Assembly: GCA_038727515.1 (NCBI GenBank)
Contig: JAVYVS010000001.1
Location: 288,001-352,000 of the forward strand
Origin: Candidatus Methanomethylicia archaeon
GTDB taxonomy: Archaea; Thermoproteota; Methanomethylicia; Culexarchaeales; Culexarchaeaceae
Reading direction: 5' to 3'
Length of the DNA: 64,000 nt
Below are positions 1 through 64,000 of this stretch, one piece after another. The position numbers and the translations under genes are program-made. Every line of letters starts with the position of its first letter. Position 1 is the stretch's first letter. The notes under the pieces were generated by a model. The model had not been told where the DNA came from. It did no database searches and saw only the letters and a list, made by a program, of their open reading frames with translations.

Positions 1-1
1 T

Positions 2-1129
2 CTAGTTAACATTATAAATAAAGCTGGTGTTTATCCAACAAGGAATTTCCAAACTGGGGTTTTCCCCACTGCAGATAGAACTAGTGGTGAAGTATTGGCT
101 GAGAAATATATGGATTGGGAGAAGTATAGGGAGGAGATATGTTGGGGTTGCCCAATTGGGTGTGCTAGGTATACTAGGGTTGTGAAGTCGCCGTTTAGTG
201 GTGAGGGTGGTGGACCTGAATATGAGACTGTTTGGGCTTTTGGAGCTCAGACTGGGACTGATGATATTGAGGCTATAAGTAAAGCTAATTATTTATGTAA
301 TGAGTTGGGTCTTGACACTATATCCATGGGTCACACGATTGGGACTTTTATGGAGCTTGTGGAGAAGGGTAAAATTCCTCTAGAGAAGCTTAGGGGGTTG
401 AATGTTAAGTGGGGTGTTCCAGAGGTTATTGTTGAACTTGTTTGGCGTACTGCTTATAGGTCTGGTGTGGGTGATGATTTGGCTGAGGGATCTTTGAGGT
501 TAGCTACTAAGTATGGTGCTCCAGAATTGGCTATGGTGGTTAGAGGTCAAGAATTACCTGCTTATGATCCTAGGGGTGTTCAAGGTCATGGTTTAGCTTA
601 TGCCACTAGTAATAGGGGTGGATGCCACTTAAGAGCCTACTTGATCTCTCCTGAAATTTTAGGTGTTCCTGAACTTGTGGATAGATTTGAAACTAGGGGT
701 AAAGCGAAATTGGTTAAACACTTCCAAGATGTCTTTGCAGTTATAGATTCACTGGTTGTATGTAAGTTTTCATCTTTTGCTGTTTGGGTTGAAGATTATG
801 CTAAATGGTTGACTGCTGTAACTGGTGTGGAATTTACTGGTAGAGATCTTGAGATTATTGGTGAGAGGATATATAATGCTGAAAGAGCTTTCAACGTTTT
901 ATCCTTTGGTGATGGGAGAGCTTATGATACGTTGCCTAAGAGGCTACTGGAGGAACCTATGCCTGAAGGGCCCAGTAAAGGTTATGTTGTTAAATTAGGT
1001 GAAATGTTAGATGAGTATTATAGTGTTAGAGGGTGGATTGATGGTAGACCTTCTAGAGCTAAACTAGAAGAGTTAGATCTCAAATGGATTGCCTATAGAC
1101 TTGAAGAGGAAGGTTTACTACCTGGATAA
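2..1129 (+). CDS. aor: Tungsten-dependent aldehyde:ferredoxin oxidoreductase family, 5'-truncated by the window edge
   Basis: The frame is open from base 2 (LVNIINKAGVYPTRNFQTG). AOR motifs present: CWGCPIGC, GPEYET, CNELGLDTIS, YDPRG, SNRGGCHL, EYYSVRGW. Confidence 0.93.
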   Translation, partial: LVNIINKAGVYPTRNFQTGVFPTADRTSGEVLAEKYMDWEKYREEICWGCPIGCARYTRVVKSPFSGEGGGPEYETVWAFGAQTGTDDIEAISKANYLCNELGLDTISMGHTIGTFMELVEKGKIPLEKLRGLNVKWGVPEVIVELVWRTAYRSGVGDDLAEGSLRLATKYGAPELAMVVRGQELPAYDPRGVQGHGLAYATSNRGGCHLRAYLISPEILGVPELVDRFETRGKAKLVKHFQDVFAVIDSLVVCKFSSFAVWVEDYAKWLTAVTGVEFTGRDLEIIGERIYNAERAFNVLSFGDGRAYDTLPKRLLEEPMPEGPSKGYVVKLGEMLDEYYSVRGWIDGRPSRAKLEELDLKWIAYRLEEEGLLPG

Positions 1130-1337
1130 ATTTAATTTCCCCCTTTATTTTTTAGGATTCTCTGATGAAGTAATGGAATATTGGATTGCTTTATAAATGG
1201 TAGTGGTGTTAACGAAATTTAAATCAATTTATCTTAAAAATATTAGGTGAGAGTTATATTACTTAGTTTTCATTAAGTTAATTCTCCAAATTCTTTGTTT
1301 CCAAAAGCTATTTAAAATTGCAAATAATATTTTTTCT

Positions 1338-2471
1338 ATGGTTAAACCTTTTGAGCAAGGTAGATTGAGGGGTTTATTGGAGAAAGATGCTATTCATTTT
1401 AGATTGAATGAAGTTCGTAAACTTCTGGATTTTATGGAGATGGATCTTGAAGATTTATTGAGGTTGAGGAGTGATAGGTTGAAGTATGTTCCTGAGAGGT
1501 TTTTGGAGGAGTGTAGGGGTATTGCTGAGGGGGCTGGTGTAAGGTTTGAGGAGATTTTATTTTTGGATTTCGGTTTAGTTTTTGAGCAGATTTTTAAGTT
1601 TGAGTGTACAGCTTTCGCTATTCCAAGGAGTTATAGTGTTGATGGTTCAATTATGCTTTTGAAGAATAGAGATCTTGGTTTTAGGAGGTTCCACCCACAG
1701 GTTTTAGCTTACTCTAATATTGATGGTTATAATAGGTTTTTAGGTGTTGTTTCTGCTGGTAGTGTATGTTGGTATCAGGGGGTTAATGAGAAGGGTTTAA
1801 TAGCATTTAATACTGCTACTCCCAGTGAAATTATTGATCCAGTTAAGGCTCAAGGTATGGGGGTTGCCATATTGATTAGAAGGATTTTAGAGGAGTGTGA
1901 TGATGTTGATGAAGCTTTAAAGTTAGTTTTTGATTTTGGAGGTGGTGTATCATCAAATCTCTTTTTAGCTGATTATAATAGGATTGTGGTGGTGGAATTG
2001 AAGGCTGGTTTAACGCCGTATGTTTGGGAGATTAAGGAACCTGATTGTCGAGCAAATCATTATTTATTGCATGTTAATCCAGAACCTAAAGAGCCGCTTG
2101 AAGTTTTAACTAGAAATTACACTTTATTGAGGTATGCTAGGGGGAAGATGCTTTTGAAGGGTAAAGAGAAGATTGGTGTAGATGACTTGGTTGAGTTTAG
2201 TCGGGATCATTTTAATGGTCCTGGCCCTGCATCTATATGTAGACATCCGCCGATGGTTGGAAGTCCATTGGTAAAGTTGTTATCGTCTACAACTTTATCT
2301 GCACAGATATTTAAGGTTGGGGAGGGGATAGAGGTTTATACAGCTTTGGGATATCCATGTCAAACAAACTTTATACATACAGTGTTTGGAGGGGATATAC
2401 CTATTGAAGCTTCTTCTGGAGTTGTATGGTTAACTCAATATAAGAGGAAATGTAAGAGTAATATAGATTAG
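1338..2471 (+). CDS. C45 family autoproteolytic Ntn-hydrolase/acyltransferase
   Basis: EECRGIAEGAG N-terminal motif, ECTAF (Cys nucleophile), KNRD, GVNEKGL, ANH. Confidence 0.8.
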   Translation: MVKPFEQGRLRGLLEKDAIHFRLNEVRKLLDFMEMDLEDLLRLRSDRLKYVPERFLEECRGIAEGAGVRFEEILFLDFGLVFEQIFKFECTAFAIPRSYSVDGSIMLLKNRDLGFRRFHPQVLAYSNIDGYNRFLGVVSAGSVCWYQGVNEKGLIAFNTATPSEIIDPVKAQGMGVAILIRRILEECDDVDEALKLVFDFGGGVSSNLFLADYNRIVVVELKAGLTPYVWEIKEPDCRANHYLLHVNPEPKEPLEVLTRNYTLLRYARGKMLLKGKEKIGVDDLVEFSRDHFNGPGPASICRHPPMVGSPLVKLLSSTTLSAQIFKVGEGIEVYTALGYPCQTNFIHTVFGGDIPIEASSGVVWLTQYKRKCKSNID

Positions 2472-2524
2472 ATTTCTTAAATCACTTATTTGGAGAAGGT
2501 TATTTTTATCTTTAAGTATTGTAA

Positions 2525-4219
2525 ATGAGTTTTTGTATGCTTCCACATATTTTTAGGTTGAAGTTTTTTACTCTTATTCTAATTATTTCTGTATGTACTC
2601 TTTGGTTTGGATGTTCTAATTATTCTAATCATATTCATCAATTTAATGGTTTTGCTTATGGTCAGATTGCTGATTATAGTGTTGTTTTATTTAATGTTAC
2701 TTTATATGTTCGTGAAGATAATACTGTTAGGGTTATTGAAGTTTTCAATCTCATATTTGAAAATCTGAATATTAGGAGATTTTCTAGGACTATTTATATT
2801 GAGGGTTTTGAGGATGTTGTTTTTGAAGATGTTTCTTCTCCAGATGTTAAAGTGGTTAATTGGAGTGTTTCCACCTTTCTAAATTATAAGAGGTTGGATG
2901 TATCTTTTGATAAGAGTCCTTTTCAGAGGACTGCTACAATAATTATAGTCTATACTGTGTATGGTGTTTTAACTGTTGAAGATGGTATGAATAAGCTTGT
3001 TTGGCCTGTTATAAAGATGGTTCATGATGCTGTTTTCATTGATGTTTATACTAATGTAATTATACCTAGGGTTTATATTGATCCCACAGTTATATCTTGT
3101 GATCCTAATCCCATTAAAATTGAATTTAATGTTAATTTCACTAGGGTCATTTTTTATGTTAGGTTTATAGTGAAATCTGATTATTATGTTATGGTTAAAT
3201 TTCCAAAGATTACTGAGAGGGTGAGGGATTATTTTATTTTTAGGGATCAACCATGTGAATCTGCAATTTTAATATTCTTATTTACAACTATGATCATGTT
3301 AATTCTATATTATTTTAAGGGTAGAATTCCAAGTGTTGAATCATCAGTATTTACATATTATGCTAAGCCTCCTTCAAATCTAACTCCTATGGAAGCATCA
3401 TATTTAATGTATAGGGAATTGAATGAGTGTCAAATTTTATCTACCTTGATTGATTTAGCCATTAGGAAGTGCTTGATATTGGAGTATAATGGTGTAAACG
3501 TGTATTTTTATAGGAGTTTTGAAGCCACTATGTTTCCAAGGGCATATTTAAGGGATTATGAGGTTAAACTTCTTGATATAGTAGATGTAGCTAGGAATCC
3601 AATTGATTTATTTATGGAGAAATGGAGTGAAGTGAAGAGGATTGGTGGAATGGTTGAGAATGAATTAATGCGTAAAGGATATTTCCATAGTTCTCCTTCA
3701 AATCTTAGGAAGACTTTTCTAATAATTGGTTTAACTCTATTCATAGTTAGCCTTGTGATTCTACTTGTCAATCCAATTTTTGGGAGGAGTTTCTGGGAGT
3801 TTGCAAGATACTTTTATGGATTATTTCTTGGTTTAATGTTTTCAAGCATCCCAGTGATATCAATTGGATGCATCCTATTTAAGAGTTATACTATTGATGG
3901 AGCTCGAGAACTAAGTTTGTGGAGGAATTATATAGATTTTATTTGTGGGAGGAATCCCATTATAACGGGTTCAAGGGAGGATTTTGAGAGGCAATTAGTA
4001 TATGTTGTTGCTTTAGCTCCTGAACTTTTTGAGTTTTGGGCTAATAATTGGATTGGAAGGTTGAGGTATATTCCAGATTGGATTAAAATTAAGGTTGAGA
4101 ATTTTAGTGTTGATGAGAGTGATGAAGGATTTAGAAGATTTATCAATATTTTGAGGATAATTGTAGTTGAATTTAAAGATTTTAGATATAGAATGCTCAT
4201 TAGGAAGTTGGGATTTTAA
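2525..4219 (+). CDS. DUF2207-like membrane protein
   Basis: N-terminal signal/TM, beta-rich ectodomain (VREDNTVRVIE, YTVYG, LVWPVI), PPSNLTPMEA, STLIDLAIR, C-terminal TM pair and YVVAL. Confidence 0.7.
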   Translation: MSFCMLPHIFRLKFFTLILIISVCTLWFGCSNYSNHIHQFNGFAYGQIADYSVVLFNVTLYVREDNTVRVIEVFNLIFENLNIRRFSRTIYIEGFEDVVFEDVSSPDVKVVNWSVSTFLNYKRLDVSFDKSPFQRTATIIIVYTVYGVLTVEDGMNKLVWPVIKMVHDAVFIDVYTNVIIPRVYIDPTVISCDPNPIKIEFNVNFTRVIFYVRFIVKSDYYVMVKFPKITERVRDYFIFRDQPCESAILIFLFTTMIMLILYYFKGRIPSVESSVFTYYAKPPSNLTPMEASYLMYRELNECQILSTLIDLAIRKCLILEYNGVNVYFYRSFEATMFPRAYLRDYEVKLLDIVDVARNPIDLFMEKWSEVKRIGGMVENELMRKGYFHSSPSNLRKTFLIIGLTLFIVSLVILLVNPIFGRSFWEFARYFYGLFLGLMFSSIPVISIGCILFKSYTIDGARELSLWRNYIDFICGRNPIITGSREDFERQLVYVVALAPELFEFWANNWIGRLRYIPDWIKIKVENFSVDESDEGFRRFINILRIIVVEFKDFRYRMLIRKLGF

Positions 4220-4267
4220 TAGATTACAAATTTAAACCTTAAATTCACCTTTTAACATATTTAGGTA

Positions 4268-5329
4268 TTGATGTATATGAATAAAGGTTTCCCCGTAATA
4301 ATTCTAGTAATAGCATTATTATCTATTGCATTGTATAGTCCATGTGTAAATGCGCAGGGTAAAATTAAGATTTTAACTATTAGTCCTTATGGTGGTTGGT
4401 CTACGCAGGCAGCTTCACTTTTAAGTGCTATTTCCATGTATGGTGATGTAACTCAAATTGTCCTTGGTACTGGTGAATATACACTTGACTTCTTCCTTCA
4501 ATTTGATGTTATATATACTGAGAGTTGTAGTGGTTGGAAATCTTATCCTCAGATGCTTGGTAAAATTGGAAGTGCGGTTTATGAGGGGAAGAGTCTTATT
4601 GTATGTGTAACTTCACTTTATGATCCTAGTCCAGCTAATGCATGGGTTTCTGTGGCTAGATTTAGTACTCCAAAGGATTGGGTGGAGTATAATATTGTTT
4701 CAAGTAATTTAACTATTGGCGTTAAGAGTATTAAGGGTAGTGAGCATTGGCTTTTTCTCTATGGTGGTTATCCACTGGTTTTAACCCCTATGAAGCCTGA
4801 ATTTCCTGAGGAGCCTGCAGCATTAGCGGTTTATGGTTTTCATGGTGCTGGTAGATATGCTGTTTTTGTTGGTGAACTCTTTAATCCGTCGAGGACTGTT
4901 GGTGATGTTGGTAGACTTGTATCTAATGTTATGTATTGGCTTACTGGTAGAGGTATTCCGCCTCCACCATCAGTTATGGAAATTTGGGGGAGGATTGTGG
5001 AGCTTGATTCATTGGTTGATGAATTATACGAGAAGGTTTTAGATTTAAATTCCACTTTGAATTCAATTAGATCTCAAATACCTAAATTAGTTGAATTGGA
5101 TGTTTTACAGGTGAAGGTGAATGATTTATCTATACAATTAAATCAATTAATGCAGAAGGTTAATGATTTATCTAGGGGTATTGATAATCTTTCAAAACAA
5201 TTCAATGATTTAATGAGGGAGTTTTCAACTTTAAGAACTTTAAGTTACTTGTCGATTATAGCTTTATTCCTAAGTTTGGCATCCATGGCATTACTCCTTG
5301 TGGGGAAGATAAAATTACCTGGGCTCTAG
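4268..5329 (+). CDS. Exported alpha/beta-domain protein with coiled-coil stalk and C-terminal membrane anchor
   Basis: Signal peptide, a GATase/ThuA-like ending (GAGRYAVF...NVMYWL), PPPP linker, heptad coil, C-terminal TM. Confidence 0.6.
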   Translation: MMYMNKGFPVIILVIALLSIALYSPCVNAQGKIKILTISPYGGWSTQAASLLSAISMYGDVTQIVLGTGEYTLDFFLQFDVIYTESCSGWKSYPQMLGKIGSAVYEGKSLIVCVTSLYDPSPANAWVSVARFSTPKDWVEYNIVSSNLTIGVKSIKGSEHWLFLYGGYPLVLTPMKPEFPEEPAALAVYGFHGAGRYAVFVGELFNPSRTVGDVGRLVSNVMYWLTGRGIPPPPSVMEIWGRIVELDSLVDELYEKVLDLNSTLNSIRSQIPKLVELDVLQVKVNDLSIQLNQLMQKVNDLSRGIDNLSKQFNDLMREFSTLRTLSYLSIIALFLSLASMALLLVGKIKLPGL

Positions 5330-5515
5330 TTAATCTACTTAGGTTGAATTGTGGGGGCATCTTAATAAGGGCTTAAATGATGATGGTTACTTAAAAATTT
5401 ACAATTTTTACAAAATCTTTTATGCCATGAATATCCTAGCATTAAATTGTCCTTATATTGATGAATCTTTATGGGGTGATTAAACATATTTAAATCTTGT
5501 TGTTTACATTGTGTG

Positions 5516-6958
5516 TTAATATGATTTTGCGAAGTATGCTACTTCTTTTGCTTCTTTTCCACAGTATATGCATTTTGAGAATGGTTCTTCTCTTTCGAGG
5601 GGGATTAATCTAATTGTAGCTCCAGTTTCCTCTTTAATTTTTTCTTCACATTCTCTATTTCCACACCATGAAGCTTTTATGAATCCTCCTTTTTCACTTA
5701 GAATCTTTTTAAATTCTTCATAGTTTTCTACTCTTGTTATTTTTTCCTCTAGGAATTTCTTGGCTCTATTGTATAGGTTTCGCTGTATTTCTTCTAAGAG
5801 CTTTTTGATTGCTTCCACCATTTCTTCTTCTTTTACTGTTATTCTCTCGTAGGTGTCTCTTCTTGCAATGGTTATTTGTTCCTTCTTTATTTCCATGGAT
5901 CCTATTTCTATTCTTAGGGGTATTCCTCTAAGCTCCCAATGATTGTATTTCCATCCTGGGGTGTATTCTAATCTATCGTCTAGGATTGTTGATATTCCAG
6001 ATGCTGATAGTTTTCCCTGTATGCTCTTGGCTTTTTCAATTATCTTTTCTATTTCCATGTCTTTTGAGGGTATTGGGATTATTACTACTTGTGTTGGTGC
6101 TATTCTTGGTGGTAGTATTAAGCCTTTATCGTCTCCATGAACCATGACCATGGCTCCTATGAGGCGTGTGCTGAATCCCCATGAGGTTTGCCAAACGTAG
6201 TGTTCTTTTCCATCTCTACCCATAAATTTGATTTCAAAAACTTTGGAGAAGTTTTGTCCGAGGTTGTGGGATGTTGCCATTTGTAGTGCTTTTCCATCGG
6301 GCATTATGGCTTCTAGTGTTGTTGTGTATAATGCTCCAGCGAATTTTTCACTTTCACTTTTCCTTCCAGCTAGTACTGGGATAGCTAGGTAATTCTCTAT
6401 TAAATCTTTGTATTCATTTAGTATTTCCATGACTTCTCTATCAGCTTCTTCTTTTGTTTCATGGGCTGTATGTCCTTCTTGCCATAGGAATTCTCTGGTT
6501 CTTATGAAGGGTTTAGTGCCCTTTGTATCCCATCTTACTACGCTACACCATTGATTTAATTTTACTGGGAGATCCCTCCAGCTTTTAATCCATTTGGCAT
6601 ATGTTGCGCAGATTATTGTTTCTGATGTTGGTCTTATAGCTAATTTCTCTTCTAATACTTCATCTCCACCCATGGTTACCCATGCTACTTCTGGTACGAA
6701 TCCTGAGAAGTGTTCTGCTTCCTTTTTGAGTAGGCTTTCTGGTATGAAGAGTGGGAAATACACGTTTCTATGTCCAGTTCTCTTAATTTTTTCGTTAAAT
6801 ATTTCTTGGATCTTCTCCCATATGGCATATGCAAGTTCTCTAAAGATTATGCATCCCTTTATTGGGGCATAATCTACTAATCCAGATTTCAAAATTACTT
6901 GTGTATACCATTCTGAGAAATCCTCTGATTTTTTAACTGTGAGACCTAATTCCGACAT
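5516..6958 (-). CDS. proS: Proline--tRNA ligase, archaeal/eukaryotic type
   Basis: DFSEWY, RPTSET, FIRTREFLWQEGHT, SWGFSTR and C-terminal CIYCG...FAKSY. ATG at 6958 follows a GAGGTGA RBS. Confidence 0.97.
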   Translation of the reverse strand: MSELGLTVKKSEDFSEWYTQVILKSGLVDYAPIKGCIIFRELAYAIWEKIQEIFNEKIKRTGHRNVYFPLFIPESLLKKEAEHFSGFVPEVAWVTMGGDEVLEEKLAIRPTSETIICATYAKWIKSWRDLPVKLNQWCSVVRWDTKGTKPFIRTREFLWQEGHTAHETKEEADREVMEILNEYKDLIENYLAIPVLAGRKSESEKFAGALYTTTLEAIMPDGKALQMATSHNLGQNFSKVFEIKFMGRDGKEHYVWQTSWGFSTRLIGAMVMVHGDDKGLILPPRIAPTQVVIIPIPSKDMEIEKIIEKAKSIQGKLSASGISTILDDRLEYTPGWKYNHWELRGIPLRIEIGSMEIKKEQITIARRDTYERITVKEEEMVEAIKKLLEEIQRNLYNRAKKFLEEKITRVENYEEFKKILSEKGGFIKASWCGNRECEEKIKEETGATIRLIPLEREEPFSKCIYCGKEAKEVAYFAKSY

Positions 6959-7110
6959 TGATTTCACCTCTTACATTTAATAGTGTTATGGTTTATTATG
7001 GATTCAAGGTTGATTTTATTATTTTGGTTGAGGGTTTTATGGAATTGATTCACCCATTTCAATACACTTATGTTAAATTTATTTTGCATATTATTTAAAG
7101 TTTATTATGA

Positions 7111-7725
7111 TTACATTTTCCTAATGATTTTTGCTATTGCTAATGATGGTATTATGGATATTATTGTGTGGAGTATATTGAATAAGGCTGTGAAAGCCAT
7201 TATCCAAAATAATTTCTCTAATGGGGTTGCTATGTTTATTCCAGTGGTTAAAGTTATGGATTTTACTGCTATATCTATGAAGAATGGGAATAACCACCAT
7301 AATATGATGTAATTGAATATGCCCATAACCATTACCCTTAGTGTAGCTCCACCTATGAGCATCAATATACCCCTAGTTTTACTAGTGAAGTATTCTATGG
7401 GTGCATTTTTAAATCCAGATGCTATCCATATTCCAATTATAGTTGAGATTATTGCTGCAAATTTCATGGCCGGTCCAATTGGAACCCAGCTTCCAAAGAC
7501 ATTTAGTATAATCCATAAGGTTATTGATGATACTATTCCTGGAAATGTTCCAAAGGTTAAGAAGGCTATCATAACTGGGATTTCTGCTACATCAAATTTT
7601 AAATATGGTATTACTGGGAATGGTATACTTAGGGGGAGAGCTGTTAATATTGCTGAAAGAGCTGCAAAGGCTGCTGAAATCGAAATTCTAAAGGTTCTAT
7701 TCTCTATGAGGCTTGGGTTTTTCAT
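7111..7725 (-). CDS. ECF transporter S component (RibU/PanT-like)
   Basis: About 6 TM helices, IPFPVIPYLKFDVAEIP motif, FNILH near the C-terminus. Confidence 0.8.
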   Translation of the reverse strand: MKNPSLIENRTFRISISAAFAALSAILTALPLSIPFPVIPYLKFDVAEIPVMIAFLTFGTFPGIVSSITLWIILNVFGSWVPIGPAMKFAAIISTIIGIWIASGFKNAPIEYFTSKTRGILMLIGGATLRVMVMGIFNYIILWWLFPFFIDIAVKSITLTTGINIATPLEKLFWIMAFTALFNILHTIISIIPSLAIAKIIRKM

Positions 7726-7808
7726 AATCTTCTACTCAATTTTAAGTTTATACTCAATTTTGATATATAAAATTTTCCAATAAATTTAATTCATTATTAA
7801 TTTTTCAT

Positions 7809-8267
7809 TTATTTTCTAATGTATTTTCTGCCTGTAATCTTCTTTGGTGTTATTATGCATATCCTCACTCTTTTCAATTCTTCTTCTAGATTTCTACTTG
7901 TTTTACTCATGTATTGTTCTAGAGGTTCTGGAATTCTATATTTATCTATGAGTTTCTGTAGGTATGGTTTTATTTCTTCAGGGTTTTCTAGTATTTCAAT
8001 GGTTCCCTGTATTATTACACTTTTATACATGGATATGTCTGATGTGGCTTCATCTACTTCAAAACATACATTCCTATTCCTTTTTATTGCTTCCATCTTC
8101 AAACCTTTTTCACATGTATGGAAGGCTATTTTCCCATCAACGTATACGTATCCTAAGGGTATAATGTATGGGTATCCATCTATGCATACTCCAAGTCTAC
8201 CAACTCTTGCACATGTTAGGAAAAGTTTGATTTCCTCTAAACTCATATCCTCAGACAAATTTAACAC
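7809..8267 (-). CDS. Pyridoxamine 5'-phosphate oxidase-like flavin-binding protein (NimA family)
   Basis: VGRLG, YPYIIPLGY, FH...GLKM, NVCFEVD, YKSVIIQG, ITGRK. Confidence 0.85.
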   Translation of the reverse strand: MLNLSEDMSLEEIKLFLTCARVGRLGVCIDGYPYIIPLGYVYVDGKIAFHTCEKGLKMEAIKRNRNVCFEVDEATSDISMYKSVIIQGTIEILENPEEIKPYLQKLIDKYRIPEPLEQYMSKTSRNLEEELKRVRICIITPKKITGRKYIRK

Positions 8268-8369
8268 TATAATTAATTGTTAAGTAGCGATTTAACCTTT
8301 TTGAAATTATTGAAGTTAAATTTACATTATTACCCTCTAAAAGTAGTGTTATTGTAGATTTATTTATTT

Positions 8370-8843
8370 TTAGATTGGTGGTGGCCATGGTCTATATCTT
8401 CTCATCAACCTTCGTAGGAATAATCTAATCATGGCTATAATCATCATAATTATAGTTAAGATTATTAGGTATTCTCCTAGAGGTAATCTAATTCCACTAT
8501 AGGTTAGAGTGTAGAAGATTATAATTGATATTATGAGGCTTAGGGGCATTGTAAATAAAATCCAAGTATATTGAAGCCAGCTGCGTCTTTTCCCTCTATA
8601 ACCAGTTTTAAGGTATTGTTCCTGTAATTGTTTAAGTCTATTTTCGTCAAGATAATATTTGCCGTTAACTTCAATAAATATCTTTAATTGGCCAAGTCTT
8701 CTATTCATTGCTTGTTTAAACCATGGTGGCAACCCCAATTCATCTATGGTTAAAGCTCTCTCGGGACTAGTAGCATTCTTCTCTCTAAACTTCTCTATTA
8801 ACATCATAATTCTTTCAATGGTTTTTCTTCTATCCCTCAACAT
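8370..8843 (-). CDS. Hypothetical protein with soluble N-domain and two C-terminal TM helices
   Basis: ATSPERALTIDELG...GKYYLDE soluble domain followed by two hydrophobic segments. Confidence 0.65.
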   Translation of the reverse strand: MLRDRRKTIERIMMLIEKFREKNATSPERALTIDELGLPPWFKQAMNRRLGQLKIFIEVNGKYYLDENRLKQLQEQYLKTGYRGKRRSWLQYTWILFTMPLSLIISIIIFYTLTYSGIRLPLGEYLIILTIIMMIIAMIRLFLRRLMRRYRPWPPPI

Positions 8844-8972
8844 TATGTTTCCACAATCACTTACCCTATGTAATTCTTTATAAAGGTATTGTTGAATTGG
8901 GTTGAATATCCTTCAAGTTTTAGGTGGGGGATTTGAGTGTGAGTAATTGTTGGATTATGATTCTCAATTTAT

Positions 8973-9657
8973 TTGGGGATATGCTTATTCATATGTTCAC
9001 ATATATATTGTTTGGTGTTTATTTTGGGTTTTGAGGATGTTTCCACATTGCTTTTAATGGTTCGTGATGAGCTTGTTAAAGTTACTGTGGGTGGTTGGAT
9101 TGAAGATTCCCGTGAAATTCCTAAACGCTATTTCATTATGAATTGTTTTGATGAGACTGTAGCTTTTCTGGGTTTAATTCTCGGATCTTTTTATGGTGGC
9201 TTCTTAATTCCAAAGATCATATTTATTTCACTTTTAAATGCAGGTTTTGCTATGGCTATTTCTTCTTTTACTGTGGCTTTACTTGTGGAAAGTGCTGAGG
9301 TTGATAGGCTTTTAGAGTTTGTTTCAAGTAGATTGGGTTCTGGAGGTATGTTTATGATTAGACTTAGAAGTTTTTGTTGGGGTCATGTTTTTAAGAGTGC
9401 ATTTGCTAATGGTGCTTCAGCTCTCCTCTCTACAGCTCTCATAGGTTTACCATATCTCTTTGCGTTACTAAATGTTTTTTTCAGCTTTTGATGCATTCTA
9501 TATCTCGCTAATAGTAGTCGTATTTTTACTATTGATTTTAGGTTTTATGCTTGGTAGAATTGCTAAACGGAGGAGTATGGTGTACTGTCTATTAACTATG
9601 AGTTCAGGTGTTTTAACGGGGTTTATTAGTATGTTGCTTGGATTACTTGGCGCTTAA
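8973..9657 (+). pseudogene. VIT1/CCC1-family membrane protein split by a frameshift in a T7 run
   Basis: RYFIMNCFD and AMAISSF...ESAE motifs. Deleting one T from 9475-9481 fuses ORFs 8973-9491 and 9472-9657 (NVFSAFDAFY). Confidence 0.7.
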
Positions 9658-9772
9658 ATCTTCTATTCATTATGAATTGTATTATTAGGTTTAACTTTGG
9701 ATTTTGTTTGTTTTTCAAGTTATCTTATGAGTTAAACTTATAAGATAGTGTATGGAGTTTTTGTTGGGTTTT

Positions 9773-10033
9773 ATGTCTATGGGTGTTGTTGTGAAGGTTC
9801 ATAGGAAGGGTATTATTGTTTTGCCTAAGAGTGTTAGGGATGCTCTTAATATTGTTGAGGGGACTTTATTGGAGTTGAGGGTTGATGGTGATACTATAGT
9901 TTTGAGGTCTCTGGATCTTTGGGATAGGGTTTGGGGTGGCTGTAAAGGTTTAGGGGATGTGGAATCTTTTGAGGGGGAATTGGATTTTGAGGAGGAGGAG
10001 TTTTGGAGGAGAAGGGCGAAGTTGATTCGGTGA
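9773..10033 (+). CDS. AbrB/MazE-type antitoxin (VapB)
   Basis: VKVHRKGIIVLPKSVRDALNIVEGTLL swapped-hairpin motif; GTGA overlap with the PIN gene. Confidence 0.85.
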   Translation: MSMGVVVKVHRKGIIVLPKSVRDALNIVEGTLLELRVDGDTIVLRSLDLWDRVWGGCKGLGDVESFEGELDFEEEEFWRRRAKLIR

Positions 10034-10461
10034 TCATTGATACTTATACTCTTCTTGCCATGGCATATGGACAATTGGGTGGAAATGCTGAAAAGATTTT
10101 ATTGGGGGTTAGGGGTAGGAGGATTCTTGGTTTAATTCCTGTTACAGTGGTTTATGAGTATTGTGTACATTGGTATATGGGTAGGATACCTGTTTTAAAG
10201 AGTTTGGATGAGGTTAAAACGTTTCTATCTAGCTATTTTAAAATAGTTGATTTATCTATGGATGATTATATGAATGCTTCTAGAATAAAGGTTGAGGGGG
10301 ATAGGATTTTGAGGGATCTTAGAGTTATGGGGGATAGGAGTATAAGTCTTGTTGATGCTACAATTATAGCTGTAGCATTTAGATATAAAGCTCCAATAGT
10401 TACTGGAGATTTAGATTTAAGTTGTGTTGCTAAGGCTATGGGGTTTAAGGTTATTTGGTAG
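10030..10461 (+). CDS. vapC: PIN-domain toxin VapC
   Basis: IIDT, VVYE, SLVDATIIA, IVTGD acidic PIN residues. Confidence 0.85.
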   Translation: MIIDTYTLLAMAYGQLGGNAEKILLGVRGRRILGLIPVTVVYEYCVHWYMGRIPVLKSLDEVKTFLSSYFKIVDLSMDDYMNASRIKVEGDRILRDLRVMGDRSISLVDATIIAVAFRYKAPIVTGDLDLSCVAKAMGFKVIW

Positions 10462-10798
10462 TTTAACTTATCTATAGCATTTCTTTAATTCTCTTGTCTT
10501 TTTTTGTTTTCCTTCTCTCTCTATATTGTTACTAAGAGTTCTAATTTGCTTAAAGCATAAACCAATAATTTACTCTAATTTATAATGCTTTACTAAATTC
10601 TTCTCAGCTTTAATACCATTTCAATTTTAGGTTTGTTCCTTAGGAAATCGGTTAAACCCTTTAATCATAAGTAGTAAGTTGGAAGTCTCCTTTAGCAATA
10701 TTACTGGTTTTCGGGGTTTAACTGTTGGGAGTAAATGTTTCAATTTGTGTGGTAGTAATATTTTTATACTAAGTGTTGGTAGTATTTTTGGTGGTATT

Positions 10799-11029
10799 TT
10801 GGGTAGGTATGTGACGGTTTCAGCTAAAATTGATGTGGAACTTAGGAGGAAGCTTGCTGAATTGGGTATAAAGCCGTCAGAGGTTATTAGGAGGGCCCTT
10901 GAAAGGGAGGTTGAGGAGAGAATGAGACGGCAGCTCTATGAGAAGGTTGGGAGGGCAAGTGAAATAATAATGAGGGTTGGAAGGGATTCATGGGTTAAAG
11001 CTATAAGAGAGAGTAGGGATCAGAGATGA
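10799..11029 (+). CDS. Ribbon-helix-helix antitoxin (VapB)
   Basis: YVTVSAKIDVELRRKL...PSEVIRRALE...IRESRD. TTG start at 10799 after GGTGG; ATGA overlap with vapC. Confidence 0.8.
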   Translation: MGRYVTVSAKIDVELRRKLAELGIKPSEVIRRALEREVEERMRRQLYEKVGRASEIIMRVGRDSWVKAIRESRDQR

Positions 11030-11412
11030 GTCTCTTCGACTCTTCAGCTATAATAAACCTTTGTGGGGAAGGGGAAATAGATAAATTATTTGGGGGATTT
11101 ACATTAAACCTTGCATTTTACGAGCTTGGAAACGCTGTTTGGAAGCATGTTCACATTTATAAAACTATTACTATGGATGAAGCCATTATAATATTGGATT
11201 CTCTAATAGAGGTTTTTAAAAGGTTGAAGAGGTTGGAGGCGGAAGATGCTTTGGAAATATTGAAAATAGCTGTGAATGAGGGTTTAACTTATTATGATGC
11301 CTCCTATATTTATGCAGCAATTAAAAACAGTTTAACACTAGTTACAGATGATCAGCAGCTTTATGATATAAGCAAAAAATATGTTAAGACCGTAACAAGT
11401 AAAGAAATTTAA
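11026..11412 (+). CDS. vapC: PIN-domain toxin VapC
   Basis: FDSSA, YELGNAVWK, LTYYDASY, LVTDD. Confidence 0.88.
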   Translation: MSLFDSSAIINLCGEGEIDKLFGGFTLNLAFYELGNAVWKHVHIYKTITMDEAIIILDSLIEVFKRLKRLEAEDALEILKIAVNEGLTYYDASYIYAAIKNSLTLVTDDQQLYDISKKYVKTVTSKEI

Positions 11413-11414
11413 CA

Positions 11415-11981
11415 AAATATTTTTCAGAAACCTTTGTGTTTGCTGCATTATACTCGTTTGTTCCAGCATTGGCTATTAGACTCATGCTTTCTGAAGTGGA
11501 AATTGCCATGTTTTTCACGGCTGAGGCAATAGTTTTTACCTTAACGAATGTGATTGTGGGTATATTATCCGATAAGATTGGTAGAAAACCTATTATGATA
11601 ATAGGTTTAGCATGTAGTTCAATCAACCTTATTGCATTCTTTTTTGCAGTGGATTTCTGGCAGATCCTATTTTTAATGGCTCTTTATGGATTTGGAAGTT
11701 CATGCGTCTACATTATGAGTTCAACGATGGCTGTAGATATATTGCCAGAGGAGGATGTTATTTGGGTTTTGATGGATTTGGGTTTGGTTGCTGGCTCTTC
11801 CATTTGCTTCTCATTTTTATCGGTCTCTGGATTGCCTGTTAATTATGTTTTCTTGGTGATGGCTGTCCCCTCAATAATGGCTTTGGGCTTCATTTTTGGC
11901 TTTAGGTTTTTCATGATGTGTTTGTGGTTTAGGTTATGTATTGTAGTATGTAGTTGGTTGATGTGGTTAGGGTTGTTGTGA
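11415..11981 (+). pseudogene. MFS transporter fragment (one half only)
   Basis: Motif A GILSDKIGRK is present but there are only about 6 TMs. The frame begins right at the vapC stop and its 3' end runs into the convergent gene. Confidence 0.65.
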
Positions 11982-12807
11982 GTAGGATTATTCCCAAGAT
12001 TTTTTCTGGGATGTGTTTTTGGAGTTTTGCTCCTAGGTATGTTCCGAGGATTCCGCCTATTCCTAGTGTTAGGCCAATGTTCCAGTTTGGTGGGTAGCCT
12101 GTGATGTGGTAGTTGATTAGTGTGAATGTGGATGTTGTTAGTGTTGTGAGGAGTGTTGCTCCTGCGGTTGTGTGTATGGGTAGATGGAATATGCTTATTA
12201 GTATTGGTGATATTATTGCTGCTCCACCTATACCGTAAATTCCCCCTATGACTCCGGTTGATATTGAGATTAGGGTTAGGGGGATTGTTGGGATGGAGTA
12301 TATGTTCCCCATAAATTCGTATTCCACTCTTCTTAATCCAATTCTCCTTGTTTTTATGGTTGCATCCCCAATTAAACTTGTGTTTTTTGGGTTTCTTGAT
12401 TTAAGGGTGTAGTAGCCTATTCTGAGGCTGAGGGAGAGTAGTATTAAGCCTACGAGGAATTTGAAGAGTTTAGGGTCTAGGAGGAATCTTGTTCTTATGT
12501 ATACTCCTATGTAGGCTCCTGGTATGGGGGTTAAAGCTATTATGGTGGCGAGGGGCCAATTCATCCTTTTCTCACGTATATACCTATATACTCCACTTGG
12601 AGTGGCAATTAAATTGTAGATGAGATTAGTGGAGTTGGCTACTGGAGATGTTAAACCAAAAACACTTATTTGTAGGGGTAGAAGTAGGAAGGCTCCACTT
12701 ACACCTATAGGAGATGAAATTAAAGCTATGAGGAAGGATGTGGATAAAGCTGTAATGTAAAGCCACATACACACTAAATAGAAGGCAAAGAAACTTAAAC
12801 ATTTCAT
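11929..12807 (-). CDS. Sulfite exporter TauE/SafE family protein
   Basis: GVSGAFLLLP, STNLIYN, GIYGIGGAAIISP, LGTYLGAKLQ. Confidence 0.88.
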   Translation of the reverse strand: MKCLSFFAFYLVCMWLYITALSTSFLIALISSPIGVSGAFLLLPLQISVFGLTSPVANSTNLIYNLIATPSGVYRYIREKRMNWPLATIIALTPIPGAYIGVYIRTRFLLDPKLFKFLVGLILLSLSLRIGYYTLKSRNPKNTSLIGDATIKTRRIGLRRVEYEFMGNIYSIPTIPLTLISISTGVIGGIYGIGGAAIISPILISIFHLPIHTTAGATLLTTLTTSTFTLINYHITGYPPNWNIGLTLGIGGILGTYLGAKLQKHIPEKILGIILLTTTLTTSTNYILQYIT

Positions 12808-12835
12808 TTCAACAAAACCTATAAATAGTTTAAAT

Positions 12836-13171
12836 CTATTTCAGTGTAATTATATGTTTTAACTCACACAAGTTTGTAGTTGTCATTGATATTGGAATAG
12901 GTTTCTTTTTAATAAATCTTACAATTAAAGGCACCAAATAAATCAGCAATTCAAATATGTCAACCAATCCAGAAGTATACATAGCCCATAAGCCAACCAA
13001 TACAGTAACCAGTCGCCCAAAACCGCATCGCAAAACTATGAACACTGTAAAAATGATGTTCAAGGCATGGAACAGTAATACAAAAGAGGAAGAAAGCATT
13101 CCGACACTGGCAAAGGATGATAAAATTATTGATATTGCAAAACCAGTATTAGGCATATTAGACTCATTCAT
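12836..13171 (-). CDS. Hypothetical small membrane protein, possibly degraded
   Basis: Hydrophobic 111-aa ORF with no recognised motif. Confidence 0.3.
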   Translation of the reverse strand: MNESNMPNTGFAISIILSSFASVGMLSSSFVLLFHALNIIFTVFIVLRCGFGRLVTVLVGLWAMYTSGLVDIFELLIYLVPLIVRFIKKKPIPISMTTTNLCELKHIITLK

Positions 13172-13371
13172 TCAAGTAGCTTAACTTAAATTTTTCTAAT
13201 CTAGACCCTTAAAGCTACACATATATATGTGAACCCTAGTATAGACAAAATCCATGTTTTTGGTTTAATTTTATATTAACTTAGGGAGATAGATATTTCG
13301 GTGAACACCTACTTTTTATTTGTCCAAGCTTACTGCAGCTGTGGGATGTAAATGTCAAGTGTTTAGTATCA

Positions 13372-13917
13372 TCAAGTTTTTAAGATAGATTCTCGTAATA
13401 GGCTTAGGTAATTCGCCATGGTGTACTTCATTCCACAATATTCACATTCCACTAGCTCTGCTGAAACAATTTTTAATTTTGCTCCACAGTTTGTGCATTG
13501 AAGCGGCTGTATGAATTTTACAACTGAACTTTTTATGATAGGCTGCTTTTCACTCGTTGCCATTGATTTCTGTTGTTGTTCTTCAATGATGTTGTTTGCC
13601 AACTCTTCTATTTTGTTGTTCAAAAGTTTTTGCAACTCATCTATCTGTTTGAGATAATTTGATATTTTATTGCTTCCCTCATTTTTTCTTAAACTTTTGA
13701 CTATTCGAAACATGAGGTTGCTTTGTTTTGTTTTCTCTATCATAAACATCTGCTTAATTATAATTAGTTGCCTTAAGGTTTGAGCTATAGATGTCAGAGC
13801 CTGTTTTTGAAAGAATGTTAAGTCATCTTCCGAAATTTTGGCACCTAATATTTTGCTGATTTGATCTAACACTTGAGCCTTTGCGTCTTCTAGCCTCAAT
13901 TTAATCTTCCCTTTCAA
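13372..13917 (-). CDS. Hypothetical helical protein with C-terminal zinc ribbon
   Basis: CTNCGAKL...VECEYCG; ATGA overlap with the upstream PH-domain gene. Confidence 0.7.
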   Translation of the reverse strand: MKGKIKLRLEDAKAQVLDQISKILGAKISEDDLTFFQKQALTSIAQTLRQLIIIKQMFMIEKTKQSNLMFRIVKSLRKNEGSNKISNYLKQIDELQKLLNNKIEELANNIIEEQQQKSMATSEKQPIIKSSVVKFIQPLQCTNCGAKLKIVSAELVECEYCGMKYTMANYLSLLRESILKT

Positions 13918-14231
13918 ATGAATTGTATGATTTGCTGATATAACGCTTTAATCTCAGAGGGGGTTCCTTCAAGTTGTAGAACTGTTTTACCATGAACTTC
14001 TAAAATTCCGGTCTTGCCGATTACACCTCGCTCCTTATATTTTACCCCCTGTAATTCATCCAACTTAATTGAAACTAAATCATCACTTTTGAACACCAAT
14101 CCGCGCCTCGCATAAAGTAGAAGTCGCTTATTGGTCACAAGCAACTCATACATTTTCCCGCCATATTTAATGCTTTGATTGCTGTGAAAACGAATTTCTT
14201 CTCCAGGAAGAAGATAATCTTCAAGTGGCAT
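13914..14231 (-). CDS. Prokaryotic PH-domain protein
   Basis: LLPGEEI, LLVTNKRLLLY, SIKLDELQGV pattern and C-terminal helix. Confidence 0.75.
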   Translation of the reverse strand: MPLEDYLLPGEEIRFHSNQSIKYGGKMYELLVTNKRLLLYARRGLVFKSDDLVSIKLDELQGVKYKERGVIGKTGILEVHGKTVLQLEGTPSEIKALYQQIIQFI

Positions 14232-14423
14232 AATATCTCAAAAATTATAGTGAGATTTCAGAACTTAAAAAACTTGTGCTTTTAGATGCAGAAGTTAAAT
14301 ATATGTTTAAGCTTTACACTGCGGATGCAATTTAAAGATTTGCTTAAGAAGATTGTGGAGTGAGTGATGTGTTGATGTGTGGGCGATTAAATGGCGTTTT
14401 TCTATTGAAGGTAAGATATTTAA

Positions 14424-14768
14424 ATGTTGTTATCATATAGTGTTATCGAGTGGATATTTATGGAGCTGTTTGAAGCGTTAGTTATATCTTTCATTAACAC
14501 GGTGATAGTCCTCGCTCTACATGGAATTAAAGTTAAGACGAGGGGGGGCATTGAGGTTTATGGTCCATTTTCATATGAGTTGGATGAGTCTGGTGTTTTG
14601 AAGGAAGTTCAAGCTCAGCATGTTCCCATCGAGTTTGCGGATATGCTTCGGGAAAAGATATTAAGCGAAATTAAACAGTCTAAGACAACTATGAGTAGGA
14701 AGCTTGCAATCGCCATTTTCGCTTTAACGATCTTCATAATACAACTAGTAATCTTACTCAGTATATAG
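14424..14768 (+). CDS. Hypothetical two-TM membrane protein
   Basis: Hydrophobic termini around a soluble loop; a plausible start is MELFE at about 14460. Confidence 0.5.
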   Translation: MLLSYSVIEWIFMELFEALVISFINTVIVLALHGIKVKTRGGIEVYGPFSYELDESGVLKEVQAQHVPIEFADMLREKILSEIKQSKTTMSRKLAIAIFALTIFIIQLVILLSI

Positions 14769-15426
14769 TTTGCGTGATTCTAGATGGTGGATTGCATCCA
14801 TTGGCTACTCATCTTCTGATTGTTCCAGTTTGGTTTTCTAACAGTTTTCTCGTTACTTATTGATATCTCTTTATGATTGGCGTTTGATTTTGTTTGTTGT
14901 TATGGGGGGCATGTGGGCTTGTTAAAGCTCGTCGAAGGAAGGAGGGGATCTTGGTTTATTTTGCTTATCCTCAATCAGACTGTTTTGGGGTTTTCTTTTA
15001 GGCGCTATTTTTGTAATTAGTATTGTTATGTTGTTGAAGGTGGTTAAACTTCGGGTGCGAGAGCTGCAGGGGTAGATCTATCGATTCTGTTGGGGGTATG
15101 GAGGGCTATATGCATCTACTTTCTCTTTATGTGAATGCTCATTGGGGTGGTCTTCTGCGCGCGTTAAGGGTTGCTGTTAAGTGCGATTCTAGGCTTGGCG
15201 AGTTTATGGGCGGGTTAGGCGTCGGCGTAGCAATACCATTTAGTATTATGGCTGAGCAGTTATGAGGGGCAAGATTACAGAGGGAGGGTGCCAGCATCAT
15301 GACAATTGAAAAGCTCATCCCACGTTTGATAGGTTAAATTAGGCCTTTGATGGGATGGATCCATGCTTTCTTCCCCCAAATATTTTCCGTTAAGTCTAAG
15401 AACTTGTAGATAAGTGGTTTTACTGT

Positions 15427-16140
15427 TTAGATCTTTCCCCTTTTCTTCTTAGTTTTGTTTATGGTTTTCCATATGGTTTCTGTTAACTGTTTTATTGTGG
15501 GTAGATCTTCTATGTCTTCCACGTTTATGTTAATGTTTATGCTTTGCTCAAATTCTTCATCTACAACTTCTATCTCCACTTCTCCAGGTATGTGTAATTC
15601 TTCATCTTGAGAGAATGTTTCCTCCAGTTTTTCAGCGATTTCATGTATATTTTTCAGTATCCATTTAACGTTTAGGTTGTCATGGTATTCAGGGTGGAAA
15701 AATGCGGTCATATAAGCGCTTCTCCCCTCAATCCAAAGGGCAAATTGATCTATTAAGTTTTCCCTATTCCAACCCGTGCTTTCAAATTGTAGGAAATGTT
15801 TGTTTTCAAACATGTTGAACTGTAAATCTTCAATTACAAAATCTCCAGTAGCTTCTAATCTCTCTAGTAAAGCCTTTATATCGCTTAGGAAGACTGTGAA
15901 TCCACATTTAAAGGTTTGTCTCATTACAGTGGAAAACTGTGAGTTCACATCCATTTCTTTCGGCATTTCACCCATAACGTTAACCATTGATTTTACGAGT
16001 GATGAACTTAATTCCACAAGTAAAGCTTTGAGTACGCCTTCAATGGCTTCCTCCACTTTTAAACCTAATTCTCTGGCTATTCGTATGAGATCATCATAAT
16101 TGGATTCCTCAAGTTATAATTCAAATTTTATAGATGGCAT
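15427..16140 (-). pseudogene. Hypothetical protein with RHH-like N-terminus interrupted by an in-frame TAA
   Basis: ATG at 16140 is in frame with ORF 15427-16056: MPSIKFEL*LEESNYDDLIRIARELGLKVEEAIE, with TAA at 16116-16114. Confidence 0.55.
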
Positions 16141-16850
16141 AACATTACATTATGAGGATATTAGTATTAATAGTTTTCCAACCTGTAGAAAAGTGGTGTA
16201 CCACTAAAAGAACTCTTTCAATTTAAACTTGCCGTTAAGTTTAGGTTGCATAGTTTAATTGAATTTAACGTTTAGGATGTGTAGATCTGCCATTACTTTA
16301 TGTGGCAAGTGCAGACGTAATTACTAGTATATGTTATTGGATATTAGAGGTTTCTGTTTCAGGGTTTCTTGGAATTCTGATTATTGGAGGAGGCTTATTC
16401 CGAAAAAGTTGATAAGCTTCGCTTATTTGGATGTGAATCAACCATTGGAGGGGGCATCTACTGTCTGTACTTTCTTTTAATTTTAATGGGATAATTCTAG
16501 GTGTGATAGAGGTTGTGTGAATCAGCTTGCTGAGTTTGAGATTTCATCCAGAGGATTGGGGTTATTGGGGAATTCTATGAGTTTCCCTTTAAAGCTTTAA
16601 GATATCTGTTTGATGAGGTATTTATGTGGGGGCAGCAGCGGTGATGGATGTCAGATTATAGATCAATATGATACAACAATAAAGGGGGTGAAGGTATTTA
16701 TAGGCTTAAGCTGGCAACACGTCTTTCAGCTGGGGATTTAACATAAATTTACCTCTCCATATTTCGAGGAGTTTGGGAAGTGTCATTATGTTAAAGAAGA
16801 GTTGAAAAGGTGGTGTCCATCTAAATTTATGCTGGTGTAAATATGTTGAG

Positions 16851-16930
16851 GAGAGGCGATGCGCCGCCCAAGCCTGTGGGCGGTGCAGAGCCCCCGGCAA
16901 CTGCACACAAATAGGTTTTGGGCGGCCATA
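16851..16930 (+). ncRNA. Candidate structured small RNA (GC-rich island)
   Basis: GCCGCCCAA (16863-71) pairs with TTGGGCGGC (16918-26); inner stem GTGCAG/CTGCAC. G-U wobbles favour the + strand. TATA-like TTTATG about 25 nt upstream. Confidence 0.45.
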
Positions 16931-17129
16931 GACTTAATTGCAAGTTGTTGTGGTTGACCTGTTGATTTTGTTGGGGTTTTTGTGTATTGAACGTTGTGGG
17001 TTGGGTTTACGGTTTTAAGTTTATATGGCTATATAGGGTGTGTTTAGTTTTGATAAATATTGATGTGATGTGAAAGTTTACTTTATGTTATAGGCGTTAC
17101 AAATAGGAGAGTCTATTGTAGTGTAAAGT

Positions 17130-17395
17130 ATTTTAAATCTCAGGTTTAGGCTATGAGTTTATTTCTCCTCAATAAATTTACCTCTGTTTTAAAGGGTTTT
17201 CATAAACTATTATCGTTGATGTAACGATCCTATTTAAAGGCTCTTATTATTTCTTCATCTTTAGGTTCTCCAATAATTTTCTCTTCTTCGATTTCACTCT
17301 CTATAGCATTCCTAATAAATTCACTCTGATTTATCTTAATCTGTTCCATCATCTTTTTGATTTCCCTCGTTTACTCTAATAGTGATTATTGGCAT
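17130..17395 (-). pseudogene. Decayed vapBC module
   Basis: MPIITIRVNE, a frameshift, then EIKKMMEQIKINQSEFIRNAIE (17395-17230), followed by the PIN-like relic IVTSTIIVYE. Confidence 0.6.
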
Positions 17396-17522
17396 ACCTG
17401 TATCACAGGGAACATGAGAATAACATGAGAATACAAACCTTACAATTAGTTTTATAATGATGTTTATAAAAATTTTAAAAAATACCTTATATAATCTCTA
17501 ATACTAATTTTAGTGTGATGTC

Positions 17523-18599
17523 ATGACATTTAATGTGGAAACTATTTTTGCTGGATCAAGGAAAACTTATGGAGTTTGGGAATTGGAATCTAGAGGTAAA
17601 GGTATGGTTATAAGATATTGGGGTTGCAATTTGAAATGCCCTTTATGTTTTGCTCAATCATATGCGTATAGGGGGGAAAGAAAAAGTAGATTTCCACTTA
17701 AAGTTTCTTTAAATGAAGTATTGAGACAAGTAGGTGCAGAAGAAGCTAGAGACATTTTATGGTGTAGAATTGAGGGAGGTGAACCTCTTCAAAGTTTTCA
17801 ACACATGATTATGACAGTTAAACTTGCCATAGGTATTTTAAATTTAATGAAGAAATCTATCAGGGTTATTATTCAAACTAATGGTATATGGTTAGGTAAG
17901 GATGAAAATAATATTATCGAATTTTGTAGATTATTGAAGGAAGAAATTTCTAAAACTAATTTAAGGATTAATGGGAGAATTGCTGTTGAAATATCTTTTA
18001 AGGGACCTAATCTACTTGCAGCCAAAATCTATTCTGGGAAATTTGATGTTGATATTTTAAATCTTCAAATAAAAGCATTTACTAACTTAATTAAAAATGT
18101 AAGGGAAGATTTTTGGAATAAAGAGAATTATATTGTTGCTGTATATCCTGTAGCTGGTTTCGGACCGGACCTCGAAAAATTTACATTCATACCATTAGAC
18201 CCAGAAAATAAAGATTATCCTCTATTTCACCCTAAGACGTGGGATCAAAAGTATAGTGATCACATCATCAATTTCTTTAAAGAGGTGATGAATGAATATT
18301 CAGAGGTTTACTATTTATATAAGTCAAGATATGGAAACAGAATAGCAATGTATGGACTTGAGCCGAGGAATTGGCAAAAGACATGGACAACAAAAATAAA
18401 AGTGGACAACTATCTTAAACAATTTGTTTTAAATTACATTAGGATCAATGCTGGAGAGAAATTGTTTAACATGTTTAGAAAAGATTTTATAGATATACTT
18501 GATGAAATAAACGCTACAGATGAATTAATGGGAAAAGTTTATGAAATATGTAAATTCTATGCATGTCCGGAACCTTTAAAACATTATCCTTATATATGA
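17523..18599 (+). CDS. Radical SAM protein, function unknown
   Basis: GCNLKCPLCF (CxxxCxxC), RIEGGEP, QTNG, EISFKG. Confidence 0.85.
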   Translation: MTFNVETIFAGSRKTYGVWELESRGKGMVIRYWGCNLKCPLCFAQSYAYRGERKSRFPLKVSLNEVLRQVGAEEARDILWCRIEGGEPLQSFQHMIMTVKLAIGILNLMKKSIRVIIQTNGIWLGKDENNIIEFCRLLKEEISKTNLRINGRIAVEISFKGPNLLAAKIYSGKFDVDILNLQIKAFTNLIKNVREDFWNKENYIVAVYPVAGFGPDLEKFTFIPLDPENKDYPLFHPKTWDQKYSDHIINFFKEVMNEYSEVYYLYKSRYGNRIAMYGLEPRNWQKTWTTKIKVDNYLKQFVLNYIRINAGEKLFNMFRKDFIDILDEINATDELMGKVYEICKFYACPEPLKHYPYI

Positions 18600-18722
18600 A
18601 AGAACATTTAGAAGTTAAGTTAAATTTAATAATGAGAAACTTCATGATGAATATTTACATAAATTTGAAGTAATTTACCCAAATTATTCTATTGATGGAA
18701 AAAAGGATATGGATAAGTGGTT

Positions 18723-21299
18723 TTATTGTATTATTGCGTTGAATATTGTTTTGAATGTTCCTAGTGTTTGTCCTCTGAATTGTGGTTTGAAGGCGTATAG
18801 TATTATTCTACCTTTTCCTTGGCGTGCATCTATGAGTGCTGGTTTTCTGCTTAGGTATTTCTCTCCTATTAACCATCCGCTTTGCATTATGTCTGTTTCT
18901 GGGTATGTTATTGGTGTTTGATAATCTTCATTGTTGAATGTGGGAACTAATTCTAGTATCATGCTATTATGATACATTACGTATGCTCTTTTTGGCATTC
19001 CATAACATATTGGGTGTGTATTATCTACATCTACTTTTAGTATTGTTGATGGGCAGAAGAATTCTTTGGGGTCAAGTTTCTTTGAGGGGATGTTTATTGG
19101 TAGTTTGAAGGTTTCTATGGCTAGTTCGCAGCTTGAGTTGAATGTGAGTAATGTTCCACCATTATTTACAAATTCTTTAACTTTATCTAATCCTTCCTTC
19201 TTTATTCCACTCATATATTCTGGTGGTATTGGTGGTAGAACTACTGGTCTTCTATATAATTCGGACAATGCTTTTTCAATAGCTTCTTTACTTTCTCCAA
19301 GAATTAATGCTGGTGGATCATCTGCAAATATTAGTAGATCTATTTCCTCTGGTAATTTACCATTTCTCACATGTTCATCTTTTATTATTTTATATGGGAA
19401 TCCATATTGTTCAAGTATCCATCTAGTCCAACCTTCATCCATACTTCCACCATAATAACGTTGATAAATACCTACACGAAGACGTTTAACTTCACGTAAA
19501 CCAACCTCTAATTTATTCTTTAAAGCTTTTATTGGAACATGATACTTATTGCTTAGGGATTGTAAAAGTTCTCTAACACCATTAGCATTTGGAATATAGA
19601 AGGATCCTATTGGATACGTTTCACCATCAACTTCAACTGATTCATCAATTCTATAAATCGTGAATCCACGATCTAAAAGTCCATTGACTACACCATAAGC
19701 AGGATTATACCTAGCAGACAATAAGTATCCAAATTCAGAGTTATCTACATTATACATTGGATAAATAGAACCTTCTACACGTTTAAATACTCCTTCTGGT
19801 CTAGTATTAATTAAATCTACTTTAACACCTAGAAAATCTGGAACTGTAAATGTTGCTGTATCATATGGCCTAATAGGAGTTCCATCACGTGCACGAGTCC
19901 ACTCATTATCTGGATAAATGGTTTTCTCCAATAAATATTTCAGCATACCTCTATATGGTTGAGCAGAAAATACAAAGTATGTTCCATTTGGATAAATTCT
20001 TCCATCAGCTTTAGCTTCACCTTCACAAACAAAAACTTCAACACCCCACTTCAAAATGAGATCCACAAGTTTTAAAGCAGCACTTGGATCAGCTTGAGAA
20101 TCTATTGGGATAACATAAGCATATGGAGGTTCACTTAAACCCCTTTCAATATTCCTTTTAGCTTTTAGATACATGTTGTAGAGAATTGTATCCTTCATTT
20201 TTGCAGCTAATTCTAAAGCAGCTAAATTTGAAACAAGTATTTGTTTCACAATATCCTTTAGTCTCCACCATCCTCCCGGCCATGGATTTGGAAAGCTATA
20301 TTGCTTTTTATCTCCAACCCTACCCCTATGACCTGTTAATTGATGCTTATGTATGTATATGGGCGTAGCTATCTTAACACTTGCAGATTCTGTAAGCATA
20401 GCACAAACATTCATTAAACCAGCCATATCGAGAAAACCAGCCAACATTTCAGCAGTATACGGTGGACCTCCTTCAACACCTTGAATTCCAGCTTCTTCAA
20501 GTTTTACAGCCATAAAACCTCCAAACCATTGATGCTCACGATAAACCAATGGATCTATCTCAGGACAAATAGGATCATAATATGGAGGAATATAAAATCT
20601 AGCACTATAACTACCCATTTGATGATTATCAATGAAAACTTGAGGCTTCCAATACCTATAAATGACATCTGCAAGAAGATTTGATTCCACCTGTGTAAGC
20701 ATCCAAGCATCCCTATTATTATCATGCCCCACATACTTTTGATAAAGCCATGGAAGAGAAGTCCCCTCATACTCAGTCCCCAAATACTTATAATACCAAT
20801 CAACAACCATTATCTGACCATCAGGATTAATGGAGGGAAAGAGTAGTAAAATAACATTGTCCAAGATTGTTTTAATAGTTTCATCATCACCAGTAACAAG
20901 TTTATACGCTAATTCAATGGACATTTGAGTTCCACCAACTTCAGTAGCATGCAAACTATTAGTTATAACAAAAACAACTTTACCCTCCTTAACCAACCTT
21001 TTAACCTCAATTTCACTTAAACCTCTAGGATCAGCAAGCCTATGTGAAATCCACCTATACTTCTCCAAATCCCTCAAATTCTCAGGGGAACTTATATATG
21101 CAAGTATAAATGGATTACCCTCAGTACTTTTACCAAGCTCCACAACCTTAATCCTATCAGAATTCTCAGCCAAATGGTAAAAGTATTCAACAATCTTATC
21201 CCAACGCGCAAGCTTCCTATCTTCACCAATCTCAAAACCAAAAAACTCCCTTGGACTTAAAACACCCATAAATACACCTAAAAAAGTAGATGAAAACAA
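18723..21299 (-). CDS. M14 zinc carboxypeptidase-family protein with C-terminal GATase-like domain
   Basis: LGKSTEG, HATE, NPDG, HDNNRD, DNHQMG, MDEGWTRW. The start is probably MGVLSP (21269); no signal peptide. Confidence 0.88.
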   Translation of the reverse strand: MFSSTFLGVFMGVLSPREFFGFEIGEDRKLARWDKIVEYFYHLAENSDRIKVVELGKSTEGNPFILAYISSPENLRDLEKYRWISHRLADPRGLSEIEVKRLVKEGKVVFVITNSLHATEVGGTQMSIELAYKLVTGDDETIKTILDNVILLLFPSINPDGQIMVVDWYYKYLGTEYEGTSLPWLYQKYVGHDNNRDAWMLTQVESNLLADVIYRYWKPQVFIDNHQMGSYSARFYIPPYYDPICPEIDPLVYREHQWFGGFMAVKLEEAGIQGVEGGPPYTAEMLAGFLDMAGLMNVCAMLTESASVKIATPIYIHKHQLTGHRGRVGDKKQYSFPNPWPGGWWRLKDIVKQILVSNLAALELAAKMKDTILYNMYLKAKRNIERGLSEPPYAYVIPIDSQADPSAALKLVDLILKWGVEVFVCEGEAKADGRIYPNGTYFVFSAQPYRGMLKYLLEKTIYPDNEWTRARDGTPIRPYDTATFTVPDFLGVKVDLINTRPEGVFKRVEGSIYPMYNVDNSEFGYLLSARYNPAYGVVNGLLDRGFTIYRIDESVEVDGETYPIGSFYIPNANGVRELLQSLSNKYHVPIKALKNKLEVGLREVKRLRVGIYQRYYGGSMDEGWTRWILEQYGFPYKIIKDEHVRNGKLPEEIDLLIFADDPPALILGESKEAIEKALSELYRRPVVLPPIPPEYMSGIKKEGLDKVKEFVNNGGTLLTFNSSCELAIETFKLPINIPSKKLDPKEFFCPSTILKVDVDNTHPICYGMPKRAYVMYHNSMILELVPTFNNEDYQTPITYPETDIMQSGWLIGEKYLSRKPALIDARQGKGRIILYAFKPQFRGQTLGTFKTIFNAIIQ

Positions 21300-21488
21300 T
21301 TTTTAATGCTTTCTATAACAATAGAAAGGACATTACAACTATAGTTAAAAACTGCCATTATAACTTGATAATTTACTAGAACATCATTTAACTCCATAAA
21401 AATTTAGTTAAGTTATTTACCTACATCAAATTCTTATACTACAACCATCATAGTTAAAGTTATTTATTGGTTTTACCAATGCTACCTG

Positions 21489-22388
21489 GTGTACAAATTG
21501 AAGAAGCTATGGATAATCCTCATAGCATCATTAATAATCTTCTTACTATGGATTCCAACAATACCTGGAATAATATCTGAAGAAATACGACAAATATACT
21601 TAACCTATTCAAATATCATTAGAGCTTTAACAATAATAATGATTGGCATGATCATAATAGAGACAATAGCATCAGCAATAATGATGAAATTAAGTTATTT
21701 AGGTAGAGAAGCATATATTGTTAGGAATATTATAATTGTAGGTGGATACATAATTATTGGATTCATATTGTTAACTATATTTGAAACTACTGGTACAGGT
21801 ACGATGGCAGGAGCAACAGTTACAGGGCTTGTAGTTGGTTTAGGTCTTCAACCAATAATAGCAAATCTCTTTGCAGGATTAATAATTTTAGGAACAGGAT
21901 TCATGAAGCCTGGAACAAGAATAAAAATAGCTGGAGGAATACCACTTTCACCAGTAGTCTTCCCAGCATATAAAGTGTTTAGTAAAGATGAACATATACC
22001 TACATTAAGAGGAACCATAATTGAAGTAGGATTAATGCATACAAAAATATTATCGGATGATGGAGAACTAGTAAAAATATCAAATAACATGGCATTAAAT
22101 AGCAGTATAGTTTTTGAAGAGAAAAGTGAACCAAAAACCGTAAGGGTTAGATATGAATTCCCAATAAAATACGATCCAGAAATAGTATTATCAATGCTTA
22201 AAGAAGAACTCAACAAAAACTTTAGTGACTGCAAGATATATCTTGAAGAACAAAGCGATAAAACATATTACATTGTTATTGTTATAGCAGAAGCACCACC
22301 ACACATAAAAGTCAGAGAATTTAGATCAGAAATACTAAAACAAATAATCAAAGTCCATAGAAACCTAGAACAAAGAATAAAGGAATGA
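21489..22388 (+). CDS. Small-conductance mechanosensitive channel (MscS family)
   Basis: GLVVGLGLQPIIANLFAGL, GTIIEVGLMHT, LVKISN. Confidence 0.88.
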   Translation: MYKLKKLWIILIASLIIFLLWIPTIPGIISEEIRQIYLTYSNIIRALTIIMIGMIIIETIASAIMMKLSYLGREAYIVRNIIIVGGYIIIGFILLTIFETTGTGTMAGATVTGLVVGLGLQPIIANLFAGLIILGTGFMKPGTRIKIAGGIPLSPVVFPAYKVFSKDEHIPTLRGTIIEVGLMHTKILSDDGELVKISNNMALNSSIVFEEKSEPKTVRVRYEFPIKYDPEIVLSMLKEELNKNFSDCKIYLEEQSDKTYYIVIVIAEAPPHIKVREFRSEILKQIIKVHRNLEQRIKE

Positions 22389-22390
22389 TA

Positions 22391-23263
22391 CTATTTTGGT
22401 ATTAGATGTGTTCCATCACAAGTTTCAGAAGTTTGAAGATTTCTAAATCCTTCACGACAAGTTGAAAATGTTAAACCATACTCATCAACAACACCCTTAA
22501 CCATCCTCATAATTTCAAATCTAAATTTCTCAGGCATATACCTCACACCACCAATTTTAGATCCAGACTTCAAATAAAGATCCTTTAAAAGATCAGCTTT
22601 CTCTGGAAAAGATTCTAAAACTCTATTGAAATTATCTGGTTTAGCTTTATAAGTAGATGAAACCACATGTTTAACGCCAATTTCAGCAACCCTAGAAACT
22701 ATTTCAATAATACCATTAAAATCATCATTAACGCCTGGGATTATCGGGTCAATCCTCACTGAACATGGAATACCAGCTTTACATAAAACCTTTAAAGCAT
22801 CAATTCTATCAGTTGGTGAAGGAGCATAGGGTTCCAATTTACGGGCTAGAGAATCATTTAAAGTTGTTATTGTAATACTAACAGTAAATTTACCTTTACA
22901 AAGAATATCTAAATCCCTAACAACAAGATTAGACTTAGTGATAAGTATAACTTTAGCATTAAAAGACTTTAGAAATTTTAAAGTTTCACGAGTTAAACAA
23001 AGTTTACCTTCAGGTGGAGTGTAAGGATCAGAACTATTGGCAATAGATATTGGAATAGAGAGATCAGCTTTAACGAGATCACGCCTAAGGAAAAGGAGAA
23101 ACTTATCCTTAACCCTAGGTTTAAAACCATCATGAACATAAGAAGTTATATAGCAATAACGACAACCATGACCACAACCAGTATAAGGAGATAAACTATA
23201 TTTTCCAGGGCAGGTACACAAAGGAAAATTCCAAGGATCAAATCTACTTAAAACATAAGGCAT
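22391..23263 (-). CDS. SplB-like radical SAM protein
   Basis: PYTGCGHGCRYCY, SSDPY, ITKS...RDLD, LEPYAPSP, RIDPIIPG. Confidence 0.85.
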   Translation of the reverse strand: MPYVLSRFDPWNFPLCTCPGKYSLSPYTGCGHGCRYCYITSYVHDGFKPRVKDKFLLFLRRDLVKADLSIPISIANSSDPYTPPEGKLCLTRETLKFLKSFNAKVILITKSNLVVRDLDILCKGKFTVSITITTLNDSLARKLEPYAPSPTDRIDALKVLCKAGIPCSVRIDPIIPGVNDDFNGIIEIVSRVAEIGVKHVVSSTYKAKPDNFNRVLESFPEKADLLKDLYLKSGSKIGGVRYMPEKFRFEIMRMVKGVVDEYGLTFSTCREGFRNLQTSETCDGTHLIPK

Positions 23264-23330
23264 AACAAGAAAATATTAAAGAAAATTAGAAATATAAATT
23301 ACGCTCAATTACTGCTTAATCTAATTAAAT

Positions 23331-23837
23331 TTAATGCAAATCGCTAAAATGCATTTTCCTAGCCTTCTTATCACACCAAATCACAAGTTTCATCTTTTCA
23401 TCGATATCCTTAGATTTAAGTTTATGCTCTTCAATTTTATCTACATCATATATATGAATAACTTCATATCCAAGTTCAGCTAGATAATTTGCAATATACC
23501 TCCTATGACATCTAAACCATAACCTCTCAGAACAAAGAATAATTGAACATTTATCATCAATAATCTTCAACATATTGTATATGAAAGATTTAAATTCATC
23601 AGTTTTAGCAAATTCACCATAACCCTCACGTCTATAACCACCAAGTTCAGGAAAGTGAACATATGAAATTCCAAGTTCTTTTAATTTCAATTCTAAATTC
23701 TCCTTATTAAACCAAGGAAATTTACTACTTATTGGAAAACGTCTAACATCTATAACAACCTCAACACCAAACTTAAAAAGAATATCTAAAAATTCATTAA
23801 AACTCCTAGTGGAATGTCCAAGAGTATAAATTTTCAC
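23331..23837 (-). CDS. DUF488 family protein
   Basis: IYTLGHSTR, IDVRRFP, ELGG, LCSERLWFRCHR. GTG start at 23837; the longer ORF extension is spurious. Confidence 0.88.
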   Translation of the reverse strand: MKIYTLGHSTRSFNEFLDILFKFGVEVVIDVRRFPISSKFPWFNKENLELKLKELGISYVHFPELGGYRREGYGEFAKTDEFKSFIYNMLKIIDDKCSIILCSERLWFRCHRRYIANYLAELGYEVIHIYDVDKIEEHKLKSKDIDEKMKLVIWCDKKARKMHFSDLH

Positions 23838-23910
23838 AAGTAAAAGTATTAAAATGTTGAATATATAAAAATTTATGAATAAGTAAACAAATAATAAATG
23901 AGCAGCCAAG

Positions 23911-24657
23911 GTGGTGAAAATGGTTGAAAGAGTTAAAACCGGTATACCAGGATTAGATGAAATACTTAAGGGAGGAATCCCCCGTAGAAACGTAGTTTTA
24001 CTTGCAGGAGGACCTGGAACTGGAAAAACCATAATGGGACAGCAATTTCTATACTATGGATTAAAAACTGGCGAACCGGGAATTTATGTAGCATTAGAAG
24101 AACATCCAGTACAAGTGAGGATAAACATGCAGCAATTTGATTGGGATATAAAGGAATATGAAGAACAAGGTAAATTTGCAATTGTAGATGCATTTACAGC
24201 AGGTATAGGTGAAGCAGCTAAAAGAGAGAAATATGTAGTTCCAAGCCCAGACGATTTTCCAACATTAACAGACTTAATTAGACAAGCAATAAGGGATATA
24301 AATGCTAAAAGGGTTGTGGTGGATAGTGTAACAACACTCTATATAACAAAGCCAGCAGTTGCAAGAAATATTGTACTCCAATTGAAAAAGATACTTTCAG
24401 GGCTTGGAACAACATCAATACTAATATCACAGGTAAGTGTAACTGAAAGAGGCTTTGGAGGACCTGGAGTAGAACATGCAGCTGATGGCATCATAAGATT
24501 AGATTTAGATGAAGTTCGTGGAAAACTATATAGGAGTATAATAGTTTGGAAAATGCGTGGAACAGCTCATTCAATGCAGAGACACCCCTTCGAAATAACA
24601 GATAAAGGAATAACTATATATCCAGATAAAACATTAAGTGTAGAGAGAGGTGAATAA
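23911..24657 (+). CDS. Single-domain KaiC-like/RAD55 RecA-superfamily ATPase
   Basis: TGIPGLD, Walker [31 protein letters not shown]. Confidence 0.9.
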
Positions 24658-25090
24658 AATGAGTATAACACTCTCACCCATAGGTAGAGAAGACATAAAG
24701 AACCTTGAAACAGCACTATTAATAGAAACACTATTTAGAAGAGATGTACTAGAATTACTGAAAGATTCATCACAAAGAGTAACATGGCTAACATCACTTG
24801 GAATAGCTGCTGGAGCATTAGCAAGAGAAAAAGCAAAAATGACAGTAAAACAAATAGCAGATGAATTAGGAGTTTCAGAAGCAACCATAAGAAATCATTT
24901 AACTGGGAAGACAAAAGCAGGACAATTAATTAGAGAAACATATGAGAAATTCCTAAAGGAAGGCGTTCAATTCAAAGCAATGGAAATACTCCTACAAGAA
25001 GGAAAAATAAAGGAGAAAATAGAAGAAATCTCAAAAACAATAGAAGAATTAAACAAAAAATTCGAAGAACTAAAGAAAGTTCTACAATAA
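24650..25090 (+). CDS. KaiC-associated HTH transcriptional regulator
   Basis: [47 protein letters not shown]; overlaps the kaiC-like gene. Confidence 0.8.
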
Positions 25091-25127
25091 ACCTAGTTTT
25101 TAGGTATTTAAAATCAGAAATAAACGT

Positions 25128-26264
25128 TTATATATCTTCCCCAATAAGACTTCCAATGTTTGAGATTTCACAGACTACTTCATTGTGAATATCGTTGATA
25201 TTTGGAATTTTTATTGATGTGTTTAGTATTTGTGTTGAGAGTCTTTTTAGAGTTGATAATGTGAATTTTTGCGATATATCTATATAGAAGTATCTTAATC
25301 CATTTTCTTCCATGAAGGTTTTGATTTTATTGCTATATGCTAAGCCTATTACTGGTTTCTCCATCATGAAGGCTATTATGGATGGATGTAAACGCATGCT
25401 TACAACGTATAGTGAGTTTTTAATTAGTTTTAGTATATTTTCAAGTGGTGTAGAGCCGTATACAATTATTTTTGTCATATCTTTTTTATGGATGTTATGC
25501 ATGATTTTTCGGGTTATGTTTATGTCGGATTTAAATCCATGTTGTGCTACTAGGAAGTATATGTGTAAACCTTCGGAGTTAATTAGGTAGTTGCAGAATT
25601 CAGATATTGTATTTATAAAGTGGTTTAAATCCATGTTGGTTAGTTTGTTGTGTATGAGGAAATCCTTTAAGACGAATATTACGTATGGATCTCTTTCTAA
25701 AGTATCCTCAAATTTTAAGGAGAGTTTGTTTAGATCATTATATAATAGGAATGATAGATCTCTTACTATAAAAATATGTTTTAAGGCGCCTATGGTTTTG
25801 AAGAAAGCTTTAGAAATTATATCTCTAACACTAATTACATCGGAAATAGCAGTGAGCAATTTAGTAAGGAATTTATCGAATTTCGAAAAATTGTGTGGAA
25901 ATTCTACACCTACAGAGAGTAAAGCAATTTTGCATCTAAACAATTTAAATAAGAGTGTATATAGGAAGATGGAGAATATAGTTGCACCAGGTTGAATGAT
26001 TCCTCCACCACCCATCAACAAAACTTTACCACTAATTAAAGTTTTGAGGAATTTTATGGGATTCCTTAAAGTAATAGCTTCCACACCATAACGTGAACTA
26101 ATAAAGGATGTATCAGCTTTCAATTGGCTAGAAACAACAACGATCCTAGATTTATCAGTAAACTTACTTAAACGTTTTATAATTGCATACAGTATTATGT
26201 CATCACCAAGATTACCAGCTCCATAATACCCAAAAATAACTATTTTCCGCTTAAAAACAGCCAT
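25128..26264 (-). CDS. Polysaccharide pyruvyl transferase family (CsaB/WcaK-like)
   Basis: GYYGAGNLGD, MGGGG, SVRD, SMRLH, YSNK. Confidence 0.88.
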   Translation of the reverse strand: MAVFKRKIVIFGYYGAGNLGDDIILYAIIKRLSKFTDKSRIVVVSSQLKADTSFISSRYGVEAITLRNPIKFLKTLISGKVLLMGGGGIIQPGATIFSIFLYTLLFKLFRCKIALLSVGVEFPHNFSKFDKFLTKLLTAISDVISVRDIISKAFFKTIGALKHIFIVRDLSFLLYNDLNKLSLKFEDTLERDPYVIFVLKDFLIHNKLTNMDLNHFINTISEFCNYLINSEGLHIYFLVAQHGFKSDINITRKIMHNIHKKDMTKIIVYGSTPLENILKLIKNSLYVVSMRLHPSIIAFMMEKPVIGLAYSNKIKTFMEENGLRYFYIDISQKFTLSTLKRLSTQILNTSIKIPNINDIHNEVVCEISNIGSLIGEDI

Positions 26265-26440
26265 CTACATTCAAATACTATTTATTAGAAGAAGATAAAA
26301 GGGAAATTATGAAAAGAAAGTTTCAATAAAAATGAGAAAAGTGGAAAGGGAGTTTCATTAAAGAAAATGAATGTAAATTTAATTTTAAATTAAATTTTAC
26401 AACAAAGAATTTAATTTCTGAAGTATATCATATAGTACTG

Positions 26441-27433
26441 TTGAATGTTATGTATACTACGCATGTTGGAAGCTTCCCTCTCGAATATTGTATAGAGAAT
26501 GTTATTAAAGTGTTTCATGATATGATTGAAATAGGAATTGATTATCCACCATATCCACAATTACGAAATTTCATAGGAATATTCTTAAAACCGTTGATAG
26601 AATTAAATATTATAGTAGAGGAGAGAAATAAGTATATATTAAATGCACCAATACGAGAAAGCTTCCCATTGAAGATAAATATAAGAATTGATGAAGCTGA
26701 AATAATAGCTGAAGAAGCTGAAAAGGGAAAATCGAAATTTAAGGATGTTAGAGGATGTGTAACAGGTCCATTTACATTATCATCACAAATACAATTAACT
26801 CAGAGGGGAACTGGATTATCTTCAACTCTATTAAGTAATAAAGATCTAGTGTTAAAGTACATGGTTAAATTTGTAAGAAGTTATGTTGAATATTTCTATG
26901 ATAAATTAAAGTTTAAATTTATAGTTGTAGATGAACCAATACTATCATTAATGGTGGGAGCTAGGAAAATACTATTTGAATATAGTATTGAAGAATTAAT
27001 AGAAGCTTTAAACACGATTCTATATGGAATAGACTTTGCTGGTATACACGTATGTGGGATGATTCCTCCACTACTAAAAGAAGTACTTCTAAATACCAAG
27101 ACAATAAAGGTTTTAGATCATGAATTCAAAGATACACCAAGAAATATCAATGTATATATAAAAGAAGATTTAGAGAAGTATGATAAGTTCATCTCTTTTG
27201 GATGTATTTCATCTAAAAATCCAATTATTGAAAGTGAAGAAGAAATAATGCATCTAGTCAATGAAGGATTAAATAGATTTGGAAGTAGACTATTAATGAT
27301 AAAACCAGATTGTGGTTTCAGAAGTCTATTAGACATATCAAGAGACCCAAACAAAGCATATGAAATAGCCATAGAAAAACTAAGAAGGATAGTAAATGTC
27401 TCAAATATGCTAAAGAGAAAATTATTTGAATAA
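26441..27433 (+). CDS. Single-barrel MetE-like (core methionine synthase) protein
   Basis: HVGSFP, TGPFTL, VDEP, Zn ligands HVC and PDCG. Confidence 0.8.
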   Translation: MNVMYTTHVGSFPLEYCIENVIKVFHDMIEIGIDYPPYPQLRNFIGIFLKPLIELNIIVEERNKYILNAPIRESFPLKINIRIDEAEIIAEEAEKGKSKFKDVRGCVTGPFTLSSQIQLTQRGTGLSSTLLSNKDLVLKYMVKFVRSYVEYFYDKLKFKFIVVDEPILSLMVGARKILFEYSIEELIEALNTILYGIDFAGIHVCGMIPPLLKEVLLNTKTIKVLDHEFKDTPRNINVYIKEDLEKYDKFISFGCISSKNPIIESEEEIMHLVNEGLNRFGSRLLMIKPDCGFRSLLDISRDPNKAYEIAIEKLRRIVNVSNMLKRKLFE

Positions 27434-27579
27434 CTTACTTTAATCCTTCAGCAATTACCCAGTCTAGGGTAATTGATATTTGATAAAAATAGTTTACGTA
27501 GAGTTTATTGGTATAAGTCAATTGTTGTTTATGAAAATGCTTATATATTTGTAAACAAATCTGTTTACTTAGATTATAC

Positions 27580-27804
27580 ATGTCTAGTGTTGTTAGTGTT
27601 CGTGTAAAAGAAGAGGTTAAAAGGATTTTAGAAGAGGAGGGTATTGACATAAGTGAAGAAGTTAGGAAGTTTTTAGAGGAGCTTGCAACTAAGGTAAAGC
27701 TTAAGAAGTATATTGAAAAATGGTGTAAGCTCTTAGAGGAAGTTATTCCCAGCGAAAAAGGGTTTGCAGCAAGATCCGTGAGGGAAGATCGTGAGAGTCA
27801 TTGA
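27580..27804 (+). CDS. RHH antitoxin (VapB)
   Basis: MSSVVSVRVKEEVK...ISEEVRKFLEE...VREDRE; overlaps the PIN gene. Confidence 0.85.
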   Translation: MSSVVSVRVKEEVKRILEEEGIDISEEVRKFLEELATKVKLKKYIEKWCKLLEEVIPSEKGFAARSVREDRESH

Positions 27805-28189
27805 TTCATCATCACTAGTGAAGTTCTTTTCTCGTGAGGAAGGATGGAATAAAGTTAGAGAAGTATTATTAGAAGGTGTTGTAACACTTGATCTAGGTAT
27901 TAAAGAAGTAGCTAATGCCTTAGGGAAGAAAGTTTTGAAAGATGAAATCAATTACGATGTTGCGCAAACAATTCTTAAAGACCTCGTTGAAGAAAGAGCT
28001 ATACCCACCATAGATCAGGAGAGATTCCTTACTCAAGCCTTCACTTTAGCAGTTAATGATAATATAACAATATATGATGCTATATTCATTGTAGTAGCAA
28101 AAGAACTTAAAACAGAGCTCGTAACAAGTGATAAAAGACAGATGGATATAGCTGTGAAAAATGGTGTTAAAGTTGTATTCATAGATTAG
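27791..28189 (+). CDS. vapC: PIN-domain toxin VapC
   Basis: VIDSSSLVK, KEVANAL, TIYDAIF, LVTSD. Confidence 0.88.
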   Translation: MRVIDSSSLVKFFSREEGWNKVREVLLEGVVTLDLGIKEVANALGKKVLKDEINYDVAQTILKDLVEERAIPTIDQERFLTQAFTLAVNDNITIYDAIFIVVAKELKTELVTSDKRQMDIAVKNGVKVVFID

Positions 28190-28356
28190 TGCAGAATAAG
28201 ATATTGTAAAATCTATGAGTGTTAGAATGTTTTAGAAAATCCAGTTTTAAAGATAAATCATTAACTATATAGATTAGACAAGAGAAAAACACTGACTTAT
28301 TAAAATTGATTTATTGAAATTAAAAAGAGGGAGGATTATAGTTGAAGGGATAAAGT

Positions 28357-29553
28357 TTATGTGGGTACTGTTAAATAATCCAAGTCTTTCGGGAATTTCG
28401 TTAAAACAATGGGTTTATCGCTACCTATTACAACTGTATCTGAATGTCTAAATCCACCAAATCCATATATACAGAGCATAGGTTCAACTGTGGTAACCAT
28501 ATTGGGCTTCATAATCCTGTGATTAAAAGCCATATCATGCCAATATTCATGTCCACCTAAACCAATTCCATGACCAGTTCTATGGAAAACATAATCTCCA
28601 AAACCAGCATCCTCTATAACCTTTAAAGCGGCAGCATCAATATCTGAAACCTTATTACCAGCAACACAAGCTTCTACACCCTTAATTTGAGCCCTAGTAA
28701 CTACATCGAAGAATTTTATATGCTTATCAGTTGGTTTACCAACTACAAAGGTTCTTTCATCTTCAGCCCAATAACAATTCAATCTAACACCAACAACAGC
28801 AAGTAAAGTATCACCCTCCTGAATTCTCCTACCATTTGGCATACGCCAGCCATGAGGCATAGCACCCTCCGGACCAGTCCCAGTAAAACCAGCAGAAACT
28901 TCTATTGAAACATCTGATGGATATCTCTTTGCAGCTTCCTTCGCAATCTCATAAGCAACTTTATGCCCCACTTCAACATTTGATAAACCAATTTCAATAG
29001 TATTCTTCATAACCTCCAAACCGTAATCAGCAAGCTCAGCAGCTTTACGCATCAAGTCAAGTTCATACTCATCTTTAACCAAACGCATTTCCCTAAGAAT
29101 CCAACCAGCATCATAAACTTTAACCCTAGGTAGATTATGTTTAAAAACACTTTTAACCACGAAGTTATGTGTATCAAAACCGATATCACCTTTGAAAATT
29201 CCCCTATCCATCAACATGTTACAGAGAATATATGGAAAATCACTAGTATAATATCGTCTGCCTGTTAATCTTGGATGTTCATCATAGAAAACCACATCTT
29301 TAATCCAATGAAAACCCTTCTCTAAACCATACCTATAATGATTTATTGAAAGCTCATTTAAAATCATAAATGGCTCTCCATCCAATGGTATAACTGTAGC
29401 TACAGGTCTCTCCCAAGGTTCAACATCAAGGAAAAAGCCAGAAACATAGATAGTATTTAATGAATCAAAGATTACTAGTGCATTTAAATCTCTTTTAGCA
29501 AGAAATTCTCTAATACCATTAATACGACGTTTATAAACGTTAAAATAATCCAA
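28357..29553 (-). CDS. M24 (Xaa-Pro peptidase/creatinase fold) hydrolase
   Basis: RLVKDEYEL, MPH, ERT, HRTGHGIGL..HE, TVEP. Two of the usual metal ligands are replaced. Confidence 0.85.
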   Translation of the reverse strand: MDYFNVYKRRINGIREFLAKRDLNALVIFDSLNTIYVSGFFLDVEPWERPVATVIPLDGEPFMILNELSINHYRYGLEKGFHWIKDVVFYDEHPRLTGRRYYTSDFPYILCNMLMDRGIFKGDIGFDTHNFVVKSVFKHNLPRVKVYDAGWILREMRLVKDEYELDLMRKAAELADYGLEVMKNTIEIGLSNVEVGHKVAYEIAKEAAKRYPSDVSIEVSAGFTGTGPEGAMPHGWRMPNGRRIQEGDTLLAVVGVRLNCYWAEDERTFVVGKPTDKHIKFFDVVTRAQIKGVEACVAGNKVSDIDAAALKVIEDAGFGDYVFHRTGHGIGLGGHEYWHDMAFNHRIMKPNMVTTVEPMLCIYGFGGFRHSDTVVIGSDKPIVLTKFPKDLDYLTVPT

Positions 29554-29646
29554 TTAAATCACCAAAAATAGTTATGAAAATTAAAGGTTTATAAGATTAA
29601 AGTTTGGGAAACGTATAAATAACAATGCATTATAGCGTTTATATAG

Positions 29647-32097
29647 GTGCATAGAGAAGAGATGAGCTATCAACTTCAGATACAGAAAATAGAGAGAGAA
29701 GTTGTAAAAAGGAGGAGTTCAATTAAACCAATAAATGAGAGAATAGCTAAACTTAGAGAGGAAAGTGAAAAAGCTATAGTTAAAGTATCATTAGAAAGAG
29801 CTAAACTACTAACAGAATTTTACGCTAGCGATCAAGCTATAGGTAAATCTATTCCAGTTCAAAGAGCATTAGCCTTTAAATACTTAATGGAAAACGTTAG
29901 TTTACCAATTGAAGATGGACAGTTAATCGTTGGAATAAGGGGTACTGGACCTAAAGAAGTTCCGACATACCCAGAAATATGCTGCCATACACTACAAGAC
30001 TTAGAAGTATTAAATACAAGGAAGAATATGCCATATAAAGTTGATGATGAAACCTACGATTATTATAGGGATGTTATAATATCATTCTGGAAGGGTAAAA
30101 GTATTAGAGATATAATTTTTAAGAGTATGCCTAAAGAATGGATAGAAGCATATGAAGCAGGAATATTCACAGAATTCATGGAGCAAAGAGCTCCTGGACA
30201 TACAGCTGGAGGAAGTAGAGTATTCAAAATGGGTATAAATGATATAAAAAGGGAGATACAGGAGATTATTAGTAAATTAGATAAAAACGATCCAGAATAC
30301 TATGATAAAATAGAAGAATTAAAAGCTATGGAGATCGTGGCTGATGCAATATTAAAGTATGCTGAAAGATATGTGGAGAAACTTAAAGAATTAATGGAGA
30401 AAGAAAAAGACCCTAAGAGAAAAGAGGAATTGAAGCAGATGATTGAAATATGTAGTTGGGTTCCAGCAAATGCCCCAAGAACATTTTGGGAAGCATTACA
30501 ACACTACTGGTTTATACATGTTGGAATAACATACGAAACAAATCCATGGGATTCGTTTACACCCGGAAGATTAGATCAACATCTATACCCATTTTACAAA
30601 AAGGATATAGAGGAAGGTAGATTAACAAGGGAAAAAGCAAAAGAATTACTACAAGCGTTTTGGCTTAAATTCAATAATCAACCAGCAGTACCAAAAGTTG
30701 GAGTAACAGCTGAAGAAAGCTTCACATACAATGATTTCTCAAAGATAAATATTGGAGGATTAAAAGAGGATGGATCTGATGGTGTAAATGAACTCTCATA
30801 TCTAATACTTGAAGTTCTAAGTGAAATGAGAACTCTACAACCAAATACTGCAGTATTAGTTAGCAATAAGAATCCAGATAGATTTCTAATAAAAGCTCTA
30901 GAAGTTGTAGCACCAGGATTTGGAGAACCGCCATTCTTTAATTTTGATGGTATAATAGTAAAAATGCTTAGACAGGGGAAAACTCTTGAAGATGCTAGAA
31001 CCTCTGGAGTTAGTGGATGCGTTGAAACGGGAGCCTTTGGAAAAGAAGCATACATATTAACTGGATACTTCAATCTACCAAAAATACTTGAAATAACATT
31101 AAATAATGGTATTGACCCTAAAACTGGTAAAAAGATTGGATTGGAAACTGGAGATCCAAGGAACTTTAAATCATTTGAAGAATTATGGGAAGCATTCATT
31201 AAACAATTAAGATACTTCATAGATATTAAAATGAGGGGGAACGATATTATAGAAGAAATTTATGCAAAAAATCTTCCAGTACCATTCTTATCATTATGGA
31301 TAGAAGATTGTGTTAGAAATGCAAAAGACTATAATTGTGGAGGGGCAAGATATAATACACAATATATACAAATTGTAGGTTTAGGCACATTAACAGATTC
31401 ACTTACATCTATAAAATACAATGTATATGAGAAAAAGATATTCACAATGGAGCAAATTCTAGAAGCATTAAAGAGAGACTATGAAGGATATGAATTCATG
31501 AGACAAATATTCGTAAATAAAACACCAAAGTATGGCAATGATGACGATTACGTAGATGAAATAGCTAAGAAAATAGTTGATGAAATTGTTAAAATAATTG
31601 AAAGTTATCCACCAACACCAATAAGAAGAGCTTCAAGAAGAGTATACTTCCTTCCAACAACTGTACACGTATACTTTGGAAAAATGACTGGAGCAACACC
31701 AGACGGTAGAAAAGCTGGAACACCAGTATCTGAAGGAATATCTCCAGTTCAAGGCATGGATAGAAGAGGGATAGCAGCAGTATTTAGATCAATAACAAAA
31801 ATTGATTGGGATAAAACTGGAGGAGCCTTATTAAATATGAAATTAACACCAGACCTCTTAGAAGGTGAAGAAAATATCAGGAAATTCGCACAATTATTAA
31901 GAGTATACTTCAATATGGGTGGACACCACGTACAATTTAATGTTGTAAGCGCAGAATTACTAAGAGAAGCACAAAAAAGACCACAAGACTTCCAAGATCT
32001 AATGGTTAGGGTAGCAGGGTACAGTGATTACTTCGTAAATCTACCAAAAGGATTACAAGATGAAATAATAGCTAGAACTGAACATAAAGAGTTTTAA
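29647..32097 (+). CDS. hypD: Glycyl radical enzyme, trans-4-hydroxy-L-proline dehydratase type
   Basis: RVAGYS glycyl loop and SGCVET Cys loop, plus HypD signatures PTYPEICCH, FTEFMEQRAPGHT, WDSFTPGRLDQHL, NNQPA.PKVG, ES.TY.DF, LPTT.H.YFG. Confidence 0.85.
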   Translation: MHREEMSYQLQIQKIEREVVKRRSSIKPINERIAKLREESEKAIVKVSLERAKLLTEFYASDQAIGKSIPVQRALAFKYLMENVSLPIEDGQLIVGIRGTGPKEVPTYPEICCHTLQDLEVLNTRKNMPYKVDDETYDYYRDVIISFWKGKSIRDIIFKSMPKEWIEAYEAGIFTEFMEQRAPGHTAGGSRVFKMGINDIKREIQEIISKLDKNDPEYYDKIEELKAMEIVADAILKYAERYVEKLKELMEKEKDPKRKEELKQMIEICSWVPANAPRTFWEALQHYWFIHVGITYETNPWDSFTPGRLDQHLYPFYKKDIEEGRLTREKAKELLQAFWLKFNNQPAVPKVGVTAEESFTYNDFSKINIGGLKEDGSDGVNELSYLILEVLSEMRTLQPNTAVLVSNKNPDRFLIKALEVVAPGFGEPPFFNFDGIIVKMLRQGKTLEDARTSGVSGCVETGAFGKEAYILTGYFNLPKILEITLNNGIDPKTGKKIGLETGDPRNFKSFEELWEAFIKQLRYFIDIKMRGNDIIEEIYAKNLPVPFLSLWIEDCVRNAKDYNCGGARYNTQYIQIVGLGTLTDSLTSIKYNVYEKKIFTMEQILEALKRDYEGYEFMRQIFVNKTPKYGNDDDYVDEIAKKIVDEIVKIIESYPPTPIRRASRRVYFLPTTVHVYFGKMTGATPDGRKAGTPVSEGISPVQGMDRRGIAAVFRSITKIDWDKTGGALLNMKLTPDLLEGEENIRKFAQLLRVYFNMGGHHVQFNVVSAELLREAQKRPQDFQDLMVRVAGYSDYFVNLPKGLQDEIIARTEHKEF

Positions 32098-33017
32098 TGA
32101 TGATTAAAATGTTAAAGGGAATGATATTTGATATAAAGAGATTTGAAATTCATGATGGACCTGGAATAAGAACAACAGTATTTCTAAAGGGATGCCCATT
32201 AAGATGTTGGTGGTGTCATAATCCAGAGGGAATATCACCAACAAAAGAGGTAATGTATTTTGAATATAAATGCATACATTGTAGAACATGTGAAAAATTA
32301 TGCCCAAGAAATGCTATAAAAATTGTTGACTTACAACATGTAATAATGAGGGAGAACTGTGATGGATGTGGAATTTGTGCAGAAAATTGTCCTTCAGGAG
32401 CATTAAGAACTGTGGGTATGGAAATCACAGCAGAAGAACTAGTTAAAGAAATAGAAAAAGACGTAAAATTATATGACATATCGAATGGTGGAGTAACATT
32501 TTCAGGTGGAGAACCACTATATCAACCAGAATTCCTCTTAGAAACATTAAAGAAATGTATGGAAAAAGGAATAAACACAGCTCTAGATACCTCAGGATAT
32601 GCACAAAAAAAGGTTTTTGAAAAAGTAATTCCATATGTAAACGTCTTTCTATACGATATAAAAATAATAAATGAAGAGGATAGTTATAGGTATATAGGAG
32701 CTACAAGTAAACCTATGCTAGAAAACCTAAGATTATTAATTGAAATGAATAGAGGTAAAGATGTAATATTAAGATTCCCAGTAATACCAAACATAACAGA
32801 TACAAAAGAAAACATCAAAGAAATAATGAAATTAATAGAAACATTAAAGGGTATTGAAGAAATAGATCTACTACCATTCCATGATGTAAAAGAGAAATAC
32901 ATTAGACTTGGAAAAGAATATAAAATGATGAGTTCAGAACCACCATCACCACAAAAACTAAAATTACTAAAGGAAATGTTTGAAGAGAAGGGTTTAAAAG
33001 TAAAGATAGGTGGATGA
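32097..33017 (+). CDS. Glycyl-radical enzyme activating enzyme with ferredoxin insert
   Basis: HDGPGIRTTVFLKGCPLRCWWCHNPE, two CxxCxxCxxxCP motifs, SGGEP; TAATG overlap with hypD. Confidence 0.93.
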   Translation: MMIKMLKGMIFDIKRFEIHDGPGIRTTVFLKGCPLRCWWCHNPEGISPTKEVMYFEYKCIHCRTCEKLCPRNAIKIVDLQHVIMRENCDGCGICAENCPSGALRTVGMEITAEELVKEIEKDVKLYDISNGGVTFSGGEPLYQPEFLLETLKKCMEKGINTALDTSGYAQKKVFEKVIPYVNVFLYDIKIINEEDSYRYIGATSKPMLENLRLLIEMNRGKDVILRFPVIPNITDTKENIKEIMKLIETLKGIEEIDLLPFHDVKEKYIRLGKEYKMMSSEPPSPQKLKLLKEMFEEKGLKVKIGG

Positions 33018-33066
33018 ATAAAATTAGTTATCCCAACCTTTAATAATTAAATTATATAAAGTTATT

Positions 33067-34446
33067 TTGAAAGTTATGGATAAAATTAAAATAGCTATTA
33101 TAGGTGCTGGTAGTGCAGTATGGTCTTCTAGGATAATAATAGATCTCCTACTCACAGAAGATCTTTCTAAAAGTAAATTGATTTTAATGGATATAAATGA
33201 AGAAAGACTTAACTTAATTTATGATTTCTCTAGAAGGTATATTTCAGAATTAAAGGTTCAATATTGTGTGGAGAAAACAGTTGATAGGAGAGAAGCTATA
33301 AGAGATGCAGATTTCATTATTAATTCCGCTATGGTTGGTGGACACTTTTATTATGAGAAGATGAGAGAGATAAGTGAAGAACATGGTTATTATAGAGGAA
33401 TAAATAGCGTTGAATGGAATATGGTTTCAGATTACCATACTATTTGGGGTTATTATCAATTTAAATTGGCAATGAATATTGCTAGAGATATTGAAGAATT
33501 AGCTCCAAATGCATGGTTAATACAAATTGCAAATCCAGTTTTCGAATTAACTACATTAATAAGTAGAGAAACAAAGGTTAAAGTTATAGGTTTATGCCAT
33601 GGACATTTAGGATATATTGAATTAGCTGAAGCATTAGAATTAAATAAAGAACTTGTAGAAGCTGAAGTTATAGGATTTAATCATGTAGTTTGGCTTACAA
33701 AATTCAAGTATAACAATGAAGATGCATATCATTTAATTGATGAATGGATAAAATCTAAAGCTGAAAAATACTGGAATAAATGGCGTGTATCACAGGTAAA
33801 CCCATTTGATATTCAAATGTCTCCAGCAGCCATAGACATGTATAAAACCTATGGATTATTCCCAATTGGAGATACAGTTAGAGGGGGGACATGGAAATAT
33901 CATTGGAATCTAAAAACTAAACAATATTGGTATGGCCCCCTTGGAGGACCTGATTCTGAAATTGGGTGGATGATGTATATAACGGGATTAACTAAGAGGA
34001 TGAATGAACTTTCAAAAATCGTCTATAGTCAAAAACCAATAACAAGTTTAATACCACCAATTAAAAGTGGTGAATCTGTTATTCCAATAATAGATTCAAT
34101 AGTCAATGATAAGAGGAATGTATATCAAGTCAATGTGTTAAATCAATCATCAATACCATCAATACCAGACAATGTAGCTGTAGAAATGCCAGTTATAATA
34201 GATGGTAAAGGGATTCATAAAATGAAATTCAATCCACTACCAAAGAAAATAATGAATTACGTTATACAACCTAGAATGATGAGAATGGAATGGGCATTAG
34301 AAGCATACTTAGAGGGGGGAAGAGATGCATTATTTCAATGGTTAATAGTGGATCCAAGAACTAAAAATACAAAACAAGTAGAAGAAACTATAGATGCAAT
34401 ACTATCAATACCAGAAAATATTGAAATGGCAAAATACTTCAAATAA
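33067..34446 (+). CDS. Family 4 glycoside hydrolase (NAD-dependent alpha-glucosidase/glucuronidase type)
   Basis: IIGAGS, HGYYRG, ANPVFE, GLCHGH, GFNH, PIGDTVR, VEMP. Confidence 0.9.
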   Translation: MKVMDKIKIAIIGAGSAVWSSRIIIDLLLTEDLSKSKLILMDINEERLNLIYDFSRRYISELKVQYCVEKTVDRREAIRDADFIINSAMVGGHFYYEKMREISEEHGYYRGINSVEWNMVSDYHTIWGYYQFKLAMNIARDIEELAPNAWLIQIANPVFELTTLISRETKVKVIGLCHGHLGYIELAEALELNKELVEAEVIGFNHVVWLTKFKYNNEDAYHLIDEWIKSKAEKYWNKWRVSQVNPFDIQMSPAAIDMYKTYGLFPIGDTVRGGTWKYHWNLKTKQYWYGPLGGPDSEIGWMMYITGLTKRMNELSKIVYSQKPITSLIPPIKSGESVIPIIDSIVNDKRNVYQVNVLNQSSIPSIPDNVAVEMPVIIDGKGIHKMKFNPLPKKIMNYVIQPRMMRMEWALEAYLEGGRDALFQWLIVDPRTKNTKQVEETIDAILSIPENIEMAKYFK

Positions 34447-34498
34447 ACTTAAATTCAATTAGAAACCCATTTATCACACTAAAACAAAATATGTTTTC

Positions 34499-35509
34499 AT
34501 GATGAAACCCAGATTATTCATTACACGTGAACTTTTCACAGACATCATAGACAAGCTTTCAGAATATTATGAAATTGAAATTTGGGATAAGTATACTCCA
34601 CCACCATACCACACTTTACTGGAAAAAGTGAAAGAAATAGATGCATTAGTTTCGCTATTAACAGACAAAATAGATAACAATTTAATAAGTAATGCCAAAA
34701 AATTGAGGATAGTAGCGCAATATGCTGTTGGTTATGATAATATTGATATCGAAAATGCAACTAAACATGGAATATATGTAACAAATACACCTGGAGTTTT
34801 AACTGAATCAACAGCTGAATTAACCTGGGCATTAATACTTGGAGTTGCAAGAAGAATTGTAGAAGCAGATCACTTTGTTAGATGGGGTGAATGGTGGAGG
34901 ACTGGTACAGGATGGCATCCAAAGATGATGCTTGGAATAGAATTAATGAATAAAACCCTTGGAATAATAGGTTTAGGTAGAATTGGAAGTAGAGTGGCGG
35001 AAATAGGTAGAGCATTCAAAATGAAAGTAATATACTTTGATATAAATAGAAATTTTGAAATAGAAGAGAAACTTGGAATTGAATATAAAGGGCTAGATGA
35101 AGTTTTAAAGGAATCAGATGTAATATCTATACATACACCATTAACTAAGGATACATATCATATGATTAATGAAGAAAGATTGAAGCTGATGAAGAAAAAC
35201 GCAATAATAATAAATACTGCTAGAGGTTCAATAATAGATACTAACGCTTTAGTAAAAGCTTTAAGGGAAGGTTGGATTGCAGGAGCTGGAATAGAAGTTT
35301 TTGAAGAAGAACCATTACCACCAAATCATCCATTAACATCATTTAAAAACGTTATATTAACACCACACATTGGAAGCGCAACATATGAAGCAAGACATGC
35401 AATGGCTGAAAAAGTAATGGAAAACTTAATAGCATTCATAAATGGAGAGATACCACCAAACTTAGTAAATAAAGAAGTAATAAAAGTTAGAAAACCAGGC
35501 TTCAAATAA
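34499..35509 (+). CDS. gyaR: Glyoxylate reductase (D-2-hydroxyacid dehydrogenase)
   Basis: AQYAVGYDNID, TNTPGVLT, GWHPKMMLG, GLGRIG, NTARG, PHIGSA, VRKPGF C-terminus. Confidence 0.88.
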   Translation: MMKPRLFITRELFTDIIDKLSEYYEIEIWDKYTPPPYHTLLEKVKEIDALVSLLTDKIDNNLISNAKKLRIVAQYAVGYDNIDIENATKHGIYVTNTPGVLTESTAELTWALILGVARRIVEADHFVRWGEWWRTGTGWHPKMMLGIELMNKTLGIIGLGRIGSRVAEIGRAFKMKVIYFDINRNFEIEEKLGIEYKGLDEVLKESDVISIHTPLTKDTYHMINEERLKLMKKNAIIINTARGSIIDTNALVKALREGWIAGAGIEVFEEEPLPPNHPLTSFKNVILTPHIGSATYEARHAMAEKVMENLIAFINGEIPPNLVNKEVIKVRKPGFK

Positions 35510-35565
35510 ACAATCACAATCCTCTTAAAACCTTCTTTAACGGATAGTTTCCAGTGGAATTTTAA

Positions 35566-37227
35566 TTAGAGATTATTTATTTTAGCATATTCCTTTGCTG
35601 CTTCTATAACTTTTTCAGCTTCTTCAGAATACTTCGGTATTGTGTCTTCAACTATACATAATGCTGGTATCACTTTTTCCTTGGGATTTGGTATAAAGAA
35701 TTTTTGATGACCAAATTCATGTACACCAGTACTCCCCCTTCCAGGTGATGGATGTGATAAATGATATGTTGTTCTAACATATTTATGGAAGAAATCAATG
35801 TAGTTCTTTGGAAAAGGAACATGATAGAATGGTATTAATGGGAATAATGCATCATAATATGCTTCACCAAATATTAAGAAATCCTTACCATATCTTGATT
35901 TAAGCTTGTTAACTAATTCCTTTAAACCTTCATACATATCATACCTATAATCATTAACATACAAATGCGGTATATCAAAGAATGCTCCATCAACTTTAAA
36001 TTCATCTGTAATTTTACAAATGGAATTATACAAGTGATCTTGGAATTTCGGATTCCCAAGATTTAACGGTATCCATGTATCATCGCGTTCTCTATCAGCA
36101 TCCCAATCAACCCAATTAGGTGGAACTACACTCAATTCATATTTATCTTTGAAAATTGCTTCCTCCAATCCAAGTTTTTTAACCCATCTAAAACCTGCTG
36201 CTACAGCACCATACATTGGTACTACATGCATTCCAAGTTCATGTGCACCATCAACAAGCTTCTTAAATCCTTCAACTCCACCCAATTCTGGATCTGGTTC
36301 ATAAATGGGATAATCATAGTAATATCTCCCATTAAATCCCGGTAGGAATACTAAAACTCTATAACCTTCAATCCTCTCTGAAATCCATTCCAATATTTTA
36401 AGCATTTTATCAAATGTATTAAATATATACCCAGTCCAATGTTTACCATGCATATTAACAACTAATGAAACTTTCTTCATCCAATCCGGAACATCACCTC
36501 TATCCTCCCAAGATTTAAGCCCCCATTTCTCCTCCATAAAATTCATCCTCATCTTAAAAACATCCCATGGATCACTGCAGAAACCAATTCTCCAAATTGG
36601 AACCTCAATAAAATTAGATAGATTCATAGCTTTTTCCTCATGATACAATTCAATAACGCAAACACCATCTAAATCTCTCCTAATGGCAAAACGTTTAGGT
36701 CTAAAGATTCCATCCATACTTAAAGCATAGAAATATCTATCTAAATCCTTTACATATGTTAAAAGTATTGGTGTAGGTAGACTACGTGTATAACTAGTCC
36801 ATACCCTCGGATAATTCAATACTAAACCTTGATCTAAATTCAAATCTTCAAAATTAAATGAACTAGTTAAAACCTTATCAACATGAATACCTTTAATTAA
36901 GACGCCAAGGGATTTTATCTTCCATTCTTCAAAAGATAAATCACGATGAAGATTTGCATTACCAAATTCAATTTTAGCTTTACACATAATCTCTATGAAA
37001 TTGCCTTTATCATTTAAGCAAGCTTCAAAATAACCATCAATCTTTCCCTTACCACCAGCATAAAAGAAACTATTAGAGTATAATTTCAGCGTATTCTCAT
37101 AATATGAAACTTTAGTCTTTTCAGGATCAACACCATAAATATTGTCAAGTGTAAAAATTCTAAAGGAAAAATCAAAATCTTTAAATCGATGATATTTATC
37201 ACCAAAATTATAACTTAAATCCATCAA
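35566..37227 (-). CDS. Uncharacterised glycoside-hydrolase-like TIM-barrel protein
   Basis: VPDW, YEPDPELGGVEGFKKLVDGAHELGMHVVPM, LNLGNPKFQDHL, VDGAFFD, FGEA. Confidence 0.6.
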   Translation of the reverse strand: MMDLSYNFGDKYHRFKDFDFSFRIFTLDNIYGVDPEKTKVSYYENTLKLYSNSFFYAGGKGKIDGYFEACLNDKGNFIEIMCKAKIEFGNANLHRDLSFEEWKIKSLGVLIKGIHVDKVLTSSFNFEDLNLDQGLVLNYPRVWTSYTRSLPTPILLTYVKDLDRYFYALSMDGIFRPKRFAIRRDLDGVCVIELYHEEKAMNLSNFIEVPIWRIGFCSDPWDVFKMRMNFMEEKWGLKSWEDRGDVPDWMKKVSLVVNMHGKHWTGYIFNTFDKMLKILEWISERIEGYRVLVFLPGFNGRYYYDYPIYEPDPELGGVEGFKKLVDGAHELGMHVVPMYGAVAAGFRWVKKLGLEEAIFKDKYELSVVPPNWVDWDADRERDDTWIPLNLGNPKFQDHLYNSICKITDEFKVDGAFFDIPHLYVNDYRYDMYEGLKELVNKLKSRYGKDFLIFGEAYYDALFPLIPFYHVPFPKNYIDFFHKYVRTTYHLSHPSPGRGSTGVHEFGHQKFFIPNPKEKVIPALCIVEDTIPKYSEEAEKVIEAAKEYAKINNL

Positions 37228-37282
37228 ATCAATACACCAATAACATTTAAGAGAACCAAAAAATAAAAAATTTAATTTAAAT

Positions 37283-37975
37283 TTATTTAGACTTCTTCTT
37301 TACATCCATGTATATCATTATACAGAGTATCACTATGAATACTGGTATCATGTAGTATGCTGGATAGGATAATAAATATTGCATTCTACCAGTAAATAAT
37401 GTCATCCTGCTGAGTACTGTTCCACCAAATGCACCACCAAATGTGAACATGAGTACATATCTACCAGCTTTAGCTATATATCCCATAGGTTTACGAATAA
37501 CACTTATATCTGTGAAGAAGAAGTATAGGAAAGATGATATAAAGCCTAAGACTATAATTAGATTGTCTATTGGAGTGTATGGTCCAGTGGTTAATGAAAT
37601 TACACTAGCTTTAATCTGTCTAACTATTTGAGCTTCAATAAGTGCTCTCACAGATACACCAGTACCAACACCAACCATCACAGCCATGGAATATCTACTA
37701 ATCCAAGCTTGCTTAACAGTAAATCTTGTGAAAAGCATTATTCCAAGTATTATTGGTATGATAAACCAGTAATTACCTGCAGAAATCCTAGATACACCCT
37801 GATCCAAAATATTCTTCACAGCAAAGGCAACACCATAACCAGCATAAAGACCAACAAAAGTATGTTCAGCAATTCTATACAATATATTTTCCCTATAAAG
37901 TAGACTGTAAATCATCAATGTTAATGCAGCAGCTATTAAACCTGAAATAAGCGAAGCCAATTCCGCAAACTCCAT
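37283..37975 (-). CDS. Uncharacterised polytopic membrane protein (component D, copy 1)
   Basis: SLLYRENILYRIAEH..VG, YFFFT, GRYVLMFTFGGAFG. TAATG coupling with the upstream gene; homolog at 62230-62901. Confidence 0.85.
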   Translation of the reverse strand: MEFAELASLISGLIAAALTLMIYSLLYRENILYRIAEHTFVGLYAGYGVAFAVKNILDQGVSRISAGNYWFIIPIILGIMLFTRFTVKQAWISRYSMAVMVGVGTGVSVRALIEAQIVRQIKASVISLTTGPYTPIDNLIIVLGFISSFLYFFFTDISVIRKPMGYIAKAGRYVLMFTFGGAFGGTVLSRMTLFTGRMQYLLSYPAYYMIPVFIVILCIMIYMDVKKKSK

Positions 37976-38781
37976 TATCTCACCCTCCTCCCACCTAACC
38001 AATACTGTAAATTACCAATCACAATCAATATGACAACAAATAAATGCGAAAGTGAAAGAGCATCAGAGGAAGCGCAAGCTTCTCCAGGGCTGGCAATTAA
38101 AACTTCGTATTCAGCTGCAGCTCTAATACCAGCCACCATACCAACCAATTGACCTGCACTAATATATGGCATATATCCAGGGGCATTCATACCCCAAGTC
38201 ATAATTGCCACTGGAACACCATATGGAGTATAGAATTGCCTTATGTAAGGTTCACAATAACCGGTAGCAATAACCAATGCTAGATCCTTAGCAGTCTTAA
38301 CATTCTTCATTAATGGTATTTGCTCTATGGGTGTACCATAAACATCTCTGGGTAGTGCTTTATGAATGTTCTCAGCTATAGCAGCCATAGCAGTTTCATA
38401 ACCAGTAACATAACCAAAATCAACATAATCAACACCATAAGTCTTCTTTTCCAATAAATGAGCAATAGCAGGCTTAATTCTAGTAGCAAAATTTGTTGGA
38501 CCTTCAGCTGTATATAGTGAAATAAGGATTATCTTAACATTTTTACTTAGTAGATGCTTTAGAACTGCAATATTTGAGGGGCCATGTTCAGGCCAACTTG
38601 CAGCTCCAACACCATACTCAAATAATACAACACTACCCGGAGGTAGCGATTCAATTTTATCATACAATGCCTTTACTGGAGCGGTTATTGGTAATGGTAA
38701 TCCTAGAGGTCTAAGTAATGGTGCACCGACTACAATGAATAATAGTAGATACATATACCTTGGGTCAATTTCTTTAACCAT
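37975..38781 (-). CDS. Uncharacterised membrane-anchored alpha/beta protein (component C, copy 1)
   Basis: RPLGLP, YGVDYVDFGY..G.E, PY...GQL, G...AAEYE and a TM at each end. Start MVKEID at 38781; homolog at 62898-63707. Confidence 0.85.
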   Translation of the reverse strand: MVKEIDPRYMYLLLFIVVGAPLLRPLGLPLPITAPVKALYDKIESLPPGSVVLFEYGVGAASWPEHGPSNIAVLKHLLSKNVKIILISLYTAEGPTNFATRIKPAIAHLLEKKTYGVDYVDFGYVTGYETAMAAIAENIHKALPRDVYGTPIEQIPLMKNVKTAKDLALVIATGYCEPYIRQFYTPYGVPVAIMTWGMNAPGYMPYISAGQLVGMVAGIRAAAEYEVLIASPGEACASSDALSLSHLFVVILIVIGNLQYWLGGRRVR

Positions 38782-38785
38782 GTTC

Positions 38786-39433
38786 TCAACCTCCACCTCC
38801 AGCTTTAAGCCAAGCACTCTCTCTACCACTAAATGTCCTAATTGCAAGAGCTAGAGCACCTATAGCTGCGCCAACCATTATAGCCCTTTGACCAGCTGTT
38901 ATTGGAACACCCATAGCCCATGCACCCAAGGTAACTATTCCAGGATGTATATAGCCACCTATAGGTGCATTATAGAGTATAACAATTATCCCAGCCACTA
39001 AGAATATAGTTGTCTCAAGATTTCTAGCTCTAAAAGCTCTATATGATGCAGAAGTTATGAAGAAAGCAAGTATAGAGTAGACTGTTGGATCTAATGCAGC
39101 TATTGTCGTCGTATAAAGCCATCTATAACTTGGATGCCCCGTTATTGGTGGAAGTAAACCTAATATTGCCATAAGATACATTAAGAAAAGTGTCCATGCA
39201 CTTAATGCTCTCCTAACAACATCTTTCTCCCTCATAACAACTCGTCCATGAACAATTGTTAAGTTTATAACACCCATAAACATTGCAAATGCTGAAAGAA
39301 TGATAATCCAAACTTGAAGATCTGAAACAGCACTATGTAAAACTGGGATATCGAAAAAGTAATCTGCAAATGCCATAATACCTAGAATTGCAGTTAGGAA
39401 GAGTGGTAATTCACGTCTACGAAGCCAAGACAT
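38786..39433 (-). CDS. Uncharacterised polytopic membrane protein (component B, copy 1)
   Basis: About 6 TM, SASYRAFRARN, RAIMVGAAIG...IR...GRE; homolog at 63712-64000. Confidence 0.85.
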   Translation of the reverse strand: MSWLRRRELPLFLTAILGIMAFADYFFDIPVLHSAVSDLQVWIIILSAFAMFMGVINLTIVHGRVVMREKDVVRRALSAWTLFLMYLMAILGLLPPITGHPSYRWLYTTTIAALDPTVYSILAFFITSASYRAFRARNLETTIFLVAGIIVILYNAPIGGYIHPGIVTLGAWAMGVPITAGQRAIMVGAAIGALALAIRTFSGRESAWLKAGGGG

Positions 39434-39445
39434 GATACACACCCC

Positions 39446-40231
39446 CTATATACTAAGTAGATCCGTAAACCATTTCCCATACGCCGCTCCTAAAGTTGCT
39501 AAGATTGCTCCAATTATAGCTAACAATGATAGAAACATGCGGCCAAAATCCTCACCCACAATGGTTCCAATCTGCTCTGGATCCTTTGATAAATAGGCGC
39601 TTGCAGCAAAAATCTCTTCACCAATCAATGCATAATCACATACAGCTACGAAGAATGGTATATTATGATAGTTGGCGGTTCCACCAACTTGTACAGCTCC
39701 AGCTTTATATGCATTCTCTAATATCATTAAAGTTTCAGCATAGAATCCTCCAACCATAATAGTTCCAGCAACCTTCTGCCTATGTATTATACCCATGGCT
39801 GTAGTAGCCATTGGAAACTGACTATAAACAAATCTAACCATTTCTGGTCTAAATTTATCAGCTTTACCTTCAGCTTGAAAAGCTAATCTCACATTTTCCA
39901 AAGCCAATGGATAAACATCTTGAACTGCTATGAGCATAATAGGCTCTACATCATACCTTGCAGCTAAAGTAGTAGCATAATTAGTTACTGTAAGCCCAGC
40001 GAGAGTTTGAGCAGTTACACCTTCAATACCTGGAACCATAAGTAATGGTCTACCCATTTCAGCACATCTACCAATAACTTCTTCAATTGCATCAAGTGGA
40101 GCAATCTTACGCAACTTAAATATAGGCTTTCTCCTAGAAAGCCAAAGAGAAGTCAACATGAGAAAACACAGCACTAGAAATATCACAAATTGAGATATTC
40201 TTCCTTGAATTAACAAGAAAATCACTCTCAA
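39446..40231 (-). CDS. DUF6754-like protein (component A)
   Basis: LRKIAPLDAIEEVIGRCAEMGRP, TLAGL, FYAETL, IPFFVAVCDYALIGEEIFAASAYL. The family name is from recall. Confidence 0.75.
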   Translation of the reverse strand: MRVIFLLIQGRISQFVIFLVLCFLMLTSLWLSRRKPIFKLRKIAPLDAIEEVIGRCAEMGRPLLMVPGIEGVTAQTLAGLTVTNYATTLAARYDVEPIMLIAVQDVYPLALENVRLAFQAEGKADKFRPEMVRFVYSQFPMATTAMGIIHRQKVAGTIMVGGFYAETLMILENAYKAGAVQVGGTANYHNIPFFVAVCDYALIGEEIFAASAYLSKDPEQIGTIVGEDFGRMFLSLLAIIGAILATLGAAYGKWFTDLLSI

Positions 40232-40271
40232 TAATACTTAAATATACATAACAGATATATAAAAATAACGA
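40232..40271. promoter_or_regulatory. Compact divergent promoter region
   Basis: 40-bp gap with TTAAATAT (+, 40238-45) and TTTATATA (-, 40263-56), each about 25 nt from a start codon. Confidence 0.5.
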
Positions 40272-41840
40272 GTGAAAATGGACTTAAAAAATAAATTAAT
40301 TGAGTTAGACGGAAAAATATTCGATTTTTATGTAAAAAATTTGAAAGAAATGCATGTACCATCCGCAGAAAACATAAACGCAATAATTGAAGAAATAGGA
40401 AAATTAAGGAAAGAAGTACTTGAAGTTAAGGAGTATATATGTGAAGATGATGTGGAAAATATTGTTTGGGCACAACATTTAATTGAATTGCTTGATTGCT
40501 GGGAGATTGGAATTAAAGAAAATACTAGACATCCAAGTAAATATCTCCGTGGAATAGGATTTAGAATCGCCAAAATACTTGAAGATGAAAAAAAGAGTAT
40601 AATTGAGAAAGCAGAAAAGATCAATGGATTATCAACGAAAATTTTAGAGATATTATCAGCAGTATATGAATTATGCCTAAAAGTTAGCGATGAAAAAATT
40701 ATAAGAACGATTAAATGTGCAAATGGATTAAAGAGGGATATAGATAGATACATTAAAATCATTGAAGAAATGATTTTAGAAAAAGAGGAGGAAAGAAAGG
40801 CAAAACAACAAATCATTGAAAAATTAAGTATTATGAGAAATTCAGTGGAAGAATTTGAATTAAAGGTTAAAGGGATCATTGGAGAGAAGAGGGAAATAGT
40901 TGATGAGATACCATATGAAACTCTAATGGAGAAACATTATAGGATACCAATAAAATGGGTATTAAGTTGGTATAAAGAAGAATTGGAGAATGCAAAGAAA
41001 AGATTCCATGAAATGGCAAGTAAATTTGATCCAAATAAAAATCCACTACAAGTATTAAGGGAAAAGATACATATTCCATATGAAAGTCCTGAAGAAATGT
41101 TTAAGGATATGGAGAGATTTCTAGAAATAGCTAAAGAAAATGCTAAAAAGTATTTAGATTTCCCAGATGAAGTTACATGTAAAGTTGTAGGTGTTAAAGA
41201 ATTTGAAAAAGATGTTTATCCAATGGGTCATGCTGGAGGACCAGACCCACTAGAAGGAGGATTAGAAAGCTATGTTGCATTAAACCAATACAATTATAAA
41301 GCATTTTCAAAGGGGTGGCTTATGATGATGGCAATACATGAAGCATATTATGGCCATAATATACATTCAATAAAGATAGGTTTAGCAAACATACCAAAAA
41401 CATTTAAGATAGGTAGTGGAATAGCAACACCAATATCTGAGGGGCTTGCACATAGAGGTGAAGAATTGCTACAACACATATATGGTGATGAAGCATTCCC
41501 ACTACTAGTAGCTTGGAGGAGGATGCAAACAACATTGAGAATATATATTGATATAGGTTTATTCTGTACGAAAACCATAACTCCGAATGATGCAGTTAAA
41601 TTGTATATGGATGTAATGGGATTTGATGAACAAACATCCAGAGGTTTAGTGGAATGGCATTTGGAGAATAGAGGGTATAATGTATGCTATTTCACAGGAT
41701 ATAAAATGATAGAAGAACTACGTAAATATACAAGTATGAGTGAGAAAGATTTTAGTAATACATTGTTCTCAGCTGGATTTATATCAATTAGTAATGCAAA
41801 AAGACTCCTTAAAATAAAGGATAAAATGCCATGGGAATAA
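40272..41840 (+). CDS. DUF885-family zincin-like protein
   Basis: IHEAYYGHNIH, SEGLAH, RIYIDIGL, YFTGY; no signal peptide. Confidence 0.75.
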   Translation: MKMDLKNKLIELDGKIFDFYVKNLKEMHVPSAENINAIIEEIGKLRKEVLEVKEYICEDDVENIVWAQHLIELLDCWEIGIKENTRHPSKYLRGIGFRIAKILEDEKKSIIEKAEKINGLSTKILEILSAVYELCLKVSDEKIIRTIKCANGLKRDIDRYIKIIEEMILEKEEERKAKQQIIEKLSIMRNSVEEFELKVKGIIGEKREIVDEIPYETLMEKHYRIPIKWVLSWYKEELENAKKRFHEMASKFDPNKNPLQVLREKIHIPYESPEEMFKDMERFLEIAKENAKKYLDFPDEVTCKVVGVKEFEKDVYPMGHAGGPDPLEGGLESYVALNQYNYKAFSKGWLMMMAIHEAYYGHNIHSIKIGLANIPKTFKIGSGIATPISEGLAHRGEELLQHIYGDEAFPLLVAWRRMQTTLRIYIDIGLFCTKTITPNDAVKLYMDVMGFDEQTSRGLVEWHLENRGYNVCYFTGYKMIEELRKYTSMSEKDFSNTLFSAGFISISNAKRLLKIKDKMPWE

Positions 41841-41845
41841 ATACA

Positions 41846-42349
41846 TCAACTCCTCCTATACATTAAAATAAGCCAATAAAATACTCCAAACATGAACAAT
41901 ATAGAACAAAAAATGTAGATACTGTATGTTAGCTCTGGATGATATAGTGGATTATATGTTAATGGATAGAATGGTTGTATATCATCATATAATGGAGAAT
42001 CAAATAAAACATGCAGCAAAGTTCCGAGAATTCCAGAGTAGAGGAAACAGTTTAACGAACACTCCACATCAAACTCCAACCTAAAAGTTTTGTATAAATC
42101 ATGAAAGCTATTTTCAAGGAAATACATGAAAAACCCTAAAAACAAACCAATAATGAATGCCAATATGAATGTATGCATAATTCCATGAAATGAATACCTT
42201 GAAAAAAGTAAAAAGGAGAAAATATGTTCTAAATCTAAAACAATATTCCCAAGAATGAATGTGGGTATATGTAGACGTTTTTTAAACATTAAACCAAGGA
42301 ATATTCCTGGACCAAGATGAAATGGAGTGAATGGCGTAAAAATCACCAT
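41846..42349 (-). CDS. Membrane-bound metal-dependent hydrolase-like protein (DUF4184/YdjM-like)
   Basis: PFTPFHLGP, DLEH, HGIMHT, HVLFDS, IQPFYP..NP. Confidence 0.75.
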   Translation of the reverse strand: MVIFTPFTPFHLGPGIFLGLMFKKRLHIPTFILGNIVLDLEHIFSFLLFSRYSFHGIMHTFILAFIIGLFLGFFMYFLENSFHDLYKTFRLEFDVECSLNCFLYSGILGTLLHVLFDSPLYDDIQPFYPLTYNPLYHPELTYSIYIFCSILFMFGVFYWLILMYRRS

Positions 42350-42449
42350 ATATATGTCTGGAATAAATAAATTTCTTAAGCTCAAAAATAGATAAAAGTT
42401 AAGTATATTTGCCAGATTTCAAGTAAAATGATGAGTTTGATAGTGGAAA

Positions 42450-42612
42450 ATAGAGGGGAGAATGCTAAACTTTAGACATAGCAGCAACAATTATTATCAT
42501 TAACAAGCAATAATAAATGTTGGGGAAACACATCAAAATATCCCACAATTGATCGGAAGAAAAGCTATATGGATTCACACTAAAACAGGACAAAAGTTTA
42601 TTGGGAAAATAG
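42450..42612 (+). pseudogene. Degenerate partial copy of rpl35ae
   Basis: Translates as IEGRMLNFRHSSNNYYH*QAIINVG...QLIGRKAIWIHTKTGQKFIGKI, matching QLIGRKVVWTHPKTGKKFIGKI of the intact gene. Confidence 0.8.
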
Positions 42613-42780
42613 AGGTTACAATGTATGTTACTTTACAGAATATAAGATGATAGAAGAACTAAGGAAACATACGGACATAAGTGAAAAAGATTTAAGCAAC
42701 ACACTATTTTCAGTTGGATTCATATAAATAAATAATGTTAAAAACTCTTAAGAATAAAGGATAAAATGGTATGGGAATAA
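42601..42780 (+). repeat. Diverged duplicate of the DUF885 gene 3' end (41661-41840)
   Basis: ENRGYNVCYFTEYKMIEELRKHTDISEKDLSNTLFSVGFI* versus ENRGYNVCYFTGYKMIEELRKYTSMSEKDFSNTLFSAGFI; both end ATGGGAATAA. Confidence 0.9.
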
Positions 42781-42869
42781 ACCTTTAACATCATCACATA
42801 GCATCTTTAAAGCGTAAAATTAAAACAAAAATTTAATACTGTAAATCTTATGAATCAATAAGTAGTGTA

Positions 42870-43139
42870 ATGGTGATGACAATGGAGGGTATAGTACTCT
42901 CCATTAAACGTGGAAATAACAAGTATAATCCTAGACAAGTGATATTGAAGGTTGGTGAAGATGCTTCAAAAATATTCCATCAATTAATTGGAAGAAAAGT
43001 TGTTTGGACGCATCCAAAGACAGGTAAAAAATTTATTGGTAAAATAATTAGATTGCATGGTAAAGGAAAATATGTAATAGCATACTTTAGAAAGCAACCT
43101 CCATTTCAATTTATTGGAGAAAGAGTTCAAATAATATAA
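42870..43139 (+). CDS. rpl35ae: 50S ribosomal protein L35Ae
   Basis: RQVIL, LIGRKVVW, GKIIRLHGKGK, AYFRKQPP..IG..V. Confidence 0.88.
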   Translation: MVMTMEGIVLSIKRGNNKYNPRQVILKVGEDASKIFHQLIGRKVVWTHPKTGKKFIGKIIRLHGKGKYVIAYFRKQPPFQFIGERVQII

Positions 43140-43148
43140 GGGCGTAAA

Positions 43149-43322
43149 TTAATGAAAACTTAAAGTAAAAGTCCTATTTTTAACATTCATAAATTCTCTA
43201 CTTAAAAATTCATTTAAAGCTTTAATTATAATTTCACTTCTAGAAGAATATCTCCCTATTCTAACTAGTAAATCTATTTCCTGTACAACATCATTGGGGA
43301 GGGTTATACGTATAGTTTTCAT
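43149..43322 (-). CDS. CopG/ribbon-helix-helix regulator
   Basis: MKTIRITLPNDVVQEIDLLVRIGRYSSRSEIIIKAL. Confidence 0.8.
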   Translation of the reverse strand: MKTIRITLPNDVVQEIDLLVRIGRYSSRSEIIIKALNEFLSREFMNVKNRTFTLSFH

Positions 43323-43584
43323 AGGATTCACCTGCAAAAAAATGGTATAAGAAACTATATAATTACCCATTTATTGCAAAAATTCAAAATAAATATTGTA
43401 TTTACAACATATAAGTCTTTTGAATTTTATACTCCCATTAAAAATTTACTTAATTGAAACAAAATACCAGTAGTAAATACATGAATATTTCGATGAATGT
43501 TAAATAGTAGTAAATCAATGAATCGATTTATCAGTTTCCAAGACTAAATAAACATATTAAACCATTTAAAAAAAGGTTAAATTA

Positions 43585-44037
43585 TTATCTCCTTAAAAGT
43601 TTCTTGAATCTTGGATGTAACTTACCTATAACCAAAAGATCTTCTAAATCTTTCACAACCTCTGGTAGAGTCCTCAATATATCAGTGAAAGTTACTATCC
43701 CAACAAGTTTACCCTTATCCATTATGGGAAGCCTCTTTATATTGTGATTAACCATGAATTTAGCTGCATAAACTAGATCCATATCAGGATCACCATATAT
43801 TAATGGTTTAGACATAACTTTAGAAACTTTAGTAGTTCTAGGATCTAAACATGGAACTATAACTCTCTTAAGAAGATCTCTTTCAGTAATAATACCAGTA
43901 GGTTTCCCATCTTTAGTTACCACTAAACATCCAATGTTATATTGAGACATTATATCAGCGGCTTTCATAACAGTTTCTTCTTCCTCTATGGTTTTTACCT
44001 CTCTTACCGCTATATCAATTATCCTAAGCATAGACAC
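43585..44037 (-). CDS. CBS-domain pair protein
   Basis: IGCLVV...GIITERD and IKRLPI...GIVTFTD. Confidence 0.92.
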   Translation of the reverse strand: MSMLRIIDIAVREVKTIEEEETVMKAADIMSQYNIGCLVVTKDGKPTGIITERDLLKRVIVPCLDPRTTKVSKVMSKPLIYGDPDMDLVYAAKFMVNHNIKRLPIMDKGKLVGIVTFTDILRTLPEVVKDLEDLLVIGKLHPRFKKLLRR

Positions 44038-44153
44038 CTATGAAAATTATTTACATATAAGTTAATAATATTTTAGATGGAATTATGCTCAACAATTTTA
44101 CAGGATACAATTATAGCTTTAAGAAGAAGAAATTGTTAACACGTTACACTGCT

Positions 44154-44972
44154 ATGGATATATTAGAAGCAGTGAAATCAAGATATGAGAAAGTAAAGAT
44201 GAGTTTTGATCTAGGATTATCGGAGGAAGAAGTAAATGTTAAAAAGGAAGATTCCTATGTGATTGTAGATGGATGCATATTTGATTTAAAGGTTTTAGAA
44301 GAAATTTTAGAGAAAGACTATGTATACATTTTGAATGATGAAAAATCGTTGGAGAAAGTGGCATTTTATGCTGATGGAAAATACTATAAACTTAAATGTG
44401 TAGCAAGAAATTCAGCACCAACATTAGAGATAAATGGTATTAATATGCATAGAATTGTTGGAGTAACACCATGGGAAGATGCATTAATGAAGGTTAAAGC
44501 AGCAAAAGTTGGTTATGGAATGAGAGTTCTTGATATATGTACTGGACTTGGATATACTGCTATAGCATCGATAAATATGGGTGCAAGTATGGTATTAAGT
44601 ATTGAAAAAGATTTAAATGTTATTAGAATAGCTGAATTAAATCCTTGGTCTAAAGGTTTAGAAGATCATAGAATTAAGATAATTATTGAGGATGCAAGTA
44701 GGATTATACGTGAGATCGAAGAAGAATCCTTTGATAGAATCATACATGATCCACCTAGAATATCATTGGCAGGAGAACTATATAGTAGTGAATTCTATAT
44801 TGAATTGTACAGAGTTTTGAAGAAAAATGGAATTTTATATCATTATACAGGTCAACCTGGAATAAAACGTAGGAAGGATATTGTTAAGGGGGTTTCAAAG
44901 AGGATTATGGAAGCAGGATTTAAAGTAAAAGTTAGGAGAGATCTTTTAGGTATTTTAGCATTTAAAGATTAA
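44154..44972 (+). CDS. Archaeal SAM-dependent methyltransferase (COG2521-like)
   Basis: PTLEINGINMHR, VLDICTGLGYTA, NPWS, IIHDPPR, AGELYS, HYTG.PG. Confidence 0.85.
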   Translation: MDILEAVKSRYEKVKMSFDLGLSEEEVNVKKEDSYVIVDGCIFDLKVLEEILEKDYVYILNDEKSLEKVAFYADGKYYKLKCVARNSAPTLEINGINMHRIVGVTPWEDALMKVKAAKVGYGMRVLDICTGLGYTAIASINMGASMVLSIEKDLNVIRIAELNPWSKGLEDHRIKIIIEDASRIIREIEEESFDRIIHDPPRISLAGELYSSEFYIELYRVLKKNGILYHYTGQPGIKRRKDIVKGVSKRIMEAGFKVKVRRDLLGILAFKD

Positions 44973-46186
44973 AGCTTCTTTGAAGCTCCATCTAAAACAA
45001 GTTTTAAATATCTATTTAGCATCGGCGGCAAATCAGGTATTCCAATATCCATGAAACCTCTAATTAGTATTGATATAGCTTCATCTTCATTAAAGCCTCT
45101 AGCCATTAGATAATATATTTCATCTTCAGATAATTTGCCGATGGCTGCTTCATGAGATAAAGTTGCATCCATAATCTTAGCCTCCAATTGTGGTATAGCT
45201 CGTATAATGGATTTTGTAGATAACAATAACCCTCTACACTCTAAATGACCTCTACACTCACGTCCTTCACCAACAATTAAACCTCTAGAAATAATCTTAG
45301 ATTCATCCTTAGCAATATTTTTAGATATTATCTCAACCCTACTTCCATCACCCTTCAAATACGCAGCTCCACCAACATCAAAAATACTATTGTTGGAAGC
45401 TAAAATAACAGAAATTAAACTTGCCCTAGAATTTACACCATTTAAATAAACAATTGGCATTGTTTGAATACTCTTAGCAGGATTAACATTAACGTATACA
45501 TTTATAAATGAAGCACCATCCTCTACAACAACACCAGTTCTAGGTCTAACATCAATACCCTCACTCCAAGAATGTATCATAGTATAAGTCAATTTGCCAC
45601 CTTTCTTAACATAAAATTCAGATACACCAACATGTAAACCTTCATTAATTCTAGGTGAAGCACAACCAGTTAGAACATTTAATTCAGCATTTTCTTCAAC
45701 AATTATGATGTTATGCACATTTTGCGATAATCCACCAGTCTTAAGATAAAAGCATGCTTGAACTGGAAGTTCAACTTTAACACCACTTTTAACTCTAATA
45801 AAAACCCCACCGCCACCCTTAAGTTCAGAAAGAGCAGTAAACTTATCCATATCAACATCTAGAGCCCTCCAATAATAATCTAAAAGCCAATCATATGTTT
45901 CAAGAGCTTTAGAAATAGACATAACCTCAACACTTTGATGCAAAGATTCTTCAAAAACTATTGATGAATCTATTTGAAGATAATTCCCAGCTCTACCTTT
46001 ACCACTTACATCTACACCAATACTAGAAGCTTTCTCCTCTAAATCTCTACTAATAAATTCATGTACTTCAGAAGAAAATTTGAATCTTGAAATATCCAAA
46101 TCAAGACCTACACTGGGAGGTTTATCAATAGATTTCTTAGCCCTCTCCTTAACATCCTTTATCTTTCCATCTTCTCCTCTATACAT
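44969..46186 (-). CDS. sufB: Fe-S assembly SufB/SufD-family scaffold
   Basis: QNVHNIII, HVGVSEF, VRPRT, GHLECRGL, LSHEAAIGK, YLMARG. Confidence 0.9.
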   Translation of the reverse strand: MYRGEDGKIKDVKERAKKSIDKPPSVGLDLDISRFKFSSEVHEFISRDLEEKASSIGVDVSGKGRAGNYLQIDSSIVFEESLHQSVEVMSISKALETYDWLLDYYWRALDVDMDKFTALSELKGGGGVFIRVKSGVKVELPVQACFYLKTGGLSQNVHNIIIVEENAELNVLTGCASPRINEGLHVGVSEFYVKKGGKLTYTMIHSWSEGIDVRPRTGVVVEDGASFINVYVNVNPAKSIQTMPIVYLNGVNSRASLISVILASNNSIFDVGGAAYLKGDGSRVEIISKNIAKDESKIISRGLIVGEGRECRGHLECRGLLLSTKSIIRAIPQLEAKIMDATLSHEAAIGKLSEDEIYYLMARGFNEDEAISILIRGFMDIGIPDLPPMLNRYLKLVLDGASKKL

Positions 46187-46908
46187 TTAGAACACACCTC
46201 AAAACCGTGAATCCTAATATTACTTATAATTTCATCAGGTTTACCAGAGCATGCAATAACACCATCAATAATTACATGAGCACGATCAGCACGAATATAA
46301 TTTAATATATAACCTAAATGTGTGACAATCAATATAGACTTCTTCCTCAAACTAGGTTTAACATTTAAACCAAAAAATTCATTAATCACATTAGCTATTA
46401 AAACAAGATTCTCCACATCAACACCAGAATCAGGTTCATCAAATAATGCAAAATCAGGGGACTGTATTAAAATTTGCAAGATTTCACATTTCTTCATTTC
46501 ACCACCAGAAAAACCAACATTAAGTTCACGATCAAGAAGATTACTCATATTCAATTTATTAACTAATTCATCAATATTCACATTACTCTTAAATCTAAAT
46601 GAAAGTTCCTTTAAAAAATCCCTAAGTTTTATACCTTTAATCTTTGGAGGAAATTGAAAACCAACACCAATACCCATCTTAACTCTATCATGAATAGGCA
46701 TATTAGTAATATCAATACCTTTAAAACTAATAGTACCCTGAACAATCTTAAACCTAGGATCACCAATAATAGCATTTATAAGTGTAGTTTTACCAGAACC
46801 ATTAGGTCCAAGCAAAACATGAACCTCACCTGGATTAATCCTTAAATTAACTCCCTTCAAAACTCTTTTACCAGAAATTTCAACATGTAAATCCTTAACT
46901 TCCAACAT
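46159..46908 (-). CDS. sufC: Fe-S assembly ATPase SufC
   Basis: GPNGSGKT, NVGFSGGE, FDEPDSGVD, VTH; overlaps sufB. Confidence 0.92.
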   Translation of the reverse strand: MLEVKDLHVEISGKRVLKGVNLRINPGEVHVLLGPNGSGKTTLINAIIGDPRFKIVQGTISFKGIDITNMPIHDRVKMGIGVGFQFPPKIKGIKLRDFLKELSFRFKSNVNIDELVNKLNMSNLLDRELNVGFSGGEMKKCEILQILIQSPDFALFDEPDSGVDVENLVLIANVINEFFGLNVKPSLRKKSILIVTHLGYILNYIRADRAHVIIDGVIACSGKPDEIISNIRIHGFEVCSKCIEEKMER

Positions 46909-47063
46909 ACAATCACAATTAAGAGTTGCATACTAATAAATTTCTATGTCTAAACATTGATGATCAAAGTTATTCAATAATGCACAAAACATTTACACAT
47001 CACTCACTTCTCATCAACATAACTATAAACATAATTTATTTTAATATTTAAAAAATGTACAAG

Positions 47064-48977
47064 TTACTTTTTATCGAATTTTAATGGTGAAACATAATCT
47101 CCATATTTTTCTCTAACTTCCTTTAATCTCTCCTTTTCCTCTCTAAGTATTTGGAATAATAGACTTGGTGTATCAGGTACACCTTCATAGATCTTCCATA
47201 TTCTTTCTATTTTAGCTAAATGTTGTGGTATTCTAACAGTAAACTCCTTTTCATATAATTGTAATGGATACTCTTTATTTAGAACTTTACCAAATAGTTT
47301 CACTAAATCTTCATATATTGGTATTCTTCCAGTGGGAAGCTCTATAAATCCAATGTCATCGTGAACTCTTAATTCCATCCATTTCAACCAAACCTTCTTA
47401 TCTATCTTCTCTGCAAGATACTTACCATTTTCATCCCTAAGGAAATAATTAACTCCAAATACTTTAGGTTTAATCTTAAGTTTTTCTCCAAATTTAAAGT
47501 GTAGTTCAGTGAATTTACCAATGGAAATAGATATGAAATCAAGTATTGCATATGGGTTGAATTCTCTTTCACCAGCTCTGCCAAGAACTGCTGTTGTTCT
47601 TTCAGATTCTAAAGCAGCACCCTTCATAACTATACCATGCTCCCAACTAAACCCTTCCTCCACTGGGACCCATGTATCTGAATCTCTACCACCAAAAATC
47701 ATTCCACCAACAGGTACACCATCCGGGTCCTCTATCTTTGGATCTAAATTCTTGAGATATCTTATGTGAGTTGTAAATCTTGCATTAGTGTGTGATGGAG
47801 GTATAAGGCTACCGGATTCATCTTTTTTCGTTGGCCACCATACACCAGCATAATTCAATCCACCTTTTGGTTCACCAATTTTACCATTCCACCAAACTTC
47901 ACCATTACCCATGAGAAGTATATTTGAGAATATTACTTCAGTTTCAGGGGATGTTAAGATTTCATACATTTCAGGATCATCAGTTGGATTAACACCATCA
48001 ATAATGCCAAACATACCAATTTCAGGATTTATTGCCCTTGGAATACCATTAACCTCTCTTATAATTGCAAGATCATCACCAATAACAGTATCAGACATTA
48101 AAGCGGTTGAAGTTTTTCCGCATCCAGCTGGGAAAGCTCCAGTAAGATATGTTATTCTATCGCCTGGACCTTTAACACCAACAATAAACATATGTTCTGA
48201 AAGCCAACCCTCTAAGTAACCTCTGTAAACTGTTAATCTTAATGCAAGCTTCTTTAAACCCACAGTATTACCAGCATATTGGGTATTAGCACTATAGACG
48301 GTATCATCAATTAAATCAATGAATATCCTCCTCTTATCAATATTTTTACTCCAACCATACTCATTTAATTCACCAGCTGAATGTAGAAAACGCATATACT
48401 CTATTTCAGAACCCTTTTCAACAAAAATATCATAACCCAATCTATACAATATATTCTCACTATGCATAACATATGCTGAATCAGTAACTTGAACAGCATA
48501 AAGTGAAAGTGGAGATTTCTTTGGACCTAAACAATAAAATCCAATAAACATATCTTTACCTCTCATTATACCCTTCAAAATACTCTTTATTTCATTTAAA
48601 CCATCACTTCTAACCATGGTATTTAAAAGTGGAATTCCACTTGCATCTTCAATCAATATTCTCGTATTCTTTCTATCTCTAGCAAGATCCTTAATACCAT
48701 CAAAATGAACTGTATGCATAGCATATTTCGATGGAAGTTCCTCTCCACGTTCAAGAGCTATACGTCTAAAATACTCTATATCCTCGTCACTACCAGTATT
48801 CACATATACAGATGAAGGTTCACATAAAACTATTATATCTGCAATCCATCTATGAAGTTCAGAATTATTGATCTTCAAAAAATTATTTAAGTGTCTAGAA
48901 TCCATTTTAGATTTAAGAACTGAAAGAACGTCATAATCTCCTTCCACTAATCTCTCACGATACTTCATATCTGACAA
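47064..48977 (-). CDS. pckG: Phosphoenolpyruvate carboxykinase (GTP)
   Basis: QVTDSAYV, YAGNTVGLKK, WLSEHM, AFPAGCGKT, GDD, NARFT, FGGRD. Confidence 0.95.
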   Translation of the reverse strand: MSDMKYRERLVEGDYDVLSVLKSKMDSRHLNNFLKINNSELHRWIADIIVLCEPSSVYVNTGSDEDIEYFRRIALERGEELPSKYAMHTVHFDGIKDLARDRKNTRILIEDASGIPLLNTMVRSDGLNEIKSILKGIMRGKDMFIGFYCLGPKKSPLSLYAVQVTDSAYVMHSENILYRLGYDIFVEKGSEIEYMRFLHSAGELNEYGWSKNIDKRRIFIDLIDDTVYSANTQYAGNTVGLKKLALRLTVYRGYLEGWLSEHMFIVGVKGPGDRITYLTGAFPAGCGKTSTALMSDTVIGDDLAIIREVNGIPRAINPEIGMFGIIDGVNPTDDPEMYEILTSPETEVIFSNILLMGNGEVWWNGKIGEPKGGLNYAGVWWPTKKDESGSLIPPSHTNARFTTHIRYLKNLDPKIEDPDGVPVGGMIFGGRDSDTWVPVEEGFSWEHGIVMKGAALESERTTAVLGRAGEREFNPYAILDFISISIGKFTELHFKFGEKLKIKPKVFGVNYFLRDENGKYLAEKIDKKVWLKWMELRVHDDIGFIELPTGRIPIYEDLVKLFGKVLNKEYPLQLYEKEFTVRIPQHLAKIERIWKIYEGVPDTPSLLFQILREEKERLKEVREKYGDYVSPLKFDKK

Positions 48978-49020
48978 TATGTATAATACGAATAAAAGTT
49001 TAACGTGTAAATAGTAGTTA

Positions 49021-50067
49021 TTATTTTTCAGCTATGAATATCCTAGTCCTCAAATCACCATGTAAAACATATCTTTCATGTAGTATGTTAAATCCAGCTG
49101 TGAGGAGGGCTTTACGCATAACACCCTCCTTTAAAGTTATTATAACAAGTCTTCCACCATCATTCATACATTTATAAGCTTCAGATGCAAAAAGTGAGTA
49201 AAGCTTTTTAACACCAATTTTAGGATCCATCCTAATTCCATATGGAGGATTGGATACAATCCTATCAATACCACGAATAAAATCAGAAAGACGGGTGCAA
49301 TCACCTTTCATTAGAGTTATAAGATTGGATACTCCAGCAGCTTCAGCATTAGCTTTAGCGCCTTCAATAAACCTCTCATTAATATCTAAACCATAAAGCT
49401 TAAGTTTAGAACCCATATGTAGAGCAGCTTCAATCAATATAGTTCCACCACCAACCATAGGATCTACAAACACATTTCCTTCCAATGGATTTGAAAGTCT
49501 AACCATACCATAAGCAATGGTAGGTCTTAAAGCAGCTGGATGTTCAAAAACCCTATAACCACGCTTATGCAGAGATTCCCTACTTATAGAAATTTCAACA
49601 ATACATTTATCATGAACTACATCAACAATAAATTCAACATCAAAACCCTCTAAATCAACCTTATTTCCACATTTATCAACTATAGCTTGACCAGCAACCC
49701 TCTGAATATCTATAGAAGTATAATCATGCACACCAATTCTCTCACTAGTAACCCTAAAACTTGCATTGGGAGGTAGGAAATCCCTTAAATCCATAGAGTA
49801 AATAGTATTATAAATTTCATTTAAACCATCTTTAGAAGTTGAAACAGTGAAAATAGAAATATGCCTCCTAATATGATGTATAGACCTCAAACTAAAAACA
49901 TCATTAATATTTGAATCAGGGATATCAGCTAAAACTCTACCTTGAATATTTAAAGGCTTTAAAACAACATCTAAAGAACGAAATTTCTCTTTTAATTCAA
50001 GTTCCACAATATCCTCTAAACCAGGTGGACAAGTAAACATCAACTTCATAGAAACCACATAGATCAT
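49021..50067 (-). CDS. trm14: THUMP-domain tRNA m2G methyltransferase (Trm14-like)
   Basis: PGLED, FRVTSERIG.H, SLHKRGYRV..HPAAL, DPMVGGGTI, SNPPYG. Confidence 0.8.
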   Translation of the reverse strand: MIYVVSMKLMFTCPPGLEDIVELELKEKFRSLDVVLKPLNIQGRVLADIPDSNINDVFSLRSIHHIRRHISIFTVSTSKDGLNEIYNTIYSMDLRDFLPPNASFRVTSERIGVHDYTSIDIQRVAGQAIVDKCGNKVDLEGFDVEFIVDVVHDKCIVEISISRESLHKRGYRVFEHPAALRPTIAYGMVRLSNPLEGNVFVDPMVGGGTILIEAALHMGSKLKLYGLDINERFIEGAKANAEAAGVSNLITLMKGDCTRLSDFIRGIDRIVSNPPYGIRMDPKIGVKKLYSLFASEAYKCMNDGGRLVIITLKEGVMRKALLTAGFNILHERYVLHGDLRTRIFIAEK

Positions 50068-50855
50068 TTACCAACGAATTTCTCAGATTCCTCTTTAACA
50101 CGTTTAATCTTCTTTGAAACATCACTTGGTAGAGCAACATCTTCAACTCTTTCACTAACCCTACCAATAATTTCAAGTCCAACATAAGGTTCAATATTAA
50201 TCTCATGCAGATGTAAAGAATGTTGAGTTTGCCTCATCTTCTCAATGATAAGATACCTCTTAAGTTGACCACCACGTATAAAACGTCTAAATCTAATAAT
50301 ACCATCAGCAACATGCTCTAAACCCCAACCAAAAGCTTCAGAAGTAGTTATAGCATACTGTGAAGTGGCAAAAATAGTGAAATCCCATTTATAGAGAACC
50401 TTCTTAACATAATATGAATATCTCCTAGCCATAGCAGGTTTATCAAGCCAAAATGCACTCATAGAATCAATTACAAGTCTAGCTCTCCCATAACCCAAAA
50501 CCCTTTTAGCCTCTAAAACTTTATTTACAAGTTCATCAATAGTAAGAACATTCAAACTCCATTGATCTTCTTTACCCATTAATGCATCAATAATTATAAG
50601 CTTACCATCATCAATATAATTAGAGAATTTAAATCCAAATTGCTCAGCTTGTCTAATAATAGACTCTCTGGATTCCTCAGTGGTAACATAAATACATTTA
50701 TCACCATCTAAAACTCCACGATTAATAAAATGTATACATAAAATAGTTTTACCAGTACCAGGCTCACCAGTTACAGCTACAAAAAACCCCCTAGGAATAC
50801 CACCTTCAAGAATTTCATCTAAACCTTTAATTCCAGTGGATAATCTTTCAATCAT
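50064..50855 (-). CDS. Second single-domain KaiC-like ATPase
   Basis: GEPGTGKT, TTEES, IDSMSAFWLDKPAMAR, EHVADGII, EKMRQT. Confidence 0.9.
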   Translation of the reverse strand: MIERLSTGIKGLDEILEGGIPRGFFVAVTGEPGTGKTILCIHFINRGVLDGDKCIYVTTEESRESIIRQAEQFGFKFSNYIDDGKLIIIDALMGKEDQWSLNVLTIDELVNKVLEAKRVLGYGRARLVIDSMSAFWLDKPAMARRYSYYVKKVLYKWDFTIFATSQYAITTSEAFGWGLEHVADGIIRFRRFIRGGQLKRYLIIEKMRQTQHSLHLHEINIEPYVGLEIIGRVSERVEDVALPSDVSKKIKRVKEESEKFVGK

Positions 50856-50954
50856 TAAATATACAATAATAAAATAAACACATAAAACTTCCTAGGTAAA
50901 CATCTTTTAATGAAAACAGTATTTCATGAGATTCTTTATAAATAAATTTTTCAA

Positions 50955-52208
50955 ATGAAGTTAGAAGGTGAAATAATGGAAATATGGAAAATGGCCTTTA
51001 GAAATATTAGTAGAAGAAAGTTGAGGACTACATTAACAGTTTTAGGAATAGTTGTTGGAGTAAGTTTAATGTTAGCATTATTTTCATTGGTTTCAGGAAT
51101 GGATGTAAGAGTAACACAAATGGTTAGAGCTTTAGGTGGAGCAGACATAACAATATACAATGCCACATTTCCTGGAAGAGGAGGACAACCTTTCGGTGGT
51201 TTTGGAACAATAATGCGGGGGACACTACCAATAGAATTATTACAACAAATAAATCAAATACCAGGGGTATACATTGCTTCACCACAATTATCCTTCATGG
51301 GCTATCTTGGATCATCAAGGATAACAATTTATGGGATAGATCCTTCAACATATGATGAAGTTACTGGAGGATTAAACATAATTGAGGGGAGGGGATTAAA
51401 ACAAGAAGATAAAAATAAAATAGTTCTTGGAAAAACAATAGTCGAAGCATTAAATATAACTATTGGAAGTAAAGTTAAAATTGGGATATCAGCAACAGAA
51501 CAAGAAGATTTTGAAGTTGTAGGAGTATTTGAAACTGGAGTGATGTTTCAAGAAAATGCTGGATATATAACGTTAGAAGATGCACAAAGATTAACAGGTT
51601 ATATGGGACAAATAAGTCAAATACTTGTGAAATGTGAAGACCCATATATAGTTAGTGAAGTTGCAAACACAATATCAAATCTTATACCTGGAGTCAGAAT
51701 TACAACACCTACAGCCATGATAACACAAGCCACACAACTACTGAATACATTAACCATGTTCTTTGCAACAATAGGCTTAGTAGCACTATTAGCTGGAAGC
51801 TTCGGTGTAATGAATACTATGTTTATGGCTATATCCGAAAGAACACGTGAAATTGGAATATTAAAAGCCATAGGAGCAAGAAATAGAGAAATCTTGAAGA
51901 TGTTTCTAGCAGAAGCAATAATTATAGGAGCTCTAGGTGGAGGAATAGGGATAATTATAGGTGCAATCATAACATACATATTACCAATGTTTATACCAGG
52001 ATTCATAGGGATAGCCCCATTCATTGGTGGAACTACCGCTAGAGGTATTAGACAAATTAGAACAACACAAACATTTACACCAACACTAACACCCATAAAT
52101 ATTGCATTATGTTTCTCACTTGGAGTACTTGTAGGATTATTAGCTGGATTATATCCAGCCTGGAGAGCTTCAAAAATGAAACCTGTGGAGGCATTAAGAC
52201 ATGTATAA
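50955..52208 (+). CDS. MacB/FtsX-family ABC permease
   Basis: RRKLRTTLTVLGIVVG, MNTM...ERTREIGILKAIGA, GLYPAWRASKMKPVEALR. Confidence 0.92.
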   Translation: MKLEGEIMEIWKMAFRNISRRKLRTTLTVLGIVVGVSLMLALFSLVSGMDVRVTQMVRALGGADITIYNATFPGRGGQPFGGFGTIMRGTLPIELLQQINQIPGVYIASPQLSFMGYLGSSRITIYGIDPSTYDEVTGGLNIIEGRGLKQEDKNKIVLGKTIVEALNITIGSKVKIGISATEQEDFEVVGVFETGVMFQENAGYITLEDAQRLTGYMGQISQILVKCEDPYIVSEVANTISNLIPGVRITTPTAMITQATQLLNTLTMFFATIGLVALLAGSFGVMNTMFMAISERTREIGILKAIGARNREILKMFLAEAIIIGALGGGIGIIIGAIITYILPMFIPGFIGIAPFIGGTTARGIRQIRTTQTFTPTLTPINIALCFSLGVLVGLLAGLYPAWRASKMKPVEALRHV

Positions 52209-52890
52209 AGGTAAAAGTATTGTAAAAGTAATCAATCTAGTGAAGATATACAAACGCGGTAAAATAGAAGTACCAGCATTAAGAGGCATAAATTTAGAGA
52301 TACCTACAGGAAAAATAATTGGGATAGCTGGACCCTCAGGATCTGGGAAAACTACAATGCTAAACATTATAGGAGGATTAGATACCCCTACGAAGGGTAA
52401 AGTATACGTAGATGATATAGATATAACCACATTAAATGAAAAAGAATTATCTGAATATAGATTGAAAAAAGTGGGATTTATTTTTCAATTTCACAATTTA
52501 ATACCGGTATTAACTGCATTAGAAAATGTTGAAGTACCAATGATATTATCAAAGATACCAAAGGAGGAAAGAAAGAGGAGGGCTATGGAATTATTGAAAA
52601 TGGTTGGACTTGAAGATAGAGTAAACCATAAACCAGATGAAATGAGTGGAGGAGAACAACAGAGGGTAGCTATAGCAAGAGCATTAGCCAATGATCCATC
52701 AATAATATTAGCAGATGAACCCACAGGAAACATAGATACTGACACTACAATAAAAATAATGAATCTAATAGTAAACTTGAATAAACATATGAATAAGACA
52801 TTTATAATAGCAACCCACGATCCAATAGTTATGGAAAAGTGTGAGAAAGTACATAAAATAAGGGATGGAAGAATACTAGAGGAAACTTGA
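52201..52890 (+). CDS. LolD/MacB-type ABC ATP-binding protein
   Basis: GPSGSGKT, FIFQ, MSGGEQQRVAIARAL, ADEPTGN. Confidence 0.93.
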   Translation: MYKGKSIVKVINLVKIYKRGKIEVPALRGINLEIPTGKIIGIAGPSGSGKTTMLNIIGGLDTPTKGKVYVDDIDITTLNEKELSEYRLKKVGFIFQFHNLIPVLTALENVEVPMILSKIPKEERKRRAMELLKMVGLEDRVNHKPDEMSGGEQQRVAIARALANDPSIILADEPTGNIDTDTTIKIMNLIVNLNKHMNKTFIIATHDPIVMEKCEKVHKIRDGRILEET

Positions 52891-53015
52891 AACCAACAAT
52901 TTCAACATTATTAATCTTAATCAAAATACCCATACTAAATAAATCACAAAATTTAAAGATTCTATAGGAATAATCAAGTACAATACCCTAGCATTATTGT
53001 CATGGTGAATTTACC

Positions 53016-54224
53016 ATGATAATTACAAAGGAAGAAGAAATGATGCTTAATGGAGAAAGAGGTGAAGGTGTTCAAAAAGCTATGGAGATAATTGTAGCTT
53101 TAGGTAAAATATATGGTGCTAAAAATCTCATAAAAATTGAGAGTGCACATATATCAGGTGTAAGTTATAAGAATTTAGGGGATGAAGGATTAGAATTCCT
53201 AGAGGAGATAGCTAATACTGGGGTTAAAGTAAGTGTGAAAACCACATTAAATCCTGCTGGAATAGATTTAGATTTCTGGGAAACCCTTGGATTTAAAAGA
53301 GATTTTGCTGAAAAACAGATTAAGATAATTAAAGCCTATGAGAAAATGGGTGTTAAAACTACATGTACATGTACACCATATCTTACTGAGAATAAACCAA
53401 ATTTGGGAAAACATGTAGCTTGGGGTGAATCATCAGCAATAATATATGTAAATTCAGTTTTAGGAGCTAGAACTAATAGGGAAAGTGGTATATCAGCATT
53501 AGCATCAGCAATAACCGGTAGAACTGCAAATTATGGATTACATTTAGACGAAAATAGATTAGCAGATTATAAGATAAATGTTAAATGTGAAGTAAAGGGG
53601 ATATCTGATTTTGGAGCTTTAGGATATCTCATTGGTAAAAAAATAGGTAATAAAATTCCATATATTATTGGTGTAAAAAGTGCAAGTTTAGATGAATTGA
53701 AAGCTTTGGGAGCAGCTATGGCTGCAAGTGGAGCCATAGGATTATTTCATATAGAAGGGATTACACCTGAAACAAACATGAAGAATATGATTAAAGAAAA
53801 CATAGAAGAAATAGAAATCACAAGTTTAAAGGAAGCTTATGAAACATTGAATTCCGACGTTAAAGATATAGATCTTGTAAGTATTGGATGTCCACATACA
53901 TCAATTAATGAAATAACTGAAATAGCTAGATTAATTAGGGGAAGAAAGATTAAAACAGAACTTTGGATAACAACATCTAGATACTTATACAATGAAGCAA
54001 AAAAGCAAGGATTAATAGATGTTATAAATGAAGCTGGTGGAAAAGTTATTAGGGATACATGTATAATTGTAGCTCCAATAGAAGATTTAGGCTTTAAAAC
54101 ATTAGCTACAAATAGTGGTAAAATGGCTCTACTCGCACCATTACACTCAAAAGTTAAAGTTAGATTTGGAAATCTAAATCAATGTATAAAAGCAGCTTTA
54201 GAGGGGGAGTGGATTGATAATTAA
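53016..54224 (+). CDS. Aconitase X large subunit (probable phosphomevalonate dehydratase)
   Basis: HISGVSYKN, TTLNP, TCTCTPY, WGESSA, GARTNRE, GCPH, DTC, TNSGK. Confidence 0.88.
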   Translation: MIITKEEEMMLNGERGEGVQKAMEIIVALGKIYGAKNLIKIESAHISGVSYKNLGDEGLEFLEEIANTGVKVSVKTTLNPAGIDLDFWETLGFKRDFAEKQIKIIKAYEKMGVKTTCTCTPYLTENKPNLGKHVAWGESSAIIYVNSVLGARTNRESGISALASAITGRTANYGLHLDENRLADYKINVKCEVKGISDFGALGYLIGKKIGNKIPYIIGVKSASLDELKALGAAMAASGAIGLFHIEGITPETNMKNMIKENIEEIEITSLKEAYETLNSDVKDIDLVSIGCPHTSINEITEIARLIRGRKIKTELWITTSRYLYNEAKKQGLIDVINEAGGKVIRDTCIIVAPIEDLGFKTLATNSGKMALLAPLHSKVKVRFGNLNQCIKAALEGEWIDN

Positions 54225-54600
54225 AGGTAGAATTATAAAAGCGGGAAATGTTGAAGGAGAAGCATTAGTTTCCATGGAGCCAATAGCATTCTTTGGAGGA
54301 GTAGATCCAGAAACGGGGAAAATAATTGAGAGAAATCATCCATTGGAAGGGGAAATTATAAGTGGGAAAATACTTGTATTCCCACATGGGAAAGGGTCTA
54401 CTGTTGGAACATATATACTATATAGAATGAAAAAGAAGGGCACAGCACCTAAAGCAATAATAAATGAAGAATGTGAACCAATAATAGCTGTTGGAACAAT
54501 AATATCAGATATACCATGTATAGATAAAGTGGATATAAAGAAAATTAAAAGTGGAGATAAAATAAGAATTGAAGGAGACACCATATACGTAAATGAATAA
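54214..54600 (+). CDS. Aconitase X small/swiveling subunit (DUF126)
   Basis: GGVDPETG, HPL.G, GKGSTVG; overlaps the large subunit. Confidence 0.88.
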   Translation: MIIKGRIIKAGNVEGEALVSMEPIAFFGGVDPETGKIIERNHPLEGEIISGKILVFPHGKGSTVGTYILYRMKKKGTAPKAIINEECEPIIAVGTIISDIPCIDKVDIKKIKSGDKIRIEGDTIYVNE

Positions 54601-54631
54601 ATAGTTTAATAGTTTAAGTTAACATTAAAAA

Positions 54632-55711
54632 TTATAGTTTGGATTTAACTACATCCTCAAGATTTTTGAGCATTTCGTATATATCCTTGAATTCAATATA
54701 CCCCATATTACCTATTCTAAAGGTTTTATCCTTTATCTTTCCATATCCATGTGCTAATTCAAAACCTCTTTCCCTCATGACTTCATACACTTCATCTCCA
54801 GTCATACCCTTAGGAGCATTAATACAACTTACAGTTGGACTTTCAAATCCTTTACGTGGAAATAGTGTTAAACCAATTTTCTGAACACCTTCACGTATAA
54901 TCCTATTTCTCTCACGATAAAGCTCAAAATAATTGTATTTGCCACCCCATTCATCCCTTATAATTTTTAGAATCCTCCTTAAAGCAAGCATTTGAGGTAT
55001 TGGTGGAGTAGTTGGCGTAGAAAAACGTTCATTATACTTCTTATATAACACAAAATCAAAATACCAACCTTTATTCTTCATATTTGCTGACTTCTTTAAT
55101 GCCAATTCACTTACACTCGCTATAGCTAATCCAGGAGGTATACCAAAACATTTTTGAGAACTTGTAAAACATACATCTATACCCCACCTATCAACTTTAA
55201 TATCAGTTCCACCCATTGAACTAACAGCATCTACAAATAGAAGTTTCCCATGGGATTTAACTACTTCAGCAAGTTTCTCCAATGGATTAATCAACCCTAC
55301 ACTAGTCTCATTATGAGTTATTGCAACAGCTTCCACGTCAGGATTCCTTTTTAAAGCATCATCAAGAAGATCTGGTAAAATAGGTTCACCTAAAGGAACC
55401 TCTAAAACCACAACTTCCCTACCATTAGCCTTAGCCACCTCCACATACCTCTCACCAAAACTTCCATTCACACATATAAGCATCTTCTTCTCAACACAAT
55501 TCCTCACGGAAGCCTCCATAAAACCTGTTCCAGAACTTGGAAAGAAGAAGATTTCACCTTCAGTCTCCAAGAAATCCTTCAATAAAGTTAAAAGCTCAGA
55601 GTGAAGGTCAATGTAATCTTTACTTCTATGACTAAACATCTGTCGACCCATTTCCTCTAAAACTTGAGGATAACATGCCACCGGACCTACAGTAAACAGT
55701 TTCAACTCCAA
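54632..55711 (-). CDS. Class V PLP aminotransferase (alanine-glyoxylate/serine-pyruvate type)
   Basis: FTVGP, SSGTGFME, HNETS, VDAVSS, SSQKC, FRIGNMG. Confidence 0.9.
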   Translation of the reverse strand: MELKLFTVGPVACYPQVLEEMGRQMFSHRSKDYIDLHSELLTLLKDFLETEGEIFFFPSSGTGFMEASVRNCVEKKMLICVNGSFGERYVEVAKANGREVVVLEVPLGEPILPDLLDDALKRNPDVEAVAITHNETSVGLINPLEKLAEVVKSHGKLLFVDAVSSMGGTDIKVDRWGIDVCFTSSQKCFGIPPGLAIASVSELALKKSANMKNKGWYFDFVLYKKYNERFSTPTTPPIPQMLALRRILKIIRDEWGGKYNYFELYRERNRIIREGVQKIGLTLFPRKGFESPTVSCINAPKGMTGDEVYEVMRERGFELAHGYGKIKDKTFRIGNMGYIEFKDIYEMLKNLEDVVKSKL

Positions 55712-55876
55712 TCAAAACACCAAAAAGAATAGATTAAAATGAGTATAAAATGTTAACTATTCACATAAATCAGAACATAAATGAGTGGGAAAAGCACAAC
55801 TTAGGTAAATAGGAGATTCCACATCCCTTTAAATTTTAAACCTTTAAATATTTTGTACATGTAGAGATTATAGGGT

Positions 55877-56545
55877 ATGGTTGTATTGGAATCCTTAAAG
55901 AAAGAATTTCTTAATCTCCTAGATAGAGACTTGGAATTCCGTTACGCAGTTGCTGGTTACCTTGGATTATCTGAAATACTGAAAAAACTTGATTTGCTGG
56001 TTGAAGAACAAGTTAAACTCAGAGAAGAACAAACGAAAATCTTGACTGAAATAACAAGAATATGGACTGAAATAACAAAGATCTGGACTGAAATAGCAAG
56101 ATTAAGGGAAGACTTTAATAGAGCTTTCAAACAATTAGACTCTAGACTTTCTAGAGTTGAACGAACATTAGAAAAAATCACGCTAGAGATTGAAGATGAG
56201 GCTAGAATTATGATTAAATATAGGCTTAAGAATATAGGTTGTGAAATTGATGTTTTTCCAATAATCCTACCAGATTTAGAGATAAATATTTACGGAGCTT
56301 CTGACGAATTATGTATTATCGGCGAAGCTTCTGTTAGAGCTTCTTCAAGCATTATTGATGAAATTAATCGTAATATTGATAAAATGAGAAATCTATATCC
56401 CAATATGCTTAGGCCGAAGATCATTAAAGTTGTTTACACTAGTTTAGCAATGCCTGATTTAATTGAAAGAGCCGAAAAGGAGGGGATATGGGTTTTAAAG
56501 GCCACTGGCGATATCGTTAAGCCTAAGGATTTACCGCTAAATTAA
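55877..56545 (+). CDS. Archaeal coiled-coil protein with PD-(D/E)XK-like C-terminal domain
   Basis: D.EFRYAVAG.LGL.EILKKL, heptad repeats, EINIYG...IGEA, GIWV. Confidence 0.75.
   Translation: MVVLESLKKEFLNLLDRDLEFRYAVAGYLGLSEILKKLDLLVEEQVKLREEQTKILTEITRIWTEITKIWTEIARLREDFNRAFKQLDSRLSRVERTLEKITLEIEDEARIMIKYRLKNIGCEIDVFPIILPDLEINIYGASDELCIIGEASVRASSSIIDEINRNIDKMRNLYPNMLRPKIIKVVYTSLAMPDLIERAEKEGIWVLKATGDIVKPKDLPLN
56045..56104 (+). repeat. 21-bp in-frame tandem repeat, about 3 copies
   Basis: actgaaataacaagaatatgg / actgaaataacaaagatctgg / actgaaatagcaagatta, encoding TEITRIW-TEITKIW-TEIARL. Confidence 0.85.
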
Positions 56546-56780
56546 TTTTGATACACCATTTCCTGGATTAATTATTTCCAACATGTAAACTTAAAATCAT
56601 ATTGAACTTAGGAAACTGGGTAGCTTATTTTTAGTTTTAAATTAAACGTTTTCACAGAGCTATCTCTTCATTTTCTCCCAATAACTATTGAAGTAAAAAT
56701 GAGTTTAATTCTACATAGATAATAGATTTAAAATGGTAAATGTTAAGTGTAATTTTAATTTAATTATTTGAGGGTTCTAA

Positions 56781-57350
56781 ATGTCTATCAAAAAGATCGT
56801 GTATTTCGATGAACCAGGTCCACAAAATACAGATGAAACTTTGAAATTAGCTAAAGAACGTGCAGATGAACTTGGTATAAAGAAGATAATAGTGGCAAGT
56901 ACAACCGGTGAAACTGGAGTAAAAGCTTCAGAAGTATTTAAGGGATACGATCTAATCGTTGTTAGTCACGTGGCATGGTTTAGAGGTCCAGATGTAGAAG
57001 AATTCTCAAAGGAAAATTATGAGAAGATAATTAGAAATGGTGGAAAAGTTGTTACTGCTACACATGCATTTGGAGGTATTGGAAGAGCTATTAGAAGAAA
57101 GTTTAATACTATAGAGGTAGATGAAATCATAGCCAATGTATTAAGGCTTTTCGGTCAAGGGATGAAGGTTGCATGTGAAATAACATGTATGGCTGTAGAT
57201 GCTGGATATGTAAAGCCCGGGGAAGAAGTTATTAGTATTGCTGGAACTGGTAGAGGAGCGGATACAGCAATAGTAATAAAGGCGGCAAATACACATGAAT
57301 TCTTTGAAACAAAAATAAAGGAGATAATATGTAAACCATTAAAAACTTGA
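56781..57350 (+). CDS. Pyruvate-kinase C-terminal-like alpha/beta protein (COG1751-like)
   Basis: YFDEPGPQNT, VASTTGET, FGQGMKVACE, AGTGRGADTA, EIICKP. Confidence 0.85.
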   Translation: MSIKKIVYFDEPGPQNTDETLKLAKERADELGIKKIIVASTTGETGVKASEVFKGYDLIVVSHVAWFRGPDVEEFSKENYEKIIRNGGKVVTATHAFGGIGRAIRRKFNTIEVDEIIANVLRLFGQGMKVACEITCMAVDAGYVKPGEEVISIAGTGRGADTAIVIKAANTHEFFETKIKEIICKPLKT

Positions 57351-57353
57351 AAA

Positions 57354-58103
57354 TCATATTTTTAACAATCTTTTTATATTCTCCCCCATTATAAGCCTTC
57401 TATAATTTTCATCAATACCAGTAAGTTCAATTGTCTTTAACTCAAATTTTATATGTCCAAATGGCATTTGAGAACTAAATAAAAGTCTATTGGGATCCAT
57501 AGTTTCAGGTATACGTTTAAGGAACATATCTATTCCTTGATGTCCACCTCGTAATGGATAAGTTTCTAGGAATAGATTTTGTAGGTTTTGTGACATTGGG
57601 GATCTTGTGGAGAGTATTGCAGCTATAGAGGATTGCCCAGTAATGAAATTAACATTTTGATTCATATATGCTAAGAATACAACTCCTTCCGCTGAATAAA
57701 ATTGAGATGATGAACTCTTAATGTATAATGGTACTTCAAGTTTACCAGCTAATTCAATAACAGGTTTAACTATGGGTGAAGTTATAGAGAAAGATTCATT
57801 TTGTGGATCTATGTATAATGCTTTAAATCCCCATTCAATAATTGCCTTTTTAGCTTTTTCAAATTCAGAAATTCCAAACCATGGATTTAAACGGTAAACA
57901 CCAATTAATCTATCACATTTCTTAGTAGCTTCATAAACATAATTATTACCAGAATCATAGTAGGGTCCAGGTGGAGGTGCAACTACTACAGCCATATCAA
58001 CCATATTTTCATCCATAATCCTCAATAATTCTTCATACGTGAATTTTCCACGTCTAAAATATATGCTTTCACCAATAAATACATGGGCATCTATAACAAC
58101 CAT
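57354..58103 (-). CDS. Amidohydrolase_2-fold protein with degenerate metal site
   Basis: IDAHVF, RLNP and IMGENI resemble the neighbouring gene, but most His/Asp ligands are replaced. Confidence 0.75.
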   Translation of the reverse strand: MVVIDAHVFIGESIYFRRGKFTYEELLRIMDENMVDMAVVVAPPPGPYYDSGNNYVYEATKKCDRLIGVYRLNPWFGISEFEKAKKAIIEWGFKALYIDPQNESFSITSPIVKPVIELAGKLEVPLYIKSSSSQFYSAEGVVFLAYMNQNVNFITGQSSIAAILSTRSPMSQNLQNLFLETYPLRGGHQGIDMFLKRIPETMDPNRLLFSSQMPFGHIKFELKTIELTGIDENYRRLIMGENIKRLLKI

Positions 58104-58876
58104 TATAAACCCCTCCTCTTCTTAATATCATCTAAAATTCTTTTAGCATTCAATCCAAGTATAAGCTCCCTATCTCTATCCGAGAGATCTGCAAGTTTAA
58201 TTTTTAAAGTTTCAAGTTCAATACAGCCCTGAGGGAAATCTGAAGCATACAAAACCTTTTCTGGACCTGCAAGTTCCACTGCTTTCTCAATAGCACTTAT
58301 ACTATGACATAGAGCTGTATCAACATAAACATTATCAAACCATCTAGCTATTAGAATTGCATCCATATAGAAGGATTTACCAAGATGCCCTAAGATTATT
58401 GGAATCTCTGGGAAATGCTCAGCTAAATATCCTACAGCTGTAGGATGTGAATAATCAGCTTCACCAGTATGTAGTAATAGTAATCCACCATACTCCTTAA
58501 GTTTATCCATTATTGGAAAAATTAATTCCCTATTATCAGGTGAAACAGCTTCATTCCTTAGATGTATCTTTATACCCCAAAAACCATTTTTCAATGCCCA
58601 TTCAGCTTCTTCAATAGCTTTAACTCTAAGATGAGGATTAACTCTAGCAACACAATAAAATCTTTCTGGATATTTCCTTTGAACATCCAGTAAAAATAGA
58701 TTTGCTTCACTATAACTCCTATCCCCAGAAATAGATGAGTATGGTGGTGTTGTAATCATAGCAGTCATACCAATATCATCCATAAGCTTAATACGTTCTT
58801 CAGGGGTTACTGGAGGTAAATCTTTACCGGGAGGACCGAAGTGTGTATGTGCATCAATATAAATCAATTCATCCAC
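58103..58876 (-). CDS. Amidohydrolase_2 family metal-dependent hydrolase
   Basis: IDAHTH, GIKIH, LLHTG, ILGHLG, YASDFP, LGLNA. Confidence 0.9.
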   Translation of the reverse strand: MDELIYIDAHTHFGPPGKDLPPVTPEERIKLMDDIGMTAMITTPPYSSISGDRSYSEANLFLLDVQRKYPERFYCVARVNPHLRVKAIEEAEWALKNGFWGIKIHLRNEAVSPDNRELIFPIMDKLKEYGGLLLLHTGEADYSHPTAVGYLAEHFPEIPIILGHLGKSFYMDAILIARWFDNVYVDTALCHSISAIEKAVELAGPEKVLYASDFPQGCIELETLKIKLADLSDRDRELILGLNAKRILDDIKKRRGL

Positions 58877-59723
58877 CCCTCAAAGACTTTAATGCATCTT
58901 CTTCAGAAACATTATGTGATTTTACATTAAAAGTTTTGAAAGCTTCAATAAATTTACAGAACCAATCAACAAGTTCATCCACCAATTTCATACCAAGTTC
59001 AACATTAACCTTAGAAAAATCTTTAACATCTGGAATTACATTTGGCAATACTTCAGTCATAGAACCAGTATCAGAAACATCAGAAGTCTTAAGTGAAATC
59101 CTTATTATACCACCCATAAATCTAGCTGAATTCAAACTTTCAAGTTGAATTTCGTCATGAACTTGCTTTGTGGAGGAAAGTATAGCATAGTTAAGATTTA
59201 CAGCTTCAGGTTTTAAAGCAAGCATTAAAGCTGTTTCAGCATAACCAGCATGAGTTTGAGCAGGTTGACCTAAAATAGTTTTACCCATACCACTAAGAAT
59301 ATCCCACCATTGACAAACAACACATAAAATACCAAACTTTTCACGAGCATACCTACAGACTTCAAGTAATGAATTTAAATTTCCACCATGACCATTAATA
59401 AACAAAACTTTAGAAACACCATGCTTACTTAAAGACTCTAAAATATCCATTAAAACAGCTCTAAAAGTATTTGGAGATAAAGTTATAGTACCCGGGAAAT
59501 CCATATGATGAACTGCAACACCATAAGGTAATACTGGTAGAACTGGAATATTTGTACGTTCACCTACACGCCTAGAAAGCTCCCAAGCAATAATCCAATC
59601 AGTCCCTAAACCAAGATGTAAACCATGCTGCTCAAAAGAACCAACTGGAATAATAACCATTCCAATAGAAGATAAAACCTTACCAGCTTCAATCCAACTC
59701 ATAGCAGAAAGATCATGAGTCAA
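58869..59723 (-). CDS. Creatininase/MftE-family amidohydrolase
   Basis: PVGSFEQHGLHL..GTD, HHMDFPGT, NGHGGN, HAGYAET. Confidence 0.9.
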   Translation of the reverse strand: MTHDLSAMSWIEAGKVLSSIGMVIIPVGSFEQHGLHLGLGTDWIIAWELSRRVGERTNIPVLPVLPYGVAVHHMDFPGTITLSPNTFRAVLMDILESLSKHGVSKVLFINGHGGNLNSLLEVCRYAREKFGILCVVCQWWDILSGMGKTILGQPAQTHAGYAETALMLALKPEAVNLNYAILSSTKQVHDEIQLESLNSARFMGGIIRISLKTSDVSDTGSMTEVLPNVIPDVKDFSKVNVELGMKLVDELVDWFCKFIEAFKTFNVKSHNVSEEDALKSLRGG

Positions 59724-59813
59724 TTAAATCACCATCAACAATTATAACTATAACATCTATTTAACATTTAAAATCTATAATACAGTTTAAATGTAAACGT
59801 AACATAATATTCT

Positions 59814-61631
59814 ATGAATAACATGATGAAAAATATTAATGAAATTCTAGAGGAAGAATACTCAATACAAGAGCTAATGGAATTTCTAACAAAACTAAGT
59901 TATTACCATAGAATTCAGGGAAGTGATGGAATAGAAGAAGCTGGAGAATACATAAAAACGGCATTAATAGAGAGGAGTGGAAGAAATATTGAATTAAAAA
60001 GATATAGTTATAGTGTACCCTATGGATCATATGATCCAGTTACTGGATGGAAAGTGAAGGATGGAGAATTAAGATTGATAAAACCAAAAGAAGAATTATT
60101 ACATACATTTAAAAATTCCAGAACCTTAGTGATGGCACATAGCCCAGGTGGAGTAGTAGAAGCAGAAGTTGTACACGTTGGAAATGGAGTAGATCCATCA
60201 AATTATGATAAAATTGATGTAAAGGGTAAAATAGTATTGGCATATGGTTATGGTGGCATAGTATATAGGAATGCAGAATTGAAAGGTGCATGTGGATTAC
60301 TTGTTTATAGGAGAAGTGGAACTGAAGACTCAGTTCCATATATGGGATTATTTCTAACACCTGAAGAAGCAAAGGAAGCTAGAATACCTGCAGTAACAGT
60401 TTCAAGAGCTACAGCCAATAGATTAATACAATTAATTGAGAGAGGAGAAAAACCAGTTGTAAGAATATCTGTTGAAGCTGAATATAGAAGTGAAGCTTGG
60501 ATTCCAGTTGTGACAATGAGCATTGGAGGTGGAAGTGGAGAAATCCATTTAACAGCACATTATTGTCATCCAGCTGGAACGGTAAATGATAATGTTAGTG
60601 GTTCAGCAGCATTAATGGAATTAGCTTTAACCTTTAATAGAGCTATAGAGAAAAAATTGATTGAAGAACCAGATAAACATATCATAAAATTCATTTGGAT
60701 ACCTGAATATGCAGGATCACTAGCATATATGTTGAATGAAAAACCAACGGTAGTATTCAATATAAATTTGGATATGATTGGAGAAAAACAGGAATTAACT
60801 GGATCAACAATAAACTTTGTTAGATCACCACCAAAAATATACCATCCATATGAAGCTGTAGCATACTATACATTTAGAAGAGCATTATCATTAAGTGAAG
60901 AGATAGGATCTCATAGAAGAGCATTATCATATAAATTCGATTTAACACCATATCAAACTGGAAGCGACCATGATGTATACATACAATTGGAGATACCAGC
61001 CATAATGATATTACAATGGCCAGATTTATATTACCATAGCGATCAAGATACAGTAGATAAATTTGATCCAAAAATAGCAAAGCGAATAGCAGTAGCAGCT
61101 GGAGAAACAGCATATAAAATAGCTAAAAGGGGTTTTGAAGATGAAATAAAAATTTATGCTAAAGCATACTTCCATGAATACATTGCAAATGAAATGATAT
61201 ATACCAATAAAGAGTATCTAGACGAAAGATATAGGTACCTAATTAAGACAATTGGGGAGAAAACACTACAAATAGTTAAAGATGAATATTTAGAAAAACT
61301 ACTCAGAGAAATCGAATTGGAGGGGGAGGAAATGGTTGAAGGAGAAAAATATGTGTATAAAGGTCCTGTGGGAATACTGTCTACAAGAAGAATATATAGA
61401 GCAATTGGATGGAATAAATACATTGAACTAGAAAAGCAATTTGAAAGAATGCCACTACTATCAAGGATTATGGGAACAGTAATCCCATTATATATGAGGA
61501 AACCCATGAGCATAAATGAATTGCAAAAAACAATATTAATGGAGTTTGGAGTTAAAATTGAAAAAGAAAATTTGGAAACAATCCTAAAGATACTTGAAGA
61601 AGCAAAAATTGTAGAAAAATTAAATAAATAA
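59814..61631 (+). CDS. M28-like aminopeptidase with PA domain (DUF4910-like)
   Basis: YHRIQGS, DVKGKIVL (PA domain), AHYCHP, NDNVSG, PE, INLDMIG, GSDH, YYHSDQD. Confidence 0.85.
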   Translation: MNNMMKNINEILEEEYSIQELMEFLTKLSYYHRIQGSDGIEEAGEYIKTALIERSGRNIELKRYSYSVPYGSYDPVTGWKVKDGELRLIKPKEELLHTFKNSRTLVMAHSPGGVVEAEVVHVGNGVDPSNYDKIDVKGKIVLAYGYGGIVYRNAELKGACGLLVYRRSGTEDSVPYMGLFLTPEEAKEARIPAVTVSRATANRLIQLIERGEKPVVRISVEAEYRSEAWIPVVTMSIGGGSGEIHLTAHYCHPAGTVNDNVSGSAALMELALTFNRAIEKKLIEEPDKHIIKFIWIPEYAGSLAYMLNEKPTVVFNINLDMIGEKQELTGSTINFVRSPPKIYHPYEAVAYYTFRRALSLSEEIGSHRRALSYKFDLTPYQTGSDHDVYIQLEIPAIMILQWPDLYYHSDQDTVDKFDPKIAKRIAVAAGETAYKIAKRGFEDEIKIYAKAYFHEYIANEMIYTNKEYLDERYRYLIKTIGEKTLQIVKDEYLEKLLREIELEGEEMVEGEKYVYKGPVGILSTRRIYRAIGWNKYIELEKQFERMPLLSRIMGTVIPLYMRKPMSINELQKTILMEFGVKIEKENLETILKILEEAKIVEKLNK

Positions 61632-61633
61632 AC

Positions 61634-62176
61634 TTATTTTTTGATTTTCAAAAGAGATTCATCCACATATACCCCAAGAATCCTACCGAAATACAATGTA
61701 TGATAATTGCCAGCTGGGTAAATACTTTCTTCAATAGTTTTCTCTAAACTTCCAGGGGTAACTTCAGATTTAAATGAAATCCTACATTCATAATGTATTG
61801 GGCATTGAGCAATATATGGAACGGAAATATTATAACTTGGAACAGCACTTAAACCAAGATCCTTAAATTTATCACGATCTCTACCTGAATAAGTCCCACA
61901 ATACTCCAAAACGTTCTCCATACCATCACTGGGAACATTAACAGTAAATTCCCCACGTTCTTCAAGCAACTTATATGTATACCTAGACTTCCTAACAGCA
62001 ATTACAAAAAACGGTTCCCTCCACATTCTACCAATAAGACCCCAACCAATAGTCATAACATTTGGAATATTGTTCAAACCCATAGAAACTAATAGAAGTC
62101 CACCCTTATTCATTCTACTAATAGTTTCATCAACAAACATATAATAATCCACAGCAACCCTAACCATAAGGGTCAA
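61634..62176 (-). CDS. Flavin reductase-like protein
   Basis: NVMTIGWG, VRKSRYT, EFTVNVP, CGTYSGRD.DKF, HTLYFG. Confidence 0.88.
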   Translation of the reverse strand: MTLMVRVAVDYYMFVDETISRMNKGGLLLVSMGLNNIPNVMTIGWGLIGRMWREPFFVIAVRKSRYTYKLLEERGEFTVNVPSDGMENVLEYCGTYSGRDRDKFKDLGLSAVPSYNISVPYIAQCPIHYECRISFKSEVTPGSLEKTIEESIYPAGNYHTLYFGRILGVYVDESLLKIKK

Positions 62177-62229
62177 AAATAATATAAACTTTAAAGATAA
62201 AACATTTACGAAAAAAAGTTAATTTAAGT

Positions 62230-62901
62230 TTAAGATTTTCTACGTTTATAAACGTCAAACACCACTAGCAATACTGCAACTATCAACAATACGTTTTGAG
62301 GATATTTTGCCAAAAATGCTGCACGTTCAATGGTGAAAATCTGATTAGCATATAATGTTGCACCAAAAGTAGAGCCAAAAGCTAACATCATACTCCACCT
62401 ACCAATCCTAGCTAAACCACCAATCCAACCCTTATGTTCAATGGTAAATGTAAAGTAACTCACTGTAGCAATACAAGCAATTGTAGCAATAATATGATTA
62501 ATCAAATCTATGGTAGACAACCCTGAAAATTTAACACCTAAACCCTCTATTTGCCCTATAATCATAACTGGAATAGCTCTACTCACAGCATAACCAGAAC
62601 CTGCACCAGCAATAGCAGCCATAGCCCATCTACTCAAAAACAAATACTTCTTTGAGTAAATAGTGTATAGAAGTAAACCTAAGATTGCAGGTATTATAAG
62701 CCAAAACTTACCTTGAATTAAAGGTTGTAGCCAAATGCGATTCAAAGTGGATAGAGAAATGTACAATGTATAACCCATGCCAAAACCGACCATAAGAACT
62801 TCAGCAATCCTATAAAATACGTTCTCCCTATATAGTAGACTCCAAGCCATCAAAGTTAATGCACCAACAATAAGTGGAGTAACAAATTCACTCATATTCA
62901 C
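62230..62901 (-). CDS. Component D homolog, copy 2
   Basis: SLLYRENVFYRIAE, YFTFT and GRWSMMLAFGSTFG match 37283-37975. Confidence 0.85.
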   Translation of the reverse strand: MNMSEFVTPLIVGALTLMAWSLLYRENVFYRIAEVLMVGFGMGYTLYISLSTLNRIWLQPLIQGKFWLIIPAILGLLLYTIYSKKYLFLSRWAMAAIAGAGSGYAVSRAIPVMIIGQIEGLGVKFSGLSTIDLINHIIATIACIATVSYFTFTIEHKGWIGGLARIGRWSMMLAFGSTFGATLYANQIFTIERAAFLAKYPQNVLLIVAVLLVVFDVYKRRKS

Positions 62902-63707
62902 CTACCCCCCAACTTCTTCTTTAAATAACCATAATTTGCCACAATAGTCAATATAACACCCAAAGAAACTGTTAGAGATGCAGCATCCATAAAAGCTGTG
63001 GCTTCACCCTTAATACCCATGAGCTGTTCATATTCAGCAGCACCCCTACTACCCCTAATAAGAGAATACAATTGACCAGTATTTATATAGGGCATAACCT
63101 GTGGAACAATATCTGAGGATAAAACGCCAATAATGGTTTCAACTTTTCCGGAAAACTGCCTCATCCATGGATCCACCCAAGTTAGACAAGCGAAAATGTA
63201 CATCTTAAAATCACTAATCGTATTAAAAGCATTCATTATGGGCATATTAACAGTGGGATTACCGTAGTAATCTCTTTCAAACATTTTAGGATTAGATACA
63301 AAAGCAGCCATACCAGTTTCAAAACCTGGAATATAACCTAAAACAACGTAATCAGTACCATAAACAGCACCCTTCAAATCAATTTCTCCAAGAATTCTAT
63401 GAGCAATAGCAGGACCATTGGGATCGAAAGCTATCATAACAATTCTAGCGCGTTTAATGAATAAATGCTGCATAATATCCCTCATAGCTATTCCAAGCTC
63501 AACCCATTCACCTGGAGTAAAATCAAAACTTATCAAGACGAGATCGCCAGGTTTCAAGGATTCAATTGCATAATAAGTCTTATTGGTTAAATAGAATTGT
63601 GGCAATGGTATACCTATAGGTCTAAAAGCTGGTAGAAATGTTAAGAATAATACCACAAGGAAAATTATCTGCCTATCATATTTAGACATAAAGGTGTGCC
63701 AATCCAT
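62898..63707 (-). CDS. Component C homolog, copy 2
   Basis: RPIGIP, YGTDYVVLGYIPGFE, MPYINTGQL, GAAEYE; start MDWHTF at 63707. Confidence 0.85.
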   Translation of the reverse strand: MDWHTFMSKYDRQIIFLVVLFLTFLPAFRPIGIPLPQFYLTNKTYYAIESLKPGDLVLISFDFTPGEWVELGIAMRDIMQHLFIKRARIVMIAFDPNGPAIAHRILGEIDLKGAVYGTDYVVLGYIPGFETGMAAFVSNPKMFERDYYGNPTVNMPIMNAFNTISDFKMYIFACLTWVDPWMRQFSGKVETIIGVLSSDIVPQVMPYINTGQLYSLIRGSRGAAEYEQLMGIKGEATAFMDAASLTVSLGVILTIVANYGYLKKKLGGR

Positions 63708-63711
63708 CCCA

Positions 63712-64000
63712 TCACCCCGTATACGCCCGTTCATAACCCAATAAAACACGAATAGCAATTGCAATAGTCCCCAATGCAACCCCAATTATAACACCTCTAC
63801 TAGCACCCATATTTGGAACGTCAAGTATCCAATTAGCCACAGTTATAGTCTGTGGTATAACAACTTCAAATACTGGTGCATACATCATCATTAAGAATAC
63901 AGCTGCAAATGCAAAGAATGCAGCATCAAGATTCCTAATTCTAAATGCTCGGTATATAGCGGTATAATTGTAGAAGGCTGTAAAACATATTATTGCAATA
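63712..64000 (-). CDS. Component B homolog, copy 2 (partial; absent from the ORF track)
   Basis: Manual translation from 63999: IAIICFTAFYNYTAIYRAFRIRNLDAAFF...NWILDVPNMGASRGVIIGVALGTIAIAIRVLLGYERAYTG*. Confidence 0.85.
   Translation of the reverse strand, partial: IAIICFTAFYNYTAIYRAFRIRNLDAAFFAFAAVFLMMMYAPVFEVVIPQTITVANWILDVPNMGASRGVIIGVALGTIAIAIRVLLGYERAYTG

Follow-up and report, generated by a model that had tools for sequence, protein, structure and literature searches.

A conserved four-gene DUF6754 cassette in a Candidatus Culexarchaeum relative and its possible role as the membrane unit of a modular uptake system

The window analyzed here, a 64,000-nucleotide stretch of DNA from a hot-spring archaeon related to Candidatus Culexarchaeum, contains at positions 37283 to 40231 four closely spaced genes, referred to as A to D, whose products are predicted to reside in the membrane, and it raises the question of what kind of system these genes encode. 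A first-pass annotation regarded them as a four-component membrane system and as a candidate ATP-independent importer unlike ABC, ECF, TRAP, or MFS transporters. The ORF map resolves A-B-C-D as four co-directional minus-strand ORFs which represent real genes (Table 1), and the gaps of 12, 4, and -1 bp given for them are obtained when B, C, and D are started at the internal ATGs listed in the table, all of which are contained in the ORFs as read. The recurrence of B-C-D at 62230 to 64000 was also borne out, since D, C, and part of B are found there, and the remainder of B together with the matching A lies just past the window edge, at C1:351712-353098 of the genome, according to tblastn and the ORF map.

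Table 1. Coordinates of the four-gene cassette, its immediate neighbors, and the second cassette in the window
Feature	Coordinates	Strand	Length	Basis and remarks
Subunit A	39446..40231	-	261 aa	Pfam DUF6754
Subunit B	38786..39442	-	218 aa, or 215 aa from ATG at 39433	ORF
Subunit C	37975..38781	-	268 aa from ATG at 38781	ORF; longest ORF 37975-38847
Subunit D	37283..37975	-	~230 aa from ATG at 37975	ORF; longest ORF 37283-38002
Weakly glycoside-hydrolase-like neighbor	35566..37227	-	553 aa	Downstream, no signal peptide; not a subunit
DUF885 neighbor	40272..41840	+	522 aa	Divergent, no signal peptide; PF05960, E 1e-20
Second-cassette D	62230..62901	-		tblastn, 33% identity to D, E 1e-28
Second-cassette C	62898..63785	-		tblastn, 35% identity to C, E 1e-41
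Second-cassette B, C-terminal part	63712..64000	-		Open-ended ORF with YRAFRIRN motif, cut by window edge

By a cassette we mean homologues of all four proteins encoded on one strand in the order A-B-C-D. The 1.59-Mb genome holds eight DUF6754 matches above the cut-off, and the arrangement is far beyond chance, as B, C, and D homologues come after each of these eight genes, always in that order. The eight cassettes are diverged, with 30 to 45% identity among them; a sister genome carries seven, one Bacillota genome carries 11, and four loci from Ignavibacteria or Zixibacteria have three cassettes apiece in tandem. This paralogue expansion fits the pattern expected of transporters diversified in specificity. 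Elsewhere, 73 of the 80 loci that we fetched contain a complete cassette, four of the others being cut by contig ends and three being variants, so that the four subunits co-occur both within the genome and outside it and the first-pass description of a real, conserved four-component membrane system stands. These loci come from Bathyarchaeia, Bacillota, Planctomycetota, Zixibacteria, Cloacimonadota, Ignavibacteria, Armatimonadota, and others. Among the carriers are archaea and both Gram-positive and Gram-negative lineages, whose envelopes are unrelated. At 50% identity, at least 2,600 protein clusters belong to the family.

Subunit A is the only one of the four that matches a named family in Pfam or NCBIfam. 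It is a full-length member of DUF6754 (PF20539), which it matches with 233.1 bits (E 3.8e-69; cut-off, 27 bits) over profile positions 9 to 251 of 257. According to the positive-inside rule, A is predicted to have a short N terminus outside, a first transmembrane helix (TM1), a cytoplasmic alpha/beta domain of ~195 aa, and a C-terminal TM helix, the mean count of Lys plus Arg being 1.4 before TM1 and 4.1 after it. The cytoplasmic domain is conserved and rich in invariant acidic residues, e.g., E51, E58, D199, and E206 (alignments A1 and A5), and E58, D199, and E206 are among eight columns that are invariant in 67 sequences. In most bacterial relatives, a signal peptide and an exported extension precede TM1; such an N-terminal extension, of 100 to more than 1,000 aa, occurs in 124 of the 152 representative A proteins, and some of the extensions are Fn3. 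The eight A copies of this genome have no exported extension. Two long N-terminal extensions of A relatives had no match in PDB sequence and profile searches, and P0009 and P0062, considered as A-B fusions, proved to be A carrying an N-terminal extension. One A relative, on a short contig, is fused to an FtsX-like permease domain.

Subunit B is polytopic, and its loops, along which the count of Lys plus Arg alternates, predict six TM helices with both ends inside by the positive-inside rule. The motifs quoted for B and D in the first-pass annotation are present and are conserved across 72 to 85 relatives. In B, the conserved YRAFRAR motif is located at the cytoplasmic end of TM4 and R186 is invariant (alignment A2, 85 sequences); the Arg of YRAFR is found in 84 of 85 sequences and the Phe in 83, while GRE retains its Gly in 82 of 85 and an acidic residue in 84. 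In D, the conserved motif S-x-L-Y-(K/R)-(D/E)-N...Y-(R/K)-x-A-E-H follows helix 1 (alignment A3, 72 sequences), with the Asn of YREN present in 68 of 72 sequences and the Glu of YRIAE in 71. The conserved charged motifs of both subunits are located at the cytoplasmic face. With AlphaFold2, D was modeled as a seven-helix protein, with a pLDDT of 83 and a pTM of only 0.58; compared with solved folds, this model (pTM, 0.58) gave nothing above noise with Foldseek against the PDB (best E 1.2, TM-score below 0.23) and nothing beyond noise level with VIA-align against 48,161 chains (best Z 6.2 over 75 residues).

For subunit C, both termini are rich in Lys plus Arg, which predicts an N terminus inside, a TM helix, an extracytoplasmic Rossmann-like alpha/beta domain, a second TM helix, and a C terminus inside. 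Its conserved features are a GAAEYE stretch and the polar residues H246 and N257 in the last TM helix (alignment A4, 82 sequences). The AlphaFold2 model of C (pLDDT, 95.9; pTM, 0.91) consists of a single alpha/beta lobe between two TM helices. Fold searches with this model returned generic Rossmann-like matches only, the best being the hypothetical protein 1kjn (Z 9.5), and the scores against single lobes of sugar-binding proteins (Z 8.0 to 8.5) were no better than those against RCK, SDR, and GT-B domains; as modeled, C is a generic Rossmann-like lobe.

Sequence searches gave B, C, and D no Pfam match at an E value of 0.01, which covers the TRAP, TTT, MFS, ECF, and PTS membrane families, and no NCBIfam match; at an E value of 1, the Pfam search of 85 B and 72 D relatives yielded no consistent weak match. 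A and C had no match in PDB sequence and profile searches. No known transporter or enzyme complex was matched by B to D in Pfam and NCBIfam or by C and D in the fold searches with their models. Likewise, A to D contain no Walker A, CxxC, or CxxCH motif, in agreement with the reported lack of nucleotide-binding, Fe-S, or heme motifs, and neither ABC_tran nor a permease family was found in them. No ABC gene is present among the immediate neighbors scanned around the eight cassettes, and the ~23 ABC ATPase genes of the genome are all located elsewhere. As far as family matches go, the system is indeed unlike ABC, ECF, TRAP, and MFS transporters; that it transports at all would be read from context only. 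The suggestion that A/C and B/D are paralogous pairs found no support in profile-profile comparison with hhalign, which gave probabilities of 4.2% for A versus C and 5.4% for B versus D. When the A+B+C+D complex was predicted, A being the partner, the score was high for the true chains, fell to zero once the partner was swapped, and did not change when another chain stood in for C; this result counts neither way on binding.

Beyond the cassette itself, a GlmL-like protein of the ASKHA (actin-fold) type and a 377-aa partner, X, co-occur with the cassette and often adjoin it. The two genes are adjacent to it on the same strand in ~21 of the 80 loci, and in archaeon G123, which has a single cassette, the genes for X, the GlmL-like protein, and A lie on one contig. 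There is one GlmL-like/X pair for the eight cassettes of this genome and one for the seven of the sister genome. The pair is located 200 kb from the cassette studied here, and none of the eight cassettes adjoins it. Of 151 genomes sampled from the archaeon's phylum, exactly the three with a full DUF6754 gene contain X; of 201 sampled from the phylum to which a Symbiobacterium thermophilum genome belongs, 14 contain both A and X, one contains only a weak A, and one contains only X; and five of five further cassette genomes contain X. These counts overstate the number of independent events, since related genomes are not independent. Given the near one-to-one co-occurrence and the frequent adjacency, the attribute "ATP-independent" given to the system in the first-pass annotation is doubtful.

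The GlmL-like protein is 613 to 619 aa long and matches PF13941 over its first ~490 residues (E 9e-121 and 404 bits for the copy of this genome). It keeps the ASKHA phosphate-1 loop. The bacterial homologues score below the NCBIfam equivalog cut-offs for GlmL (229 versus 475 bits) and Or-4 (211 versus 600 bits). In this archaeal lineage, the phosphate-2 loop reads GVGLGGATTN instead of the bacterial GVDIGGATTD, and since both aspartates are replaced, ATP hydrolysis by the archaeal protein is in question. No B12 mutase gene lies beside the GlmL-like gene in this genome; the genes next after the GlmL-like/X pair encode an M55 D-aminopeptidase and an Orn/DAP decarboxylase. In PDB sequence and profile searches, the GlmL-like protein had no match and X matched in its KOW-like tail only. 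Also found with the set are two small membrane proteins, Y in 12 loci and Z in six; no Y homologue was found in this genome, and its one Z homologue is in an uninformative context.

With regard to the surrounding genes, the flanking proteins had been described as apparently cytoplasmic, and we detected no signal peptide in the GH13/DUF6259-like, DUF885, M28 peptidase, and flavin-reductase-like proteins. The first of these matches DUF6259 under the cut-off (E 0.0027) and the GH13 catalytic region weakly, over 55 residues (E 9e-4). Around the eight cassettes of the genome we found M28, M20, S49, DUF885, DAP epimerase, and GDPD genes, as well as a 560-aa amidohydrolase (Amidohydro_3/Amidohydro_1), and the bacterial neighbors include M20, GGT, M3, and beta-lactamase-like proteins, Asp/Glu racemase, amidohydrolases, and the glycine-cleavage P protein. 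DUF885 genes, a TonB-dependent receptor, and a chemoreceptor gene cluster each lie beside cassettes in three loci, which for the first two are bacterial. The hydrolase association of the cassette is a tendency, because many neighbors are housekeeping genes or vary between loci. Directly before cassette C2:285943-288968, on the same strand, are genes encoding a biotin carrier and an OadA-like carboxyltransferase; neither an OadB-type pump (OAD_beta, PF03977) nor a biotin carboxylase was found in the 93.6%-complete genome, and OAD_beta is absent in B and D.

Taken with this context, A-B-C-D may be the substrate-specific membrane unit of a so-far undescribed modular uptake system, which we put forward tentatively as the best explanation. 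B and D would form the translocation path and C would capture the substrate outside the cell, as would the exported N-terminal extension of A in most bacteria. The cytoplasmic domain of A would dock the shared GlmL-like/X module, which would energize or gate the unit, and the substrates, presumably derived from peptides, amides, or amino acids, would then be broken down by the neighboring cytoplasmic hydrolases. Judged from sequence and gene context, the system would most plausibly take up peptide- or amino-acid-derived compounds; of the uptake role first assigned to it, the fit to the neighboring genes was retained, with transport itself deduced from that context only. The explanation is supported by the predicted location of the A and C domains on opposite sides of the membrane and the polar residues in TM helices, and by cassette integrity, paralogue expansion, the GlmL-like/X link, and the neighbor context. 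Against it are the models of D and C, which appear unlike the subunits of known transporters and unlike binding proteins with two lobes, and the archaeal GlmL-like protein, which is without the phosphate-2 aspartates. Moreover, actin-fold proteins on bitopic membrane proteins, such as PilM, FtsA, and GspL, are usually scaffolds and not transport motors.

A trans-membrane machine without solute uptake, composed of ABCD and the GlmL-like/X pair, would be an exporter, an envelope-assembly or mechanotransmission device comparable to FtsEX or MacB, or a scaffold comparable to PilM-N-O or FtsA. Actin-fold proteins commonly anchor such machines, and the signal peptides and exported extensions of 124 of the 152 A proteins, some of them Fn3, the accompaniment by Y and Z in 12 and six loci, and the A relative on a short contig fused to an FtsX-like permease domain all point in this direction. 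However, we consider such a machine unlikely: the system is present in archaea, Gram-positives, and Gram-negatives with unrelated envelopes, an envelope machine would hardly account for a 1.6-Mb genome having eight diverged copies in which A lacks the extension, and the neighbors encode cytoplasmic catabolic hydrolases instead of envelope or secretion functions. If, on the other hand, the four proteins worked on their own as an ion-coupled secondary importer that does not depend on ATP, the GlmL-like/X pair would merely be a co-inherited pair of catabolic enzymes. This would agree with the absence of nucleotide-binding motifs from A to D, with the conserved acidic and basic residues in or near TM helices, with the missing phosphate-2 aspartates of the archaeal GlmL-like protein, and with the position of the GlmL-like/X pair in an amino-acid catabolic operon with the M55 peptidase and the decarboxylase, next to none of the eight cassettes. 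We deem it improbable nonetheless: a transporter and a single catabolic enzyme would be expected to be linked less tightly than by near one-to-one co-occurrence and by same-strand adjacency in about one-quarter of the loci in distant phyla, and it is not obvious what the large, almost invariant cytoplasmic domain of A would do in a simple secondary carrier.

ABCD could be a membrane-bound enzyme or sensor with the acidic cytoplasmic domain of A as its catalytic or signaling site, for which the eight A columns invariant in 67 sequences, E58, D199, and E206 among them, are reminiscent of an active site, and to which the closest fold matches of C, including GT-B half-domains, SDRs, and RCK domains, and the chemoreceptor gene cluster neighboring in three loci would be congenial. 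This is quite improbable in our estimation, as those fold matches are generic (Z 8 to 9.5), no enzyme or sensor family was matched by Pfam, NCBIfam, or PDB sequence search, and two conserved polytopic subunits with paralogue expansion suit transport better. More improbable still is an ion-translocating energy-coupling module serving cytoplasmic enzymes, for instance by partnering a biotin-dependent decarboxylase in the membrane. The biotin carrier and carboxyltransferase genes before the cassette on C2, in a genome where no OadB-type pump or biotin carboxylase was found, are suggestive of it, as are the charged residues conserved at the membrane face; however, this context occurs at one of the eight cassettes only, no carboxyltransferase is present among the annotated recurrent neighbor clusters of the 80 loci (several smaller clusters being without annotation), and B, C, and D bear no Pfam likeness to OadB, Rnf/Nqr, or Mrp subunits, nor does A.

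The four-protein DUF6754 unit is widespread, and we found no paper on it. The literature search brought up no functional description, in line with the first-pass annotation: no paper naming the system was found, nor any on DUF6754 or PF13941, the GlmL literature held nothing relevant, and the Culexarchaeia paper mentions generic peptide and amino-acid transporters only. If A-B-C-D serves uptake, a major transporter type would so far have gone unrecognized in many uncultured heterotrophs, including Bathyarchaeia, Culexarchaeia relatives, Zixibacteria, Cloacimonadota, Ignavibacteria, Planctomycetota, and thermophilic Bacillota, and metabolic reconstructions would miss much of the substrate intake, as the eight cassettes set against ~23 ABC ATPase genes indicate here. 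It would also be new for an actin-fold protein to serve such a membrane machine. It is rather doubtful, but conceivable, that the cassette and the GlmL-like/X pair together make up a membrane transport machine of a new class: many interchangeable four-subunit units would be served by a protein of the actin/sugar-kinase fold instead of an ABC, P-type, or V/F-type ATPase, with one module for eight of them in this genome. The culturable carriers Symbiobacterium thermophilum and Thalassoroseus pseudoceratinae make direct testing possible.

Among described families, Pfam DUF6754 (PF20539) models A only and has no assigned function, while B, C, and D are without any family model. The GlmL-like protein resembles GlmL/MutL, which is accessory to the coenzyme-B12 glutamate mutase, and the GlmL-related Or-4 of ornithine degradation (PF13941, NF040745, NF040744) in its PF13941 match and its phosphate-1 loop. 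Unlike GlmL, it is ~150 aa longer, has no B12 mutase beside it in this genome, pairs with X, and co-occurs with a membrane cassette; its bacterial homologues are far under the equivalog cut-offs of GlmL and Or-4, and the archaeal copies have an altered phosphate-2 loop. PilM-PilN-PilO, GspL-GspM, and FtsA likewise combine a cytoplasmic actin-fold protein with bitopic membrane proteins that have extracytoplasmic domains. We saw no sequence match to them, however, and the cassettes contain no pilus, secretion, or division genes and include two polytopic subunits.

Regarding transporters, the cassette shares with the TRAP and TTT systems a multi-subunit organization without an ABC ATPase, a small and a larger membrane component, and an extracytoplasmic alpha/beta component. 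It differs from them in having no Pfam match to DctQ/DctM, TctA/TctB, or their binding proteins, in the single-lobe C, which is anchored by two TM helices instead of being a free two-lobed binding protein, and in a fourth subunit with a cytoplasmic domain. Type I periplasmic solute-binding proteins have two lobes with a hinge and a ligand cleft; the C model has one lobe, which aligns to single lobes of sugar-binding proteins no better than to RCK, SDR, or GT-B domains. The ECF transporters, whose S-components share one energizing module, and the PTS, whose permeases share EI and HPr, resemble the proposed arrangement of many membrane units and one soluble module in organization only: EcfT, S-components, EIIC, and ABC ATPases are unrelated to it in sequence, and the soluble module is an actin-fold protein instead of being ABC-type or PEP dependent.

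The window cassette comprises four adjacent minus-strand genes, A to D, of which only A belongs to a named family; B, C, and D matched no Pfam or NCBIfam entry, and no Walker A, CxxC, or CxxCH motif was found in any of the four. When the likely starts of C and D are used, the gaps of 12, 4, and -1 bp reported by the first-pass annotation are reproduced, and the motifs quoted there are present and conserved over 72 to 85 relatives. The proposed recurrence of the genes at the window edge was also borne out, with the A gene of this second cassette lying just beyond position 64000.

Coordinates of the cassette genes and associated features (window positions unless a genome contig, C1 or C2, is given; L numbers are fetched loci)
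Feature	Coordinates	Strand	Description
Subunit A	39446-40231	minus	ORF, 261 aa; Pfam DUF6754, E 3.8e-69
Subunit B	38786-39442	minus	ORF, 218 aa
Subunit C	37975-38847	minus	ORF; likely start ATG at 38781, giving 268 aa
Subunit D	37283-38002	minus	ORF; likely start ATG at 37975
Second cassette	62230-64000		D, C, and part of B; repeat of window genes
Biotin carrier (160 aa), OadA-like carboxyltransferase (468 aa), and A-B-C-D	C2:283981-288968 (L015:4081-9068)	one strand	outside window
GlmL-like/X pair	C1:552761-555773		exactly one pair in source genome; ~200 kb from window
GlmL-like ASKHA gene	C1:553923-555782 (L100:8923-10782)	minus	source archaeon; outside window

A word-indexed protein search returned 545 relatives of A, and those with a source name are all called "hypothetical protein" or "DUF6754 domain-containing protein"; an exhaustive search resolved the family into 2,642 clusters at 50% identity. 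Among 80 loci sampled from GTDB species genomes, 73 carry a complete, ordered A-B-C-D, four more run off the end of a contig, and the remaining three are variants. The carriers include Bathyarchaeia, Bacillota (Symbiobacterium thermophilum and Fermentithermobacillaceae), Planctomycetota, Zixibacteria, Cloacimonadota, Ignavibacteria, Armatimonadota, Eisenbacteria, Latescibacterota, and one genome labeled Gemmatimonas, and the same four genes occur in two further metagenomic contexts. The variant loci (L056, L073, and L078) contain A with no B, C, or D detectable downstream; two of them have X (a partner gene described below) or a 613-aa gene upstream of A, and L056 has three ORFs of 199 to 224 aa in place of B, C, and D. 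They may be diverged variant cassettes.

The source archaeal genome (1.586 Mb, 33% G+C, 93.6% complete) harbors eight cassettes in one gene order, with 28 to 44% identity to the window cassette. In one of them (C1:633963-634778, locus L013, outside the window), an in-frame TAA divides A into ORFs of 149 and 101 aa, with B, C, and D intact; decay of this copy or an error in sequencing may be the cause. DUF6754 is rare in the phylum of this archaeon (4 of 151 sampled genomes), which suggests horizontal acquisition, yet the sister genome also holds seven copies. The nearest relatives of the window A outside its own lineage, Bacillota proteins among them, share 42 to 49% identity with it, and these sequence patterns together point to horizontal acquisition followed by expansion. 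Since about 23 ABC ATPase genes are present, the cassettes form an additional family and no substitute for ABC systems. The bin "archaeon YNP-LCB-024-027," which serves as type of Candidatus Culexarchaeum yellowstonense (PMC9723716), encodes a protein that shares 85% identity with one of the A paralogues, and the source organism is probably related to that archaeon at the family level.

The topology of A, B, and C was derived from family-averaged charge counts. A has its N-terminus outside, a cytoplasmic domain, and a C-terminal transmembrane (TM) segment, with 1.4 K+R before TM1 and 4.1 after it. This orientation is supported by the exported extension found ahead of TM1 in 124 of 152 representative relatives; nine extensions inspected one by one mostly start with a signal-peptide-like segment. 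In most bacterial A proteins (P0121 to P0268) the extension spans 100 to >1000 aa, and some extensions contain Fn3 domains or repeats resembling beta-propeller blades, while the A proteins of the source genome have none. Conservation of the cytoplasmic domain is striking: across 67 sequences, column identity averages 41%, and G54, R55, E58, A91, G161, G178, D199, and E206 are invariant. In the A relative P0275 (504 aa, from a 1.8-kb metagenome contig), an FtsX-like permease domain (PF02687) is annotated as fused ahead of DUF6754; this single case on a short contig may be a gene-calling artifact.

B has six TM segments, both ends inside, and a YRAFRAR motif at the cytoplasmic end of TM4. Planctomycetota B proteins (L047:6806-8662 and L092:4182-6020) reach ~610 aa versus ~215 aa elsewhere, a length kept in >100 relatives, including cultured Thalassoroseus pseudoceratinae, none of which has a Pfam domain. 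In C, both termini lie inside and the domain outside; a confident AlphaFold2 model (pLDDT 95.9, pTM 0.91) shows a single Rossmann-like lobe flanked by two TM helices, and a fold search gave only generic alpha/beta matches (best Z 9.5). The D model has seven helices (pLDDT 83) and, at a pTM of 0.58, matched no solved fold. Profile comparison did not support A/C and B/D as paralogous pairs.

Clustering the neighbors of the 80 loci yielded four recurrent same-strand genes, encoding a GlmL/MutL-like ASKHA protein of ~613 aa (PF13941, E 2e-125), the unassigned protein X (~377 aa, in which RnfC_N-type barrel-sandwich and KOW signals are weak), and the small membrane proteins Y and Z. The order Y-Z-GlmL-X-A-B-C-D occurs in four loci, one labeled Eisenbacteria, and Y-A-B-C-D-GlmL-X is seen in Bacillota as well as in a single Planctomycetota locus. 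In the source archaeon, eight cassettes are accompanied by one soluble module, downstream of which lie an M55 D-aminopeptidase and an Orn/DAP decarboxylase. The phyletic patterns of X and DUF6754 match closely and, although related genomes are not independent, do so in distant phyla: among 151 genomes sampled from the archaeal phylum, the three with X are precisely the three with a full DUF6754 gene; 201 genomes sampled from the phylum to which a Symbiobacterium thermophilum genome belongs include 14 with both, one with only a weak A, and one with only X; all five further cassette genomes have X; and a single-cassette archaeon, G123, has A, X, and the GlmL-like gene on the same contig. The phosphate-2 loop reads GVGLGGATTN in all three archaeal GlmL-like proteins (the other two are 94% and 68% identical to the source copy) versus GVDIGGATTD in 13 of 13 bacterial homologues. 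Both aspartates are substituted in this conserved archaeal variant, so that ATP hydrolysis in the archaeal lineage is uncertain.

The eight source-genome cassettes are surrounded by genes for DUF885, a weakly GH13-like protein, M28, M20, and S49 peptidases, a 560-aa amidohydrolase (Amidohydro_3/Amidohydro_1), DAP epimerase, glycerophosphodiesterase, and acyl-CoA dehydrogenase. Bacterial cassettes neighbor M20, GGT, and M3 peptidases, a beta-lactamase-like protein, Asp/Glu racemase, amidohydrolases, DUF885, and the glycine-cleavage P protein, with a TonB-dependent receptor in three loci. Housekeeping genes also occur among the neighbors. We tentatively favor, as the best-supported reading, a modular uptake system in which A-B-C-D works with the shared GlmL-like/X module. 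B and D would build the membrane path, C and, where present, the exported extension of A would capture the substrate outside, and the cytoplasmic domain of A would be coupled to the shared module. The data show the cassette, its topology, the expansion of paralogues, the co-occurrence, and the gene context; from these we infer transport, its direction, and its coupling, with substrates that may be peptide-, amide-, or amino-acid-derived.

A trans-membrane machine with a role other than uptake is the most serious competitor, with an appreciable if smaller chance of being correct. The self-contained ion-coupled carrier proposed by the first-pass annotation appears unlikely beside the recurrent soluble partners, and a membrane enzyme or sensor is more doubtful still. 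An ion-translocating coupling module, which we regard as the least probable, would bear on the OadA-like/biotin carrier pair located directly upstream of one cassette on the same strand; the 93.6%-complete genome yielded no OadB-type pump and no biotin carboxylase, leaving this biotin enzyme without either of its usual partners.

We found no paper on DUF6754 or PF13941 in the literature, and no described system that resembles the cassette in sequence or fold. Compared with known systems, A-B-C-D, with its putative function in uptake, is rated a categorically new kind of system.
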